Origin: Octopus bimaculoides
Lineage: Eukaryota
Direction: 5' to 3'
NCBI RefSeq assembly: GCF_001194135.2
Contig: NC_068986.1
Coordinates: 30,875,028-30,939,027, forward strand
DNA length: 64,000 nt
Below are positions 1 through 64,000 of the stretch, piece by piece; position 1 is the first letter of the stretch, and each line of letters opens with the position of its first letter. The notes beneath the pieces are model-generated. The model saw only the letters and a list, made by a program, of their open reading frames with translations. It did not search any database and had not been told where the DNA came from. A program made the translations under genes and the position numbers.

Positions 1-1364
1 TTAAAGTAAGTTGAGTAGGTCTGTAAAATATATTTTATCAGTTCTTTGAAGCAATGCAGGAAAACTTTCATGTGGAAAGAAAACATAGAATTAGTTATTA
101 ACTGTCATTTAATGCCTAATGTAGTGTTAATGTCTGTTTTTTTCTTCTTCTCCTTTTTCTTAAGAAAATGTGTGAAATTACGAAAAATATTTTAGCTAAA
201 TCAGTAAAAAAAAATTATTAAAAAATAAAGAATTATATACTTAACAGTAATGTATTATTAAAGCTTTTGCCCATTTTTACCCCAAACTCTTGATCTTGCC
301 CAAACTTATATCTGTGACAAAAATATATTCTTATGTGAAATCTTGTAAGAGCTTTCCTTGTTTATTGAAGTCAATTCTACCAAAAACTTCAACAGCTTTA
401 TTATGAACATAACATTCTTTTATTATTCTGTTTTATCTTTTTTTTATTCTATTAATACTGTTGAATTGTAAAAATCATCCAGTTATCTCCTTAACTAATT
501 CTGTTAAAAAAGGGCTCGAATCATCTCTCATTTTAGATTTCTGTGTCTTACTTTTCTATCTTTGCACAAATAGTATATAAATATTGACTTGTCCTATATT
601 CCTTCTAATACTTTGTGAAATTCTATCAATATCAGACAGACATATGCATATATTGCATAGGAATGATGATATTGATGATAATGAAACATAGCTACCTGAA
701 TTGTATCAGGAAGAGAACTGACAAATTTATCCTCATCAGGAAATACATGGAAAGATTCCAAGGATCTGTAAATGCCAACAATATCTCATCAGAAATGTCT
801 TATCAGCAATATTCTATGGAAAGCTTTGCACCACATTTGAACTAGATTTAAACAGTCTTGCTTACCAATTGAAGATATCTTCTCTCTCCTTTATTTAGTA
901 CTTGTTTACCTTTTGCTTTTATATTGTTATATTTTATAACTTTTTTAGCTTCTGAATTTTATTTTTAAATGCAATTACCCATTGGTGTCTGCATTTTGAT
1001 GGGAGGAGGAGGAGACTCTCCCACTAATTTTTTTAATGTTTACTTTGCTCAGTGGGTTGGCAACGTTGATGGAATGTTAGATTGTAGGCTTTGTGATATT
1101 GAGATAAATACTTCTGTTCTGAATTGAATTATCCCTTCATCTCTGACAATGTTGTTGTTGTTGGTTAGCCCAAGATCAGTGCTGATCAAGTAAGCCTATC
1201 ATCAAAGGCATTCCAGCTATAACCAGCTTGTCTTTTTTTTTTTTTTTCTCTCTTCAAGATAATATAGTCTGAGTGTACCTCAGACTATATCATCAAATGT
1301 TTCCTTTTTAAGATGATAGGCTGAAGCTTCACAGATTTTGGCTGTTGTTTCAAGCAGGTTGAGT

Positions 1365-1744
1365 GACCATGCACTCCGTTGCTTACGACGTCGAGGGTTC
1401 CAGTTGATCTGATCAACGGAACAGCCTGCTCGTGAAATTAACGTGCAAGTGGCTGAGCACTCCACAGACACGTGTACCCTTAACGTAGTTCTCAGGGATA
1501 TACCGTGTGACACAGAGTGACAAAGCTGACCCTTTGAATTACAGGCACAACAGAAACAGGAAGTAAGAGTGAGAGACAGTTGTGAAAGAGTACAGCAGGG
1601 TTCGCCAACATCCCCTGCCGGAGCCTTGTGGAGCTTTAGGTGTTTTCGCTCAATAAACACTCACAGCGCCCGGTCTGGGAATCGAAACCACGATCTTATG
1701 ACCGCGAGTCTGCTGCCCTAACCACTGGACCATTGCGCCTCCAC
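1365..1744 (-). mobile_element. tRNA-derived SINE (cephalopod type)
   Basis: The minus strand starts ggaggcgcaatggtccagtggttagggcagcagactcgc...gtttcgattccc (pol III A/B boxes). It is CpG-rich relative to its flanks. Confidence 0.75.
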
Positions 1745-2085
1745 ATTTAGGGACCTATAAGACTGATTTTAATGCAGTGTGTTCCTTCTTTTCCCAAGAC
1801 CGCGGAGTATGATTTGAAGGGGGTTTGGCTTCCTCATTCATTTCCTCAAATGAATGAATGATTTCATTTGGGAAACAGATGTTAGCTTAATGATGACAGT
1901 GGTTAAAAAATCTAGAACTCTCTAGGTTTCATTTGTTGTAATTGGTACAATATGTACAAACAGTCTATTTTAGAGTGTTTGTATGTTTTGTTTTCCAATT
2001 CCATATTTATCTAACTTAGTTCTGAATTACTCTATTTGTGTTCCTTTTGGATCTGCATCAGATTTTCTAAAATTTACTTCCTTCA

Positions 2086-2142
2086 ACACACACACACATG
2101 CACACACACACACAATCACTCTCTCTCTCTCTCTCTCTCTCT

Positions 2143-2196
<54 letters not shown>
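2086..2196. repeat. Compound (CA)n-(CT)n microsatellite
   Basis: Read directly from the sequence. Confidence 0.97.
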
Positions 2197-2199
<3 letters not shown>

Positions 2200-4220
2200 T
2201 GTCTGTCTTTCCATTTTAGCATAGGTGTGGAGGGGAGTATAATTGAATATTTTGGTTGGTTATGGTCAGTTTAAATGTTACAGGGTTAAACAAAAGTCAA
2301 AGTTACAATATAGGAATACTCATATTATGGAAGCATTGTTTCTGAAAATCTTGCCATGATGCTGAATTCCATAATACAAAACCTATTTTCCAGTTGACTT
2401 GCAAAATGAAATCAGTGGGGAAACAAGTTATAGAATTCCATATTGTATTAAGATTTTCAACAACACAAATACAGGAGATATCTGAATTCAGATTGCTTGC
2501 TGTTTTTTTTTTTAATTCTATTTAATAAATAGGTCTTTTAGCTTCGTAGTTGTCTCCCCCCCCCCCCATGCACACACATCAAGTTATATGTACATAGCCA
2601 TTTCTGTGTGTTTGTTTGAGAAATCAGTTGTAAAAATTTCTATTTCTTGTGGGTAAAGAACTCAAAATGTATTATAGTTAGGGTTCTTTACTTTTCTTGA
2701 AGTAGCCAGAATTATATTCTCCATTCTTTTTTCTCTTTTCTCATACACACAAGCTCACAAATGCTTTTGCCTATTTGAAGGGATGGGTAGGCAGGTGGAG
2801 ACAGTGACAGACTTTCACATTATGTCAAGAGGAAATAGCTGCCAGATTTTTGTTGACCTTATTAGATGTCATTGCGAACTCATTAGTAACTTTTGTTCTG
2901 CAGGATTTTGTAACTGGTTTCATTTACATATGCCTTATGTAAAACTATTTCAACTAGATAACTGGTATTGTTTCAACCCTTCCTGCTAATTAAGCAGTTT
3001 CAGTACATGTATGCTGTCTGAAACCTTGTGAAACAATGTTTTCTTTTTTTCTAAAATACACAAGCTTTCAATTTGAAACTTCAATTGGGTCATGTTCACG
3101 TTTTTTGCTATTTCTTATATAGAAGTAAAACTAGGTGATCTCTTCATTATTTTGCATTGAGTTAAGTTTACTTGGTGGTTATTTAGTTTTCCTTAACCAT
3201 TTCACCAACAACATTATCATTTTATCAGATTGTTATTAATGGAAGTAATGAGAACCAAGGCAATATAGTAAACTCTGCATAACTTGTAATGTTGTGTTTG
3301 GAAACTGAGTCTGTAAAGTATAATTCTTTCAATTATAGGCACAATGCCTGAAATTTGTGGGTAGGAAACTAGTAGATAACATCAACATCAGTGCTTAACT
3401 GGTATTATTTTATCAATCCTGAAAGCATGAAAAGTGAAGTCAACTATGGCAGCGTTTTATCTCAGGACATACAACTGGAAAAACTGCTGCTAAGCATTTT
3501 GTCCAGCAGGGCTAATGATTCTGCCAGCTTACCACCATCAACTATGTAAAATATATTGACAAGAGATATGACATCCAGTATTTGTAGTATTAATATAATT
3601 AACAGATTTTGCCATTATTAGCAGATTAAACAACTTTTTAAAGATCTTTCTTGTGGGCATGATTAGCTTTTTGTTCAGCAATCATGTGACATGAAGCTAA
3701 GTGAACTGTTGGCAATTACCAATTTTGAACTATTTTTCCTAAGAGCATTTCCTGTTATTTTACAACTTAATAACAAAACATTAAGTAAAATTAAATGCTG
3801 AGTGTTCATCGTGATTTAGTGTCACTTAAGTGCTAGGTAGTGTAATTGGAAACCTGGTTGTCCAGCAAGCAATAGGCCTGCTGTATTCATGGCTCTGCTC
3901 CAGCATGGTCACCGCTGAGTGGCTGAAACCTGTAAAAGAGTGTGTAATTATGAGCAATATAATATATTCTCATAATGAGTATATATTGTGAGCATTGTGA
4001 TCCCATGGAGATACAAATAAACTGAAAAAAAATAATAAGGTGTAACTTAGAAGAATTAGCATTTTGAATTTAAATTGGTTTTGGGGGAACTCAGTACGTC
4101 CATTAATGCAACACACTTGGGACCTGGGTAGTTCTGAATTATGAAATATGGTGGTTTATTAGAACTTAATCTTGACAAACAATAAAATCTTGTTTTTTTT
4201 TAAAACCAGGTCATAAAATA

Positions 4221-5465
4221 TTGGGTCATCCCATAAATAATGCCTTTTTTTTCATACTTCTTTTATTTTTCAAAATTAAGATAATCACAGTTCTTTTTTA
4301 ATCTAAAATATACCCTCTTTCATTTTCTACAATATTTTTCCATCTGTCTGGTAGACTTGTAAGGACCCTCTTCCAAAATTTCCTTGTCCGTGATGAAAAA
4401 TACTCCTCCAGTACTGTTCTGACCTCATCTGCGGAATCAATGATAATCAGATGGGGCAATGTCTGGTGAATATGGTGGGTGGGGCATTGTTTCCTCTTCA
4501 AAGTGCTCCAACTTTTGGAATGTCGTCCACACTGTATGTGGCCGAGCATTATTCTGATAGAACACCTTTTGTCTTGAAACCAAATATGATCGTTTTTTTT
4601 CTTTCTTTCTAGCACTGGCTTAAGCTGCTCACAGTAGATCTCCTTTGTTATTGATTGGTTTGTGCTTAAAAGTTCAAAGTGGACTAAACCTTTCATATCC
4701 CACCAAACAGATAACAACACCTTATGTGGGTGAAGCCCTTCTTTAGCCTGGGGTGCTGGTGTTTCTTCTTTCCCTACCCACTGTCTTTGGCACTTGACTT
4801 TTTTTATAGAGAACCCATTTCTCATCACCAGTTGCTATTCAGTTAAAAAAAGCTTCATTCGTGAGACATGACAGCAAAGAATAGCACACATTCACTCTCT
4901 GTGTGTGATTAGACTCAGAAAGTTTGTGAGGAACCCATTGACCCAATTTGCTGACTTTTCCAATGGCACGCAAGTGTTGATGAATAGTTGAATGACCAAA
5001 TCCAAGCTTCTCTGCTAGTTTCTCAACAGTTATGATTGGATTTTGTTATACCAAGGTTTGCAGGACATCCTCATCAAGCTCTACAGATCTTTCAGGACAA
5101 CGCTTATCTTCTAGGTTGTAGTTTCTGGCTCAGAATTTCTGAAACCACTGTTGATACTGTCTTACACTTATTGTCCAGTCCCTGTATATTGCATTAATAT
5201 TCCTCACACTTACTGTTGCATTGTTGCCTTTATTGAATTCATAAAGCAAAATATGCTGAACATGCACCTTTGTCATTTCCATTATAGCTTTGAGAAAATA
5301 ACTTTTAAAATCAAACTGCACTCTTCAAAACTTGCACTGAAAATAAGTACAAGGTAAAATTACTGCTTGTTTTTATAACAAGTTGATGCAGGTAGTTTAT
5401 CCCGTCTCTCTCTGAATTTTAATTCATGCAATTGAAAAAACTGCATTATTTATGGGATGACCCAA
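4221..5465 (-). mobile_element. Full-length decayed mariner (Tc1/mariner DD34D) transposon, 1245 bp
   Basis: Perfect 23-bp TIRs (ttgggtcatcccataaataatgc at 4221-4243 and its reverse complement at 5443-5465) with TA on both sides. Minus-strand motifs are WVPHKL, TGDEKWVLY, QNNARPH and PYSPDIAPSDY. Stops and frameshifts are present. Confidence 0.93.
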
Positions 5466-5657
5466 TATTTAACTGCATTTGTTAGTAACCTCAATATCTG
5501 CTGACTTCTTTTCACCATTAAAATTTATTTTGTAAATGCCATGCTATATTTCAAAATCTCTAATTGCCACCACCAACAACAACTATAAGCACATTCAAGT
5601 CTTAGCCATATCTTTACAAAAGAAAATACAATATGAATGTTTAACTTGAAGCATTAA

Positions 5658-5853
5658 CACTTTTGTTACCATATTTCTGTGTATTTCAATTAATTTTGAA
5701 AATAATGGAGAATTTAATGAAATAACTTCATTATTAAGATGGTGTTTGAAACAAATTAACATGAAATTTTAATGGGAAGTTTTAAGTTAATTTTAAACAG
5801 AAAGTTTGTCTTACAGAACCAGTGGTGTTCTAGGCAGGTTGGTTTCAGAAGGG
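5658..5853. mobile_element. TTAA-flanked MITE, same family as 25696
   Basis: TTAA|CACTTTTGTTACCATATTTCTG ... GGTTTCAGAAGGG|TTAA. Confidence 0.65.
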
Positions 5854-8044
5854 TTAAATCTTCAACACTTAACAAAATAACTGCTACAAACTTACCTCAA
5901 TCTCCTTAGTTTTAAAACTTTGTGAAAAGCATTATTTTTCTAACAACATCAATTCTAAAAATAGATCAGATTGTTTTCTAATTCACTTAACCTTTAGCAT
6001 GCTGAAGGCAAATCATGTTGCCATATGAGTTTTCTCCCCTCTCAATGCAACACATTGTGCCTGCAGATGCAGGGAAGAAAACTCATGTGGCAACATCAAA
6101 TTGCTTTCAGCATGGTAAAGTTTAACTGTACAGTGTCTTGTTACATTTTCCTCAAACTGATCTAAACAAAAGGTCATTATCATTTCTAGGGATTTTAGAA
6201 ATAGAGTGCATGGACAAAGTGTAGATGTGTGATAGAGTAAGGTAGACAGAGAGTGCATGTGTGATTGAGTAATTAGTTGAAGTCATTAAACTGACCCACA
6301 CATTAACTGGTATGTTCCCCTTTCAGTATTGATTTACTCTTCTACCACCAGCATAGCTCTATCTATATCAGTTTATAGAAACCATTATTATTGACTCTCT
6401 CTCAATCTTTCACACAAAGTGTTTGCTTAATTCATTCCATACTCAAACACTATCATTTTTTATATGTACTACATTAGTTTGTAGGTGTGTGCGTGTGTTT
6501 GTATGTATGTGTGCATCAGAGGATTTTCCAATAAATTGGTGCATAAAAAAAAAGTACTTTGTTGCATTTAATCCATCAGTTATGCCCTTTGATGCTAAGG
6601 TGAACTTAGCCATTTGGTAAATAGGAATTGATAAAATAAGTTCTGGTCTCTTTACACAAGTGTATCAACATCATTGCAGTTTAAAAACTGAAACAAGTAA
6701 AAGAATACTTGTATCGAAGCTTTTCTGATTCCACAAGAATTTCTGTTTTTCTCCAATATCCTTTTTACTTCTTGCACAATTATTTACTGCTGTTTTTTAA
6801 CTGCACTGTTAGAATTGTCAGACAATCTGTATTTGCCTGTAATATAGCCTCTCTTGATGGAATGATTCATAACTGTTGTACTACTATTATTTAAAGTCAA
6901 CCATGGAAAGTCTGTGTGATCACTCTGAATTCTCTTAACTGAATACAAATAATAGAGATATTGGGCAGGAGTTGATCTTCTCAATTGAAATACTATCCTT
7001 TTCCAGAAAATTGATATATTTGTCCAGATCAAAGTGTTTCTATTGATTTGTGAATGGTTAATTTTGCTAAAATGCTGCTCTCATTGAAAATTATCTATCT
7101 CCTTCAATAACCAAATATGTAATGTATGAATTCATCCCAGCAGTTATTATTATTATTATTATTCTCTTCTCTGTCATTTCCCCCTATGCCTACCCCTCCC
7201 AAATCATCTTTTATTGATTTTTGGCATTAATAAAAATAACAAAATTTCTATAACATCTCTACAACAATGTTTTGTCAGCTAGTTGCAATTGGTTTTAACC
7301 AAACTGCTTGTAATCAATATCTCTCTCTAACACAGTATAACTCCAGCAGTCCAATCATTGTCATCAGTGAAATTATGACCACCATCTCTAAATATCTGTT
7401 TGGTATTTAAGTAGATTACAATGTGTAGCTTTTTGGGTAACCGTGGCTTTTTTTATATGTGTAAAAAATTTTTTTTGCCATGTAAATGTTCATAATGTCC
7501 ACATTATAAGTCTGGCAGTTTTGACGTCTGCACCAAACCAGTTATGGGTAAATATTTTGTGAGTTACTGATGGTCATATAGAGTGTTTATATACTTAGAT
7601 CAGACGCTGCTTTGAATATAAATTCAAGCTAGTTCCTTGTGTAATAGATTATAGATTTTACAGACACACAGGTTAACTCAAACCATGTCCGTTTTTTAAT
7701 GTGAAAGAGCAGTGTTGAAGCTGAAAGAAGAAATTTTTAAACACTACCCTGCATTTTCTCACATTTTCTAACTCAAACTTATGTTAAGAAAGAGTAATAC
7801 ATGTATTCTTCAGATAACTTAGATTTTTATACACACATGTACACGCATGCATATTTGTGTTATAGATGCATGTACTGTAATAGTTTTATCATCAAAGATT
7901 AAGAAGCCTATAAGAAATATTTTTTTGGTATAATTCTTCAACCTGGGGAAGCAGTTTGCCAATGCTGCATCCTCTCTCCACACCTTTTCAACATCTACCC
8001 TGAGATGATAATGAGACTGATATTAAAATAGAAGAGACAGCAGT

Positions 8045-8760
8045 AACTTGAGACATGCAGTTGACACAGATCTGCTAGCTGCTACACAAAAATTACAAGT
8101 CCTATTTCAAGTTACAGAAGTCCTGTGCTGAGTTTAGTTGGCTGATAAAAGAGTGGGATGATAAAGAAAATTACAATTCAAGCTGACATCTATACTAGAA
8201 GCATTGAGATTGTATGTGTCCTGATGCAGATGAATGCAACAAAGAAATAAGGCAAAGGCTGGCTAGTAATGGCATGTACAAGCATTACCAATCTCTGAGG
8301 AAGATAGACTTGTTAGCTTTAAATGCTAATGCACCTTCTTAAGGGTCTTGTCCATCCTGTGTCTTTATATAGCTGTGAAACATGAACCCTTATAGTAGCT
8401 GACAAGAAGTTTAGGGCATTTGAGAGACAGATGGGCTCTTAGAGTATTGTACATTAGAAGTAGATATGACAATTTAGTCCTAGAAAAGATTGGCATGAAA
8501 TGAATATTTCTGGAAACCATTATCCAATGGAAATTCTGCTGCCTGCACCCCACAAGAACTAATGATGCACCAGAACATACTGTGCTTAAAGGCTGAGTAG
8601 AAAGAAGCCACACCTAGAGTAAACAAAGGACAACCTGAATTAACAACATTAAGATGTGGATCAGCAACATTGCCAGAGATACAAGAGGTTTCACTGCCAA
8701 TAGATTACAATGGAAGAAAGAGGTTGAGAATCCAAGAGAATGGTATATGGTGATGATGAC
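8045..8760 (+). mobile_element. Older RTE-type LINE 3' fragment
   Basis: LRHAVDTDLLAA resembles the RT motif LRYADD(T)xLLA. It is GC-richer than its flanks and ends in gatgatgac. Confidence 0.55.
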
Positions 8761-11700
8761 GAGTGAAACATGTACTTTGTACCATTACATAAGCTTCACC
8801 ATTAAGAAATAATTGGTTCTGTATTTAGTTAACTATCAAATTTAGATTATTCTATACACTACTATCATTTTCACTACTGAGTGGTGGGAGGTGGACATGT
8901 ATTTATATAAAAGGAAGTGTCAATAATACAGATCAGTTGATGCTAATTTAGGTGAAGTGAACGAAAAAAAAAATAATAGTGAAGATCCTGGACTATAAAT
9001 TATCCATGGAATAATTTGCTATGTTCAGTTTAAGGTTATGTCATTATTTCAGTAATAAGATTTGTTAGACACCTCTCATAACCTGCTTTATGTTTGCTTT
9101 CAAACGTGTATGTTTTAACTTCTTCGTGGTTCAAAGATCAAAGATCAGTTTGTAATCTTTTGATCTGATTATTTGTAAATTTATATTTTCAATCTTATCT
9201 GAACTAAATATCACTTTATAAATGACCTATGAACTTAAGGTAAACATTTATCTTCGCCAAAGCTAATATTTAAATTTAGTGCTACATAATTTAAGTGGTT
9301 ATGTTTTGAGTATACAAATCAGAAAGCTATATAAGTCTCTGAAATGTTTGTTTTAAACTGTTTGGTGAAGATATTGTTCATTGTTTGCAACAGGCTTTTT
9401 GTTTGTTGTATTCTGTTAGCTAATTACACAATCTTGCAGTATATTCAGATACTTTTGATTAATAAATTCTTTATTTCTTTATATGTTGAAAATATTTCTT
9501 GATAACTTCGACTTCAATTAAAATCTTCTACCAAACCTCAGTCACAATTTATGTTCCTAACACCAGCTTAATGATAACTAAGTTATTTTACTAAATTTTT
9601 TGTTGTATTTAAAATGAATTGAAAGAAACACAAAGCATCTCAAAATAAATAAGGTAATGAAAGGGTTAATATTTTTTATGCTTCATACTGTTAGAATTAG
9701 CGTTTATCTAAAACTTTATTCTTGATATTTTTACTATAGTTCAAGCAAATACTATTCAATTCCAAATGATTATACTGTGTTTATATTTGCTTCATTAAAA
9801 TATTCTAAATTTCCTTGACATTCATTTAACCTATCTTTCAAGTTCACCTTTACATCTGATCTAGATTTTATTTGTCATTTATTGAACAGTATTCTTTAGC
9901 CACCAGGATTCACTAACATATAATAAAACAGATTTTTCAGAGAAGTTTTCCAACAGAGCAACCTCTCATTGCCTTCAAACTCTTTTATATTGTCACTCAT
10001 TAATGTCTAAAACAAAAGCTATTTTAAAGAAAAATATCTACTTACCATAAGGGTGATTTCATTTCTTTAAAGCTCTTTTCTGTGTAAATATTTCTTATAC
10101 AGATAGGATTATATTGGGTAATTATTGAATGTCCATATATGTTTTTCTTTCCTTCGTCCCATTTCATTGTTAATAATACATAGCATATCATTGAACACAT
10201 GATCTGTTTTCTGATATTTTACTCCACTCTACTCCCCGCCACCAACTGAAGTACATCAGTTTCTACTTTCATCAAATCTCTTAACTTTCAAATATAAGAT
10301 TGAATTACTCTCTCTTTAATTCATTCATTCATTCATTCAAATCAAATAAAATGAATACTCATTAGAGTGTATTGTATAGCTTTGAATCTGAAAGCATTGC
10401 TACATTTACTCAGGTACTCAGAGTTTGATAAGTGTTATACATGGAACTCAAGTATCTAAGTAGCAACCGATATGGTTTTAGTTTATAATCCCTTTCCCTC
10501 ATTACCATTATTCCCTCCCTTTCATAACCTTGTTTCCTTCTTATCACTTCCTCTTCCCCTATTACATTGCTCATGATTAACATGTAACTGCCTATCAATG
10601 TATCTTTTCCATTACTCCCTCTTACTTCTGTCACTCTATTTCCTTTATCATACTCATACTATCTCTTCAGCCATCCACTTGGTAATGTTTGCCTTGAACA
10701 GATGAAGGCAATTAGAAGTGAGAAGGCTCTAGTGTTAGAGCTATTATAAAATAAACTCAGTACATTCTGTAAAGTAGTTGGCATTAGGAAGGGTATCCAA
10801 TGGACTGTATAAATAAAATGTGGCCCTCTGATCCATCTAGGTGGGCAGTAACTCCAAATAGACATTCACTTAGACTGTGATGACCCTAGAAAAAGGTCAT
10901 AAAATAAATGGTGTGTGTGTATCCACACACACTGTATTGTTTATATGTATTCCATGTTTTAGAAATAGAAACAATAATTGAAAGGGCTTTTAAGTGGTAG
11001 TATTCAATTTTAGAAGAATTGAATTTTATTTTTTTCATTGCCTTGTTTCATTTTATGTTCATTTTTCTTTTAATGGTTTAATGGTTGTTGAAATCGGATA
11101 AATAAATAACCAATTTAAAGATACCCTTGTTTCAGGGATAAGATTACATTATGACTGAATACAATCCATAATATTATACAATGATTTCAACAGAACTTAT
11201 TCAATCAATATTTACCTCACAATAGTGTAACAAAGAGATCCAATTTTTTTGACTTTTCCTAACCAGAATTCAATCTAAATGATTGATTGATGTTGTTGGC
11301 TTCACTAGAGGCTAATAGTTGTGGCATTTTTGTAGCATTCTTGTCTGTCTTAGTAGCATCTAAAAATTCAAGTTAAAATATAATTTTAACTAAGATTTAA
11401 TGTTGCTACTTTCTGTACCTAATCTAATTTGAAGCAAAATAATGATAGCTTCTCTATGGTTTTGTGGATAGATCATGTTACTTTTATTATTATTATTATT
11501 ATTATATAATGTTAGCGTGTTTAAATGATGAAGTACAAATGAGCTCTGTAAATAAGCTGGTATAAGAGGACTCAAATGTCATGTGCAGGAAAGAAGTTAC
11601 TGCTATGCTATGTGATGTATGTAGATGGTATAAGTTGTATAAAGAAGGGTCAAATGTTTGAATTGGATGAAAGCTGTGTACACCCTTTCCCTTTCACATT

Positions 11701-12612
11701 AGTACACTAGAAAAGTAACTTTAAACCTCTACATACTTTTACACTTTTAACCACTTCTTTCCTTTCAGTCACGTATACAATCACACCTACTGCTGCAAGA
11801 TATTTCTAACTTCTTGGATTTTAAATTGGCTTACAATAAACAATGTTGTTACTGTAACAGTTTATCTTCATTTATTATGTGTTTTACACTGAATTTGTTG
11901 AATTCATTCACTTCCCTTCAACCTAGAATGAGATAGTGGTTGTTTTTTTTTTTGTTTAAAGCACATGCTTGACAGTAACTATTGCACAGAGGTATTTGAT
12001 TGATAAAACGGCTGGTGTAACTTCTGATACTATATTTCATGATGGATTTATTAGGCTAGTGTCATTAATAAAAGAAATATATTGGTTATATTAAGTATAC
12101 AATTTATAGACAGAAGACCATTTTATGATTCATTAATGTTAGCTTGACTAAAATTTATAGTGAATTGCCTGGAGAGAAATAAAACACCATACATTATTAG
12201 TTAAACAGTTGGAATAGTTGATAAGGCATGTTACTATTTTATTACAGTACGGCATGTTATTGCTCTTGTCGTCTGGTGTGTTTTCTTGATATATAGCATG
12301 TCTTATTCTTAGTATGACCAATGTGGAAAATATATTTTCTTAGGAGGTCTTAAGCTGATAATAGTGTGTTTACTCTAAAGTTTTAGTATTTTAGGTATTG
12401 TTGTTTTATTGCCGAATGTCATAAATCCCGAGATTCTTATTTCTCTTGTTGATGACATTTAAATACTTCAATAAATAAATAAATAAATGAATTGAGAGTA
12501 TATGGATGCTATTGGTCTTCATTTCATACCATTTGGGATGAAACCTACAGATGCTTCCACTCTAAAGCAAAATGGAGCTGTTTTGCTAAATTTCAAGACG
12601 TGTGTGTGTGAG

Positions 12613-12708
12613 TGCAGGCATGGCTTTGTGGTAAGAAGTTTGCTTCCCAACCATAGTTCCAGGTTCAGTCCCACTGTATAACACCTTGGGAAAATGTTTT
12701 CTACTATA
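12613..12708 (+). mobile_element. 5' fragment of the same SINE
   Basis: ggcatggctttgtggtaagaagtttgcttcccaacc...ggttcagtcccactg. Confidence 0.7.
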
Positions 12709-13932
12709 ATTTGTGTTAATAGTTTTCTTAGCTAATTAAGCATTCTACAAAACAAAACATTAAAATAACTGTCTAAAGGACACAAGTTGAACTTAATTTT
12801 TGGTTTGCTTATGACATCTAAAATAGTTATAAGATTATGCTAATGCTGCCGTCCAACACTAGTTTCTTTAGATTCTACTGTTTTATTATTAGTATAAATA
12901 GGTCTTCTGATGAATCAGTCTTTGTAGTAAAGATTGTTTGCCAACATAACATGGCAGTCCTGGTTTAGGATGAATGTTGCTGTAATTGAGCCCCAGGAGA
13001 CATCATCTCCAGCTGGCTATATGACACGATCTGTGTCCTTGTGTTTTTGAACAAGGAAATCTAGCACTCCCACTCAGCTCCAAACAATATCTGTGTATCG
13101 CGATTTCCAGATTATTTGCCTTCATCAGCACAGAATAATTGTTCAGCTAGAAGTGGTGGTGCCAAATTCCCATTCGAAATATATCTCATTGTGAGATTTA
13201 AAAATAGTAATTTTTGAATCAGTCTTTGTTTTGATTTTTCTGTTTTCAATAACCATTTACTTACTTAACATTGCAATTGTTTATAACTAATCAATTACTC
13301 TTTTAGTTTTGTTCCAAAAGTATTTCCTTAATTTAAAATTTCTTTACCTGTAAATGCTTGCACATACTGCAAAAATTAAGAAAAATGAACCTGTTATGTT
13401 TCCATTCTTGTTTCATATGAGATTATATGTAAAAAAAAAAAGGCGAGAAAGAAATGATAACAAATGTTTGTTTTAAATTTAAATTATTTGATAAGTAAAT
13501 TTTCAAATAATTTACTTATCAAATTATTATGATGTAGTGATGTATACCTCACATCATAATATTAAGATAGTGTTTATGTTTTGAGTGAAAAAATTGTTTT
13601 GTATTAATATTTGTAATTAAAATATTTCGAAAATTTTCTTTACATCTGGGGCCGTTCTAGCCTAATTTTACCTTGTATACATATATTTAACTTCAAAAAT
13701 ATAAAATAGCTTTTTTTTTTTTTTTTTTTGAAAAAATATAATTCTTTTGGCTTTCTTGTTTTATTTTAAGCTGCTATATTCGCAATTAATTATTTTTGGT
13801 GAATTTATAGGTTTACTATATTTGAACTTATTAAAGTTTTACACTTTCATCTTTACTACCAAATATTATGGTATGTGGTACTTTTTTTCCGTTTTGGTTT
13901 TTGTACAGCTGCTTATATTTGTACTTGATTAG

Positions 13933-14037
13933 GTCAACTACCACAGTGACTTTGAAAAACAAAAGGGTACTTACACTGCTGTAGCTGAACCTATTGAATT
14001 GAAACAACATTTGGAAAACACAAAGAACATGAGTTTG
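13933..14037 (+). CDS. Lasp: Lasp nebulin-repeat exon A1 (105 nt, phase 0/0): VNYHSDFEKQKGTYTAVAEPIELKQHLENTKNMSL
   Basis: Bounded by ttgattag| and |gtataa. It is 35 open codons. The nebulin SxxxY signature forms across the junctions (S-L|V-N-Y). It is paralogous to five downstream exons. Confidence 0.9.
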
Positions 14038-14443
14038 GTATAAATTGTGAAAATTGATACCCTTTTTTTTTTTTTTTTTTTTAAATATATTGTAAGAAAG
14101 ATAATTTTAACATTTATTTTGTTAATTTTGAAAAAAACTTTGTAAAGTATAGCTGCAATTGGATATATGAATAATTGTGAAGTCATGAAAGCTTTTGAAT
14201 TATGTGCAGAGATTTTATTAAGATTTAGTTTTTATAATTGACATTTTAATATCGATTGCAATTTCTATTTAACTATTTAAAAGTTTTTTTTTTCTTCAAA
14301 TAATCAGTAATCTGTATTTTTAGTCAATAAGCTTCCATATATTACACATACTCACACATATACATACATACATAAATATATATTCACTATAATAGTGGTA
14401 GAGAAAAAACAAAATTATTAAGTCCTCCTTGATCCATTAACAG

Positions 14444-14548
14444 GTAAACTACCACAGTGATTTTGAGAAACAGAAGGGTTCCTATACTGCTGTTGCAGAA
14501 CCTATGGATGTAAAGCGACACTTGGAAAACACAAAAAACATCAGTCTG
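14444..14548 (+). CDS. Lasp: Lasp nebulin-repeat exon A2 (105 nt, phase 0/0): VNYHSDFEKQKGSYTAVAEPMDVKRHLENTKNISL
   Basis: Bounded by ccattaacag| and |gtatat. 29/35 aa identical to A1. The first 12 codons differ from A1 only by 4 synonymous changes. Confidence 0.9.
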
Positions 14549-15470
14549 GTATATTAAGTTATGATGCATGATTAAGATAATTATCCCATGTGTGCCTACT
14601 CTATTTTTGTTTTCCTATTATGACATGGGAGTTATTATCAATATATTTTCAAGATAAGATTTTCTCTAAATTTAGGCATTATTGAAGTAATGGTCTGCAT
14701 TAAATTTTTTTTTTATTTATATTAAGACCTTAATGTAACTCAGGGAAAATAAGTTACATTTGTAGATTCATAATTATAGTTGCAAAGGATAGTGTTATAG
14801 TATTGTAATAAACTTTTTTTTTTTGTATAGACTTACAAAAATATTGGAGCAAGACATATTCCTGTAAAGCATCTTTGATGTGAATGGGGTGGGGGCTGGA
14901 ACGTTGACTAAATTTTAAGTTTTAACTCAAAAGATTGTGAGCTCACTGTCTACTGTTTAAAAATCTTTATTTCTATCAGTTTGTCTTAGGTGGGGGCAAA
15001 TGAAATCTCCAGGTATTCTGGAAACCATGACTTTAGTGTTAGAGTAATCAGTACCAAGATGTTTATGGTGCTTGACTACTCGTGTTTAAGATCTGGAACA
15101 GGTTCCACGCTCAAATTTTTCTGACATGAGGAATATAAATTATATTTCTTATACATGTAGATAACAATTTTAATTGTGGGGGAATGAAATCTGTTTGATT
15201 ATAATATACTAAAAGGGCTCCTCCAATCCATTAGAACATTCTTCAAGAATTGATCCACCACATCAAGGGCATGTCATTTAATGGTTCCAACTGAGAATCA
15301 AAACTTGACATAGCTCACTAAAAGCTTATGCTCTAATGCATTTTGTATCTAATGTGGTACATAAACCAAAAGTTCAGTGGAGAAATAATTTGTTTGACAA
15401 CTCACTATATCACTATATTGATCATATTTGTAAGTATAAGAAATAAAAAATTCTTTTGATCCATTGATAG

Positions 15471-15575
15471 GTAAACTACCACAGTGATTTTGAGAAACAG
15501 AAAGGTTGCTATACAATGGTTGCAGAACCTATGGATATAAAACAACATTTGGAAAACACCAAAAATATCAGTCTG
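15471..15575 (+). CDS. Lasp: Lasp nebulin-repeat exon A3 (105 nt, phase 0/0): VNYHSDFEKQKGCYTMVAEPMDIKQHLENTKNISL
   Basis: Bounded by ccattgatag| and |gtatat. 31/35 aa identical to A2. The intron flanks are also similar to those of A2. Confidence 0.9.
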
Positions 15576-17249
15576 GTATATTTAGTTGTGATGCATGGAA
15601 GGGTTGTTTGTTGCCATTTGGTGTTGACTAGTTTTCTGAAATCCATTGATTCTGCTGCACAACAAATAATGAAAATATTAATCCCTTTTTTTTTTTTTTT
15701 TTTGGGGTGATATTTTTTTTATTGTGAAATTAATAAGAGCATTATATATTTGACATGATTGTAGCATATTTAGTTTCAACTTTTAATATTTGGATAATAT
15801 TCTTGAGTTTGGCTCCATTAGTAACAAAGATTTATATTCCTCATGTGATGTTAGGTGATGTAGAGTCAATTTTAAGAATATAAGGTTCTATCAAGACACA
15901 ATGGAAATTTTAGAAAAACCATTTTCAATATTTTTTTTTTTTTGTAACACTTCATTTCAAAAATATTTTACTCTTAAAAATAGTGTTTGTTTTCTGACCC
16001 CAGTTTTTTTAAAAATCATAAGTGTGCCTGTTTCTGTTTTCTACTCTAAATTAACTAATATTTTTGAAAAATAGCTAGTCATCAGTGTTCATTTATTTTT
16101 AATAGTGTAAAATCTGAAAATTTTTCTCACTTGTTGGAAAAAAAAAAANNNNNNNNNNTTAAGGGCCGATTTTGAGTTGCTAAGTCATATTAAAAAACAA
16201 GTGAAAGAGAATTTAATTATAGATATTTAATACTTCATCTATGATAAACAATAGTGTGATGTTTTGTAATTAGGGAGGGATCCATAAACAGGTGCCTTCA
16301 ACACTATATACTACAATGAATTATGATGTTCTGATTTTTTTGAAAGATCTTAACATGGAGTTTGCATGCCAGGAATTGAAACTGGGAATCAAAATCACTT
16401 CTGTGGTGCTTACCTTTTATTTTATAGAAATATTTTCATTTTCAGTCACCACTTTTCATAATCTTTGAGCAATTTCTTTTGCATACCAACATTTTATAAG
16501 AATATTGCTATAAATTAACTCATAGCTCAACATGTTTTAAACATTGTTATTTTACATTATCTATTGATGATGTTAGATGCTTTTCTCAGTATCATCTTAT
16601 TTTTGTTTATATTATGCATATTACTGAAGAAGTGAATATAATTTTAGGATGATATTGTACTAGTGCTTTAGGCCAGTTTGATTGAGCAAACCATGTCAAT
16701 TGTTTCTTTTTTCATATATAGTATATCTGAAACCACATTATTTAATGTGTTCTTTCTTTGACAGTAGGGCATGATTTGAGTGAGATTTAGCTGCTATTTT
16801 TAACATGTCAGGCAATCCTGTAGGCTCAAGTTGTAGTCAAGTATATCGACTGTGTTGACTCAATTATTGCTCCAATATATTGATTATGTGGGTGTAGGAC
16901 AATGTAGTTATAGGTTGTATTTTGACCAGGAATTACACTTGTATTTATCCACAGGAACTGAATAATGTCCTAAAGTTGGACATAGGAAATGATTAGTGTT
17001 CCAAGATTAATGTAATAAATAAAATATTTATTCTCTTAACTGCACAGAACCATAATTAGGAACTCCAGACAACTATGAAATCTATGATTATCTGTTTTTC
17101 TGTAAAGTTTTGTCTTACATTAGTTTTACTAATCTCACTAAATGTAGAAATAGGTTTTCTTTCCCCCTTTTTTTAATAACTTATTTCTAAAAAAATTTCT
17201 TCTTACAAATAAATGCACAACCTACTTACATGTGTGTATGTATGAATAT

Positions 17250-17287
<38 letters not shown>

Positions 17288-17397
17288 GTACATGCTTATA
17301 CACACATGTATATACATATAAACAAATATATATACATGTATACACACAAATGTATATTTTCATATACACGTATGTATATGCATTTATATATAGTAGT

Positions 17398-17907
17398 NNN
17401 NNNNNNNNNNNNNNNNNNNNNNNNNNNNNNNNNNNNNNNNNNNNNNNNNNNNNNNNNNNNNNNNNNNNNNNNNNNNNNNNNNNNNNNNNNNNNNNNNNNN
17501 NNNNNNNNNNNNNNNNNNNNNNNNNNNNNNNNNNNNNNNNNNNNNNNNNNNNNNNNNNNNNNNNNNNNNNNNNNNNNNNNNNNNNNNNNNNNNNNNNNNN
17601 NNNNNNNNNNNNNNNNNNNNNNNNNNNNNNNNNNNNNNNNNNNNNNNNNNNNNNNNNNNNNNNNNNNNNNNNNNNNNNNNNNNNNNNNNNNNNNNNNNNN
17701 NNNNNNNNNNNNNNNNNNNNNNNNNNNNNNNNNNNNNNNNNNNNNNNNNNNNNNNNNNNNNNNNNNNNNNNNNNNNNNNNNNNNNNNNNNNNNNNNNNNN
17801 NNNNNNNNNNNNNNNNNNNNNNNNNNNNNNNNNNNNNNNNNNNNNNNNNNNNNNNNNNNNNNNNNNNNNNNNNNNNNNNNNNNNNNNNNNNNNNNNNNNN
17901 NNNNNNN
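17398..17907. other. Assembly gap (510 N)
   Basis: N run following a CA/TA microsatellite. Confidence 0.99.
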
Positions 17908-18209
17908 TGTAGAACATCTGTCGTGTTTAGAAAAGATGTGAGTTCAAGTCCCACAGGCAGCCTATGACTTTTTCCATCCCAAGGTTTTTTTTAAACCCAA
18001 TATTTTACACTTTACTATTTATAACTTTATTTACTTCGAATTCAAATATCAAAAACATATATATATATATAGTAATTAGAAATGATTTTGTTTGATGCTC
18101 TCTACATGTAAATTTTAGAAATGCTTCTTAATCAGATTAGCAATGTTTCTCTCTTCCTTTCTTAATGATGATGATGATAATTTATTTGCTGTGAAATTAC
18201 CTATGACAG

Positions 18210-18314
18210 ATTCAGTACCACAGTGATTTCGAAAAGCAGAAAGGTAACGTCACACCCGTTGCTGACACTTTGGAAATGAAGCGTCATACAGAAAATGCAA
18301 AGAACATTAGTTTG
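18210..18314 (+). CDS. Lasp: Lasp nebulin-repeat exon A4 (105 nt, phase 0/0): IQYHSDFEKQKGNVTPVADTLEMKRHTENAKNISL
   Basis: Bounded by ctatgacag| and |gtacaa. It has the YHSDFEKQKG core and a VADT motif like the LASP1 nebulin repeat (VADTPEL). Confidence 0.9.
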
Positions 18315-19699
18315 GTACAAATTATATATTTGTATAGCATGAAATTATCAATTGCCTGTTGGCATTACAATTTTGTGCTACTAACCATCTTCTCCACCCA
18401 GTTTTTATCCCTTACCCTTGATCACTTTACTGTTGTTTACAATGATTGACTTCGCCTTCAATCAATACAGCATGTCTTGTTGAAAAGGCACACACTGAGT
18501 ATTTGTGTTATTTGTAACTCACTTTGATACTCAACCAGCTTTTGCTCCACCACTTCTTCTTATATCACTTCCTTTTATTTAGCTAATCTAGTTTTAGTTT
18601 GTGAAACTAGATATACTATTGATACATATACATACTTAGAGGTAAGTATAATTGTAATAAAACTCCTTCAAATCCTTCAATATCTAGTAACATTTAAGTG
18701 TTAAAAGAATTTATTATTTTGGTGTGTGTTGTTTTTCTTAAAGTATTAAACATGTTCAATATTTTATCACTTTAGCATGTATTAAAGTTCCTATTTCCAG
18801 TTTAATATAACCATCCGTGTTTGTTGTTTCTAATAATATTTGGTATCTACATGCAATTTGGTCAGTTTTTTAACAGAAGAATGAAATGCTGATTTTTCCA
18901 TTTTAGCCACTTCTATTCATCTACTCTTTTATTCATTCTACAACTGAAGCTAGTCAGTGAAATCAGACTAGGCTTTTATTTTTTCTGGTTACTGAAACCA
19001 GTACAGTTTTATGATACAGTTCTATTGAACCAATTGTATGGGTTTCTAGTGTGTGTGTATCTCCATTATTCTCTCTTTCATGTCTGTGGACAATATTTGA
19101 TACCTAGCTTTTGGCTAGATCTCTTTATACAATGTTTTAGATGAAATGTTTTCTATAGTGCTACATGACAAAACCCAGATTGTAAGAAGTAGATGCAGGT
19201 TTGTCTATTGATATTTATCCTTCAGTCAGTATATTTACTGTAAATTGTTACACTAGTGAATGCATAGAAAATAAAGGGATATTTGAATTGTTCATTGGAT
19301 TCTTCTTGTCTGAGCATGTAACTATGTCGTTTGAGCATAGCCTATTGTATATGAGACTATATCTATCTCTGTAGAGATTAGCTACAGAGATTTCAGATAA
19401 CCTCTAATTTGATATTGTTAATGAGCTATAATGTCTGAAACCTTTACAGCCATTATATATATATATATGTGATTTTTATTCTAATAAATATTCTACCTTT
19501 TATCTCATACCAAATACCTGCTGTTTGCATATATGTGTGAGTGCACACCTATTTTTGCACATATGAATTATAAGAAATGATATGAAATTCACTTGATATA
19601 AATTTTTTTTTTATACAGAAAGTTTTTAAAATAATGTACATTGAATGTATATTTATAAATATATATGCACACTCAAACACATATGCTGTTTTTTCCCCC

Positions 19700-20012
19700 N
19701 NNNNNNNNNNNNNNNNNNNNNNNNNNNNNNNNNNNNNNNNNNNNNNNNNNNNNNNNNNNNNNNNNNNNNNNNNNNNNNNNNNNNNNNNNNNNNNNNNNNN
19801 NNNNNNNNNNNNNNNNNNNNNNNNNNNNNNNNNNNNNNNNNNNNNNNNNNNNNNNNNNNNNNNNNNNNNNNNNNNNNNNNNNNNNNNNNNNNNNNNNNNN
19901 NNNNNNNNNNNNNNNNNNNNNNNNNNNNNNNNNNNNNNNNNNNNNNNNNNNNNNNNNNNNNNNNNNNNNNNNNNNNNNNNNNNNNNNNNNNNNNNNNNNN
20001 NNNNNNNNNNNN
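19700..20012. other. Assembly gap (313 N) inside the nebulin exon array
   Basis: N run preceded by tgctgttttttccccc. Confidence 0.99.
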
Positions 20013-20135
20013 CTTCTCCAAATGTCAATACAATGTAATGTTAAGTTGAATTGTTTGAAATGTGGTTCTCTGTATTTGTTGATGTGCTTCTGACTTATTT
20101 AATGAAAATAAATTGTTTTAGTCTTCCTTGTCCTA

Positions 20136-20177
<42 letters not shown>

Positions 20178-20244
20178 CTGTATTCTGTTTACCAAAGAAA
20201 CTGATTAGTTTCATGTCTGTGGAAATTACTATTAACATTCACAG

Positions 20245-20352
20245 ATGCATTATCGAAGTGATTTTACTAAACTGAAAGGGACAGCCACTCAAGTGACTGT
20301 GGAGTCTCTTGAAATGAAAAGACATGCTGAAAATGCCAAGAACCTCAGTGCG
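20245..20352 (+). CDS. Lasp: Lasp nebulin-repeat exon A5 (108 nt, phase 0/0): MHYRSDFTKLKGTATQVTVESLEMKRHAENAKNLSA
   Basis: Bounded by cattcacag| and |gtacta. It is 36 open codons, diverged but alignable to A4 and A6. Confidence 0.85.
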
Positions 20353-20700
20353 GTACTAACTCACTTAGTTTGGCTTGGTTGCTCCAGTTAGTCGTCTATT
20401 TTTTTTTTTTATCCCTCCCTTTCTGGTTTATCAAGATGCTAAATATTGATTACTCGAATTAAATTGATTACTTGAATTAAATTATCTAGAAACTTGACTA
20501 ATTTTTTAATACATTAGCTTTCCTTAAAAATACACTTGATTTCAAAATGAATAAAAATAAAACCTATTACAAACCTTTTCCTCAACAATAAATCTGTTTT
20601 TGGTACAGTACTTCGAAATGTACCAGATAATGGAAACTGTACAGTTCTCTAGGGTTATTTATGAAATTAAGTTATTGGTAGAATCTAAAGGTTTTCTGGG

Positions 20701-20790
20701 TCTCTATAGATTGCTGGTAGGATTGGCTGCACAGTTCATTGTTTACTGAGTCTCTATAGATTGCTGGTAAGATTGACTGTATAATTCATT
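20701..20790. repeat. Two-copy tandem duplication, 50-bp period (tctctatagattgctggta.gatt)
   Basis: Units start at 20701 and 20751. Confidence 0.85.
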
Positions 20791-22199
20791 GAAGCCCTTT
20801 CATTATCAGAATGGGTCAGTTAACTGCTGTAATCTTTGATTGTTCACATGGCGAGACTCTATCAAGAGATTCATAGTTCATTTCCATTTGAATGCATTTC
20901 TTCAATCTAACTATAGTCATTTAGTGAAGACATGAATAAGTTTTCAATGTCATTCCTGTCCAGTATTAACTACTTTATCGTTTGAAGCATCAGTCATTTT
21001 TTCTAATTGAAAATTTTCCTCCCACGGAATATTTTTGTAGGATGTTTGTGTGTGGATATATAGCATTATAAAGGCTTTACAAAAGCATAGCCTTTACTTA
21101 CAATGTGGTGAGTTATAGTCAAGTAGGCCAATTTGATCTAGGCAAATGTGGATAAACAGCCATTTACATACATATTGATGAAACTCTAAACTCTCTTTAA
21201 AACAAGGAAAACATTGACTTATGTGTTAAAAAAAGAAAGAACTGAAGCATCTGAATATTTTTAGTACTGATGTTAAACTTATCTTCTAACCGGAGGAAAG
21301 TAAATGTACCATTACTACAATTTCATTTACTAAGCTGATATCAGTCTAGCTTTGTTGCTATGGTATCAAAGGAGGCTGAACTGCTATAAAAATTTTGGAA
21401 TTTCGAGAGATGGAGATGCTCTTAGTACAGTTCTTGTAATCATCTAATGAAGTATTTTTTTGAAAAATAGCTTATCAAGACAAGTTTTAAATGTTGTAGA
21501 CTAAAAAAGATCAATTTGAATTTTATCAAGTAAATATCATTTGTAACCTTTTCAAAAGGCTTTCACTTTATTACATTACTATATGGTGTACTTAACTTAG
21601 TATCCCCTGAAATCTAGTGTATTTTTCCCCCTTTAAGCTCATTTTTCAAACATAACCAAAGTTTTATGTGATAAAACGAATCTGCAGAAAACACTTAGGT
21701 TGCCGTGTTAAAAAATGTTTGAAATCTATTTTAGCATCAATTAGAAACTGCAGCAACTGAGCTGGACATCTATCCACCTAGAATCATGTTCTATTTGTAG
21801 AAATTGGTCTTAAAACAGCAGCTTCACATGTCTCAATGTTTAGTTTAACTTCTGTTTTTTTGACTGGTTTAGCTTTTTTCCAACATTTGTTTTTACTTTT
21901 TAGTTTTATTTATTGTACACATCCTTAATTTTAGCATTTGATGATTGGTATCATCTGTGAAAATAGGCAGACTCTAACATATTTGATTGTTTTAAAAGTT
22001 ATTACCTGTTGGTCTCAATTTAATGAGGTACATACAGTTATTAGAATGTTCAAAGATCTATCACCAGTAGACAAATTGACAGTATTAGAGTACCTTCCTA
22101 CCATCTTGAATGCAGATACTTGAGTTTTGTTTAATTGCTAAATTAATAGTTGTTTGTTCTTTATTTTGTTGCTGTGTGAGCTTATACTAGAATTTAAAC

Positions 22200-22900
22200 A
22201 AAAATTTTTAATCTCTTTTCTCAATCTCTGCATGACTGTGTTGTGCTGGGAAGCAAATTACACTTAAGTCCACTATCAAACAACCAACTCGTTTCATAGA
22301 AGAGAACAGAGTATAATAATGTGTGGTAGTAAATGATTTCAATCTGGGATAGAAGTTCGTTAATTTCCAGAGGATATTAGGAATATACATGAACTGTTAA
22401 ACCAAAGCCTTCAAAAATTAGATCCATTCAACAGTTAGTAATAATTTTTTTTATATTAGGCCTTAGAATTCTAGAGGGGAGCAAGTGAAATATATTTCAA
22501 GCGCATTAGCTACGTATTTGAAATGATTCCAAATAGAAATCCAATCTAGGATGTGCTCTTGATTCATCAAGTCTCCTGTATCACATTAAAATGGTCACTC
22601 CCCACCACATAGAGAGTAGCTGTTTTCAACAACCACTAGTATTAGCAACAATAAATAACACCTGGAAAATTTTCAGGTAGAAAAATTCCCATGGCTAAAG
22701 TGTTAAATGGTAAGTTGTTGTTGATTTGTTATCCCAGAGTTGCTTGATTCCTTAAATGTTTTAAAAGCTTTTGCAAACTTTGAATGTTTGGTTGAAGTAT
22801 TACCAGTGCTAGCAGAGATCTGCACTTATTTCCTTGCAGTTGCAAAACTCATGTCATTTGCACAATAACCAAACAAATGCACTATTTATATTAAATTTCT
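22200..22900 (-). mobile_element. Decayed hAT (SPIN/Charlie, GTF2IRD2-like) transposase remnant
   Basis: Minus-strand fragments resembling NxxSLQLQGN and FYPRLKSF..T..LFSSMK match the hAT C-terminal region. It is heavily frameshifted. Confidence 0.5.
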
Positions 22901-23208
22901 TTATATAATTAAAATATTTTTGTATGAAAGTTTTCGTTACAAATACAAATATATTAATATATGTTTTTAAAAATAAAAACTAATTTTCTTTTTAAAAAAA
23001 TTCCACTTAAAGAATGTAATTTTAACGGATCAGAATTTCCTTATACAGAGTTTTACAATTTTTTATAAAATGAAAAATAAATACAAAAGCAAACGTGCTC
23101 ATTAAAAAAAAAAGAAAAAAAAGAAAACCTTGTAATTTCAAAATTAAAGTTGCCTAAATGTTTTGAATCTTGGGATAGGGTTAAAGTTAAATTTATTGAC
23201 TTCTGCAG

Positions 23209-23316
23209 ATTCAGTATCACAGTGACTTTGAAAAGCAGAAAGGGTCTGCAGCGAAATTGACAGCAGATTCTATGGAGATGAAGAGACATCTGGAAAATGC
23301 CAAGAATGCCAGCATG
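23209..23316 (+). CDS. Lasp: Lasp nebulin-repeat exon A6 (108 nt, phase 0/0): IQYHSDFEKQKGSAAKLTADSMEMKRHLENAKNASM
   Basis: Bounded by gacttctgcag| and |gtactg. It is 36 open codons with the same repeat core. Confidence 0.9.
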
Positions 23317-23869
23317 GTACTGAGTGTTGTCTTGCTCACTCAGCTTCATTACTGTCCATTCATCATCATTTCCATCTTAATTTAGCATACATACAACAGG
23401 AGCTAAGTTTAGACTTCTAATTTTCAAATATAGTAATTTAGCCCTTCTCATTTTGAAGTTTGATTTGTTTTTTTCCCCCCCTTTCAAAGTGTCTTCTTGC
23501 ATAATTTATTTTTATTTTAGGAATAATTTTCTTCAAAACCAAAAGGGATTATCTAATAATTTTATGATCTTATTTAATGCTACTTGGATTATTTTAAATC
23601 TTTTATAACTTGATTCTTAGGTTCATGATTTCATAAAAAAATTGACCATGTGATTGAGAAGTTGTGACTTTGTAGTTGTGACCCCCCTCCTCTCTCCATT
23701 GTGTGATACTTTGAGCAAAGTATCTTCTATTACGATCAGAACCATATGAAGTAAGTTTGGTAGTGAAAAACTGTGAAGCCTACTAGGTTACTGTGTGTGC
23801 ATGCAAGATGGTCAAAATTAGTACATCAAATGAAAATACTTCACGATATTAGTTCCACCCTGTTAGAAA

Positions 23870-23942
23870 CCACTTAGCTTAATAGTACAGAGCACTCAGC
23901 TGGTATCTGAGAGGTGACAGGGTTTGATTCTCTATAGCCACC
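23870..23942 (+). pseudogene. Degenerate tRNA-like sequence or SINE head
   Basis: A-box-like tagcttaatagtacagagc, anticodon-like stem ctcag-ctggtat-ctgag and B-box-like ggtttgattc. The acceptor and T stems do not pair. Confidence 0.35.
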
Positions 23943-23959
23943 TGCTGGCAACTTTTTAA

Positions 23960-24152
23960 GACACTGAGCTGGCAAAATGCTTAGTGGTATTTTGGCCATT
24001 TTCACATTTTGAGTTTAAATTCTGTAGATGTCAGTTTTGCCTTTCATTCTTTCAGGGTTGATAAAATAAGTACCAGTTGAGCACTGGGGTTGAGTAATTG
24101 ACTATCTCCATCCCCTAAAACTTAAGGCATTGTGCCTATAGTAGAAAGGAAT
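23960..24152 (+). mobile_element. Second SINE family (gcctttcattctttcagggttgataaaataagtaccag core); related copies at about 3322-3545 (-), 6510-6720 (+) and 42930-43127 (+)
   Basis: The same core and the tail ggcattgtgcctatagtagaaagga recur across the copies. Confidence 0.65.
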
Positions 24153-25695
24153 ATTAGTTCCTCTCAAGTTATGCCCCTTCGTGCCAAGGTCAGTTTGTCT
24201 TTTGATTCTCTCCAAGGTCAGTAAAAATAAGCATCAGATAAAATATTGGAAACTAAAACCCTTGAAAGTGGTACCATAGTACAACTGCAGTTCAGTAACC
24301 AAAACTAATAATAAAAAAAATTAACAGCTCCTGTTGTTAGATTACATGTTCATTTTTTTTGTTTTAGTCATCATTCTTTTGTAAAAACTCTGATGAAAAT
24401 TAAAAAAAAAAATATAGCAATAAAAAAGAAAGAAAAAATAAGTTAGTGGGAAACCAATTTCTTCTAGATTTCATTCCTTATTATATTATAGGACCAATAA
24501 TGTATTGGAAAAGCTAAACTCAATGGCTGCAAACAATGTCTGGTTTCATTTAAGATCATTAGATTGTCACTAAGTATGTTTTAAGAGCTGAAACTGACAT
24601 TGACCGTAATAATCTGGAGTCAGTTATGACCTCAAGGTCAGCATCTCCATGACATAACTGATGAGGTTTTCTACTTAAGTGAAACCTTTTGACAGTAAAG
24701 GGAGAGAGATGAGAATCTTATATTATGCAAGTGGTAATAGCTATCCAAGTGATAGTAATACACATCAGACATGTATGTATACAAGTATAGTGCTAATATC
24801 CATGTATTTTGTATATTTATGGAAAAGGAGGGTAGGTGGGAGACAACTAGGTATCTGCCAGTTGATGAGCAATATTGTTTTTTTTTCTCTTTGTTCCTTA
24901 GTGGCAGTTCATATCTTGGTTTATTTTATGTACATATTTATTCTGAGTGGGCCAATCCATCAATTTGCCATTTTTGTACTAGAAAGAAGATTCTACTTCA
25001 AGGATATATATAATTTGCAGACACAAATGCAGCCAGTTGAAAGCTCCGCCTATTGGATACTGGTAGCACTTTGTATTTGATATGATATGATGTGTCTTGC
25101 TATGTTTTAAAATTCAGGCTTCCCTTTTTAAATAGTATTTTAAATAATCACTCTTGTTATTTTTGTTCCTTATTAAGATGGTTTTGTTTCCTTTAGTGTA
25201 AAACAGTATGTGGCTTTGACTCCAAAGAGTTAATCCTATTTTAACTATTTCATTTGATTAATCTCTGTGATTAAATAGACAGGTATTTATTTTAATGTTC
25301 AGATTTAGAAGCATTATCTTTGTTCAATTTAAAGTCGCTTTAGACTATATTTAATTTAATTGAATTAATATCTATTTCAAAAGAATTACATTTTCTATTA
25401 AGATGAAGTCGTTTTAAGAAAACCATCACATATTTTTGATGAAGAGTATCTTGATTGCCATTTATGTATTGTGGTTGGTGGGGGATATTTCCCAGTTCTC
25501 ATTAAAAATCTGTTGGGTATCGTCTACTTGTAAGCCAGTCAGCTATATATCTCCAGTGTTTATGTATCTCAAATTATAACTACAGTTTTTAAGAATAACT
25601 GGATCATTGTTCTATTCTCTCATTTCAAGAAGTTTATTAGTAGTTTTATAAACTTGAAAGTGTTAAATTAATTACTTACTTCAGTATGGGATTAA

Positions 25696-25914
25696 CCCTT
25701 TTGTTACCATATTTCTGTTGAGATGCTCCGTGTTTCTTTCAATTAATTTTAAATATAACAAAGAATTTAGTAAAATAACTTAGTTATTAAGCTAGTGTCA
25801 GGAACATAAACTGGGACTAAGGTTTGGTGGAAGATTTTAATTCAAAACTTTTGAAAACAAGACATTTGTACTATAGAGCCAGTGGCGGTTTCAGGCGGGT
25901 TGGTATCAAAAGGG
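25696..25914. mobile_element. TTAA-flanked piggyBac-like MITE (219 bp)
   Basis: TTAA|CCCTTTTGTTACCA ... TGGTATCAAAAGGG|TTAA, a 13/14 TIR match. A sister copy lies at 5658-5853. Confidence 0.75.
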
Positions 25915-26384
25915 TTAATTTCAGAAACCACATTGCTTCTCCGCCACCAAATAATTAATAGAATGCCGGTGTTGTTTAGATAAGCTCTTGTATGTTGTAA
26001 GTCCAAATCCTGTCTGGATTGATTTTTACCTGTCACTCTTCTAAGGTCAGTGAAATAAAAATTCATTTGATTAAATTTAAAGACACCTTCAAATTTGGGG
26101 TTTGTGCTGATGTTAGAAATGAGTGTTATTGTTTCGATGGAGGAAAAAGGGTGTCATCTAAGACCATTGCAGAACCTTCCCTAGCCTGCTGGGGGTTGGC
26201 ATGGGTAAGTTTTGGCTTGAATTTCTGTTATCTGGAGATGAGTGAAGGATTTTTAGGTATGAGACAGTAGGGATGATAAGAGGGGTAAAGGCGTCTACTT
26301 GAGGTAGATTTGAGGAGTGGTAATATGGAGAATGTTAGTTCAGAGAAGTAGAGGTCATTGTAGTAGTAGATAGTTATCTCTGTA

Positions 26385-26650
26385 TGTCATGAGGCCTCAC
26401 CAGAATCTCTCGAACCAGCTCTGTTTTCTGCCATTGTTCTGGTCTCATTCCAGCTTCTTCACCCTGTTTGTCTCCTTTCTTTGTCAGTAGTCCTTTGCCA
26501 TGTGGTTTTAGGGCACCCTGTTGCTCTTTTTTTCCACAGGATATCACTTTGGTGCCACCATACAATCACTTTCTTTATCTTGTCTGAGGACATGTCTAAC
26601 CTAGTTCCAGTGTATGTATGATAGGTAAACAGTTCTAGTTTACTGCCAGT
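26385..26650 (-). mobile_element. LINE 3' end fragment (RTE-like)
   Basis: The minus strand reads KRATGCPKTTWQRT...RSWNETRTMAENR, resembling the GRPK.TW.R C-terminus of RTE-like ORFs. Confidence 0.5.
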
Positions 26651-28481
26651 CAATCAGATTACCTTTAAGGTGGGGTATGGCCCTGTATATATTGTAGCAT
26701 CATCATCTTGCAGATAGGAGCAATGAGTCTTTGCTAATCTGCCAACTACTGGATATCATATTTTTTCCTAATTATTGAAATATTTCTGACTTTATAGTGG
26801 TTCAATTCTTGAATCCTACTGATTTTTATTTATAAAGGTGCTGAATTAATGTTTGAGTTTGGAGTCTGTAGCAAGGCTAAGCTTATGACTTTATTTGTGC
26901 TCATTCAGCACTCATTCAATCCAACCATTTGTGAGGTACAAATAACTTTAGACTCTAAAGCTACCATAAAGAAACAACAACAGCATACAAACAAACCATT
27001 CTTGGTACAAGACTTTAACAATAAATGAAAATCAAGAACATTTTCATGGAGATCTAATTTGTCCAACATCGAGGTAAAATGGAAAATACACAGCTGGTGG
27101 TATTATAAACTAATGACTCGGTAAAGATGCTTAGTAATGAAATTTCTAATCTTATCAGAAAAGAATGACATAGCAGTTACTATTTTTATATATCTTAATT
27201 TCTTGAGAGCTGGGATTTTATTTTTGTGGCTGAATTTTTGCAGATGGGAAGTCAAACTGCAAATTCAAGCTGATTCAATTTTCCATTAGAAATTTTAGAA
27301 GAAAGTAAACTTGTGTTTGTGGTTAGTTGAATATGATGTATAGTAACAAATTTTATTGAAATAAATTGCAGCATCTTAGATAATTGGTCTTCTGGTTTAT
27401 ATTAAGTTTAAAACTTGAATTTGTAGTGAGTTAATTTTTGTTGGTTGTTTTTTCTTATGGTTATTATTAATATTTATTGACATTATCTGATTACTAGACA
27501 AGTGTAAAATGGGGTCTTAGAACCAAACATATACATTAGCTTTACTTAATTCAGTTCATTTTTAGTAATATATTTATTGGGATTAGATTCAAGTGTTGTT
27601 AATTAGTCCACGGTCAGCTCTGATCAAGTAGAACTACAATCAAAAATATTCCAACTGTGACTTGTTTATGTGTGTATATATCTATATATATATATATTTA
27701 TCTCCAGAATTACATTGTTCCATATATCCTATTCTTAATATTCTAGGGTGATATTTAAGGGAATTTAGCTGCTATTACTTGCAGGTTGAATGACTCGTAG
27801 TGCTTACCTCATTGGCTCATAGATTCTAGTGTAGAGACATTTTATATTGTTTTCATAATGTAATAAATTGAAATTTTTGTTACAGGTATTCCTGAAGAAC
27901 TCTAGTTAAAATAATTCTTTTAATGACTCTGCCTATCTGCATATCTCATTGCAAATCCTGTCAGTTTTATTTGATACTCCACTTAGACAGAGGCATTGCT
28001 GTGTGGCTAAGAGTAGGTTCTGTCCCACTCTGCAACATCTTGGGCTGGTACCTTCTTCAGTTGCCTTGGGCTGGCCAATCTCTTATGAGTGAATTTCACT
28101 GATGGAAACTATTGATTCCATTGTGTGTGAAAGAGAGTGTTGATATTGACATTTCTTGTTGACACTATTATCCATTACTTTATGCTTTTAAAGACCTGTG
28201 GAGTATAAAAATCCCTTACCCCAAAATAGGTGAGGGTTGGTGACAGGAAGAGCATCTGGTTGTAAAATCCTGTGTTAAGAGCGAGTCGTGTCGAGGTCAT
28301 GTTAGCATGGAAAAATGGACACTAAAATTGAACAAGCCATGTAATCAGTTTAAATCTTTATTACAGGTATTCCTGAACTTTCATAGCTGAAGTAACTCTA
28401 TCACCAATTCTGCCCATCTACATAGCTTTATTGTAAACCATATTCTGTATTTTATTGAGTACTTCCTTATTTACCTTTCAG

Positions 28482-28656
28482 ATTAAATATCATGAAGATT
28501 TTGAGAAATCGAAAGGAAAATTCATCACCATTGCTGATGATCCAGAATTGCAACGCATCAAGCAGAATACTCAGATTCAGAGTGAGATCAGCTATAAGGG
28601 TATCAAACAAACCCGGGATTTTATGGAACAACGACGACCAGATCAAGCTGCTCAGG
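28482..28656 (+). CDS. Lasp: Canonical Lasp nebulin-repeat exon (175 nt, phase 0/1): IKYHEDFEKSKGKFITIADDPELQRIKQNTQIQSEISYKGIKQTRDFMEQRRPDQAAQ
   Basis: Strong acceptor ccttatttacctttcag| and donor cagg|gtaaca. It closely resembles the LASP1/nebulette repeats (YKEEFEK.KG...VADTPELQRIK; IKYHEEFEKS). Confidence 0.93.
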
Positions 28657-31210
28657 GTAACATATACCATTTCTTCTTGTTTTCAATGATGCACTTTTCG
28701 TTTTTAATATCTAAATAATCCTGTTTAATTTTGAGGGAGTTTTCTTATGGTGAGCAATAATATTGAATGGTTTAACATTGCTGACTTGCAATAAACAGGG
28801 CTTTGTTCAAGTTCTTATTTCAATTTTATTATAACTCTATCAGACAAGCAAATAAAACTGAATAGTTTATCAAAACTCACAGTTTACGCCTATCTACATC
28901 TTATGCACTATTCTGTCCAGTTTTGTTTGTTTGTTTGATAATGGAGAATAAAAAAATAAAAACACATTTTCTCTAAACTAAGAAAGTTAAATAATTTTTC
29001 TTTACACTGCACCAGCATAGATTGTAGCCCACTGGTAGCAGCTAGTAAAAGTGTAAGTTTATATGTTGAGATGTGGACACTCATGTAACATTTCGCTGCA
29101 GCACCTCCTGTATATTTTCTGCAACTCTGCACAGTTGCCAAGTTATCTGTTTTGGTAGATTAAACCCTTATCTGTGTAGGTTTGGAAGAAGAAAAAAATT
29201 GACACTAAATGAAATGAAGTTGGTATCAATTTACAATTATACATTTCGTATTAATACTAATAGTCTTATATTAGCATGAAGCCTAAGGCTTTTAGAGGAA
29301 CTAAAAGGGAAGCTGTGATATTCATGTTCTTTCCTAAACATTAAGTAGAGAAATTGTTCCAACCAGTTTTGTAAAGCTAAATCATGGACTTGGTATCTGT
29401 TTGCTATCAACTGTGGTATATAAATGTGTTATTCACCTCTAAAATGGATTGAACTATTGAATCTTCCATAAATAACCCTTTGACATTGAGGTTACTCTCT
29501 GAAATGTAATACTCATTTGTTCACATTGATTTAAATCATACGTTATCTTGTAGCTTGAGATTTTGACAATGTGATTGTTAATTTTTAGAATGACATTATA
29601 GGATATGTGTGAGAGGCCAGATCTGGGCTTTTTGAACATTAAACAGAATATATAGGCAAGATATGGCCTGTTTAAATGCTAAAGGGATAAGCTGTAGCCT
29701 CTACTATAGCTGAAACAATAACCCAACTTTCAGTGACATAATCACAGTTGTAGCTTGCAATAAACCTTTCCGTCATATATGAATTATAACAAACCAACGA
29801 AATATTTCTCTTTAATAAACCTGTTAAGAAATTTCCAATATTTATAAAAATTCAAAATATTTTGAACACTGTTCTGTATTTAACCCTTTCATATCCTAGA
29901 ATACCTCAATTAAATCAAAACTTCAGTTTAAATAACCTTTTTATATTTTTACTCCACGCCATGGTCTGCTTTTTTAACTGCTACCTCTAAACAAGATCTG
30001 TCTTACAAGAGGTAATTTGGCTATGAAGGGGTTACTTTAGTTAAATGTTGACCTCTGTTTCCTTTTTGGCACTTGTGTGTTTCAACACTAATTCCTATAT
30101 AACCTGATATTATTTTACTGTTTATATATTGGAGCAAGCTTATTTTGTCTATATTTCGCTTTAAAATACTGTTATTATTTTGCCATACTCAACACCCAAA
30201 TGACAATAATTTTGATTTTATTTCAATTAAAAAACAAAAAAAAAAAACTGAAACAAATATTATTTTCAGTTTTCCGTCAAAAATAATTTTTCTGATTTTT
30301 GTTTTTTTTGTAAATTAAATTCATAAAGAATATTTTCTTTTTTGATATTTCAATTTAATTTTTTTTCATCTTTGTTTATATTTTCGAAATTCAGACTAAC
30401 AAATTTGGGTGTTGATATTCTTTGCCAATAAAGCTCAATTCATTGTCAGTGTGATGTTAGTTGCATGTGTTACCTTCACCCCCTCCCCCATTGTTTTAAG
30501 TACTCTCTTAAGCTTAATGTTATCCCAAATCAAAAGATAAATTGCTACATTTCCATTGTTTGATCATAGTACTTTACTCTTCCTTCTGCTTATTAGTAAT
30601 TACTGGTAGCCTTGAATTAACATGTTTAGCTTTATAGTTGGACTTAATTAATACTCTTGACTTGTATGTGGCCTGGCCTTGTCTCCCCTTCTCTCTCTCT
30701 GTCTCGCACGTTCTCTAGCTAACACATCCAGTGACTCGTAGTGTGGTTTTCTTCCCTTCTATTTCAGAAGCTATTAGATATTGTTTTAGGTAAAGTACAG
30801 CTTATAGCTTAGCAATTTGAAAGCAAGTTAGTGTGTGTTTGTGTCTGTCTCTCTTATCTTTTGGACATTTCTTAAGTGTTACAGCCTTCAAACATAGATT
30901 TAGAAAAGGTTATTATTAGAAGATTAAAATGCAGCTCATTGTGTGTGTGTGTGATAACTCACAAATTATCTAATGCATTAAATAATTGCAAGGAACATTG
31001 CATTCTTTTACTTTTTGCAATCATTGGACTGGTGCCATGTTGTGGTGCCATTTTCAAGGATCTTGGTCAATCGTATCAACACTAGTACTTCAGCTTGGGA
31101 CTTATTTTATTGATCTTTTTCTATCAAATGGCTGAATTGCCTTTCTGACATAAAGGGATGCAGCTTAACACACCAGTTTACATAAGTAAGCTTAAAATGG
31201 TTGGTAGGAG

Positions 31211-31246
<36 letters not shown>

Positions 31247-32412
31247 CCACCCACCCACACACACGTGTATGTGCACATGCATGCACACACGTTTCCCTCC
31301 ACACATACACATGACAGGTTTTTGTACAGTTTCTATCTACCGAATTTCACTCACATGGCATTTATACAAAGACAGGATGGTCATAGCTGGAATATCTTTG
31401 ATCATAAGTCTTCTGTATTTGGACTGAGGAGAAGCTAAATATAATCAACAAGAATATACCCTCCTGGTTTTTTTTTTTTTTTTAATATTTTTGCTCCTAT
31501 GCTCTTTTGTTAGTTCTTGAGATTGATTTATCTTGTCCAAGAAGAAAGTGACTTAGAGCTAGCTGATCAAATAGAATATTTACAAATTGGTAAATCCTCT
31601 GGAACTTGATATCAGTTTCCAGAAACAGTTCTGTACCATTGCCAACAAGATTGGTTTATTCTACTTTAAGACTTGGCATTCATTTTCTGTTGGAAAACAG
31701 TGGTTTGAAACAACAGTTCTGTCTGCTAACCAGTCTCTTCATAATTAAAACAGTTTGTTGGTTCTTCTTTCATCTTCAATGGATGTATTTAATAATAGTT
31801 GAAAGTAACAAGCACTCTTCTAAAGAAACAAAACTTTTATTTATTTATATGGAGGCATAGACATTGTGTGGTGGAGGTATATGGCTTAGTGGTTATGGTG
31901 TTTGACTCATGATCATACAATTATGGTTTCAATTCCTGAACTGGGAGATGCATTGTGTTCTTTAATAAAATGCTTCATTTCATGTCCTTTTTAGGAAGGG
32001 GTATATATGGCGGAGAAACCAGGAAACTAGTTCTGTGCTCCTTACTGAGTAATCTGGACTAACCAATGTCTTGAATAATTTTAATAAACAGAAACTAAAC
32101 AGACGCCTGTTATAGTGTGTGTGTGTGTGTGTGTGTGTCTCCATTTGATTGCCAGTGTTGTCTTGTTTACATCCCTTTAGCTTAGTGGATTAGTAAAAAA
32201 GGGCATGACACAATGTGCACTAGATTTTGAAAAAAGGTGCTGAGCTCAGTTTGATTGACTTGCTATATGAAAGTGGTTCTCCAGAAGGACCAGTAAAAGA
32301 ACAAAAGAATATTTTGTTCTATTTTTGAGTATCTTATATTCTTTGTAATAATTTTGACTTGTAGTCACTGAAATTTAGTTCTTTAAAAACTTCTGGGAAG
32401 AATGTCCATATG

Positions 32413-32576
32413 TTACTTTTTACTTGTTTCAATTATTGGACTGTGGCCATGCTGGGGCACAGCCTTGAAGGGTTTAATTGAACAAATGAATTCCAGTGCA
32501 TCTATTGGTTTCTTATACTGAACCACTTTGTTACAGGATGCGAACAAACACCAGTTGTCAAGTGGAGGCAGAGGTG

Positions 32577-32611
<35 letters not shown>

Positions 32612-32820
32612 TTATTTAATATTCATGTTGCTGTGGGTTGGATGGTTTGACAGGGTCTAATGTGTCTAATGACTGCATCAAACTCCAATATCTGCTTTGG
32701 CATGGTGATTTAAAGGCTGGATGCCCTTCCTAATGCCAACCACTTTACAACATTTGTGTGTGTGTATACACACGCATGTTGTAAAGTGGTTGACATTAGA
32801 AAGGGTATCGCATGCACACA

Positions 32821-32863
<43 letters not shown>

Positions 32864-32975
32864 ATCATCTTCCAAATTCACTCATAAGGCATTGGTCAGC
32901 CCAGGGCTATAGTAGAAAATACTTGACCAAGGTGCTGCACAGTGGGACTGAACTTGAAACAACATGGTTGCAGTA
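32413..32975 (-). mobile_element. Same SINE family, reverse orientation, interrupted by another repeat fragment at about 32610-32810
   Basis: The minus strand carries the head gttcagtcccactgtgcagcaccttggtcaag and the tail ccccagcatggccacagtccaataattgaaacaagtaaaa. Confidence 0.7.
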
Positions 32976-33700
32976 TAAGCGTCTTAGCCTGAAGCTGTGC
33001 CTCCATGTATGGTAATTATTTCTTTTTACTGTAGGATTTAGTTTTAAATATGCTGGATATAATGCCCCTCTGTTTTATCTCTGTAGCAAAGTCAGAATAT
33101 AGATAAGCATACTACTCTGAAGAATTTAATCTCAGCTTGTTCAGTTTAGATCTGTTTTATTATTATTATTTATTATTTTTACTGTTATTTTATCTTATTT
33201 TGTGGTACAGTTCTTTTTTTCTTCTTCTTCTTTTCACTTTTCTTTTTTAAATAATGCATATCTCTCTCTCATTGGATGATATTCTTAGAAGGAAACACTA
33301 TCTGCACATCATTTCAGCCATTAAAGGGTGTAGATTATTGATTTCAATGTGGTTTTCTGATAGCAAGCTGAACATAATATACACTGTGTCTGCAAAGGAG
33401 TTAATGTTTGGTCTTGTAGTAATTTATCTTATTCACATTTAACTTAATAATTTTATAACCAAGCAATAAATCCTTATGTAAGCCCCCACCTCCGTCACAC
33501 CCCACTCCAGAATCAGATCATCATGAATTAATATCAACTATACATCACTGTGCCACTGATAGAAAGCTTTGTATGCAGTTCTCTTCACATTGTTTTCTTT
33601 TTTTTTTTTAAATCTTGGAGAGACTTTTCATTTGCATGCAGCCTAATTGCCTTACCAATGTTAGCTTGACTTTGTTCTGTTGCATTGACCTCTTTGGTAG

Positions 33701-33907
33701 ATGGTCTTCCTCCTCCTCCTCCTATGTCTTCTACTACTACTACTGCTGCAGCTGGTGGAGGTGGTAGTGGGGTCCCCACAATTGGCAGCATTGGGCGACC
33801 TGGTAGGATCAGTGACTACGACCCCTACCAAGAGAATTCATCCTTCAACTCCCCATACTCTGCTAAGTCCCAGGCCACTACCATTTATGATTCTAGAATT
33901 GGACAAG
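33701..33907 (+). CDS. Lasp: Lasp linker exon (207 nt, phase 1/1): DGLPPPPPMSSTTTTAAAGGGGSGVPTIGSIGRPGRISDYDPYQENSSFNSPYSAKSQATTIYDSRIGQ
   Basis: Bounded by ctctttggtag| and |gtgagt. It is in frame with the 28482 exon. It is a GC-richer island with a poly-Pro/Gly low-complexity linker and a DYDP motif. Confidence 0.85.
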
Positions 33908-35490
33908 GTGAGTCTGGAAACCAAACATTTATCAGTTAAATATTTTAATAAATCTCAATGTTGGTTGTCAGTAAGTTTCTTTTGAATTCTGTTATAGAAT
34001 ATTGTCAGCAATATTCTATTTGTATGATACACACATTCACACACAACAGCAAATTATAAACTCTTCTGTAAACTTTATTGTTCTGAATATAACAACACAG
34101 AATTCATTGACAATTCACTGTATTTAAAAAACAAGATTTTCTGGGGGGAAAAAGGAAAAAAACTTTTATCTTTCCATAAATATATAAAACAGTTTCTATT
34201 CTAAGTCAAATGTGTAGAAGAATAGCTAATATATAAAATTAGTTTTAGAATGGCTAACTAAGAATGAAGTCAAAATGTTGCCATTAAAATATTTTTTTTT
34301 CTTTTATTTCTTCAAGTTAACAGAAATCCATTTAGCTGGCATTTTCTATTTTTTATCACTGAAATGTTTTAAGACTGCTCTTGTCGAGATTTAATGTCAA
34401 AGAAACGCAGACAATGAATATGCTGAACTTGAAGCAGTTCTTAAGAATGTTAAATCTCGATGAGACAGTGACAATAATTTGTTGCATTTGTGGGATTTAT
34501 TCCAAGATATACTGTAAAATGATTGCCTTAACCCCATTCACCTTCTCTGGATTTTTACTCAGGGCAACTGAGAAAGTGTAGTGAGCTGAATATGGCGCAT
34601 TGCAATACCTGCTTTTCTCTATCCTCCATAACAGTCCTGCCATAATCAATTTTGTCAATCTCACCAGGGTTGATACCACAAGCATTAAGCAAACTAAAGT
34701 CATGTTGACTCACCCCTTCCTCTCATATAAATCAATTGACCCTATATATAAACATTTTGGTAGCCTTTTATGTGTTACGAATAATGGAGCTGCTGCCATT
34801 TTGTTAATGATAAATGGGGTAAGATGAGAAAAGGGCATCTACATGCTTTTAGTAAACATTGTCTACTCAAAGAGTGTCTCTTTTGTATCAGTGTTGTGTT
34901 CCTTTACTGCACTGACAGAACCTGCCTATCACTTAGCACTACCTTTCCATGCATTTCTTCTGCAATATGCACTTGGTGGTATTTGGGGTTTTTGTATTTT
35001 CATATTTTGTTCCTAATTACTTTTCATTGGTGAAAAATCTTCATTTCACTGTACTTAAAATTTTCTAATTATTATTAATATGTAACACTATATGTTAGAA
35101 ATAACTTTTAAAATTTACTGCTCTGTATCTTATAAATCTATTTATAATTGGCAAAAAGAAAAAAAAAAATGTGGAGATTTTGTAATTCAAATTGCTATAA
35201 AAACATGCTATTAAATACTACCCTAGAATTCTGTAATATAGAATATATGTACATATTAACTGAAAGCCTTTAAGCAGTTGCTTGACTTGCTAGAAATAAC
35301 AACTAAATGTCCCTAAAGCCACAAACCCTGCTGTCTTATGTGGTCCTAAATTTACTGTCTATGAAAAAACTTTGAGATTGTTATGACTGGATTGCCTTTG
35401 ATCATAGTTCTATCTGATCAGGACCAAGCTGGAAGTAAACAGCAACACTTATTTCAGAGTTATTTCATTGTTGCATACTTAATTCACTTT

Positions 35491-35521
<31 letters not shown>

Positions 35522-36823
35522 GATAACCCAAATTAATAAATTAAATTAATTTAGCATATACTAAATTAACCATTTTGGGATTATAAAGAAATATCTATTA
35601 TTCATAAAAATGTATTCATTCTACACTAAAACATCTATTCTAGCACTAATGAATTAAACTTTATTATACTTACAAATGGAATATTATTTAATAGATCTTC
35701 TATTACAACTATGTGTATCATACAATGTTCATATAAATATGTAGCATTTTATGTTTAATGTCTGTGGTTTGAGACAAAAAGTTGCATCTTTGATAAGTTT
35801 TTTATAGTTTTTTAGAAAATATACACTGTCTGATAAAAATGTATACGCACTTCTTTTATTTGTTAATTGTGAGATCCTTGGTAGGATCTTATTTATAAGT
35901 TGATTTTGAATCCTTTGTGATTATCATATATAAAGAATATGAAAGAACCCATCAATCCCTCTGGTCATTATTGGATAGCTCTGGCCAGCTCTAACTGAGC
36001 AGTCAATTGACACAGATATTTTATTGAATGCTGAAGGCCAGCCTATAGGTTTTGTACACTAAGTATTTTGAGCTTCTGTCTATATATTGCCATTAAGAAT
36101 TGCTTATATTCTGTTTACCTAGTTTAGGTGCAGATTAGCAGTCAGGACACTTACATCTACTCTGTCTACTTTTGACATGATTGAAGACTGTTGATGACTT
36201 CTGAAACAGGGATGGGCAAGCGATGGTCAGACTCAGTACACAAGTTTTTAATAACTTGAGATTTAATGCAAGTAGCTGTCTAACACTCAACTTAAAACTA
36301 GTTTAGTATTGTTGCTCAGTTCTTGGATTTTGAAATAGCTCTGTTGTAGTTTTATCTATGTAAAGCTGTCGCACAATTTATTCATGATAAATATTCAAAA
36401 AATTTGAATAAACTTTCAGTTGTATACATCCTAAAGTTTATCTTTCAACCAAGTGTGTATACATGTTTATAGACTGTATAGTATTAGAAAGCTTAAATTT
36501 CTTGACTTATCTCTGATGCCTGTCTAAATTGCATTATATATTCTTTTGATATGGTGATGTTTTGTTTGATTCCTAACATAACAAACAATTGTTTCTTTGA
36601 TTTGATTTTTTTTTTTATTTTTAAATTTTCTATTCAGTAAGTAAATTAACTTTTGATTAAACTTAAATTGTTTATATATATTGTTCTAAATGTTTTTAAA
36701 GAGGACCTGGGTAAGTAATAATTTTTTTCCCTTCCAAACTTTCATTGTTGGATATCATAATAGATTTCATCTGTCTTAAAATATCAGCTCATGTTTAATT
36801 ATTTAGCTTTTTGGTTTTTTTAG

Positions 36824-36859
36824 TGGACAAATCCAAAAATACTTCAGCAGCTAAGACAG
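36824..36859 (+). CDS. Lasp: Candidate linker microexon (36 nt, phase 1/1): VDKSKNTSAAKT
   Basis: Bounded by ttttttag| and cag|gttggt. It preserves the frame and has no stop. Its donor flank is shared with the 38356 exon. Confidence 0.6.
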
Positions 36860-37881
36860 GTTGGTTTAGCACATGCAGTCTGCCTCCTGGCTTCTTTTTT
36901 TCTCTCCCCACAAATGCTTAGCTAGCTCTTCAAATTGACTTTTGTAATAATGATTCACTGCATTTAGCAAATTTAATATTATATGTGATTAATTTCACTT
37001 GTTCAAGCTGTCAGTTTGACAAGAAGTTTTTAATGTTTAGGTGTAATAGTTTGCAGTACTTGATAAATTTAATCTAGTTCAAACTTCATTTTCACTTAGC
37101 ACTGAATTTTTAAATTATATAGATTGAAAAAAAAATGTCTGATAGATTCCCAAATATGTTAGATACCTTTCTTTCCTTTTAATGTCATAATTATGTTTAA
37201 AATTATCATTAAAGCAAATATTTTTTCCTTGCAATCTGGCTGTTTTCACTAGTTGAGTAGTAATATTTCACTGGCACTTAAAAATCAAAAACTACTAAAG
37301 TAAATTCAATAATGAGGGACAGATATTACTTAGCATAGAACTTTGCACATCCTATTCATTTCTGCTTTGTGATAATGGTGTGAGACATCTTTTGACAAAC
37401 TGTTATAATAATACTTCATGTAGGTATATAATATCTGAATCACAGATAAGGAACAAAAAAGCAAATATTTGTGCAAGTGGCCTTCTTGGCACCTTAAGAG
37501 GCCAACAACATCAAAGAGTTGAAAAATATTTTTGCTGAGAGAATGTTTGCATATGAAAGGTTTAGATCATATCTAAGTACGGATGTGGTCGATATCTGGC
37601 AAATTAATCATAGTTATTTCATAATCTGTTGCGAGAACATTATTTTATGGTTTAACATTAGTAACGATGTAAATAAATTGGTTCACCAATGACTTTTTGT
37701 GCCAGAAAGTAAACAACTTTTTGAAGGAGAGAAGGATAATATTCTAATCTTCGTAGTATAAATAATTTGAATTGAATTTCAAACTAGTTTGGCCATGTCT
37801 GAAATTAGAATTATTTTATTTTTGTCATTCAAATGGCAGAAATGATAACCAGTGCTGGAATAAATGCTTTTTAGTCTTTAA

Positions 37882-38053
37882 CCCTTTAGCATTCAGATTT
37901 CATTGTCAAATGTAATGCAAGCTTCAAAATTTCAATGATGTAATGGTTTATTTTTAGAATGGCATTGTAAGGTAGGTATGAGGTTGGATCTAGCCAGTTT
38001 GAACACGAAACAGAATGTTCAGACCTCATATGGCCAGTTTAAATGTTAAAGGG
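37882..38053. mobile_element. TTAA-flanked piggyBac-like MITE, second family (172 bp)
   Basis: TTAA|CCCTTTAGCATT ... AATGTTAAAGGG|TTAA, an 11/12 TIR match. Confidence 0.75.
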
Positions 38054-38355
38054 TTAATGTTTTCTATGTTCAACATTCAAATCTTGCCACACATATTCAA
38101 GGTTGTAAGTATGTTCGGTTATGTATTGGAATCAATTCAACTGATGATGGACTACACAAATTTATGGTGTGATTCCAATAATAGAAATCAATCGTGTTTG
38201 AAACCAATAATTAGTAATTAAAATCATTGACTTTAAGTATATGGGTAAATTAGTTAGAATTTTTTTTCTTTTATTTACATTGTAATCATGTATAAAATAT
38301 TTGATCCATGTGATCCTGCTGATTTCATCCTTATTTTGATTTGAACTGTTTCTAG

Positions 38356-38403
38356 TTGAAAAAGTAGCCAAAAGCAAAGAAAGTTCTAAGTCATCTAAGA
38401 AAG
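38356..38403 (+). CDS. Lasp: Candidate linker microexon (48 nt, phase 1/1): VEKVAKSKESSKSSKK
   Basis: Bounded by ctgtttctag| and aag|gttggt. It preserves the frame and is K/S-rich like 36824. Its donor flank gttggttagcacttgca matches gttggtttagcacatgca of 36824. Confidence 0.6.
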
Positions 38404-38483
38404 GTTGGTTAGCACTTGCACACTGCTGGGAAAACTGTGTTGTCTTGATTGCTGCTTCATGGCATTTTTCTGCTTCTGTTTAG

Positions 38484-38504
38484 ACTTCCCGAACATTTCT
38501 CCCA
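38484..38504 (+). CDS. Lasp: Candidate linker microexon (21 nt, phase 1/1): DFPNISP
   Basis: Good acceptor ttttctgcttctgtttag| 80 nt after the 38403 donor, but the donor |gtagca is weak. Confidence 0.3.
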
Positions 38505-39087
38505 GTAGCATAAAAGGAAACAAAAAAAAAAAAAAANNNNNNNNNNAAAAAAAAAAAAAAAAAAAGAAATTGTGTTGAATTAGTTGGTGTTAATATTTCA
38601 CTAGTGGTATGCCCAATAGATTTTTGTGTAATAAACATGGTCACATGTATACATACATACATTCATTCATTCATACATATATATTCTGTATGTAAAAACC
38701 TTAGTTGACTCAAGTATCTGCCCCTCTCCCCCCAATATTTGTTGCTGCTGATGCTATTGTTCATTCAACTGCTTTCAAGTGAAATAGAAATAGATGTTAG
38801 ATAATTAGAGAAATTAAATAACCCATTAGTTTTCTAGATTTCCCTCCGTTCATTAGCTGTTGTTGCTCTCTAATGTTTCTGATGTTTGGTAGCAGTTCAA
38901 ATAATCATGTTTGTTTTTAGCTCTTAATGAATTTACTTTCATTTTCAGAATGTGTGTGTGTATGTGTTTGTGTGCAATATATACACACATGATAAAATAA
39001 TATATATATATATATTTGATTTTGAATGCTTTTTATTTTTACCATTTACTATGTTTTTTTCATTTTTTTTTTTCTTGTGCTACCCAG

Positions 39088-39099
39088 TTAGATCTACAG
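39088..39099 (+). CDS. Lasp: Candidate linker microexon (12 nt, phase 1/1): VRST
   Basis: Long T tract, then tgtgctacccag|ttagatctacag|gttcgt. It preserves the frame. Confidence 0.45.
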
Positions 39100-39764
39100 G
39101 TTCGTGACTGTTCTTCCCTATGTATCATTTTTATTTTACTTCTCTTTTATATGAAATCTAATATTAAGTTCATATTACTAGGGGAAAAAAAGTAAATTTT
39201 TTTTTTCTTTTTAGAGAAATACAATAGATTGCTCTCATACACACACACACACATATACATGCACAAATTGTAGATGTTGATTAAAGATTGGTTTCTTTTG
39301 ATTATTCTTAATTAATGTGATTATCATCTCAATTTCTTCTAATTATACTAACAGTACATTCTCTATAACAAAATTTACTTCTGTTTTTCATTGTTTTGAA
39401 TATTGATTATTTTGAAATGTTTTTTTTTTAATTCTTTCAAATATTGTTTTTACATGTGCAACAGTTTTAATATTATATATATTAATATATTTAATGAGTT
39501 CAAGATGTTAACTCTGATATTTCTCCAAGTGTCATTTGAAGGATACTGTTTGACAGTAATATAGCAGCCATATTGTTATTTTGTTGAAGCTGTTTATTAA
39601 TGAGCATTATTAAAATGTTATCAATTATATATGCATAGAAATGAAATGCCAAATGCATAGAGTGGGCTGTCATATAGACATAAACTAGTTTGAAAACTGG
39701 TTTTATTATCCAAATATATTAAATCGATGATAGTAGTTCTCTCTCTTCCTTTCTCTTTCTGTTT

Positions 39765-39809
<45 letters not shown>

Positions 39810-40703
39810 ATTTGTAAAGCTGAACTTGAGTTGTTTCTTTTTAAATCTTATAATGTGTTGTCTTGTATGTGTTTGCATGCTTGTTTTGTCATAATTTTTC
39901 TTTAGCCTAATTATGAATATTTGTCCACTGAAACCTTTTATAATCACAAGCAGAATCTGCTAATTGGAGAATAACAGTTTTGATAAATTTTTGTACAAAC
40001 TAATCCAAATAAATTAACTATTAATCTGCTGTTTGTAAAATACATATTTTGTTTTAGTTGTTGTCATAGAAAAATTCTATAAAAGTAGATGTTCATAAGG
40101 ACATTCTCGATCCTTTTATTAGTTATTCATTGACCAGTTATTGTAAATGTTATTATCAATAGCATACTTCACAGTAAGTCTATTTTTATTGTTGTCCATT
40201 CAGTATATATATATGCGAAATATATATTTATATATGTCCATATACATGTGTGTGCTGTCTGTGTTTATGTTGTTTCATTGTGTCCCTTACTCTGTACTCT
40301 CTTGCAAGTGAAGTCAAACCTGAACTGTAGCTATCATTATAGCATATTCTAATTCAATGAAAGATTGAATACCTCTTTTATTTCTAATCTCTTCAATGTT
40401 TTATTGAATATTCTGGTTCAGTTTAGTTGTTATCATTGAGCAGGCTGTTTTCCAGTTTGTTATTGTGCAATTCAGGTGTGCTGTTCAATATTGTAAGCTA
40501 ATTTTAGCCTAACCAGACCCCTGTATAGAAATGTTGTATGGCCTGGCTTTATATATTTTATTTTACCATGGCTTAGTATAATTTCAGTGAAGTTATTTGA
40601 TGCTAGACATGGCATGAGCAGTTTGTGTTGTGGCCAGTTTTTGTTTGTATATTTATATGATGGTGTTTTTTTCTTTGTCTATTCAATAAGTTTCTTAAAC
40701 TAG

Positions 40704-40730
40704 ACTTCCAGACCTGTCCATTATCTGGAA
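40704..40730 (+). CDS. Lasp: Weak candidate linker microexon (27 nt, phase 1/1): DFQTCPLSG
   Basis: tag|acttcc...a|gtagtg has the same boundaries as the 38484 candidate (tag|acttcc...a|gtagca). The donor is weak. Confidence 0.2.
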
Positions 40731-42374
40731 GTAGTGGAATAGTCTGCCAATCTTTCTGTTCATTGTTTGTTATTCATCAAGATTTTAAGTGAACTATATT
40801 TTGTGACATTTTGAAGGAATTGTTTAATTAATTCACCTTTAAAATGGATAGTATTGAGCTGTTGAATTTTGCTGTGAAGATATTTGACTGTAGTCAGGCC
40901 AAAATCATGTCAAGCCAAATTTCAAGATTTTTTTTTTTTTTTTTTTTGTGCATAAGATGAACATTTAATCAATGTTGAGCACTTGGTAGTAATTGTTAGT
41001 TTTACCCTAAAAGTTGTCCACTGGTAGTTATAGTGTAGTAACCTTGTTAAAAATAATATAATTGTCCTGTGAGCATTCTAATATTTGACACTCAAACCTC
41101 ATGTACTTACTGATACAGCACACCAAATGTATGTTTCTCATTAAATTAGCTCCTGTAAATCACCAATTGCTGTCCCTCACTTTTTTATATTTAGGAAGAA
41201 TTTGTTGATTTTATTAGAATTTCTGTTCCTTTGCCTTCAAGATTCAGCATAATCAACTGAATTATGTACTTCACTGCTTCACAAAGCAAATATGATGTTT
41301 CACAGTTATGTCACTGTTGATTGATTGTGTTAATTTACTCCTGTTGTTTAATTTCAATTTAAAATAGATTTAGATGTTCTTGTATCTATGAAAAATAAAA
41401 TTTTTGTCGACTTGTATGTCAGAAACGCACAAAAAATTAAAGATTCTCTGCTCCCCCTTAAAGTTTTGTATAGTGTTATGTGTGTGTGTGTGTGTGTTTA
41501 TATATATATATATAATCTTAATTTAAACATAAGAGTATTATGTCAAATATATAGAAATATTTTCTGTATATATTTCTACTTCTTTTAAAAAAAACTAATT
41601 ATCTAACAGACAAAAGGAACTTTCATTTCTTTCATAACCTAACTAATTAATCAGTCAGCCTATTTTAATTTATTTTGCTTTTCCTCATTCTATTAACATT
41701 ACCAGTGTGTTTTACTAAATCGTTTACATTCTTTATCAGTTCTCTGATAGGAAGAAATAAATATCTTTGTTATAACTATCTTATTAAAAAAAGATATTAG
41801 AATTGGCAAGATGTATGAACTAGTCTAATTCTTGTTGTCTGTCTGTGCAGCTTTACTATCAAAATGGTATTGCACGATCTCTTGTTCCAATGAATGCATC
41901 TTTATTAATTTTGTTAAAAAAAGATTCATTTGGAACCAACAGAATGTGTCAATTTGAGAAGTTCTCTGAACAGATTTACTTTGAAAACTTAAACTGATGA
42001 CTAATTTGTCAGATTATTTTATGCAGTTATGTGTACATTTGTTAAATTAAATATTTTTTGCTGCTTATAATCAGAAATGGAACCCCTTCAAAAGTTTTCT
42101 ATGTGTATACATTTGTCTCTCATCAGGGATATGAAATTGGAGTGCAGTTATAAACCATAATCTTTGTCGGCAGATTTGGCTAATGTTAAGCCTCAAAGAA
42201 AATAATTTGTGCAATAACTGTTAAAATCCACTTAATCAGTTTAATTCATTAATAATGGCCTTAGCTTTCTGCACACACCTTTTTAATTCTTTTTGTTTTA
42301 AATTGCTTGTTTGAGCTATAATCTGAAAGTGATAGGAAGACAGTTCTCCCTACATGCATTTCTTTCATTCATTC

Positions 42375-42378
42375 TCTC

Positions 42379-42440
<62 letters not shown>
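42375..42440. repeat. (CT)n microsatellite
   Basis: Read directly from the sequence. Confidence 0.95.
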
Positions 42441-42445
<5 letters not shown>

Positions 42446-42766
42446 CACATATACACTAATATGTACCCACTCTCTCACATACTATATTTTCAGAGATTAT
42501 CTGCTGTTAATAAATTTGATGCTAAATGATTTAGTCAATATAGTTGACACTTGCTACATTATTAAAAGCTCAATGTAGTCTGAGGGAGAAACAATCTCTA
42601 ATGAAAATCAAGGAGTTATTCATTACTCACTTTGTAAACAATATTGTAAAAAAAAAAACAAGCGAACATTGAAAGTAAAAACTATATTAATATTAATTAA
42701 CTAGATTTACTACATTAAGGTCTGTATTAATTTTACATTCCTAGTTCTATGCTGGATAAAACTATC

Positions 42767-42903
42767 GTGTGTGTGTGCGTGTGTGTGTGTGCGTGTGCGT
42801 GTGTGCGTGTGTGAGAGAGAGAGAGAGTGAGAGTGAGAGAGAGAGTGAGAGAGAGAGTGAGAGAGAGAGAGTGTGAGAGAGAGAGAGAGAGAGAGTGTGT
42901 GTG
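42767..42903. repeat. Compound (GT/GC)n-(GA/GAGT)n microsatellite
   Basis: Read directly from the sequence. Confidence 0.95.
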
Positions 42904-43574
42904 ATCAAATGTCAATCTTCTATGATTTCAAGGTGGTGAGCTGGCAGTCCTATTAGTACACTGAGCTAAATGCTTAGCAGTATTTCATGAGTCTTTTCGT
43001 TCGTAGTTCAAATTCTGCCATGATAAAATAAGTCCCAATCGAACACTGGGGTTGATGTAATTGACTTATTGCCTCCCTCGAAATTGCTGGCCTTGTGCCA
43101 AAATTTGAAATTGATATTCTATGACTTTGATTGTCATTACCTGAGTAAAACAGTGCTATGATGTTTGCATTGTTTGCTGGCATTATGATCTGTGATTCTG
43201 TGTGTTCAAAAAAAAAAAAGAAAAAAAGTGAAATCCTTACTTGAGAAACAGATGAGTTAGCAACAAGAAGAGAATCTGACTGTAAAATGCTATCAATTTT
43301 CAACTCATTTAATTTATTAAAAGAGTCTATTTGAGTGTCATTTTAGATATAAATTACAAGTAGTGACTTTATATTTAATGTTGGTTGCTAATCCAGCTTA
43401 TGACACTAAAACCATTGTAACTCATAAACTCCCTAGCAATTTAATCATGCTCGGTATCTGTGTTGGATTAGTAATTTAGAGTCAGGAATGTTTATCAATA
43501 AAATAAGTTTGCTGGCATTTTATCCTCACAACAATTATAAAGTTTCTAGAAAGTAGGATTTTATTATTTGTGTT

Positions 43575-44356
43575 TTGTGACAGATACACAAACTGTAGCA
43601 GTAGAAGAGAGCTCAGTTGAATATTTAACTGATCTTGACTTTGCTGATGATCTTGCTTTGATATCCCCTTGTATTAAAGATGCAGAATCTTTGTTACAAG
43701 CACCGGAGAAAGCACCAAACCAGGTTAGCCATTACTGCAATGAGAGTAAGATAGAGTTTATCACGATCTCCTCCAAGTTAACTGAATTTAAATTGCTCAG
43801 TAATATATCCATCAAAAGCGTTGACGACTTAAAATGTCTTGGATCACATAAAGTAGACTCCCAAAAGGACTTTCGCATCCGCAAAGCTCTTGCTTGGGAT
43901 GCATGTAACAGACTTGATAAGATCTGATACTCAAATCTTTCATCCATGTTAAAAGTTAAAATATTTAGAACACTAATTAAGCCAGTCCTTCGTTATGGAT
44001 CAAAGACCTGGACCTTATCAGCTCTCTTAGAAAAACAACTAGATTGAACATATACCAACCTGCTCAGAAAGATACAGAATATCAGTTGGAATAACATCTA
44101 TGGAAATCTGATACCAATATCCCTCGGGCTAAAACAGAAGTGCCTACAATCTGCTGGCCACTGTCATTGAGCAGAGAAAGAGGTTATCTCATCCCTGCTC
44201 CTATGGCATCCCTCTAGAAGTGTTTTCTCCAGGAAACTGACATTTCCAGATGCTATATTTCTGGACTCAGGGCTGGATGTTAGAGATCTGAACACAGCAA
44301 TGCAAGACCATGTAGTGTGGAAAGGGATTGTCAATGGAATTCCAAAGGATGACGAT
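43575..44356 (+). mobile_element. RTE-type LINE 3' fragment (reverse transcriptase C-terminus), decayed
   Basis: YLTDLDFADDLALIS, then KCLGS, RIRKALAW and YGSKTWTL, with in-frame stops. It ends in a gat-type repeat. Confidence 0.85.
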
Positions 44357-45403
44357 GAGAGGAAAGCTATTAAATATTACTGTTTGCTAGATGTTCAGAG
44401 CCATTGTGGCTATCACAGATTGAAAAATCTGAACAGGCCTGAACACATATCTTTTCCTGACTGAGAAAGTAAAACTGTTTTTCTTTTTGTTGTCTGTTCC
44501 AGTCTTTCTCCTTTTCACAAACTACATCTTACTTATGTAGATAACTGATCTACAATTGGGTAGATGATGGATTTAATGTAGATAACTACAGAACTTCTGT
44601 AGCTTACATAGCAGTTAGCTGATCTATTTAGCTCTGGTTGTTTTTTGAAGCATCTGTTTTTGGCAAGTTAGCTTCTGCATAGTTACTACTACCTTTTAGA
44701 AGGAGAATCACCCATTAAAAAGCCGAAATGATATTAGGACAACACATCCATGATAATGACAAGGCAACTTTGGTTTGACCTTTAATTTAACTAATAGTAG
44801 AACTGTTTGCTTAATGTTAACATATTTAATGTTGGAAACATTAAAAAGCTAGCTAGAAATAATTATGTATAGAGTAAACAACAATTTTAGTCAATGGCTC
44901 GTAGTATTTTAATTTTGGCAAGTATGGGAAGTAACTCCATACATGTTTCAGTTTCATAATCTCATCAGTGACAGATTTTAACTATATTTGTTAAAGAATC
45001 ACTAAGTAAACATACAAGATTGTCTACTGGTTAGTGTGGAAAAATAGAATTGTTTAGAGAATATACATAGAAGATTAAAAAGAAGCTGATAACATTACTT
45101 AGTAATAAATTCACAATTGCTAATAATAGATAAACCAAACAGTTTAATTATGGCTTTTATTGTTATATTACATAAAACAGCGTGTGTGTTCATGTGCATG
45201 TGGGTTTGTATATGTGTTTATGTGTAATAGAAAATTCTGAAAGAGTTAAGAAACTTAAAAATTATAGGGTTTTGTTGTTACTAATTGTGAGAATATGGTG
45301 CTTATCTCTTTCAAACAATATAACTGATTATGAAATTCTCACTATTCAGACAGGAACATAATATAAAACATGATTTGAACAAAAATCTTTAGCTTTATTA
45401 TAG

Positions 45404-45417
45404 GTGAGGAAGAAAAG
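45404..45417 (+). CDS. Lasp: Candidate 14-nt frame-switching microexon (phase 1 to 0): GEEEK
   Basis: ctttattatag|gtgaggaagaaaag|gtatga. The donor is strong and the exon is purine-rich. Confidence 0.4.
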
Positions 45418-46257
45418 GTATGATATTATGAAAGGCAATTTCCTTAAATTGTAGTGTGTGTGTGTGTGTGTGTATGCACACACACACACACACACACACA
45501 CAACTGCTCAATACGGCCTTGCATTCATACATTTATTATGCGTGAGATAAATGGGGTTTAGTCCTAAACCACAGTTTTGCTCGGTCAGCCTCTGGTTAAT
45601 TGTACATGTTAGTGTATTGAAAGAAATGACCAAAGGACTGATTGAATGAAACTATAGACTGGGAATGTAATTCCTGTTTGCTTCCCATATAAATAAACAT
45701 GTGTGTGTAAACTAGCAATTACACAAGTTACACAATAATGTCAGAACGATGTTGTTTCATCACCTAGAAACTAACAAACTATTTTATTAATATTTTAGTC
45801 CCGTTACACTTGTATTTATTTTGCGAAGACATTCATCAAAGTAATTCTTGATTGTATGTTGGGCCTTGCTAACAGATTTTATTATGAAATTTTAACCACA
45901 TGACTTTGTCATCCTACATCTCTAGCTTTTGTTGCTCTTTGTTGAACTTTACCACCGTGCATCAAGCAGTAACTTATGCATGACATCATACGCAGCACAC
46001 TGCACAATCAGTAATAATCATCTCATCCTAGGTGTAGGGCAGGAGTGAGGGTAAGGCAGGTGGTCGGTGACACACTTGCTTCAAATTGATCTTGGATCTA
46101 CTTTTATAGTTTCCCTGAAATGCTGCAACACTACTAATTCTAACCGATAAATCTAGGATAACCAATTTAGCATTTTAAAATACAACTAACCTGTTATGAA
46201 GTGATGCTACTTCAGCCAATTATTTCTTTCTTCTTACTTAATTTATAACTTGCTTAG

Positions 46258-46290
46258 GAGGAAGATGGAAGAGTTCAGTATGTAACTCAA
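46258..46290 (+). CDS. Lasp: Candidate 33-nt microexon, open in two frames: EEDGRVQYVTQ (phase 0) or GGRWKSSVCNS (phase 1)
   Basis: Pyrimidine tract with a branch-like cttaat, then acttgcttag| and caa|gtacgt. Confidence 0.55.
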
Positions 46291-47054
46291 GTACGTAATA
46301 TATAGTAATGTCATCAATGAAGTATGATTCTCCTTATTCTTCATTCAAGAACCAACTTTTGATCTATTTGGCAATTATTATTCTGTATATTGCAATATAG
46401 ATGTTTAGGTTAATGTAACCCTTTTTTTATACTAATCTAGTTAGCTTCACAACGTAGTATTAAGTGATATTGCTAAGTGTTTCTAGCAGTTATGACAGTT
46501 ATATTCTGAAAGTGAACATCTGTGTTATTGTTATTGATTAATTTGGACAAGTTACATATAAGAACTTAGACTGGTTTGGTGACAATAGAGGAAATACAGC
46601 TGCTGTTAGCTGGGAAATGACTTTTGTTTTAACAACGATAAATCCACATGAAAATAGAAATAAAGGAAATGTTGTCTGCCAGCTTGGTGTGAAATAGGCC
46701 AAGAAAGACTGTCACTCAGAAGATTTATGCTATCACAATAAACTGAGTGGGATGTGATGCTTTGATGACCACTGTGGCTTAAAAACCCAGACTAATTGAC
46801 AAGGAGCAAAGTCAGAGATAAATTGCTCATTTATCTATGTAGAAGCTATAACTTGTCTGAGAGCAGCGCTACACTTGATATTCCTTCTAATGTCAAGGTT
46901 ATCAATCAAGCTCCATTTCAGGGTCAGGTGTCATTCCCATTGCAATCTGTGAAGAAGAAAAAAAAAAAAAATTTTAATAAAAACAGGAGATAATATGCTG
47001 TAGATGTTGCTAATTTATTTATTGTTGCTAATTTATTTCTTCTCTGCTTTATAG

Positions 47055-47093
47055 TCACAAAGAATTGTCTCACAAGATAAAGTGTCTATATAG
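47055..47093 (+). CDS. Lasp: Candidate alternative terminal exon (phase 0): SQRIVSQDKVSI*
   Basis: Strong acceptor gctaatttatttcttctctgctttatag|. It reads in frame after the phase-0 reading of the 46258 exon. Confidence 0.4.
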   Translation, partial: SQRIVSQDKVSI

Positions 47094-48502
47094 TTTTCTT
47101 GAACAAGTGCAGAGGAAATTGCCTATCTTATGACAGACTCAAAGGAATTTGCCTTTTGTCTGTTGCTGCCAAAACACTTGCCTGCATTATTGTCTCTTCA
47201 AACCTAGAGACTGCAATGTGTTTGCTGCAAGACAACTATTATACACATAACAAGTATTCCTTTAGTGACTTAAAAGCCTTGCAAATTATTTGGCACAGAC
47301 AACTGTAAAATTAAGGTTAAGTTTGGTTACTCAGAAAAATGCATTGCTTTTGTTATAATTAATGTTATAACAGTATGAGTCGCCAAATGTCTTTGCCCTA
47401 AATTTAGTCACTCAGGTTTTTAAAATTCTCGTTACAGTTTGGATGTTTTCTTTGGTATTATAGCAAGTGTACTTGAGAGAAAAAAAGAACAAAACTGCAA
47501 AACCTTAGTGCAAGAACTTGTGTGGATATATTTCTTACTGCTCCTGATAAAACCAGCAACAAAATGAGTGTTGTAAAAATTGAAGTCACATTCCAGCCTG
47601 TTCATAGAAAACAGTCTCAGAAAATCAAAGGACAGAGCTTGGAAACAGTAGAGACTTCTTTTATTTATCTTGCCTGTATTTTCTCAATAGCTTGTGAGTA
47701 TTTTTGTTGAGGTCAGCTACTAGATTTCCAAAAGTAACTTGTAGTCTGTGAGAAGGTGTGGGATTGCTGAGGAATTGGTTATACATCACTGAAATAAAGA
47801 GGATTGTGCTGTTGTTCTTACAACCTATCATCTGTCTGCTGAAAAATGGACTATGCAGAGCAGACATACCAATCAGGACACTCATTTATATATTTCCTGT
47901 CTCTGAAAAAACAAAGTTATGTTGCACAACAAGATGACAGGAACCTTAAGACTAAAGTCATTGTTTTAGAGGTCATCCTACATACTGCTTCATCTTGCTT
48001 GAGATTTTATTAGGCTTATCCTTCACATAAGTCGAGTGGTGTCTGCCAAAACAATTGCTGCACAATGACATGTGCACTGGAAAGAGAATAGGAGAACCAA
48101 TTCAAAGATGCATTAGCATTAATATTGCTTCTAGGAGGGAAGGTGGGGAGGGATTCATGGCATTCTCCTCCTGCCAAAAGAAAATGGAATGCATCTAAAT
48201 TTATCTTAGCTATTTATTTTGATTGTGATATTTCATTACAAAGGGGCATATAATAGCATCACTTAAAGATAATGCACTGATGATTAAACGTTAATTACTT
48301 CTGTTTATTTAATCACTTGCAATTCAGATATGTGTGCATATGAATAGAAAGAGATCTTTAAATTAGCCTAATACAGTAATTGACAGTATCATTAATGCCA
48401 CATTTATTGAAGAATATTTAAAGTATATCTATTTTAACAAAACGAAATGTGTGCATTAAAGATCATATAGCACTAGCACCAAAATTTTTTAATATGGAAT
48501 CG

Positions 48503-48533
<31 letters not shown>

Positions 48534-48570
48534 ATATATATATATATATATATATATAGATATAGATATA

Positions 48571-48729
48571 GGTGCAGGAGTGGCTGTATGGTAAGAAGCT
48601 TGCTTCTCCTCACATGGTTCTGGGTTCAGTCCCACTGTGTGGAATCTTGGGCAAGTGTCTTCTATTATGACTTCAGGCTGACCAAAGCCTTATGAGTGGA
48701 TTTGGCAGATGGAAACTGAAAGAAGCCTG

Positions 48730-48782
<53 letters not shown>

Positions 48783-48983
48783 CCCACCATCACTTGACAA
48801 CCGATGTTGGTGTGTTTACCTACCCGTAACTTAGCAGTCTGGCAAAAGAGACCAGTAGAATAAGTCCTAGGTTTACAAAGAATAAGTCCTGGGGTCGATT
48901 TGTTTGACTAAAGGTGATGCACTATCATGGCTGCAGTCAAATGACTGAAACGAGTAAAAGAATATAAAAAAAGAGTAAAAGAA
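48571..48983 (+). mobile_element. tRNA-derived SINE, near full length, with an internal (GT)n
   Basis: Head ggagtggctgtatggtaagaagcttgcttc...ggttcagtcccactg and tail gcagtcaaatgactgaaacgagtaaaag. It is highly similar to the copy at 55880. Confidence 0.85.
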
Positions 48984-50267
48984 TTTATATAATAGATCAC
49001 TTAAAGCTGGAAATATGACAAACAGAACTTCTGGAGTTGTTGAAGTTCAATTTTTAATCAGAAATGGTCAGTGCAAGAAGTATTTAAGTACTGTACTGGG
49101 TGTGTGCCAATCTTGAATGAACTGGCTCTAGTTTTAAGTCTTGCATCTGCCAATGCCAAAGCAACTTTTTAAAATCTAATTCATATATTCACGGCCTCTG
49201 TAATAGAAAAGCTAAAGGAATCACTGTTCTCAATTTGAAATTCATGTAGGGTATCTGATATTGTGGAGAGAGACGTGAAACATTTCAGAGTTAAGTATGT
49301 TGCCTGTTTCCTCATTGGTTAATATTTTTAGAGTGACTATAAATTACATTTTGCAGCAATCTGCATTGAATCAAGGATTTTTTTAATATGAAAAGAAAGA
49401 AATCAATAAGAAACCCAAATAAAACCAAGGGCACTTATTATTTTATATATATATATCTTAACTTTTTTTTTTAAGGTTTACAATCTTTATGTAACTTTAT
49501 TTCTGGTGAAATCTACTGTCTTTGTTTTAAGAAAAATTTTTTAATGAGGAATTTAGTAAAATAGCTGGTTATCTGAAACATAAACAAACAAGGCATTTTG
49601 ATGGAATAAAAGAAGTTTGCATGATAGAACCAGGTGTGGTCTCAGGCATGTTGGTATCAAAAGGGTTAATGGTCTTAATCTAAACGTGCATGTAATGTAA
49701 GAAGAGACATTTTTCTCAGCCATTTTCTAGTTATTGACTTGTAAAAAATGGTCTTTTAACCTGAGGCTGAAAATAAATTCTCATAAAACTGCAGTTATAA
49801 GTTTCAAGTTAACTTTAACAATGTGTTGCACATTATGATTTATATAACTTTACTTAAAATGTGTTAAACTATTGAAATAGTCTGTTCAAGTATTCTAGGA
49901 TTTTAGCATTAATTTTTCTTAGATATAAAATAATTCAGTTTTTCTGTACCTCAATCATCAAATACCTAATTTAAAAAAAAAAAAATTTTGTTTTAATTTG
50001 TTTGTTGTTTTTACTCCCCTCCCCATGCACTCAATCCTCCTTCACCACAAAACTCACTTGTTTGTTGGTTTATCCTCAGTGTTATATCACAGCAATAAAC
50101 TTTAATATATTGTTTTTGTTGTTTTTGTTCCACACATTTTAAAGAATTTTGATTGTGAATCATTAATGAATGAAAAAACTAAAAACTGCTGCTTTAACAT
50201 CTCTCTACTGAGCAGCTTGAGGTTGGCTTGGCTTGATTTTTGCTTGATTACTGCATTTCTCTTCCAG

Positions 50268-50363
50268 TTGAGAATGGTTCTTCTCGTCGCATTGGATCAA
50301 TTGCTGATTATGACCCTATGAATAACCAATATGGCTCCCTTGTAGCAGACCAGGAGCAGACAG
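50268..50363 (+). CDS. Lasp: Lasp linker exon (96 nt, phase 1/1): (V/I)ENGSSRRIGSIADYDPMNNQYGSLVADQEQT; a possible alternative donor at 50381 adds GRVYDP
   Basis: Acceptor gcatttctcttccag|. RRIGSIADYDP resembles the linker motif of invertebrate Lasp proteins as I recall it, and it echoes RISDYDP in the 33701 exon. Confidence 0.85.
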
Positions 50364-51167
50364 GTAGAGTGTATGATCCAGGTACCAATTGCTGAGCACG
50401 GGAACATTTCCAAGTGCTTTTTTCTCAACATCTTTATATAGATAAACAAGTATTTTGAGCTTCAGCAATCTATTCTGCTTTCTTAGTTTAGAGAGTGAAT
50501 CTTTTCCTTTGTCTTCAAAATACATCAAATCTGAGAATATTTCTGAAGCATTTTAATACCTTTGGAAACAACTTGATTTGAGGATCCATCAAATCTTATT
50601 CTATGAAGACTTGGTTTTTTTTTTAGAGAATCAAACCACTGGCAGCATACTGCATCATGCATCACTAAACAATCTTAGATATGACTACCGTTTCATTTTC
50701 ATTTGTTTTTTTGGCTTAAAACCACTCTTAATTCTGTTTACACCCTTTTTTTTTTTGCTGGCATTTATTGGATTTTAAAAAAATATTTATTAAATTTTTC
50801 TTATTTGGTTTGTTTTTATAAATATTTTTTATGCTTCATGGCTTTCTCCAATTTTCTTTTTGCTCTCCTGGAAACTATAAACATAGGAAGGAAAAAAAAG
50901 TCTTGATTTTTGTCTGAGGAATTTAATATCCAACATATTTCAACATCTTCTCCAACTGTCAGGAGTAAACTCATTAACAATTTTGAGCACAGACAAGTTT
51001 TTTAAACTTGTGTGTCCTGAAGCAAATGTCAAATTAACAAATACTTCACAAATCTTTAACAGCTTGCTTTAATATGCACCACTTCCTTGCTAACAGTTTA
51101 ACCTTGGTACTTTACACATAACTAACGAATTCCTGAATAAATCTTAACAACTCAACCAATTATGTAA

Positions 51168-51203
<36 letters not shown>

Positions 51204-51409
51204 AGACATCTACAAAGTAATTAGACACCATTTTCGAAAGATTTTTTGTTTCCTAGAAACAAAATAATGTTATTTGATGCACTTAAAATACTTAATCTGG
51301 TATTTAGTAGACATGCCCATGTGCAGTTTTTATTAATTTAACTCACTTGGGCTTTAAACAGTAAGATGGGGGGTGTTTATTGACTTTTGAAATGTCTGTG
51401 TATAGCATT

Positions 51410-51980
51410 GTCGTCATCATCATTTAACATCTGCTCTCCATGCTGGCATGGGTTAGACGGTTTGACTGGAGCTGATGAGCCGGAGAGCAGCACCAAGTTC
51501 CAGTCTTATTTGTCATGGTTTCTTCAGCTGGATGCCCTTCCTAACACCAACCACTCCAGGAGTGTAATGGGTGCTTTTACATGCCATTTTTTAAATGACA
51601 CTGGCAACGACCACGACTATGATTCATGAGTGGGTGCTGTTTACATGGCACTGGCAGCAACTCCAACCATTCATGGGTGCCATTTGCATGGTATTGGCCA
51701 TGGTGATTCACAGGTGCCAATATACATGGCACCATTGATGACCATGTCTGTGATGCACAGGTCTCATTTACATGGCACCAGCAGTGAACGACCAGGACTA
51801 CAATGCATAGGTATCATGTGCGTCATTATTATCATTTTTATGGCCACTTTCCATGCCAGCATGGGTTGGAAGTGTCCTTATGATCCAAGTCATTTCTTAC
51901 TAGAAGCTGCAGCTCTCAGAATTGGTGTGGCACCATGTTGTATGGCCTGGTTTCTATAACTGGATATTCCCTTTTTATTG
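51410..51980. repeat. Cluster of interspersed repeat fragments (ccatgctggcatgggtt..gacggtttgac...ggatgcccttcctaac family); others at about 32620-32750, 52410-52510 and 53660-53770
   Basis: The same motif recurs at several sites in the window. Confidence 0.6.
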
Positions 51981-53216
51981 CCATCCCTTTTACAGACTGT
52001 TCTAGATGTTTTCTTTTCCTTGTGGTTTCAACTTTGGAAAAGTTGAATAAAAGGGACCTCAGGGACCCCATGCATTCTCTACTCATTTGCCATCTACTTT
52101 ACAGTGTGTACTGGGTGAATTTTTGTTTTTGTATTGCTAGCATTCGAGAGATTGTCTCACTCACCTGTGAAGGAGCATGATTTATTAGCTTTGTGGCACC
52201 GGTACAGGAAGGATGCCGAGTCCTCAGTGAGCTAAGACATGTTGACCAAGGAGGAGAAATAGAAGGTGGGGTACAGTGTCAGAAGTGGTTGAGAGGAGCA
52301 AATGGCTGACAGTACTTGGTAACATAGGACACGTTCATCTACTCAGGTGACCAAAGCAGGAGCTAAAAGAGAACACACATTTGTACATGTGTGTGTGTGT
52401 TGTATATTTATGTACAATATCCATGCTGGCGTGAGTTGGGTAGTGTGACAGGATGTGAAAGGTTAAAGGCTCATACCTTGCTCCATTACCTCAGTTTCCA
52501 TCTGGATTCTGCTGCTGGATGCTCTTATACTGAGTGCATCATAGAGATTATTTTTCCCCCACTGATCTCTACATGGTTTCTGATTGATTCACCAACCACT
52601 TTACAGAGTATATTGCTTACTCTGGTTACTCCCCACCTCCTGTGGTACGAGCATTAGTAAGGTTGCTTTATAGCTCTCAAGATTAAAGGGCCTCTGTGAC
52701 AAATAGGAAGGGAGAATAGAAGAGAGAGTGAGATGACTATAGGTGAGGTATTGAGAGAAGTGGCATTCCTTTGATGAAAGTAGAAAAAGGGTCAAAATTA
52801 ACATCTGATTAATATCTATTTGTTCAGCAATTTCCATAAAGGTTTTTTTATTTATTTGCTTTTGTTTTCATATCCTGTTGAAGTTAACATTTGCGTTTCA
52901 AGTCTGAAAGTGAGCTGAAAAGTGAAAAACATGCTTGCACTTGAGTGCACACATACACACAAACATACACCCATTGACTTTCATGTCTTTAAGTTGAATA
53001 GTGAAACACACACACAAAGCTGAACATGCTCTCACACACACACACGCTCACACAAGAACACACACATACGTATGTCCATTTTCTTTGATATACACAGATT
53101 TATACATACACAAATCTACACACAGATACAAACAAAAAATATGCATATGTATTTATGCATATATGAAAGATAATGGATGTATGTGTGTGTATTTTTGTGC
53201 AAGTGTTCAGCTTTAT

Positions 53217-53249
<33 letters not shown>

Positions 53250-55400
53250 TGAGTGAAGGTGTGTGCGCAATGTGTTTCGCTATTTAACTTATTGACATAA
53301 AAGTCAATGAGCACGTGTGTGTATTTGTATATGCGTACGAGCACACATGAGTGTGTATTTCACTTTTCAGCTCTTTTTCAGACGGGGCAAATGTTGGCTT
53401 TAACAGGACATAAAAACAAAAGTAAATAGATAAAAATTCTTTACAGAAATTGCTGAACAAATAGGCCTTAATCAGCTGTTAATTTTCACACTCTTGCTAC
53501 TGTCATCGAAAGAATGCCAGAGGAGTTATGAAAGTGTGTGGCCTAGTGGTTAAAGTGTTGCACTCACAACCTAGTTATCGTGGGTTTGATTCTCAAACTG
53601 GCCAGCATGTAGTGTTCTTGAGCAAAATGCTTCATTTCACATTCCTCCAGTCCACTCAGTTCATCATCATCGTTTAACGTCTGCTTTCCATGCTAGCATG
53701 GGTTGGACGATTTGACTGAGGACTGGTGAACCAGATGGCTGCACCAGGCTCCAATCTGATTTGGCAGAGTTGTAAATGTATAACCCTGTGATGGACTAAC
53801 CTTCTGTTCAGGGTGAATGTTGGCCTGTTCACCTAGCTAATGGGGTAGTATCATATGAAGGCTAAAACAATGCAAAGTGTATTGTGACTAGTGAGGTATA
53901 ACATCTGTTCAGTGACATGATAAAAAGAGGTTGCACTATGAAAGGGATTAACAGATTTAGTATTGTGAAAGTGTGGTAATGGAGGGTTGCAGAAGAAATC
54001 GTGTTGGGAAGATTAATGGAAAGGGCAAAGGAAAAAGTAGTGTAAAGGACTTGGGAGAAAATAAGGACAGAGTGGTAAGGATGATGAGGTGTGTTGAATG
54101 GGGGGTAGGAGTATTGAGTGGTCTGTCACCTTGTAAGAGTGAACATTGCAGTTGGGATGGATGGAGAGGTGCGTGAGATAGTTGAATGTGATAGGAAGCC
54201 AGAGAACCTGTGGAAAAGGGGTCAGTGAAAGAGATGCATTGGTTGACCTGAGGCTGTAGTAGAAGACATTTGCTTGAGGTGACATGCTGTAGGGCTGAAC
54301 CTGAAGCCACCTGGTTACAAAGTGAGCTTCTTAACTACACCATCATAGCTGTGCCTTATTTTAATTGCTCAAATGTGTGTGTGTGTGTAAAACTTTTTTT
54401 TTTTCCTTCTGGCAATTTCTAAAGCTCTCATCCACTGGTCATAGATTTTTTTAAAATTTTTTTTACCAAACATTTTCTTTTCTTTCTATGCAACTTTTTC
54501 TTCTTTTTTTAATTTCAATGTTTAAGAAAGTTTCTTCTTTTTAGTTGTGTATCCCCGATGTAGCAACAGACATTGAATGAATTACATTGACATTGTTTTA
54601 AAATTAATATTTGAAAAATAGAGTCTGATCAACATTGAAACAAAGGAAATGGTACCAAAACATGTTTTCATTGTCACCAGTTTATTATGGAAGACCATTT
54701 ACAAAAAAACAAAAAAGAGTTACCTCCCTTACATTTATTGACCTATTTCATTTCATTAATAATTATTTTCAAACTACGTTCAAGACTAAGAGCATAATTT
54801 AAATAAAATATCTAGCATATTTCCGATAGGAAACACTCTGGAAAATGAATACTACTTCATAATCTAGTTCTTTTGATAATTATTATTTTTTTTCTTTTTA
54901 ATTTTACCAACTAACTATTATTACCAGCCAGCATGTACTGCTCTCTCTGCAGTAGAATTTTCTTTGTGTTTGTCTTGTACATTTTTGTCAATAGAGGTAT
55001 GTTGTTGTTGTTGTTGTTGTTGTTATTGTTGCTATTATTTTCTTCTCTCTCTCCTCCTTGTTACATTTGATGTTTATTTATGTTGTTATCAAGAAAGAAA
55101 AAAAAATGTATTCCTTTTTCCAGAACATACAGAGGGAAACAACACAACTGTGGCTTTCTCAATTTCAGGAAAAACAAAACATCAAAACAAAAACTGCATC
55201 ACTTCATTGTTTTATGTAGTCTGTTTTTTTCTTTTATACTTTTTACTGTTTTATTAGTTCTCCTTTTCTGTTTTCTACACTCTGATAACTACATAGCTAT
55301 CACTGAAATATTCCAGAATTGAAGTTTTACTCTTATTAAAACATTTTCTTTAATGTATGCTCAATTTTAACTGTTTTCCTCCTTGTTTTTCAATTTTTAG

Positions 55401-55438
55401 CTCCTGCACACCCACAGAATCCGTATGCTGGAAAAGGG
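55401..55438 (+). CDS. Lasp: Lasp pre-SH3 exon (38 nt, phase 1/0): APAHPQNPYAGKG
   Basis: Bounded by caatttttag| and a consensus ggg|gtaagt. It ends in phase 0 at a Gly-rich motif, comparable to the sequence just before the LASP1 SH3 domain. Confidence 0.75.
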
Positions 55439-55784
55439 GTAAGTGTTGAATTTGTAATATCTTGTAAGGCTATCTTAACGAAACATACTGACTCTTGTTG
55501 ACGTCAACATGTTTGCATTCTGTTTTCTCATGTTTATATATAAAAAGGTCTCAAAGCACCTTCTCTCTTCTTGTGGATGTTTTTATTCAAACATCCTTGA
55601 CGAGAGAAGGTGCTTTGCACTATGGTAACATATATTGGCTTTATCTTTTTTTTTTGTTTGTTAGAGTGGAGAGCATGGTTTTTACTTCTAGTTCTCTAAA
55701 CCCCAACCACTTTTCAGTGTAGGCTGGGTGCATTTAATCATCCCACTGACAGTAGAGAAGTTGTTTCTGAAAAGGACCACAGAG

Positions 55785-56399
55785 CAGTGGTTTCTCAACC
55801 AGGGTCCACATAAGATTTTGTTAAAATTTATGTGCAATAAAGTTAGTTACACTTCCACAACACAAAATATTTCTCCCTCAGGAGTGGCTGTGTGGTAAGT
55901 AGCTTGCTTACCAACCACATGGTGCCAGGTTCAGTCCCACTGCGTGGCACCTTGGGCAAGTGCCTTCTACTATAGACTCGGGCCGACCAAAGCCTTGTGA
56001 GTGGATTTGGTAGACGGAAACTGAAAGAAGCCAGTCGTATATATGTGTGTATATATAATATGTTTGTGTGTCTGTTTGTCCCCCAACTTCGCTTGACAAC
56101 CGATGCTGGTGTGTTTACGTCCCCCTAACTTAGCCGTTCGGCAGAAATAGACCAATAGGATAAGTACTAGGCTTGCAAAGAATAAGTCCTGGGGTCGATT
56201 TTCTCGACCAAAGGTGGTGCTCCAGCATAGCCGCAGTCAAATGACTGAAACAAGTAAAAGAATATATAATTCTTAATAATATTTAATTATAAAGATATAA
56301 TAAAAGATTTTTTAAACCTGGAATGGTTATGAATGTCCACCTGGGTAAAGTAGGAATCAAAGGAGCCTACAGGTAAAAAAAAATGGTTGAGAATCACTG
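55785..56399. mobile_element. hAT/Charlie-like MITE containing a nested SINE
   Basis: Ends CAGTGGTTTCTCAACC and GGTTGAGAATCACTG. The 8-bp flanks ccacagag and ctatagat match at 5/8. Confidence 0.6.
55880..56262 (+). mobile_element. Same SINE family, inserted inside a hAT-type MITE
   Basis: Colinear with 48571-48983. Confidence 0.85.
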
Positions 56400-56753
56400 C
56401 TATAGATTTTCCTTTATCTGTATCAGTTCTTATTTGGATTTACTGCTCTCTTCATTGAGTTGTCTCTGCAATGCAGTGTATGGAGATCACATCCGTCATT
56501 CTTTTTACTACTGTTAAAAGTTGGACCAGGTGTCTTGTGGTATATGTGGTATCCTGCCTGGGCATAACTTGGATGATAGACTTAATCCATTGCCCAGCCA
56601 TTTAATATCACCACATGGTTACTTTGGATGCTTTTGGTGGAGTTGACTCTGTTGCAAGCATTCAGAATAGGATGTCTTTCCCACCTCTATCTCCCACCAA
56701 TCTGGCAAACTTAGTATAGGGTTATGGGTACTGCATTCCATCCTGACAAAAAG

Positions 56754-56793
<40 letters not shown>

Positions 56794-56987
56794 CTAAAGG
56801 GTTAATAGTTTTAAAGCTATTTAATGCTTTAGAATTTAAAAGGTAGACAAGATCTGTAACATAAAAAAGAAAGTGTTTGTGTGTGTGGCTGGTTTAAACT
56901 AAGAGACAGCCATTATCAAAATGGCCAGTATTGATATGAAGCTGAAGTAAAATGTTTTGTTTTTTTTTTCTTTGATACCTTATGTTT

Positions 56988-57267
56988 NNNNNNNNNNNNN
57001 NNNNNNNNNNNNNNNNNNNNNNNNNNNNNNNNNNNNNNNNNNNNNNNNNNNNNNNNNNNNNNNNNNNNNNNNNNNNNNNNNNNNNNNNNNNNNNNNNNNN
57101 NNNNNNNNNNNNNNNNNNNNNNNNNNNNNNNNNNNNNNNNNNNNNNNNNNNNNNNNNNNNNNNNNNNNNNNNNNNNNNNNNNNNNNNNNNNNNNNNNNNN
57201 NNNNNNNNNNNNNNNNNNNNNNNNNNNNNNNNNNNNNNNNNNNNNNNNNNNNNNNNNNNNNNNNNNN
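56988..57267. other. Assembly gap (280 N), probable site of the SH3-coding last exon
   Basis: A pyrimidine tract runs into the gap, and no SH3-coding sequence was found elsewhere downstream. Confidence 0.55.
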
Positions 57268-60200
57268 TCGATACACATATACCTATATAGTTGATAATGT
57301 TTTGTGAAAACTTTCTTGTAGTTCAACATCTCTACTAATTATTAGTTATTTACTGTTGCACCTATTTCCTTCGTTATTTATTTAATTTTTTTTCATGTCT
57401 TTTTTTTTTTTTTTTTTTCCTTCTTGAATGAGTATTTAATCCTCTTTAGATTTTTTTTTTTTAAATGCTTTGGAAACAGTCCTGCCACCCGCCCCCTTCT
57501 CATGAGAATAACTTCCTCTGTGCCTCCTTTTGTTATTTTGCTCTGATTTGTTTTTGCTTGTCTTGTTAAACACTTTGCATTTTGAGTGTTTACACATTGA
57601 CTTTGGCACAGCTCCTTCTTGAAGCACTGCAGCCACTCAGTCAGTTCCACTCGAGTGCTGTCTAACATTATCTTCCTTGGTTTAAAAATTATTTGATCAG
57701 TTACTTTAGAATTTTCAAAGACACTGACCTGCTTCATATTATTTTTCCTTTTATTTGCAGTAATTTTAGACTATGAAATAGAATATTGTTATTAAGTTTT
57801 GTATTTAAAAATGACTTTTCATTAACTAATTAATAAGGAAATCTAATAAACTGACCTCAAACTACAATAACTGTTTTAGGAGTCCAGTACGCTGCATATT
57901 TTCTTCATTCATGCATAAAAAAACAGAAACTGTTTGATGGATCAAATGCTTATTGGAACATAAGCTCGCATACCATCAGATGATCAGAAACTCCTTAGCA
58001 CAATATAAAACTGATTAAACTGGTCTTTAATATTTGCAACATAAATAAATTCAATTATATATTTTCAGCTAATCTTGATATTAAAACTTTTTCTCAATTT
58101 AAAATTCTTATTTATTTATATTTTTTTTTAATAACAATTTCGTCTTTAAAATGCTTCTTATTTTAATTTTTTTTTTTTATATATAGTTATATATATATTC
58201 TGGTATTTCTGTAAGCATTCTTGAAGGGCATGGCCATATTTTTTTAATTCTCTCTTTCTCCCTCTACTATGATTAATTTCATGTGGGGAAAGTTCCCACT
58301 GTCAGATTTTCAGCCAGTGCTCAAACAGCTCTCTTTCTTCTGGGTGTCAGGTGAATGCTATGTCATTCTGTCTGATTCCTAGCATCTGTTCACAGGTGCC
58401 CACAGGAAGCCTTATTGTACCCTGGCTGCTGCAGCTTCCTGCAACTAGGGGATGTTACTGTTAACATTGCTTGTAAATATTAGCTTTCCTTTTTATTTTA
58501 TTATTATTTTTAATTTTAATTTTGTTTTATTTACTCAAACATACTATAAAATATAATTTATACAATGTCCATTTTTTTTTTTGTCATAATTTGAATGTGT
58601 AATACTTGGCCATAATCTGTGCACGGTCTAAATATATTTTATGAAGATTCTGGGTAAAAATGAAAAGACTCTGAAGCAATACAAATCTCCTTAACAATGA
58701 CTTCCTTTTAAAATAATTTCATCTTATTTTATCCTCTTGAAATTGATCAACCCAATGTGTAACTGAGGAAAAAGCAATTAGTAATATGTGAATAACACAT
58801 GACAATGATATATTTCTGAAATGCTGGCTCAACTAACTTGGAGATTTTTCTGTTTGGCTGCCCTCTAGAACTTTTGAAAGTCTGAACTAGTTCCATTGGC
58901 ACAAGTGTTACATTTAGTAACATAGTATATAGTATTGGTTTTATAATTATAATTATTATTTTTTGTTTATCTTTTTTATTAATAAAATTCATGAAACTAT
59001 TTTTTTTTTTTTTTTTTTTTGGAAATAAAAGTTGTTTCAGAAATGATTTGTATGAAGTGTAGATTTTTTTTTTTCTTCCAATCTCTACTTCTCTTATCTC
59101 CCTGCTGACCCTGTTATTTCTGTATAACAATGTTTAGTCTCTAAAACATGGACATTCTATAGACAATAAAAGAAAAAAAGACAGTTCTTGAAGTTCTAGT
59201 TCTATGTATGTACACACATTTAACACACCTGCATGTGCACATGTACAACATTTGCATGTATGTTATTTCAAGGTTGTGATTTTCAATTAGAGAAAACCCT
59301 ACAAAACAAACGAAATTTAAAAAAAAAAAAAAAAAAATCATTGCTCGTACTGTCTACTCTAAGATTTGGTAATGGTTATGCCAGTTGGGTGTTATTTAAA
59401 TTATGGTTGTGACATGATTTATCGGAATTATATTCATTTTACATCTTTATTTTAAACATTTTAGATTAAAGGACACGTTTTGTGTTGATAATCTCCCTTT
59501 ATTTCTTAGTTACTCAAAATACATTTCCCAACCCTGGATTTTTTTATTAAAGCTATCATTGTTTTACTGAAGGATGTGGACTAATGCAACAAGACCTGAT
59601 GAATTACAACACTTTGTACAGCTAATTTCTTTTACTTTGAAATTGTAATTGGGATGAGAGAATTTGTAATATTTCTTGACTTCTTGCATGCTTCTAAGGT
59701 TTGTTGTGGAAATTCTGTTACCATATAAAAATCTATTTAGGAGACAAGAAAATTATTTAAAAAAAATCTATAAAACAACTTTTTTCTCTCCCCTTTTTTG
59801 AAAATCTTTTTCGTTCTTTAAATTGTGGCACAATTTTGTATAATTCTTTTTTTTTTTCTCTTTCTGATTTGACTATTCTAAAAAAATAGTTATCAAGAAA
59901 ACAAAGTTGAAATAAAACTCTGGGTTTAACTAGAAAAATGTTTTGTGGAGTTGTCAGTTGTAGATGTTTATTTGTAAATTTAGTGTAAATCAAGTATATT
60001 GTTGTATTTGCTCTTGAAGTTCACTCTTCTAGTGTCTTTAGACAAACCGGTACAATAACTTCTTGGGTAGAGAAAATAAATGAAACTCTTTTAGTGGTTC
60101 TTTTAGCCAATGAACTGCCACTTTTATGGTCGAGTGGGATTTTACTTTAGTTACACAAAAAAAAAGTTCCACAGAAAAAATAGAGAAAAAGACATTTAAT

Positions 60201-61734
60201 AAAATTCAGTATCATTAAATATAGTAAATGTCAGTGGTCTGAAATGTTTTCAAAGGTAATTGAGAAATTTCAAATTTGATTAGGTAGCCATAGAATTAAG
60301 ATGAATAATACAACAGCGGTTAAAATTTCATGGGAAACTGATAGTGAAAGTAAAATTAGAAAAATATTTTAAAACTTAATAATTTGAATGGGCTGCTTAA
60401 TTTAAAGGATAATTTTATGGGTTAACTAAAATAAAAATGCAAGGAAATTAATTATGGATTTTAGCTGCATGCTAGGATGTTTTTTTTTTTAATATTCCAG
60501 CAATATAACTGAAATGTTTGTGTTCTTTTGAAGTCAGGAATTTCAAGTACAGACACATCTTTAAATGATGTAATAGGTAAATGCTGACCGTATAAGTGGA
60601 TTTGTATAGCCTCGAGTTACTCTTGTATTAAGAAAAAAAAAATGTTTTAATCCAATAGAACATCAAGTTTTGCAATTGAAGAATTCATTGTGTGTGTGTG
60701 CATAACTACTTTTCTCTTGGAAATTTACATATGGTAGACTTGCTATCTATGAAAAAAAGAAATTAATTCTGATTATAATCTTTTAGAGACATTAATCTGA
60801 AAAGAGAGATTTGGAATTTGAAATCAGATCACTACAGCCACATAAAATATATTTTGATAGTTTGTATTTAAAGAATGTCAATTGGTTTTTCTTTCACTTC
60901 TAGATTGACTAACGTGATATGGTAATTATTGAATAATAAATAAATCTCCAGTAGAGGTAATATGTCTAAATGTTAGTTTCTGGGACTGTGGGTTTTTTTT
61001 TATTTTTTAAATCCTATCTTGACATAATTATTACAAGAAGAATTTAATATTTATTATCTTCAGCTACAAGAATCAGTAACGTACTGTTTCTTAGAATTTC
61101 TATCTAGTAAATTATTTCTACTTTTAAATTTACATTCTTGGAAGTAGCATATTTAAACAATTTTTTTAGCCACAGCCTCTGTCTAATATTGGTACTTTTG
61201 CTCCAGAAACATCTGTAGAACAGTCATTCAACAGTTGACAGAATTTAAGAATGTGCCTTTGTAACCACTGGCAGCAGTCAAATTGTCAGGAGAATAAATA
61301 GTAACAATAAAAGGTTCAAAAGACTACAAAAAATATTAATAAAAACAGTACATCTTGGTTGTTTTTGTCACTTCAATCTTTTATTTTTTTTTTCTCCAAA
61401 TAACTGGTGTAGATGTGATTTGATTTCTTAATCTGCTTAATTTTTAAAAATTTATTTTATTTTTAAAATTTTTATTTATTTAATTTTTTTTTTTTTCTTT
61501 TTTAAGTTGAAGTTATTTTTCTGACTGAAATCCTTTTGTGTTGAGTTCTCTGTAGAAAAATGTGCTGAAATGACTTTCAATTGAGTTTGATATGTATATA
61601 ATTTCACTTCTTGAACAAATAAATTTATTCCAAAGATGAAACAAATTCTTTATAAGAGTAAGGAGTATTTTAGTCATGCATTCACCATTGTGGGAGATAC
61701 AAGTTTGTTTTTTTTCTTTTTAAATATTGCAACT

Positions 61735-61773
<39 letters not shown>

Positions 61774-63400
61774 ACAGCTAAAATGTTTGGAAGCCTCAAC
61801 TGTATCCCAATTAATAGATCTTCCTTCATTTGGCTACAAAATATAAACAGTTACAGAAATGGAAGGTTTTGGGATAGGAAAAAAAAAAAATTCGGTGGGT
61901 GGAGAGAATTGCTGCCAACCAGAGCTGGAGGTTAGGTTGGTTATAATCAATCTAATATATAACTAGAAATTAATGTCAAAACTATGGTAAAGTTAGAAGA
62001 GAACTTATTTGGTTTGCTGCAATGTGAATACAATATATGGAGTGGAATTTCATTGGCTTATGATGAAGTAAGAGAACATCAGTTCTTATATTTTAGTGTA
62101 TTTTATATACAGATCATCACAAGAAATCCATCACAAAATAAACTTCAATATATTAGATTGAATTTTAGTTGCGGCAAACCTTTTAAAGATGTAACTATTT
62201 GTATAAATATCTTATAAGCAAGCCATAAATTTCTCTCACTTTTCTAACATGCACTCAAACAAAAGCTAATTCATTTCATCTATTTTTTTTTAAAAATAAT
62301 AGTTTAAGATTCTAGTTGAACAAGCAACCTAATGAGGTTAATACTTTAGTGTTTGTCAATCTAGTGAACAATTTTATCTGTTGTGGGTTAATTAAGAAAA
62401 CCTCAAAACTACATTACAGTATCATTGTTTTGGGTTGAAAAATCTGTGGTCACTTCAGCTAAACTAAATATGAAGACTTACTAACATCACAAATTACAAC
62501 AAACTGTATATTGTATAAAAATCTATTTTGATGTCTTTCAAAATCAGACATCAGTTTGATAAATTGTAAAAGATATAGATATATATTAACTCCATATCTT
62601 ATTTTAAAGTTTCTAAGTGAGATTTGCTTGCTCTTTCTATTCAAGATCTAAGTCAATTTTGGCTTCTCATGATCAAAACTCGAGGAACATATAGAAATTA
62701 AACTTGTTTCCATCATCTAATTTCTATTCAGCTATTACTTAAGATGTTCATAAAATCAATTAAAAAGTTACTTATAAGTCGCAAAAACGATAACCCAAAG
62801 AAAAATAATCTCTGCTTCCTCCAAAATAATTAATTTAGTTAACGAATAAAGCTCCAGAGTGATTTTGCTTTTATGCAGATCAATTCCGATCTTGAAACCA
62901 ATGGAAACTAAAAAGTAAAGTTTACACTTGAACTAAGCAATGTTTTTTTTATACCTAGCTTCTTAACTAAAATCATAAGTCATTCATTCTTTTATTCCCA
63001 TTTACAACTTGAAAAGAAAAAAAAAAATAGAAAAACAAATTTACATTATAGCCAATGAAGGAAAAATGAGAAGAAGAAAAAAAAAAAGTAACTAGCTAAA
63101 AGAAAAATCTTGTAAGCCACTCCCAAATCAAAGTTGAAGGTTAAAATGGCAATGAGCAGCAATGACAAAGAATTTGTTACCAGAGAATGTGGCAAAGTGG
63201 TCCTAAGGTTGCTAGCAGACAAATACTTCATAAATCATCAAAGAGTTGCTCCAGGTTTTTTTCTTTTTTCTACATCTTATTACAAGCAAAGATGCTGCAG
63301 ATTTAATATACCTTGGCATTGTCACATTGTGCATTTCAGTTGAATGTTTTGCTAAAAGATTTAATCAACTAGACACAGAAGAGAAAGCTTTGTTACTTTG
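57268..63400 (+). other. Lasp: Probable long 3' UTR of Lasp
   Basis: Many A and T tracts and no recognisable SINE, LINE or MITE copy, unlike the introns. The end coordinate is approximate. Confidence 0.4.
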
Positions 63401-64000
63401 AGCTGAAGGATAATTAAAAAAAATTAAAGTGGGAGGAATTTACAGTACAGAATAATAAAAATACAGAAGACAACACATTACTTTTCCACATGAGAACATT
63501 ATACAAATTTTATTTTTCATATGAAATTGGTGTGTCACACCAGAATATCACAGATAGACAGTCTATCATTGCGCATGTTACCTGCAATCAGAGCCTCCCC
63601 CCTCCAATCCAACAACTATGAACAGTCGCACCACATTTTGGTTCATTTCTCACCAATGAACCTCGAGTGTGTTTCCATCATAGTTACCCAACTCCTACTG
63701 CTAACCCAAAGGAGAAGTTGGAGTAGGTGGGGGCATTGAAGGGAGAGTGAGGAGGCAGTAGTACTTTCAGCATTCTCAAGGGGGGGAACCACAACCAGCA
63801 GTTAATTAAAAAAAAAAAAAAACATTGTAACATGAGTGGATGGACATGTGACCAATCTAAGACCTTCGTTCTGAAGGAAGTTTGGGCAATTCTTTTTTCT
63901 TTCCCCTTTTTTATTTTTATTATTTTTTTTTACAAACGTAGCATAGTTTTTTTTTTTTAATAACTGATAATTAAGGGCAACTCAACAAAAGAGCTGTTGT

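What the first reader, a model, noticed from the sequence alone, without database searches (positions are those of the whole stretch)
13933..23316. Tandem array of six extra single-nebulin-repeat cassette exons in a Lasp gene
Seen: six paralogous exons, each exactly one nebulin repeat (four of 105 nt, two of 108 nt), all phase 0/0. They sit between the upstream Lasp exons and the canonical exon at 28482. Synonymous-only differences in the A1/A2 core indicate purifying selection. Known: Lasp proteins typically have about two nebulin repeats, and nebulette and nebulin grew by repeat-exon duplication with alternative splicing. Inference: this is a lineage-specific, nebulette-like expansion. Any subset of the six keeps the frame (64 combinations if independent). 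Skipping all of them gives an ordinary Lasp, while including them gives an actin-binding scaffold of tunable length, for example in mantle or arm muscle. Mutually exclusive use is also possible. I cannot tell from here whether this has been described.
Basis: partly seen in the sequence, partly recalled or inferred. Interest (0 to 1): 0.85.

Follow-up and report, generated by a model that had tools for sequence, protein, structure and literature searches.

The report
Octopus Lasp nebulin-repeat cassette exons
The six exons are real, each encoding one actin-binding nebulin repeat of the Octopus bimaculoides Lasp gene, but five are already in the RefSeq gene model and similar exon arrays occur in snails, bivalves, annelids and a ribbon worm, so this is an under-described old feature, not an octopus invention.

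Summary
Observation confirmed exactly. There are six AG/GT-flanked, phase-0 exons: A1 13933-14037, A2 14444-14548, A3 15471-15575, A4 18210-18314 (105 nt each), and A5 20245-20352, A6 23209-23316 (108 nt each). Each encodes one nebulin repeat (Pfam PF00880, E=4.5e-44 for the concatenated exons plus the canonical exon). The three N gaps lie in introns, at least 233 nt from any exon. Splicing A1-A4, A6 and the downstream window exons reproduces RefSeq XP_052824630.1 (O. bimaculoides Lasp X1) residue for residue, so five of the six are already annotated. A5 appears in O. sinensis X28, an Argonauta model and a cuttlefish-like RNA contig. A seventh cassette (A0) and the LIM exons lie upstream of the window. 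Annotated isoforms range from no cassettes to six (A0-A4 plus A6), so cassette use is supported and cluster-wide mutual exclusion is not. The lineage-specific claim largely fails. Patella has at least nine such exons, Haliotis nine cassettes, bivalves three or four, and annelids and a nemertean one or two. Only the A1-A3 triplication looks octopus-specific. I found no paper describing this, and published surveys say invertebrate Lasp has two repeats. Moderate interest.

The parts
13933..14037 (+). Cassette exon A1, 105 nt, phase 0/0, one nebulin repeat (VNYHSDFEKQKGTYTAVAEPIELKQHLENTKNMSL)
   Evidence: AG/GT flanks. Part of RefSeq XP_052824630.1. Pfam Nebulin.
14444..14548 (+). Cassette exon A2, 105 nt, phase 0/0. 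Skipped in O. vulgaris model P0001.
15471..15575 (+). Cassette exon A3, 105 nt, phase 0/0. Skipped in O. sinensis P0147 and P0063 and in O. vulgaris P0165.
18210..18314 (+). Cassette exon A4, 105 nt, phase 0/0. It has a decapodiform counterpart with 86% amino-acid identity.
20245..20352 (+). Cassette exon A5, 108 nt, phase 0/0. It is not in O. bimaculoides RefSeq X1. It is used in O. sinensis X28 and an Argonauta model (LIM-A5-A6-C) and in a decapodiform RNA contig (A4-A5-A6-C).
23209..23316 (+). Cassette exon A6, 108 nt, phase 0/0. Skipped in O. sinensis P0143 and P0063. It is the only cassette in O. vulgaris P0011.
28482..28656 (+). Canonical Lasp exon (second nebulin repeat plus the start of the linker), 175 nt, phase 0 in and phase 1 out. 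Present in every isoform examined.
33701..33907 (+). Linker cassette exon L1, 207 nt, phase 1/1. Alternatively used in O. sinensis models.
36824..36859 (+). Linker cassette exon L2, 36 nt, phase 1/1.
38356..38403 (+). Linker cassette exon L3, 48 nt, phase 1/1.
39088..39099 (+). Candidate 12-nt micro-exon encoding VRST. It is present in several O. sinensis isoforms, is AG/GT-flanked, and has a pyrimidine tract upstream.
   Evidence: Pattern search and in-frame reconstruction. This is a candidate only.
50268..50381 (+). Linker cassette exon L4, 114 nt, phase 1/1.
55401..55438 (+). Last Lasp exon found in the window (APAHPQNPYAGKG), followed by a consensus GTAAGT donor. The RefSeq X1 model reads through this donor to a stop at 55499-55501. 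The SH3 exon is not in the window.
16149..16158 (.). Assembly gap (10 N) in intron A3-A4, after a poly-A run.
17398..17907 (.). Assembly gap (510 N) in intron A3-A4, flanked by CA/TA microsatellite sequence. It ends 303 nt before A4.
19700..20012 (.). Assembly gap (313 N) in intron A4-A5. It ends 233 nt before A5.

Best explanation
The window is the middle of the 153-kb Lasp gene (LIM and SH3 domain protein) of Octopus bimaculoides. A1-A6 are six of its seven single-nebulin-repeat cassette exons; the seventh, A0, and the LIM exons lie upstream of the window.

Every cassette begins at the same point of the repeat (x-x-Y-H...) and ends at ...N-x-S-x. The intron therefore splits the S-x-x-x-Y-H motif, which is the Lasp form of nebulin's SDxxYK. 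Any exon-exon junction rebuilds the motif and keeps the frame.

Alternative splicing then yields LIM-(nebulin repeat)n-linker-SH3 proteins with n from 2 (all cassettes skipped) to 8 (A0-A4 plus A6 included). A5 is used in a separate short form, LIM-A5-A6-C.

Inferred mechanism: each 35/36-aa repeat binds one actin subunit along the filament, as nebulin repeats do. Repeat number would then set the length and avidity of the actin-binding segment that links LIM and SH3 partners. A second set of phase-1 linker cassettes varies the spacer.

The array is not an octopus invention. It is an old lophotrochozoan feature with birth and death of copies. A0, A4, A5 and A6 predate the octopus/decapodiform split. 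A1-A3 are a later tandem triplication seen so far only in Octopus.
For: Shown:
- Exon anatomy and phases.
- Nebulin repeat identity, E=4.5e-44.
- Spliced window exons equal RefSeq XP_052824630.1 over 402 aa.
- Gene span of 153 kb, with LIM and Nebulin Pfam hits on the product.
- Isoform catalogue with 0 to 6 cassettes in O. sinensis, O. vulgaris and Argonauta models.
- Decapodiform transcript contigs with C only, A0+C, and A4+A5+A6+C.
- Paralogues are old and constrained: A1-A2 pS 0.66 and pN 0.07; A2-A3 pS 0.35 and pN 0.06; other pairs are saturated at synonymous sites but 50-70% identical in protein.
- Octopus versus decapodiform orthologue pN/pS: 0.11/0.68 (A4), 0.16/0.41 (A5), 0.18/0.37 (A6).
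- The same one-repeat-per-exon, phase-0 architecture in Patella (9 exons) and Pinctada (3 exons found) genomic DNA.
- Multi-cassette Lasp proteins across molluscs, two annelids and a nemertean.
- A1-A3 clade with 80% bootstrap, A0 plus decapodiform A0 67%, A5 clade 74%.

From the literature: nebulin repeats bind actin 1:1 through the SDxxYK motif (review PMC9140763). [quoted passage not shown]
Against: - No read-level RNA evidence was available for O. bimaculoides itself. Isoforms are computed gene models (Gnomon and others) plus four assembled transcript contigs from other cephalopods.
- In O. sinensis, 20 of 25 models carry the same full set A0-A4 plus A6, and most isoform diversity is in the linker. 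Cassette skipping could therefore be minor in some tissues.
- A5 was never seen together with A0-A3 in octopod models. The old UniProt model that joins A3-A4-A5 is chimeric.
- Actin binding, 1:1 stoichiometry and any length-tuning effect are inferred from the family, not tested.
- Deep orthology between octopus and gastropod or bivalve cassettes is weakly supported: 33% bootstrap for A0 with the first gastropod cassette.
- The SH3 exon is missing from the window and from the O. bimaculoides model.
Confidence: 0.8

Rival explanations
1. Fixed expansion. The cassettes are essentially constitutive in octopus, so the protein is an 8-repeat Lasp. The shorter annotated isoforms are splicing noise, truncated models or annotation artefacts.
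For: 20 of 25 O. sinensis models and O. bimaculoides X1 carry the identical set A0-A4 plus A6. Most model diversity is in the linker exons.
Against: O. vulgaris has seven models with no cassette, and others with one, two or five. Independent decapodiform transcript contigs show C only, A0+C and A4-A5-A6+C. A5 is conserved under purifying selection yet absent from the long form. Bivalve, gastropod and nemertean genes also carry many cassette-variant isoforms.
Confidence: 0.12
2. One reading: a cephalopod- or octopus-specific, nebulette-like expansion of an otherwise two-repeat Lasp.
For: A1-A3 form a tight clade (80% bootstrap) known only from Octopus species. A4-A6 group with cephalopod sequences in the NJ tree.
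Against: Arrays with the same exon architecture exist in Patella and Pinctada DNA. Multi-cassette Lasp proteins occur in Haliotis, Gigantopelta, oysters, mussels and scallops, and with 1-2 cassettes in annelids and a nemertean. A0 resembles the first cassette of gastropods.
Confidence: 0.05
3. Mutually exclusive exon cluster: one cassette chosen per transcript, as in Dscam-type clusters.
For: In octopod models A5 never co-occurs with A0-A4. All exons are the same size and phase.
Against: Up to six cassettes are joined in one model, including RefSeq X1, which the window reproduces. A decapodiform transcript joins A4-A5-A6. No docking or selector-type inverted repeats were found, only low-complexity TA/CA matches.
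Confidence: 0.03
4. Assembly artefact: the copies are haplotype duplicates or mis-joined contigs around the N gaps.
For: There are three gaps inside the array, and A2 and A3 are 89% identical.
Against: The copies differ at 11-50% of nucleotides with saturated synonymous sites. Similarity extends only about 15-22 nt into the introns. Each copy has its own orthologue in the independently assembled O. sinensis and O. vulgaris.
Confidence: 0.01

Closest known systems
RefSeq/GenBank Lasp gene models of Octopus (O. bimaculoides XP_052824630.1; O. sinensis isoforms X1-X28, e.g. XP_036359930.1 and XP_036359953.1; O. vulgaris CAI97241xx)
   Same: This is the same gene. A1-A4 and A6 are exons of the O. 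bimaculoides model (100% over 402 aa). A5 is in O. sinensis X28.
   Different: Nothing differs at the sequence level. The models are computed and unaccompanied by any description of the repeat array that I could find. O. bimaculoides X1 lacks A5 and the SH3 domain (read-through at 55438).
Vertebrate NEBL gene (LASP2/LIM-nebulette with 3 repeats, and nebulette with over 20 repeats) and the alternatively spliced single-repeat exons of nebulin's Z-disc region
   Same: It belongs to the nebulin family, repeat exons arose by tandem duplication, and isoforms differ in the number of actin-binding repeats between terminal modules (PMC3305314). The nebulin Z-disc exon splicing is from my own knowledge and was not checked here.
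   Different: Here the LIM domain is kept in all complete models. Repeat number runs from 2 to 8, not 3 versus more than 20. There is no super-repeat organisation. The variation comes from cassette skipping within one transcription unit, not from alternative promoters, as far as is seen. The lineage is protostome, so the expansion is independent of the chordate one.
Drosophila Lasp
   Same: It is an orthologous LIM-nebulin-linker-SH3 protein and the sole nebulin-family gene. Its linker length varies by splicing (PMC4137052). [quoted passage not shown]
   Different: Drosophila isoforms all have two nebulin repeats and differ only in the linker. The octopus gene varies both the repeat number and the linker.
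Lasp / 'nebulin-like' / 'Nebulette-like' gene models of other molluscs (Haliotis rufescens 773 aa, Patella caerulea, Pecten, Ostrea, Crassostrea, Mytilus)
   Same: They have the same architecture: LIM, then 3-9 extra 35-aa repeats, then the canonical repeat, linker and SH3. Each repeat is one 105/108-nt phase-0 exon where DNA was available. They have many cassette-variant isoforms.
   Different: Copy number and the individual copies differ. Patella 1-6, Haliotis 2-4 and Octopus A1-A3 are each lineage-specific duplications.

Membership tests
Lasp (LIM and SH3 protein) family | N-terminal LIM domain | tested here: met
   It is not in the window (tblastn negative). The RefSeq protein that the window exons reproduce exactly begins with the LIM domain.
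Lasp (LIM and SH3 protein) family | Nebulin repeats directly after the LIM domain | tested here: met
   Pfam PF00880, 7 stretches, E=4.5e-44. The canonical repeat exon is at 28482.
Lasp (LIM and SH3 protein) family | C-terminal SH3 domain | tested here: inconclusive
   There is no SH3 exon in the window, and the O. bimaculoides model reads through the donor at 55438. The O. sinensis, O. vulgaris and Argonauta orthologues all end in SH3. The absence is most likely an assembly or window limit.
Nebulin repeat (PF00880) as actin-binding module | A unit of about 35 aa with a conserved S-x-x-x-Y-[KH] motif | tested here: met
   Every junction gives S-x|x-x-Y-H, and units are 35/36 aa.
Nebulin repeat (PF00880) as actin-binding module | Binds one actin subunit per repeat | not testable with these tools
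   Inferred from the family (PMC9140763). The PDB sequence search gave no hit.
Cassette (skippable) exons | Transcripts both with and without the exon | tested here: met
   Annotated models lack A0, A2, A3, A6, or all cassettes. Decapodiform RNA contigs carry 0, 1 or 3 cassettes. The caveat is that these are models and contigs from related species, not O. bimaculoides reads.
Mutually exclusive exon cluster | Only one exon of the cluster per transcript | tested here: not met
   Six cassettes co-occur in RefSeq X1 and in most O. sinensis models.
Nebulette / nebulin proper | More than 20 repeats (with super-repeats in nebulin) and no LIM domain | tested here: not met
   There are at most 8 repeats in annotated octopus isoforms, or 9 if all seven cassettes were used. 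The LIM domain is present.

The most novel reading that the evidence does not exclude
Lophotrochozoan Lasp may be an overlooked protostome counterpart of the nebulette/nebulin system. In this reading a single gene uses arrays of one-repeat cassette exons (1-2 in annelids and nemerteans, 3-4 in bivalves, 7 in octopus, 9 or more in abalone and limpets) to dial the number of actin-binding modules per muscle or cell type. That could contribute to the very different thin-filament and dense-body geometries of molluscan muscles, such as obliquely striated, cross-striated tentacle and catch muscle. A5 may define a separate short programme. LIM-less starts inside the array (O. vulgaris P0004, Patella P0103) may reflect nebulette-like internal promoters. 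This would contradict the published generalisation that non-chordate Lasp has two repeats and that repeat expansion is chordate-specific (PMC3305314).
Probability: 0.3. Interest if true: 0.6.

Novelty: new member of a known kind. Interest (0 to 1): 0.38.

Why it matters
Published surveys state that invertebrate Lasp has two nebulin repeats and that larger repeat arrays are confined to chordates (PMC3305314, PMC4137052). The sequence data contradict this. Molluscs, annelids and a nemertean carry extra repeats in Lasp, and where genomic DNA could be read (octopus, Patella, Pinctada) each is a one-repeat exon. Annotated isoforms have from 2 to about 10 repeats.

If repeat number is regulated by tissue, it offers a simple natural experiment on how the number of nebulin modules affects thin-filament and Z-body architecture. 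The animals concerned have very diverse muscle types.

For this window specifically nothing new needs to be annotated. Five of the six exons are in RefSeq X1. The sixth, A5, appears in the O. bimaculoides UniProt model A0A0L8HPL4 and in an O. sinensis isoform, though not in X1.

Tried and rejected
- Orthologous genomic DNA from O. bimaculoides v2, O. sinensis, Argonauta and Haliotis could not be fetched. O. vulgaris P0001 and Mytilus P0046 are not on record. As a result I could not check the gaps against another cephalopod assembly or date the A1-A3 triplication.
- The LIM, A0 and SH3 exons were searched for in the window by tblastn with short words. None was found.
- Extra or decayed cassette copies were searched for with nhmmer. 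None was found.
- Docking or selector-type inverted repeats for mutually exclusive splicing were sought. Only low-complexity TA/CA matches turned up, for example 17297-17364 against 20136-20183. Rejected.
- The PDB sequence search with the cassettes gave no hit.
- Literature: eight searches found no description of a molluscan or lophotrochozoan Lasp repeat array (and the lookup in 52). One search was badly designed and uninformative. Björklund et al. 2010 (J Mol Biol) is not held, so I cannot say whether it mentions such arrays.
- Deep orthology of individual cassettes between classes was tested by NJ bootstrap on 37 columns. Support is too weak for firm statements. One bootstrap run failed.
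- I considered and rejected an assembly-duplicate origin. See the rival explanations.
Full report
**What is there**

The window is AT-rich (32% GC) and has five N runs. Three of them lie inside the finding: 16149-16158, 17398-17907 and 19700-20012. A motif scan of the six-frame translation found exactly six paralogous peptides on the + strand. Trimming to splice sites gave the following exons:

| Exon | Coordinates | Length |
|---|---|---|
| A1 | 13933-14037 | 105 nt |
| A2 | 14444-14548 | 105 nt |
| A3 | 15471-15575 | 105 nt |
| A4 | 18210-18314 | 105 nt |
| A5 | 20245-20352 | 108 nt |
| A6 | 23209-23316 | 108 nt |

Each exon is preceded by AG and followed by GTA, and none has a stop codon. 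Concatenated with the exon at 28482, they give seven Pfam Nebulin (PF00880) stretches at E=4.5e-44. An nhmmer profile of the exons finds these six plus the canonical exon and nothing else, so there are no decayed copies in the readable sequence.

**The gaps**

All three N runs are intronic. Two lie in intron A3-A4 and one in intron A4-A5. The nearest exon edges are 574, 303 and 233 nt away, and two of the three gaps sit next to homopolymer or microsatellite sequence. Because every cassette is phase 0/0, the frame across a gap is irrelevant. The order A3-A4-(A5)-A6 is the order found in mRNA models from independently assembled genomes. A cassette hidden inside a gap cannot be excluded from the window alone. 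None of about 40 isoforms from three Octopus species contains an unknown cassette.

**Identity of the gene**

A protein search returned Lasp / "LIM zinc-binding domain-containing Nebulette" models from O. vulgaris, O. sinensis, Argonauta hians and O. bimaculoides. I spliced A1, A2, A3, A4, A6, 28482-28656, 33701-33907, 36824-36859, 38356-38403, 50268-50381 and 55401-55501. The result reproduces residues 119-520 of RefSeq XP_052824630.1 (Lasp isoform X1, O. bimaculoides) without a single mismatch.

So the window is O. bimaculoides, and five of the six exons are already annotated. That gene spans 153 kb. The LIM exons are not in the window. Nor is a seventh cassette, A0 (VQYHMDFEKNKDKYTVVADNPDMQRCLMASKNASL). 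The SH3 exon is also absent from the window. The RefSeq model reads through the consensus donor at 55438 into a short intronic tail.

**Are they cassettes?**

I decomposed the available isoforms into cassettes.

- Most O. sinensis models, and O. bimaculoides X1, are A0-A1-A2-A3-A4-A6-C.
- Variants lack A0 (P0146), A2 (P0001), A3 (P0147, P0165), A6 (P0143), or A3 and A6 (P0063).
- O. vulgaris has A6-C (P0011) and seven models with C alone.
- O. sinensis X28 and the Argonauta model are LIM-A5-A6-C.

Assembled transcript contigs from decapodiforms give independent support:

- C only: P0038 and P0042.
- An A0 orthologue plus C: P0030.
- A4-, A5- and A6-like plus C: P0002 = L001, from run SRR9970006. 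It is identical to Acanthosepion pharaonis Lasp in the shared exons.

Cassette use is therefore supported, and cluster-wide mutual exclusion is refuted. In octopod models A5 never joins A0-A4, which may mean a separate short programme.

These are computed models and contigs. I had no O. bimaculoides reads. In O. sinensis most of the 28 isoforms differ in five phase-1 linker cassettes, not in the nebulin cassettes.

**Selection and age**

| Comparison | pS | pN | Note |
|---|---|---|---|
| A1 vs A2 | 0.66 | 0.07 | the first 12 codons carry four differences, all synonymous |
| A2 vs A3 | 0.35 | 0.06 | |
| A4 vs decapodiform counterpart | 0.68 | 0.11 | |
| A5 vs decapodiform counterpart | 0.41 | 0.16 | |
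| A6 vs decapodiform counterpart | 0.37 | 0.18 | |
| C vs decapodiform counterpart | 0.67 | 0.07 | |

The paralogue values are, and the octopus-decapodiform values. The remaining paralogue pairs are mostly saturated at synonymous sites, yet the cassettes stay 50-70% identical to one another in protein. Sequence similarity extends only 15-22 nt into the flanking introns. These are old, constrained paralogues, not assembly duplicates.

**How widespread is it?**

- Haliotis rufescens "nebulin-like" has nine cassettes before the canonical repeat.
- Patella caerulea has at least eight cassettes in its protein model.
- Ostrea and Saccostrea have four.
- Mytilus, Pecten and Gigantopelta have three, and Aplysia has one.
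- The annelids Lamellibrachia and Owenia have two and one.
- The nemertean Tubulanus uses two different cassettes in different isoforms.
- The arthropod, nematode, bryozoan and brachiopod sequences retrieved have only the canonical pair.

Genomic DNA could be fetched for two species. Patella has nine tandem AG/GT-flanked phase-0 exons of 105 or 108 nt, one repeat each. Pinctada has three. The exon architecture is the same as in octopus.

An NJ tree groups the cassettes as follows (bootstrap of 200 replicates on 37 columns):

| Group | Bootstrap |
|---|---|
| A1-A3 (Octopus only) | 80% |
| A0 with the decapodiform A0 | 67% |
| A5 clade (A5, Argonauta and decapodiform counterparts) | 74% |
| A4 with its decapodiform counterpart | 26% |
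| A6 with its Argonauta and decapodiform counterparts | 24% |
| Patella 1-6 | 66% |
| Haliotis 2-4 | 94% |
| A0 with the first cassette of gastropods | 33% |

The last grouping is weak and only suggestive.

The best reading is an ancient array with lineage-specific gain and loss of copies. At least A0, A4, A5 and A6 were present in the coleoid ancestor, and A1-A3 arose as a later triplication.

**Mechanism**

Shown:

- The intron falls inside the S-x-x-x-Y-H motif, the Lasp form of SDxxYK. Every cassette ends ...S-x and starts x-x-Y-H. The LIM exon ends ...QSS, and the canonical exon starts IKYH.
- Any junction therefore rebuilds the motif and the frame, giving LIM-(repeat)n-linker-SH3 with n from 2 to 8 in annotated forms.

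Inferred:

- Each repeat contacts one actin subunit, as in nebulin (review PMC9140763).
- Splicing therefore tunes the length and avidity of the actin-binding segment.

No binding or localisation data exist for the octopus protein.

**Comparison with what is known, and novelty**

At the sequence level the exons are known. They are in RefSeq and GenBank models, some of which are even named "nebulin-like".

I found no paper describing the array. A survey of LIM proteins states that the non-human metazoan LASP proteins it examined have two repeats. It also states that larger nebulin-repeat proteins are known only from vertebrates and amphioxus (PMC3305314). Björklund et al. 2010 could not be read.

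I therefore file this as a new, uncharacterised member of a known kind. It belongs to the nebulin-family genes that vary repeat number through single-repeat exons, and it is closest in logic to NEBL (LASP2 and nebulette).

It is not nebulette. The LIM domain is retained, there are at most 8-9 repeats, and there are no super-repeats.

**Verdict**

Interest is moderate.

Noticed in passing
window 33701-33907, 36824-36859, 38356-38403, 39088-39099, 50268-50381: A second set of symmetric cassette exons, all phase 1/1, encodes the linker between the nebulin repeats and SH3. One of them is a candidate 12-nt micro-exon (VRST). Combinations of these exons account for most of the 28 O. sinensis isoforms.
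   Followed up: partly
window 55438-55501: RefSeq O. bimaculoides Lasp X1 ignores a consensus GTAAGT donor at 55439 and reads 20 codons into the intron to a stop, so the model lacks SH3. No SH3 exon is found anywhere in 55.5-64 kb. It may lie in the gap 56988-57267 or beyond the window. This is probably an annotation or assembly defect.
   Followed up: partly
window 21938-22123 (+): The old UniProt model A0A0L8HPL4_OCTBM joins the tail of A1, then A3, A4 and A5, to this intronic ORF as its terminal exon. The ORF has no Pfam hit, so the model looks chimeric. It is, however, the only O. bimaculoides model that contains A5.
   Followed up: partly
window 4298-4828 (-): A mariner-type transposase remnant (Pfam Transposase_1, E=3.6e-21) lies in the large intron upstream of A1.
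   Followed up: yes
window 43568-43927 (+): This ORF carries an 'LDFADDLALIS' motif reminiscent of a LINE reverse transcriptase. It has no Pfam hit at E<0.01, so it remains unconfirmed.
   Followed up: partly
window 27858-27946 and 28339-28427: An 89-nt direct repeat (73% identity, 481 nt apart) sits just upstream of the canonical exon. Each copy contains TTACAG|GTATTCC. Its origin and meaning are unknown.
   Followed up: no
window 13709-13729, 14060-14081, 15683-15703: Runs of 18-20 T lie about 200 nt upstream of A1, about 25 nt downstream of A1, and about 110 nt downstream of A3. They could be relics of the duplicated unit or binding sites for U-rich-binding splicing factors.
   Followed up: no
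window 17246-17391 and 20129-20191: CA/TA microsatellites lie near the two large gaps and are partly complementary to each other on either side of exon A4. They are low-complexity, and I did not treat them as a meaningful RNA pairing.
   Followed up: partly
O. vulgaris P0004; Patella P0103 / L002 923-1027: Two gene models begin inside the repeat array without a LIM domain. In Patella an additional repeat exon lies upstream of the annotated start. These could be truncated models or LIM-less, nebulette-like transcripts from an internal promoter.
   Followed up: no
window A1-A6 donor sites: All six cassettes have G|GTAY donors without G at +5. The L1 and L5 exons have GTGAGT and GTAAGT donors. 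This fits weak, regulated splice sites, but it may simply be inherited from the duplicated unit.
   Followed up: no
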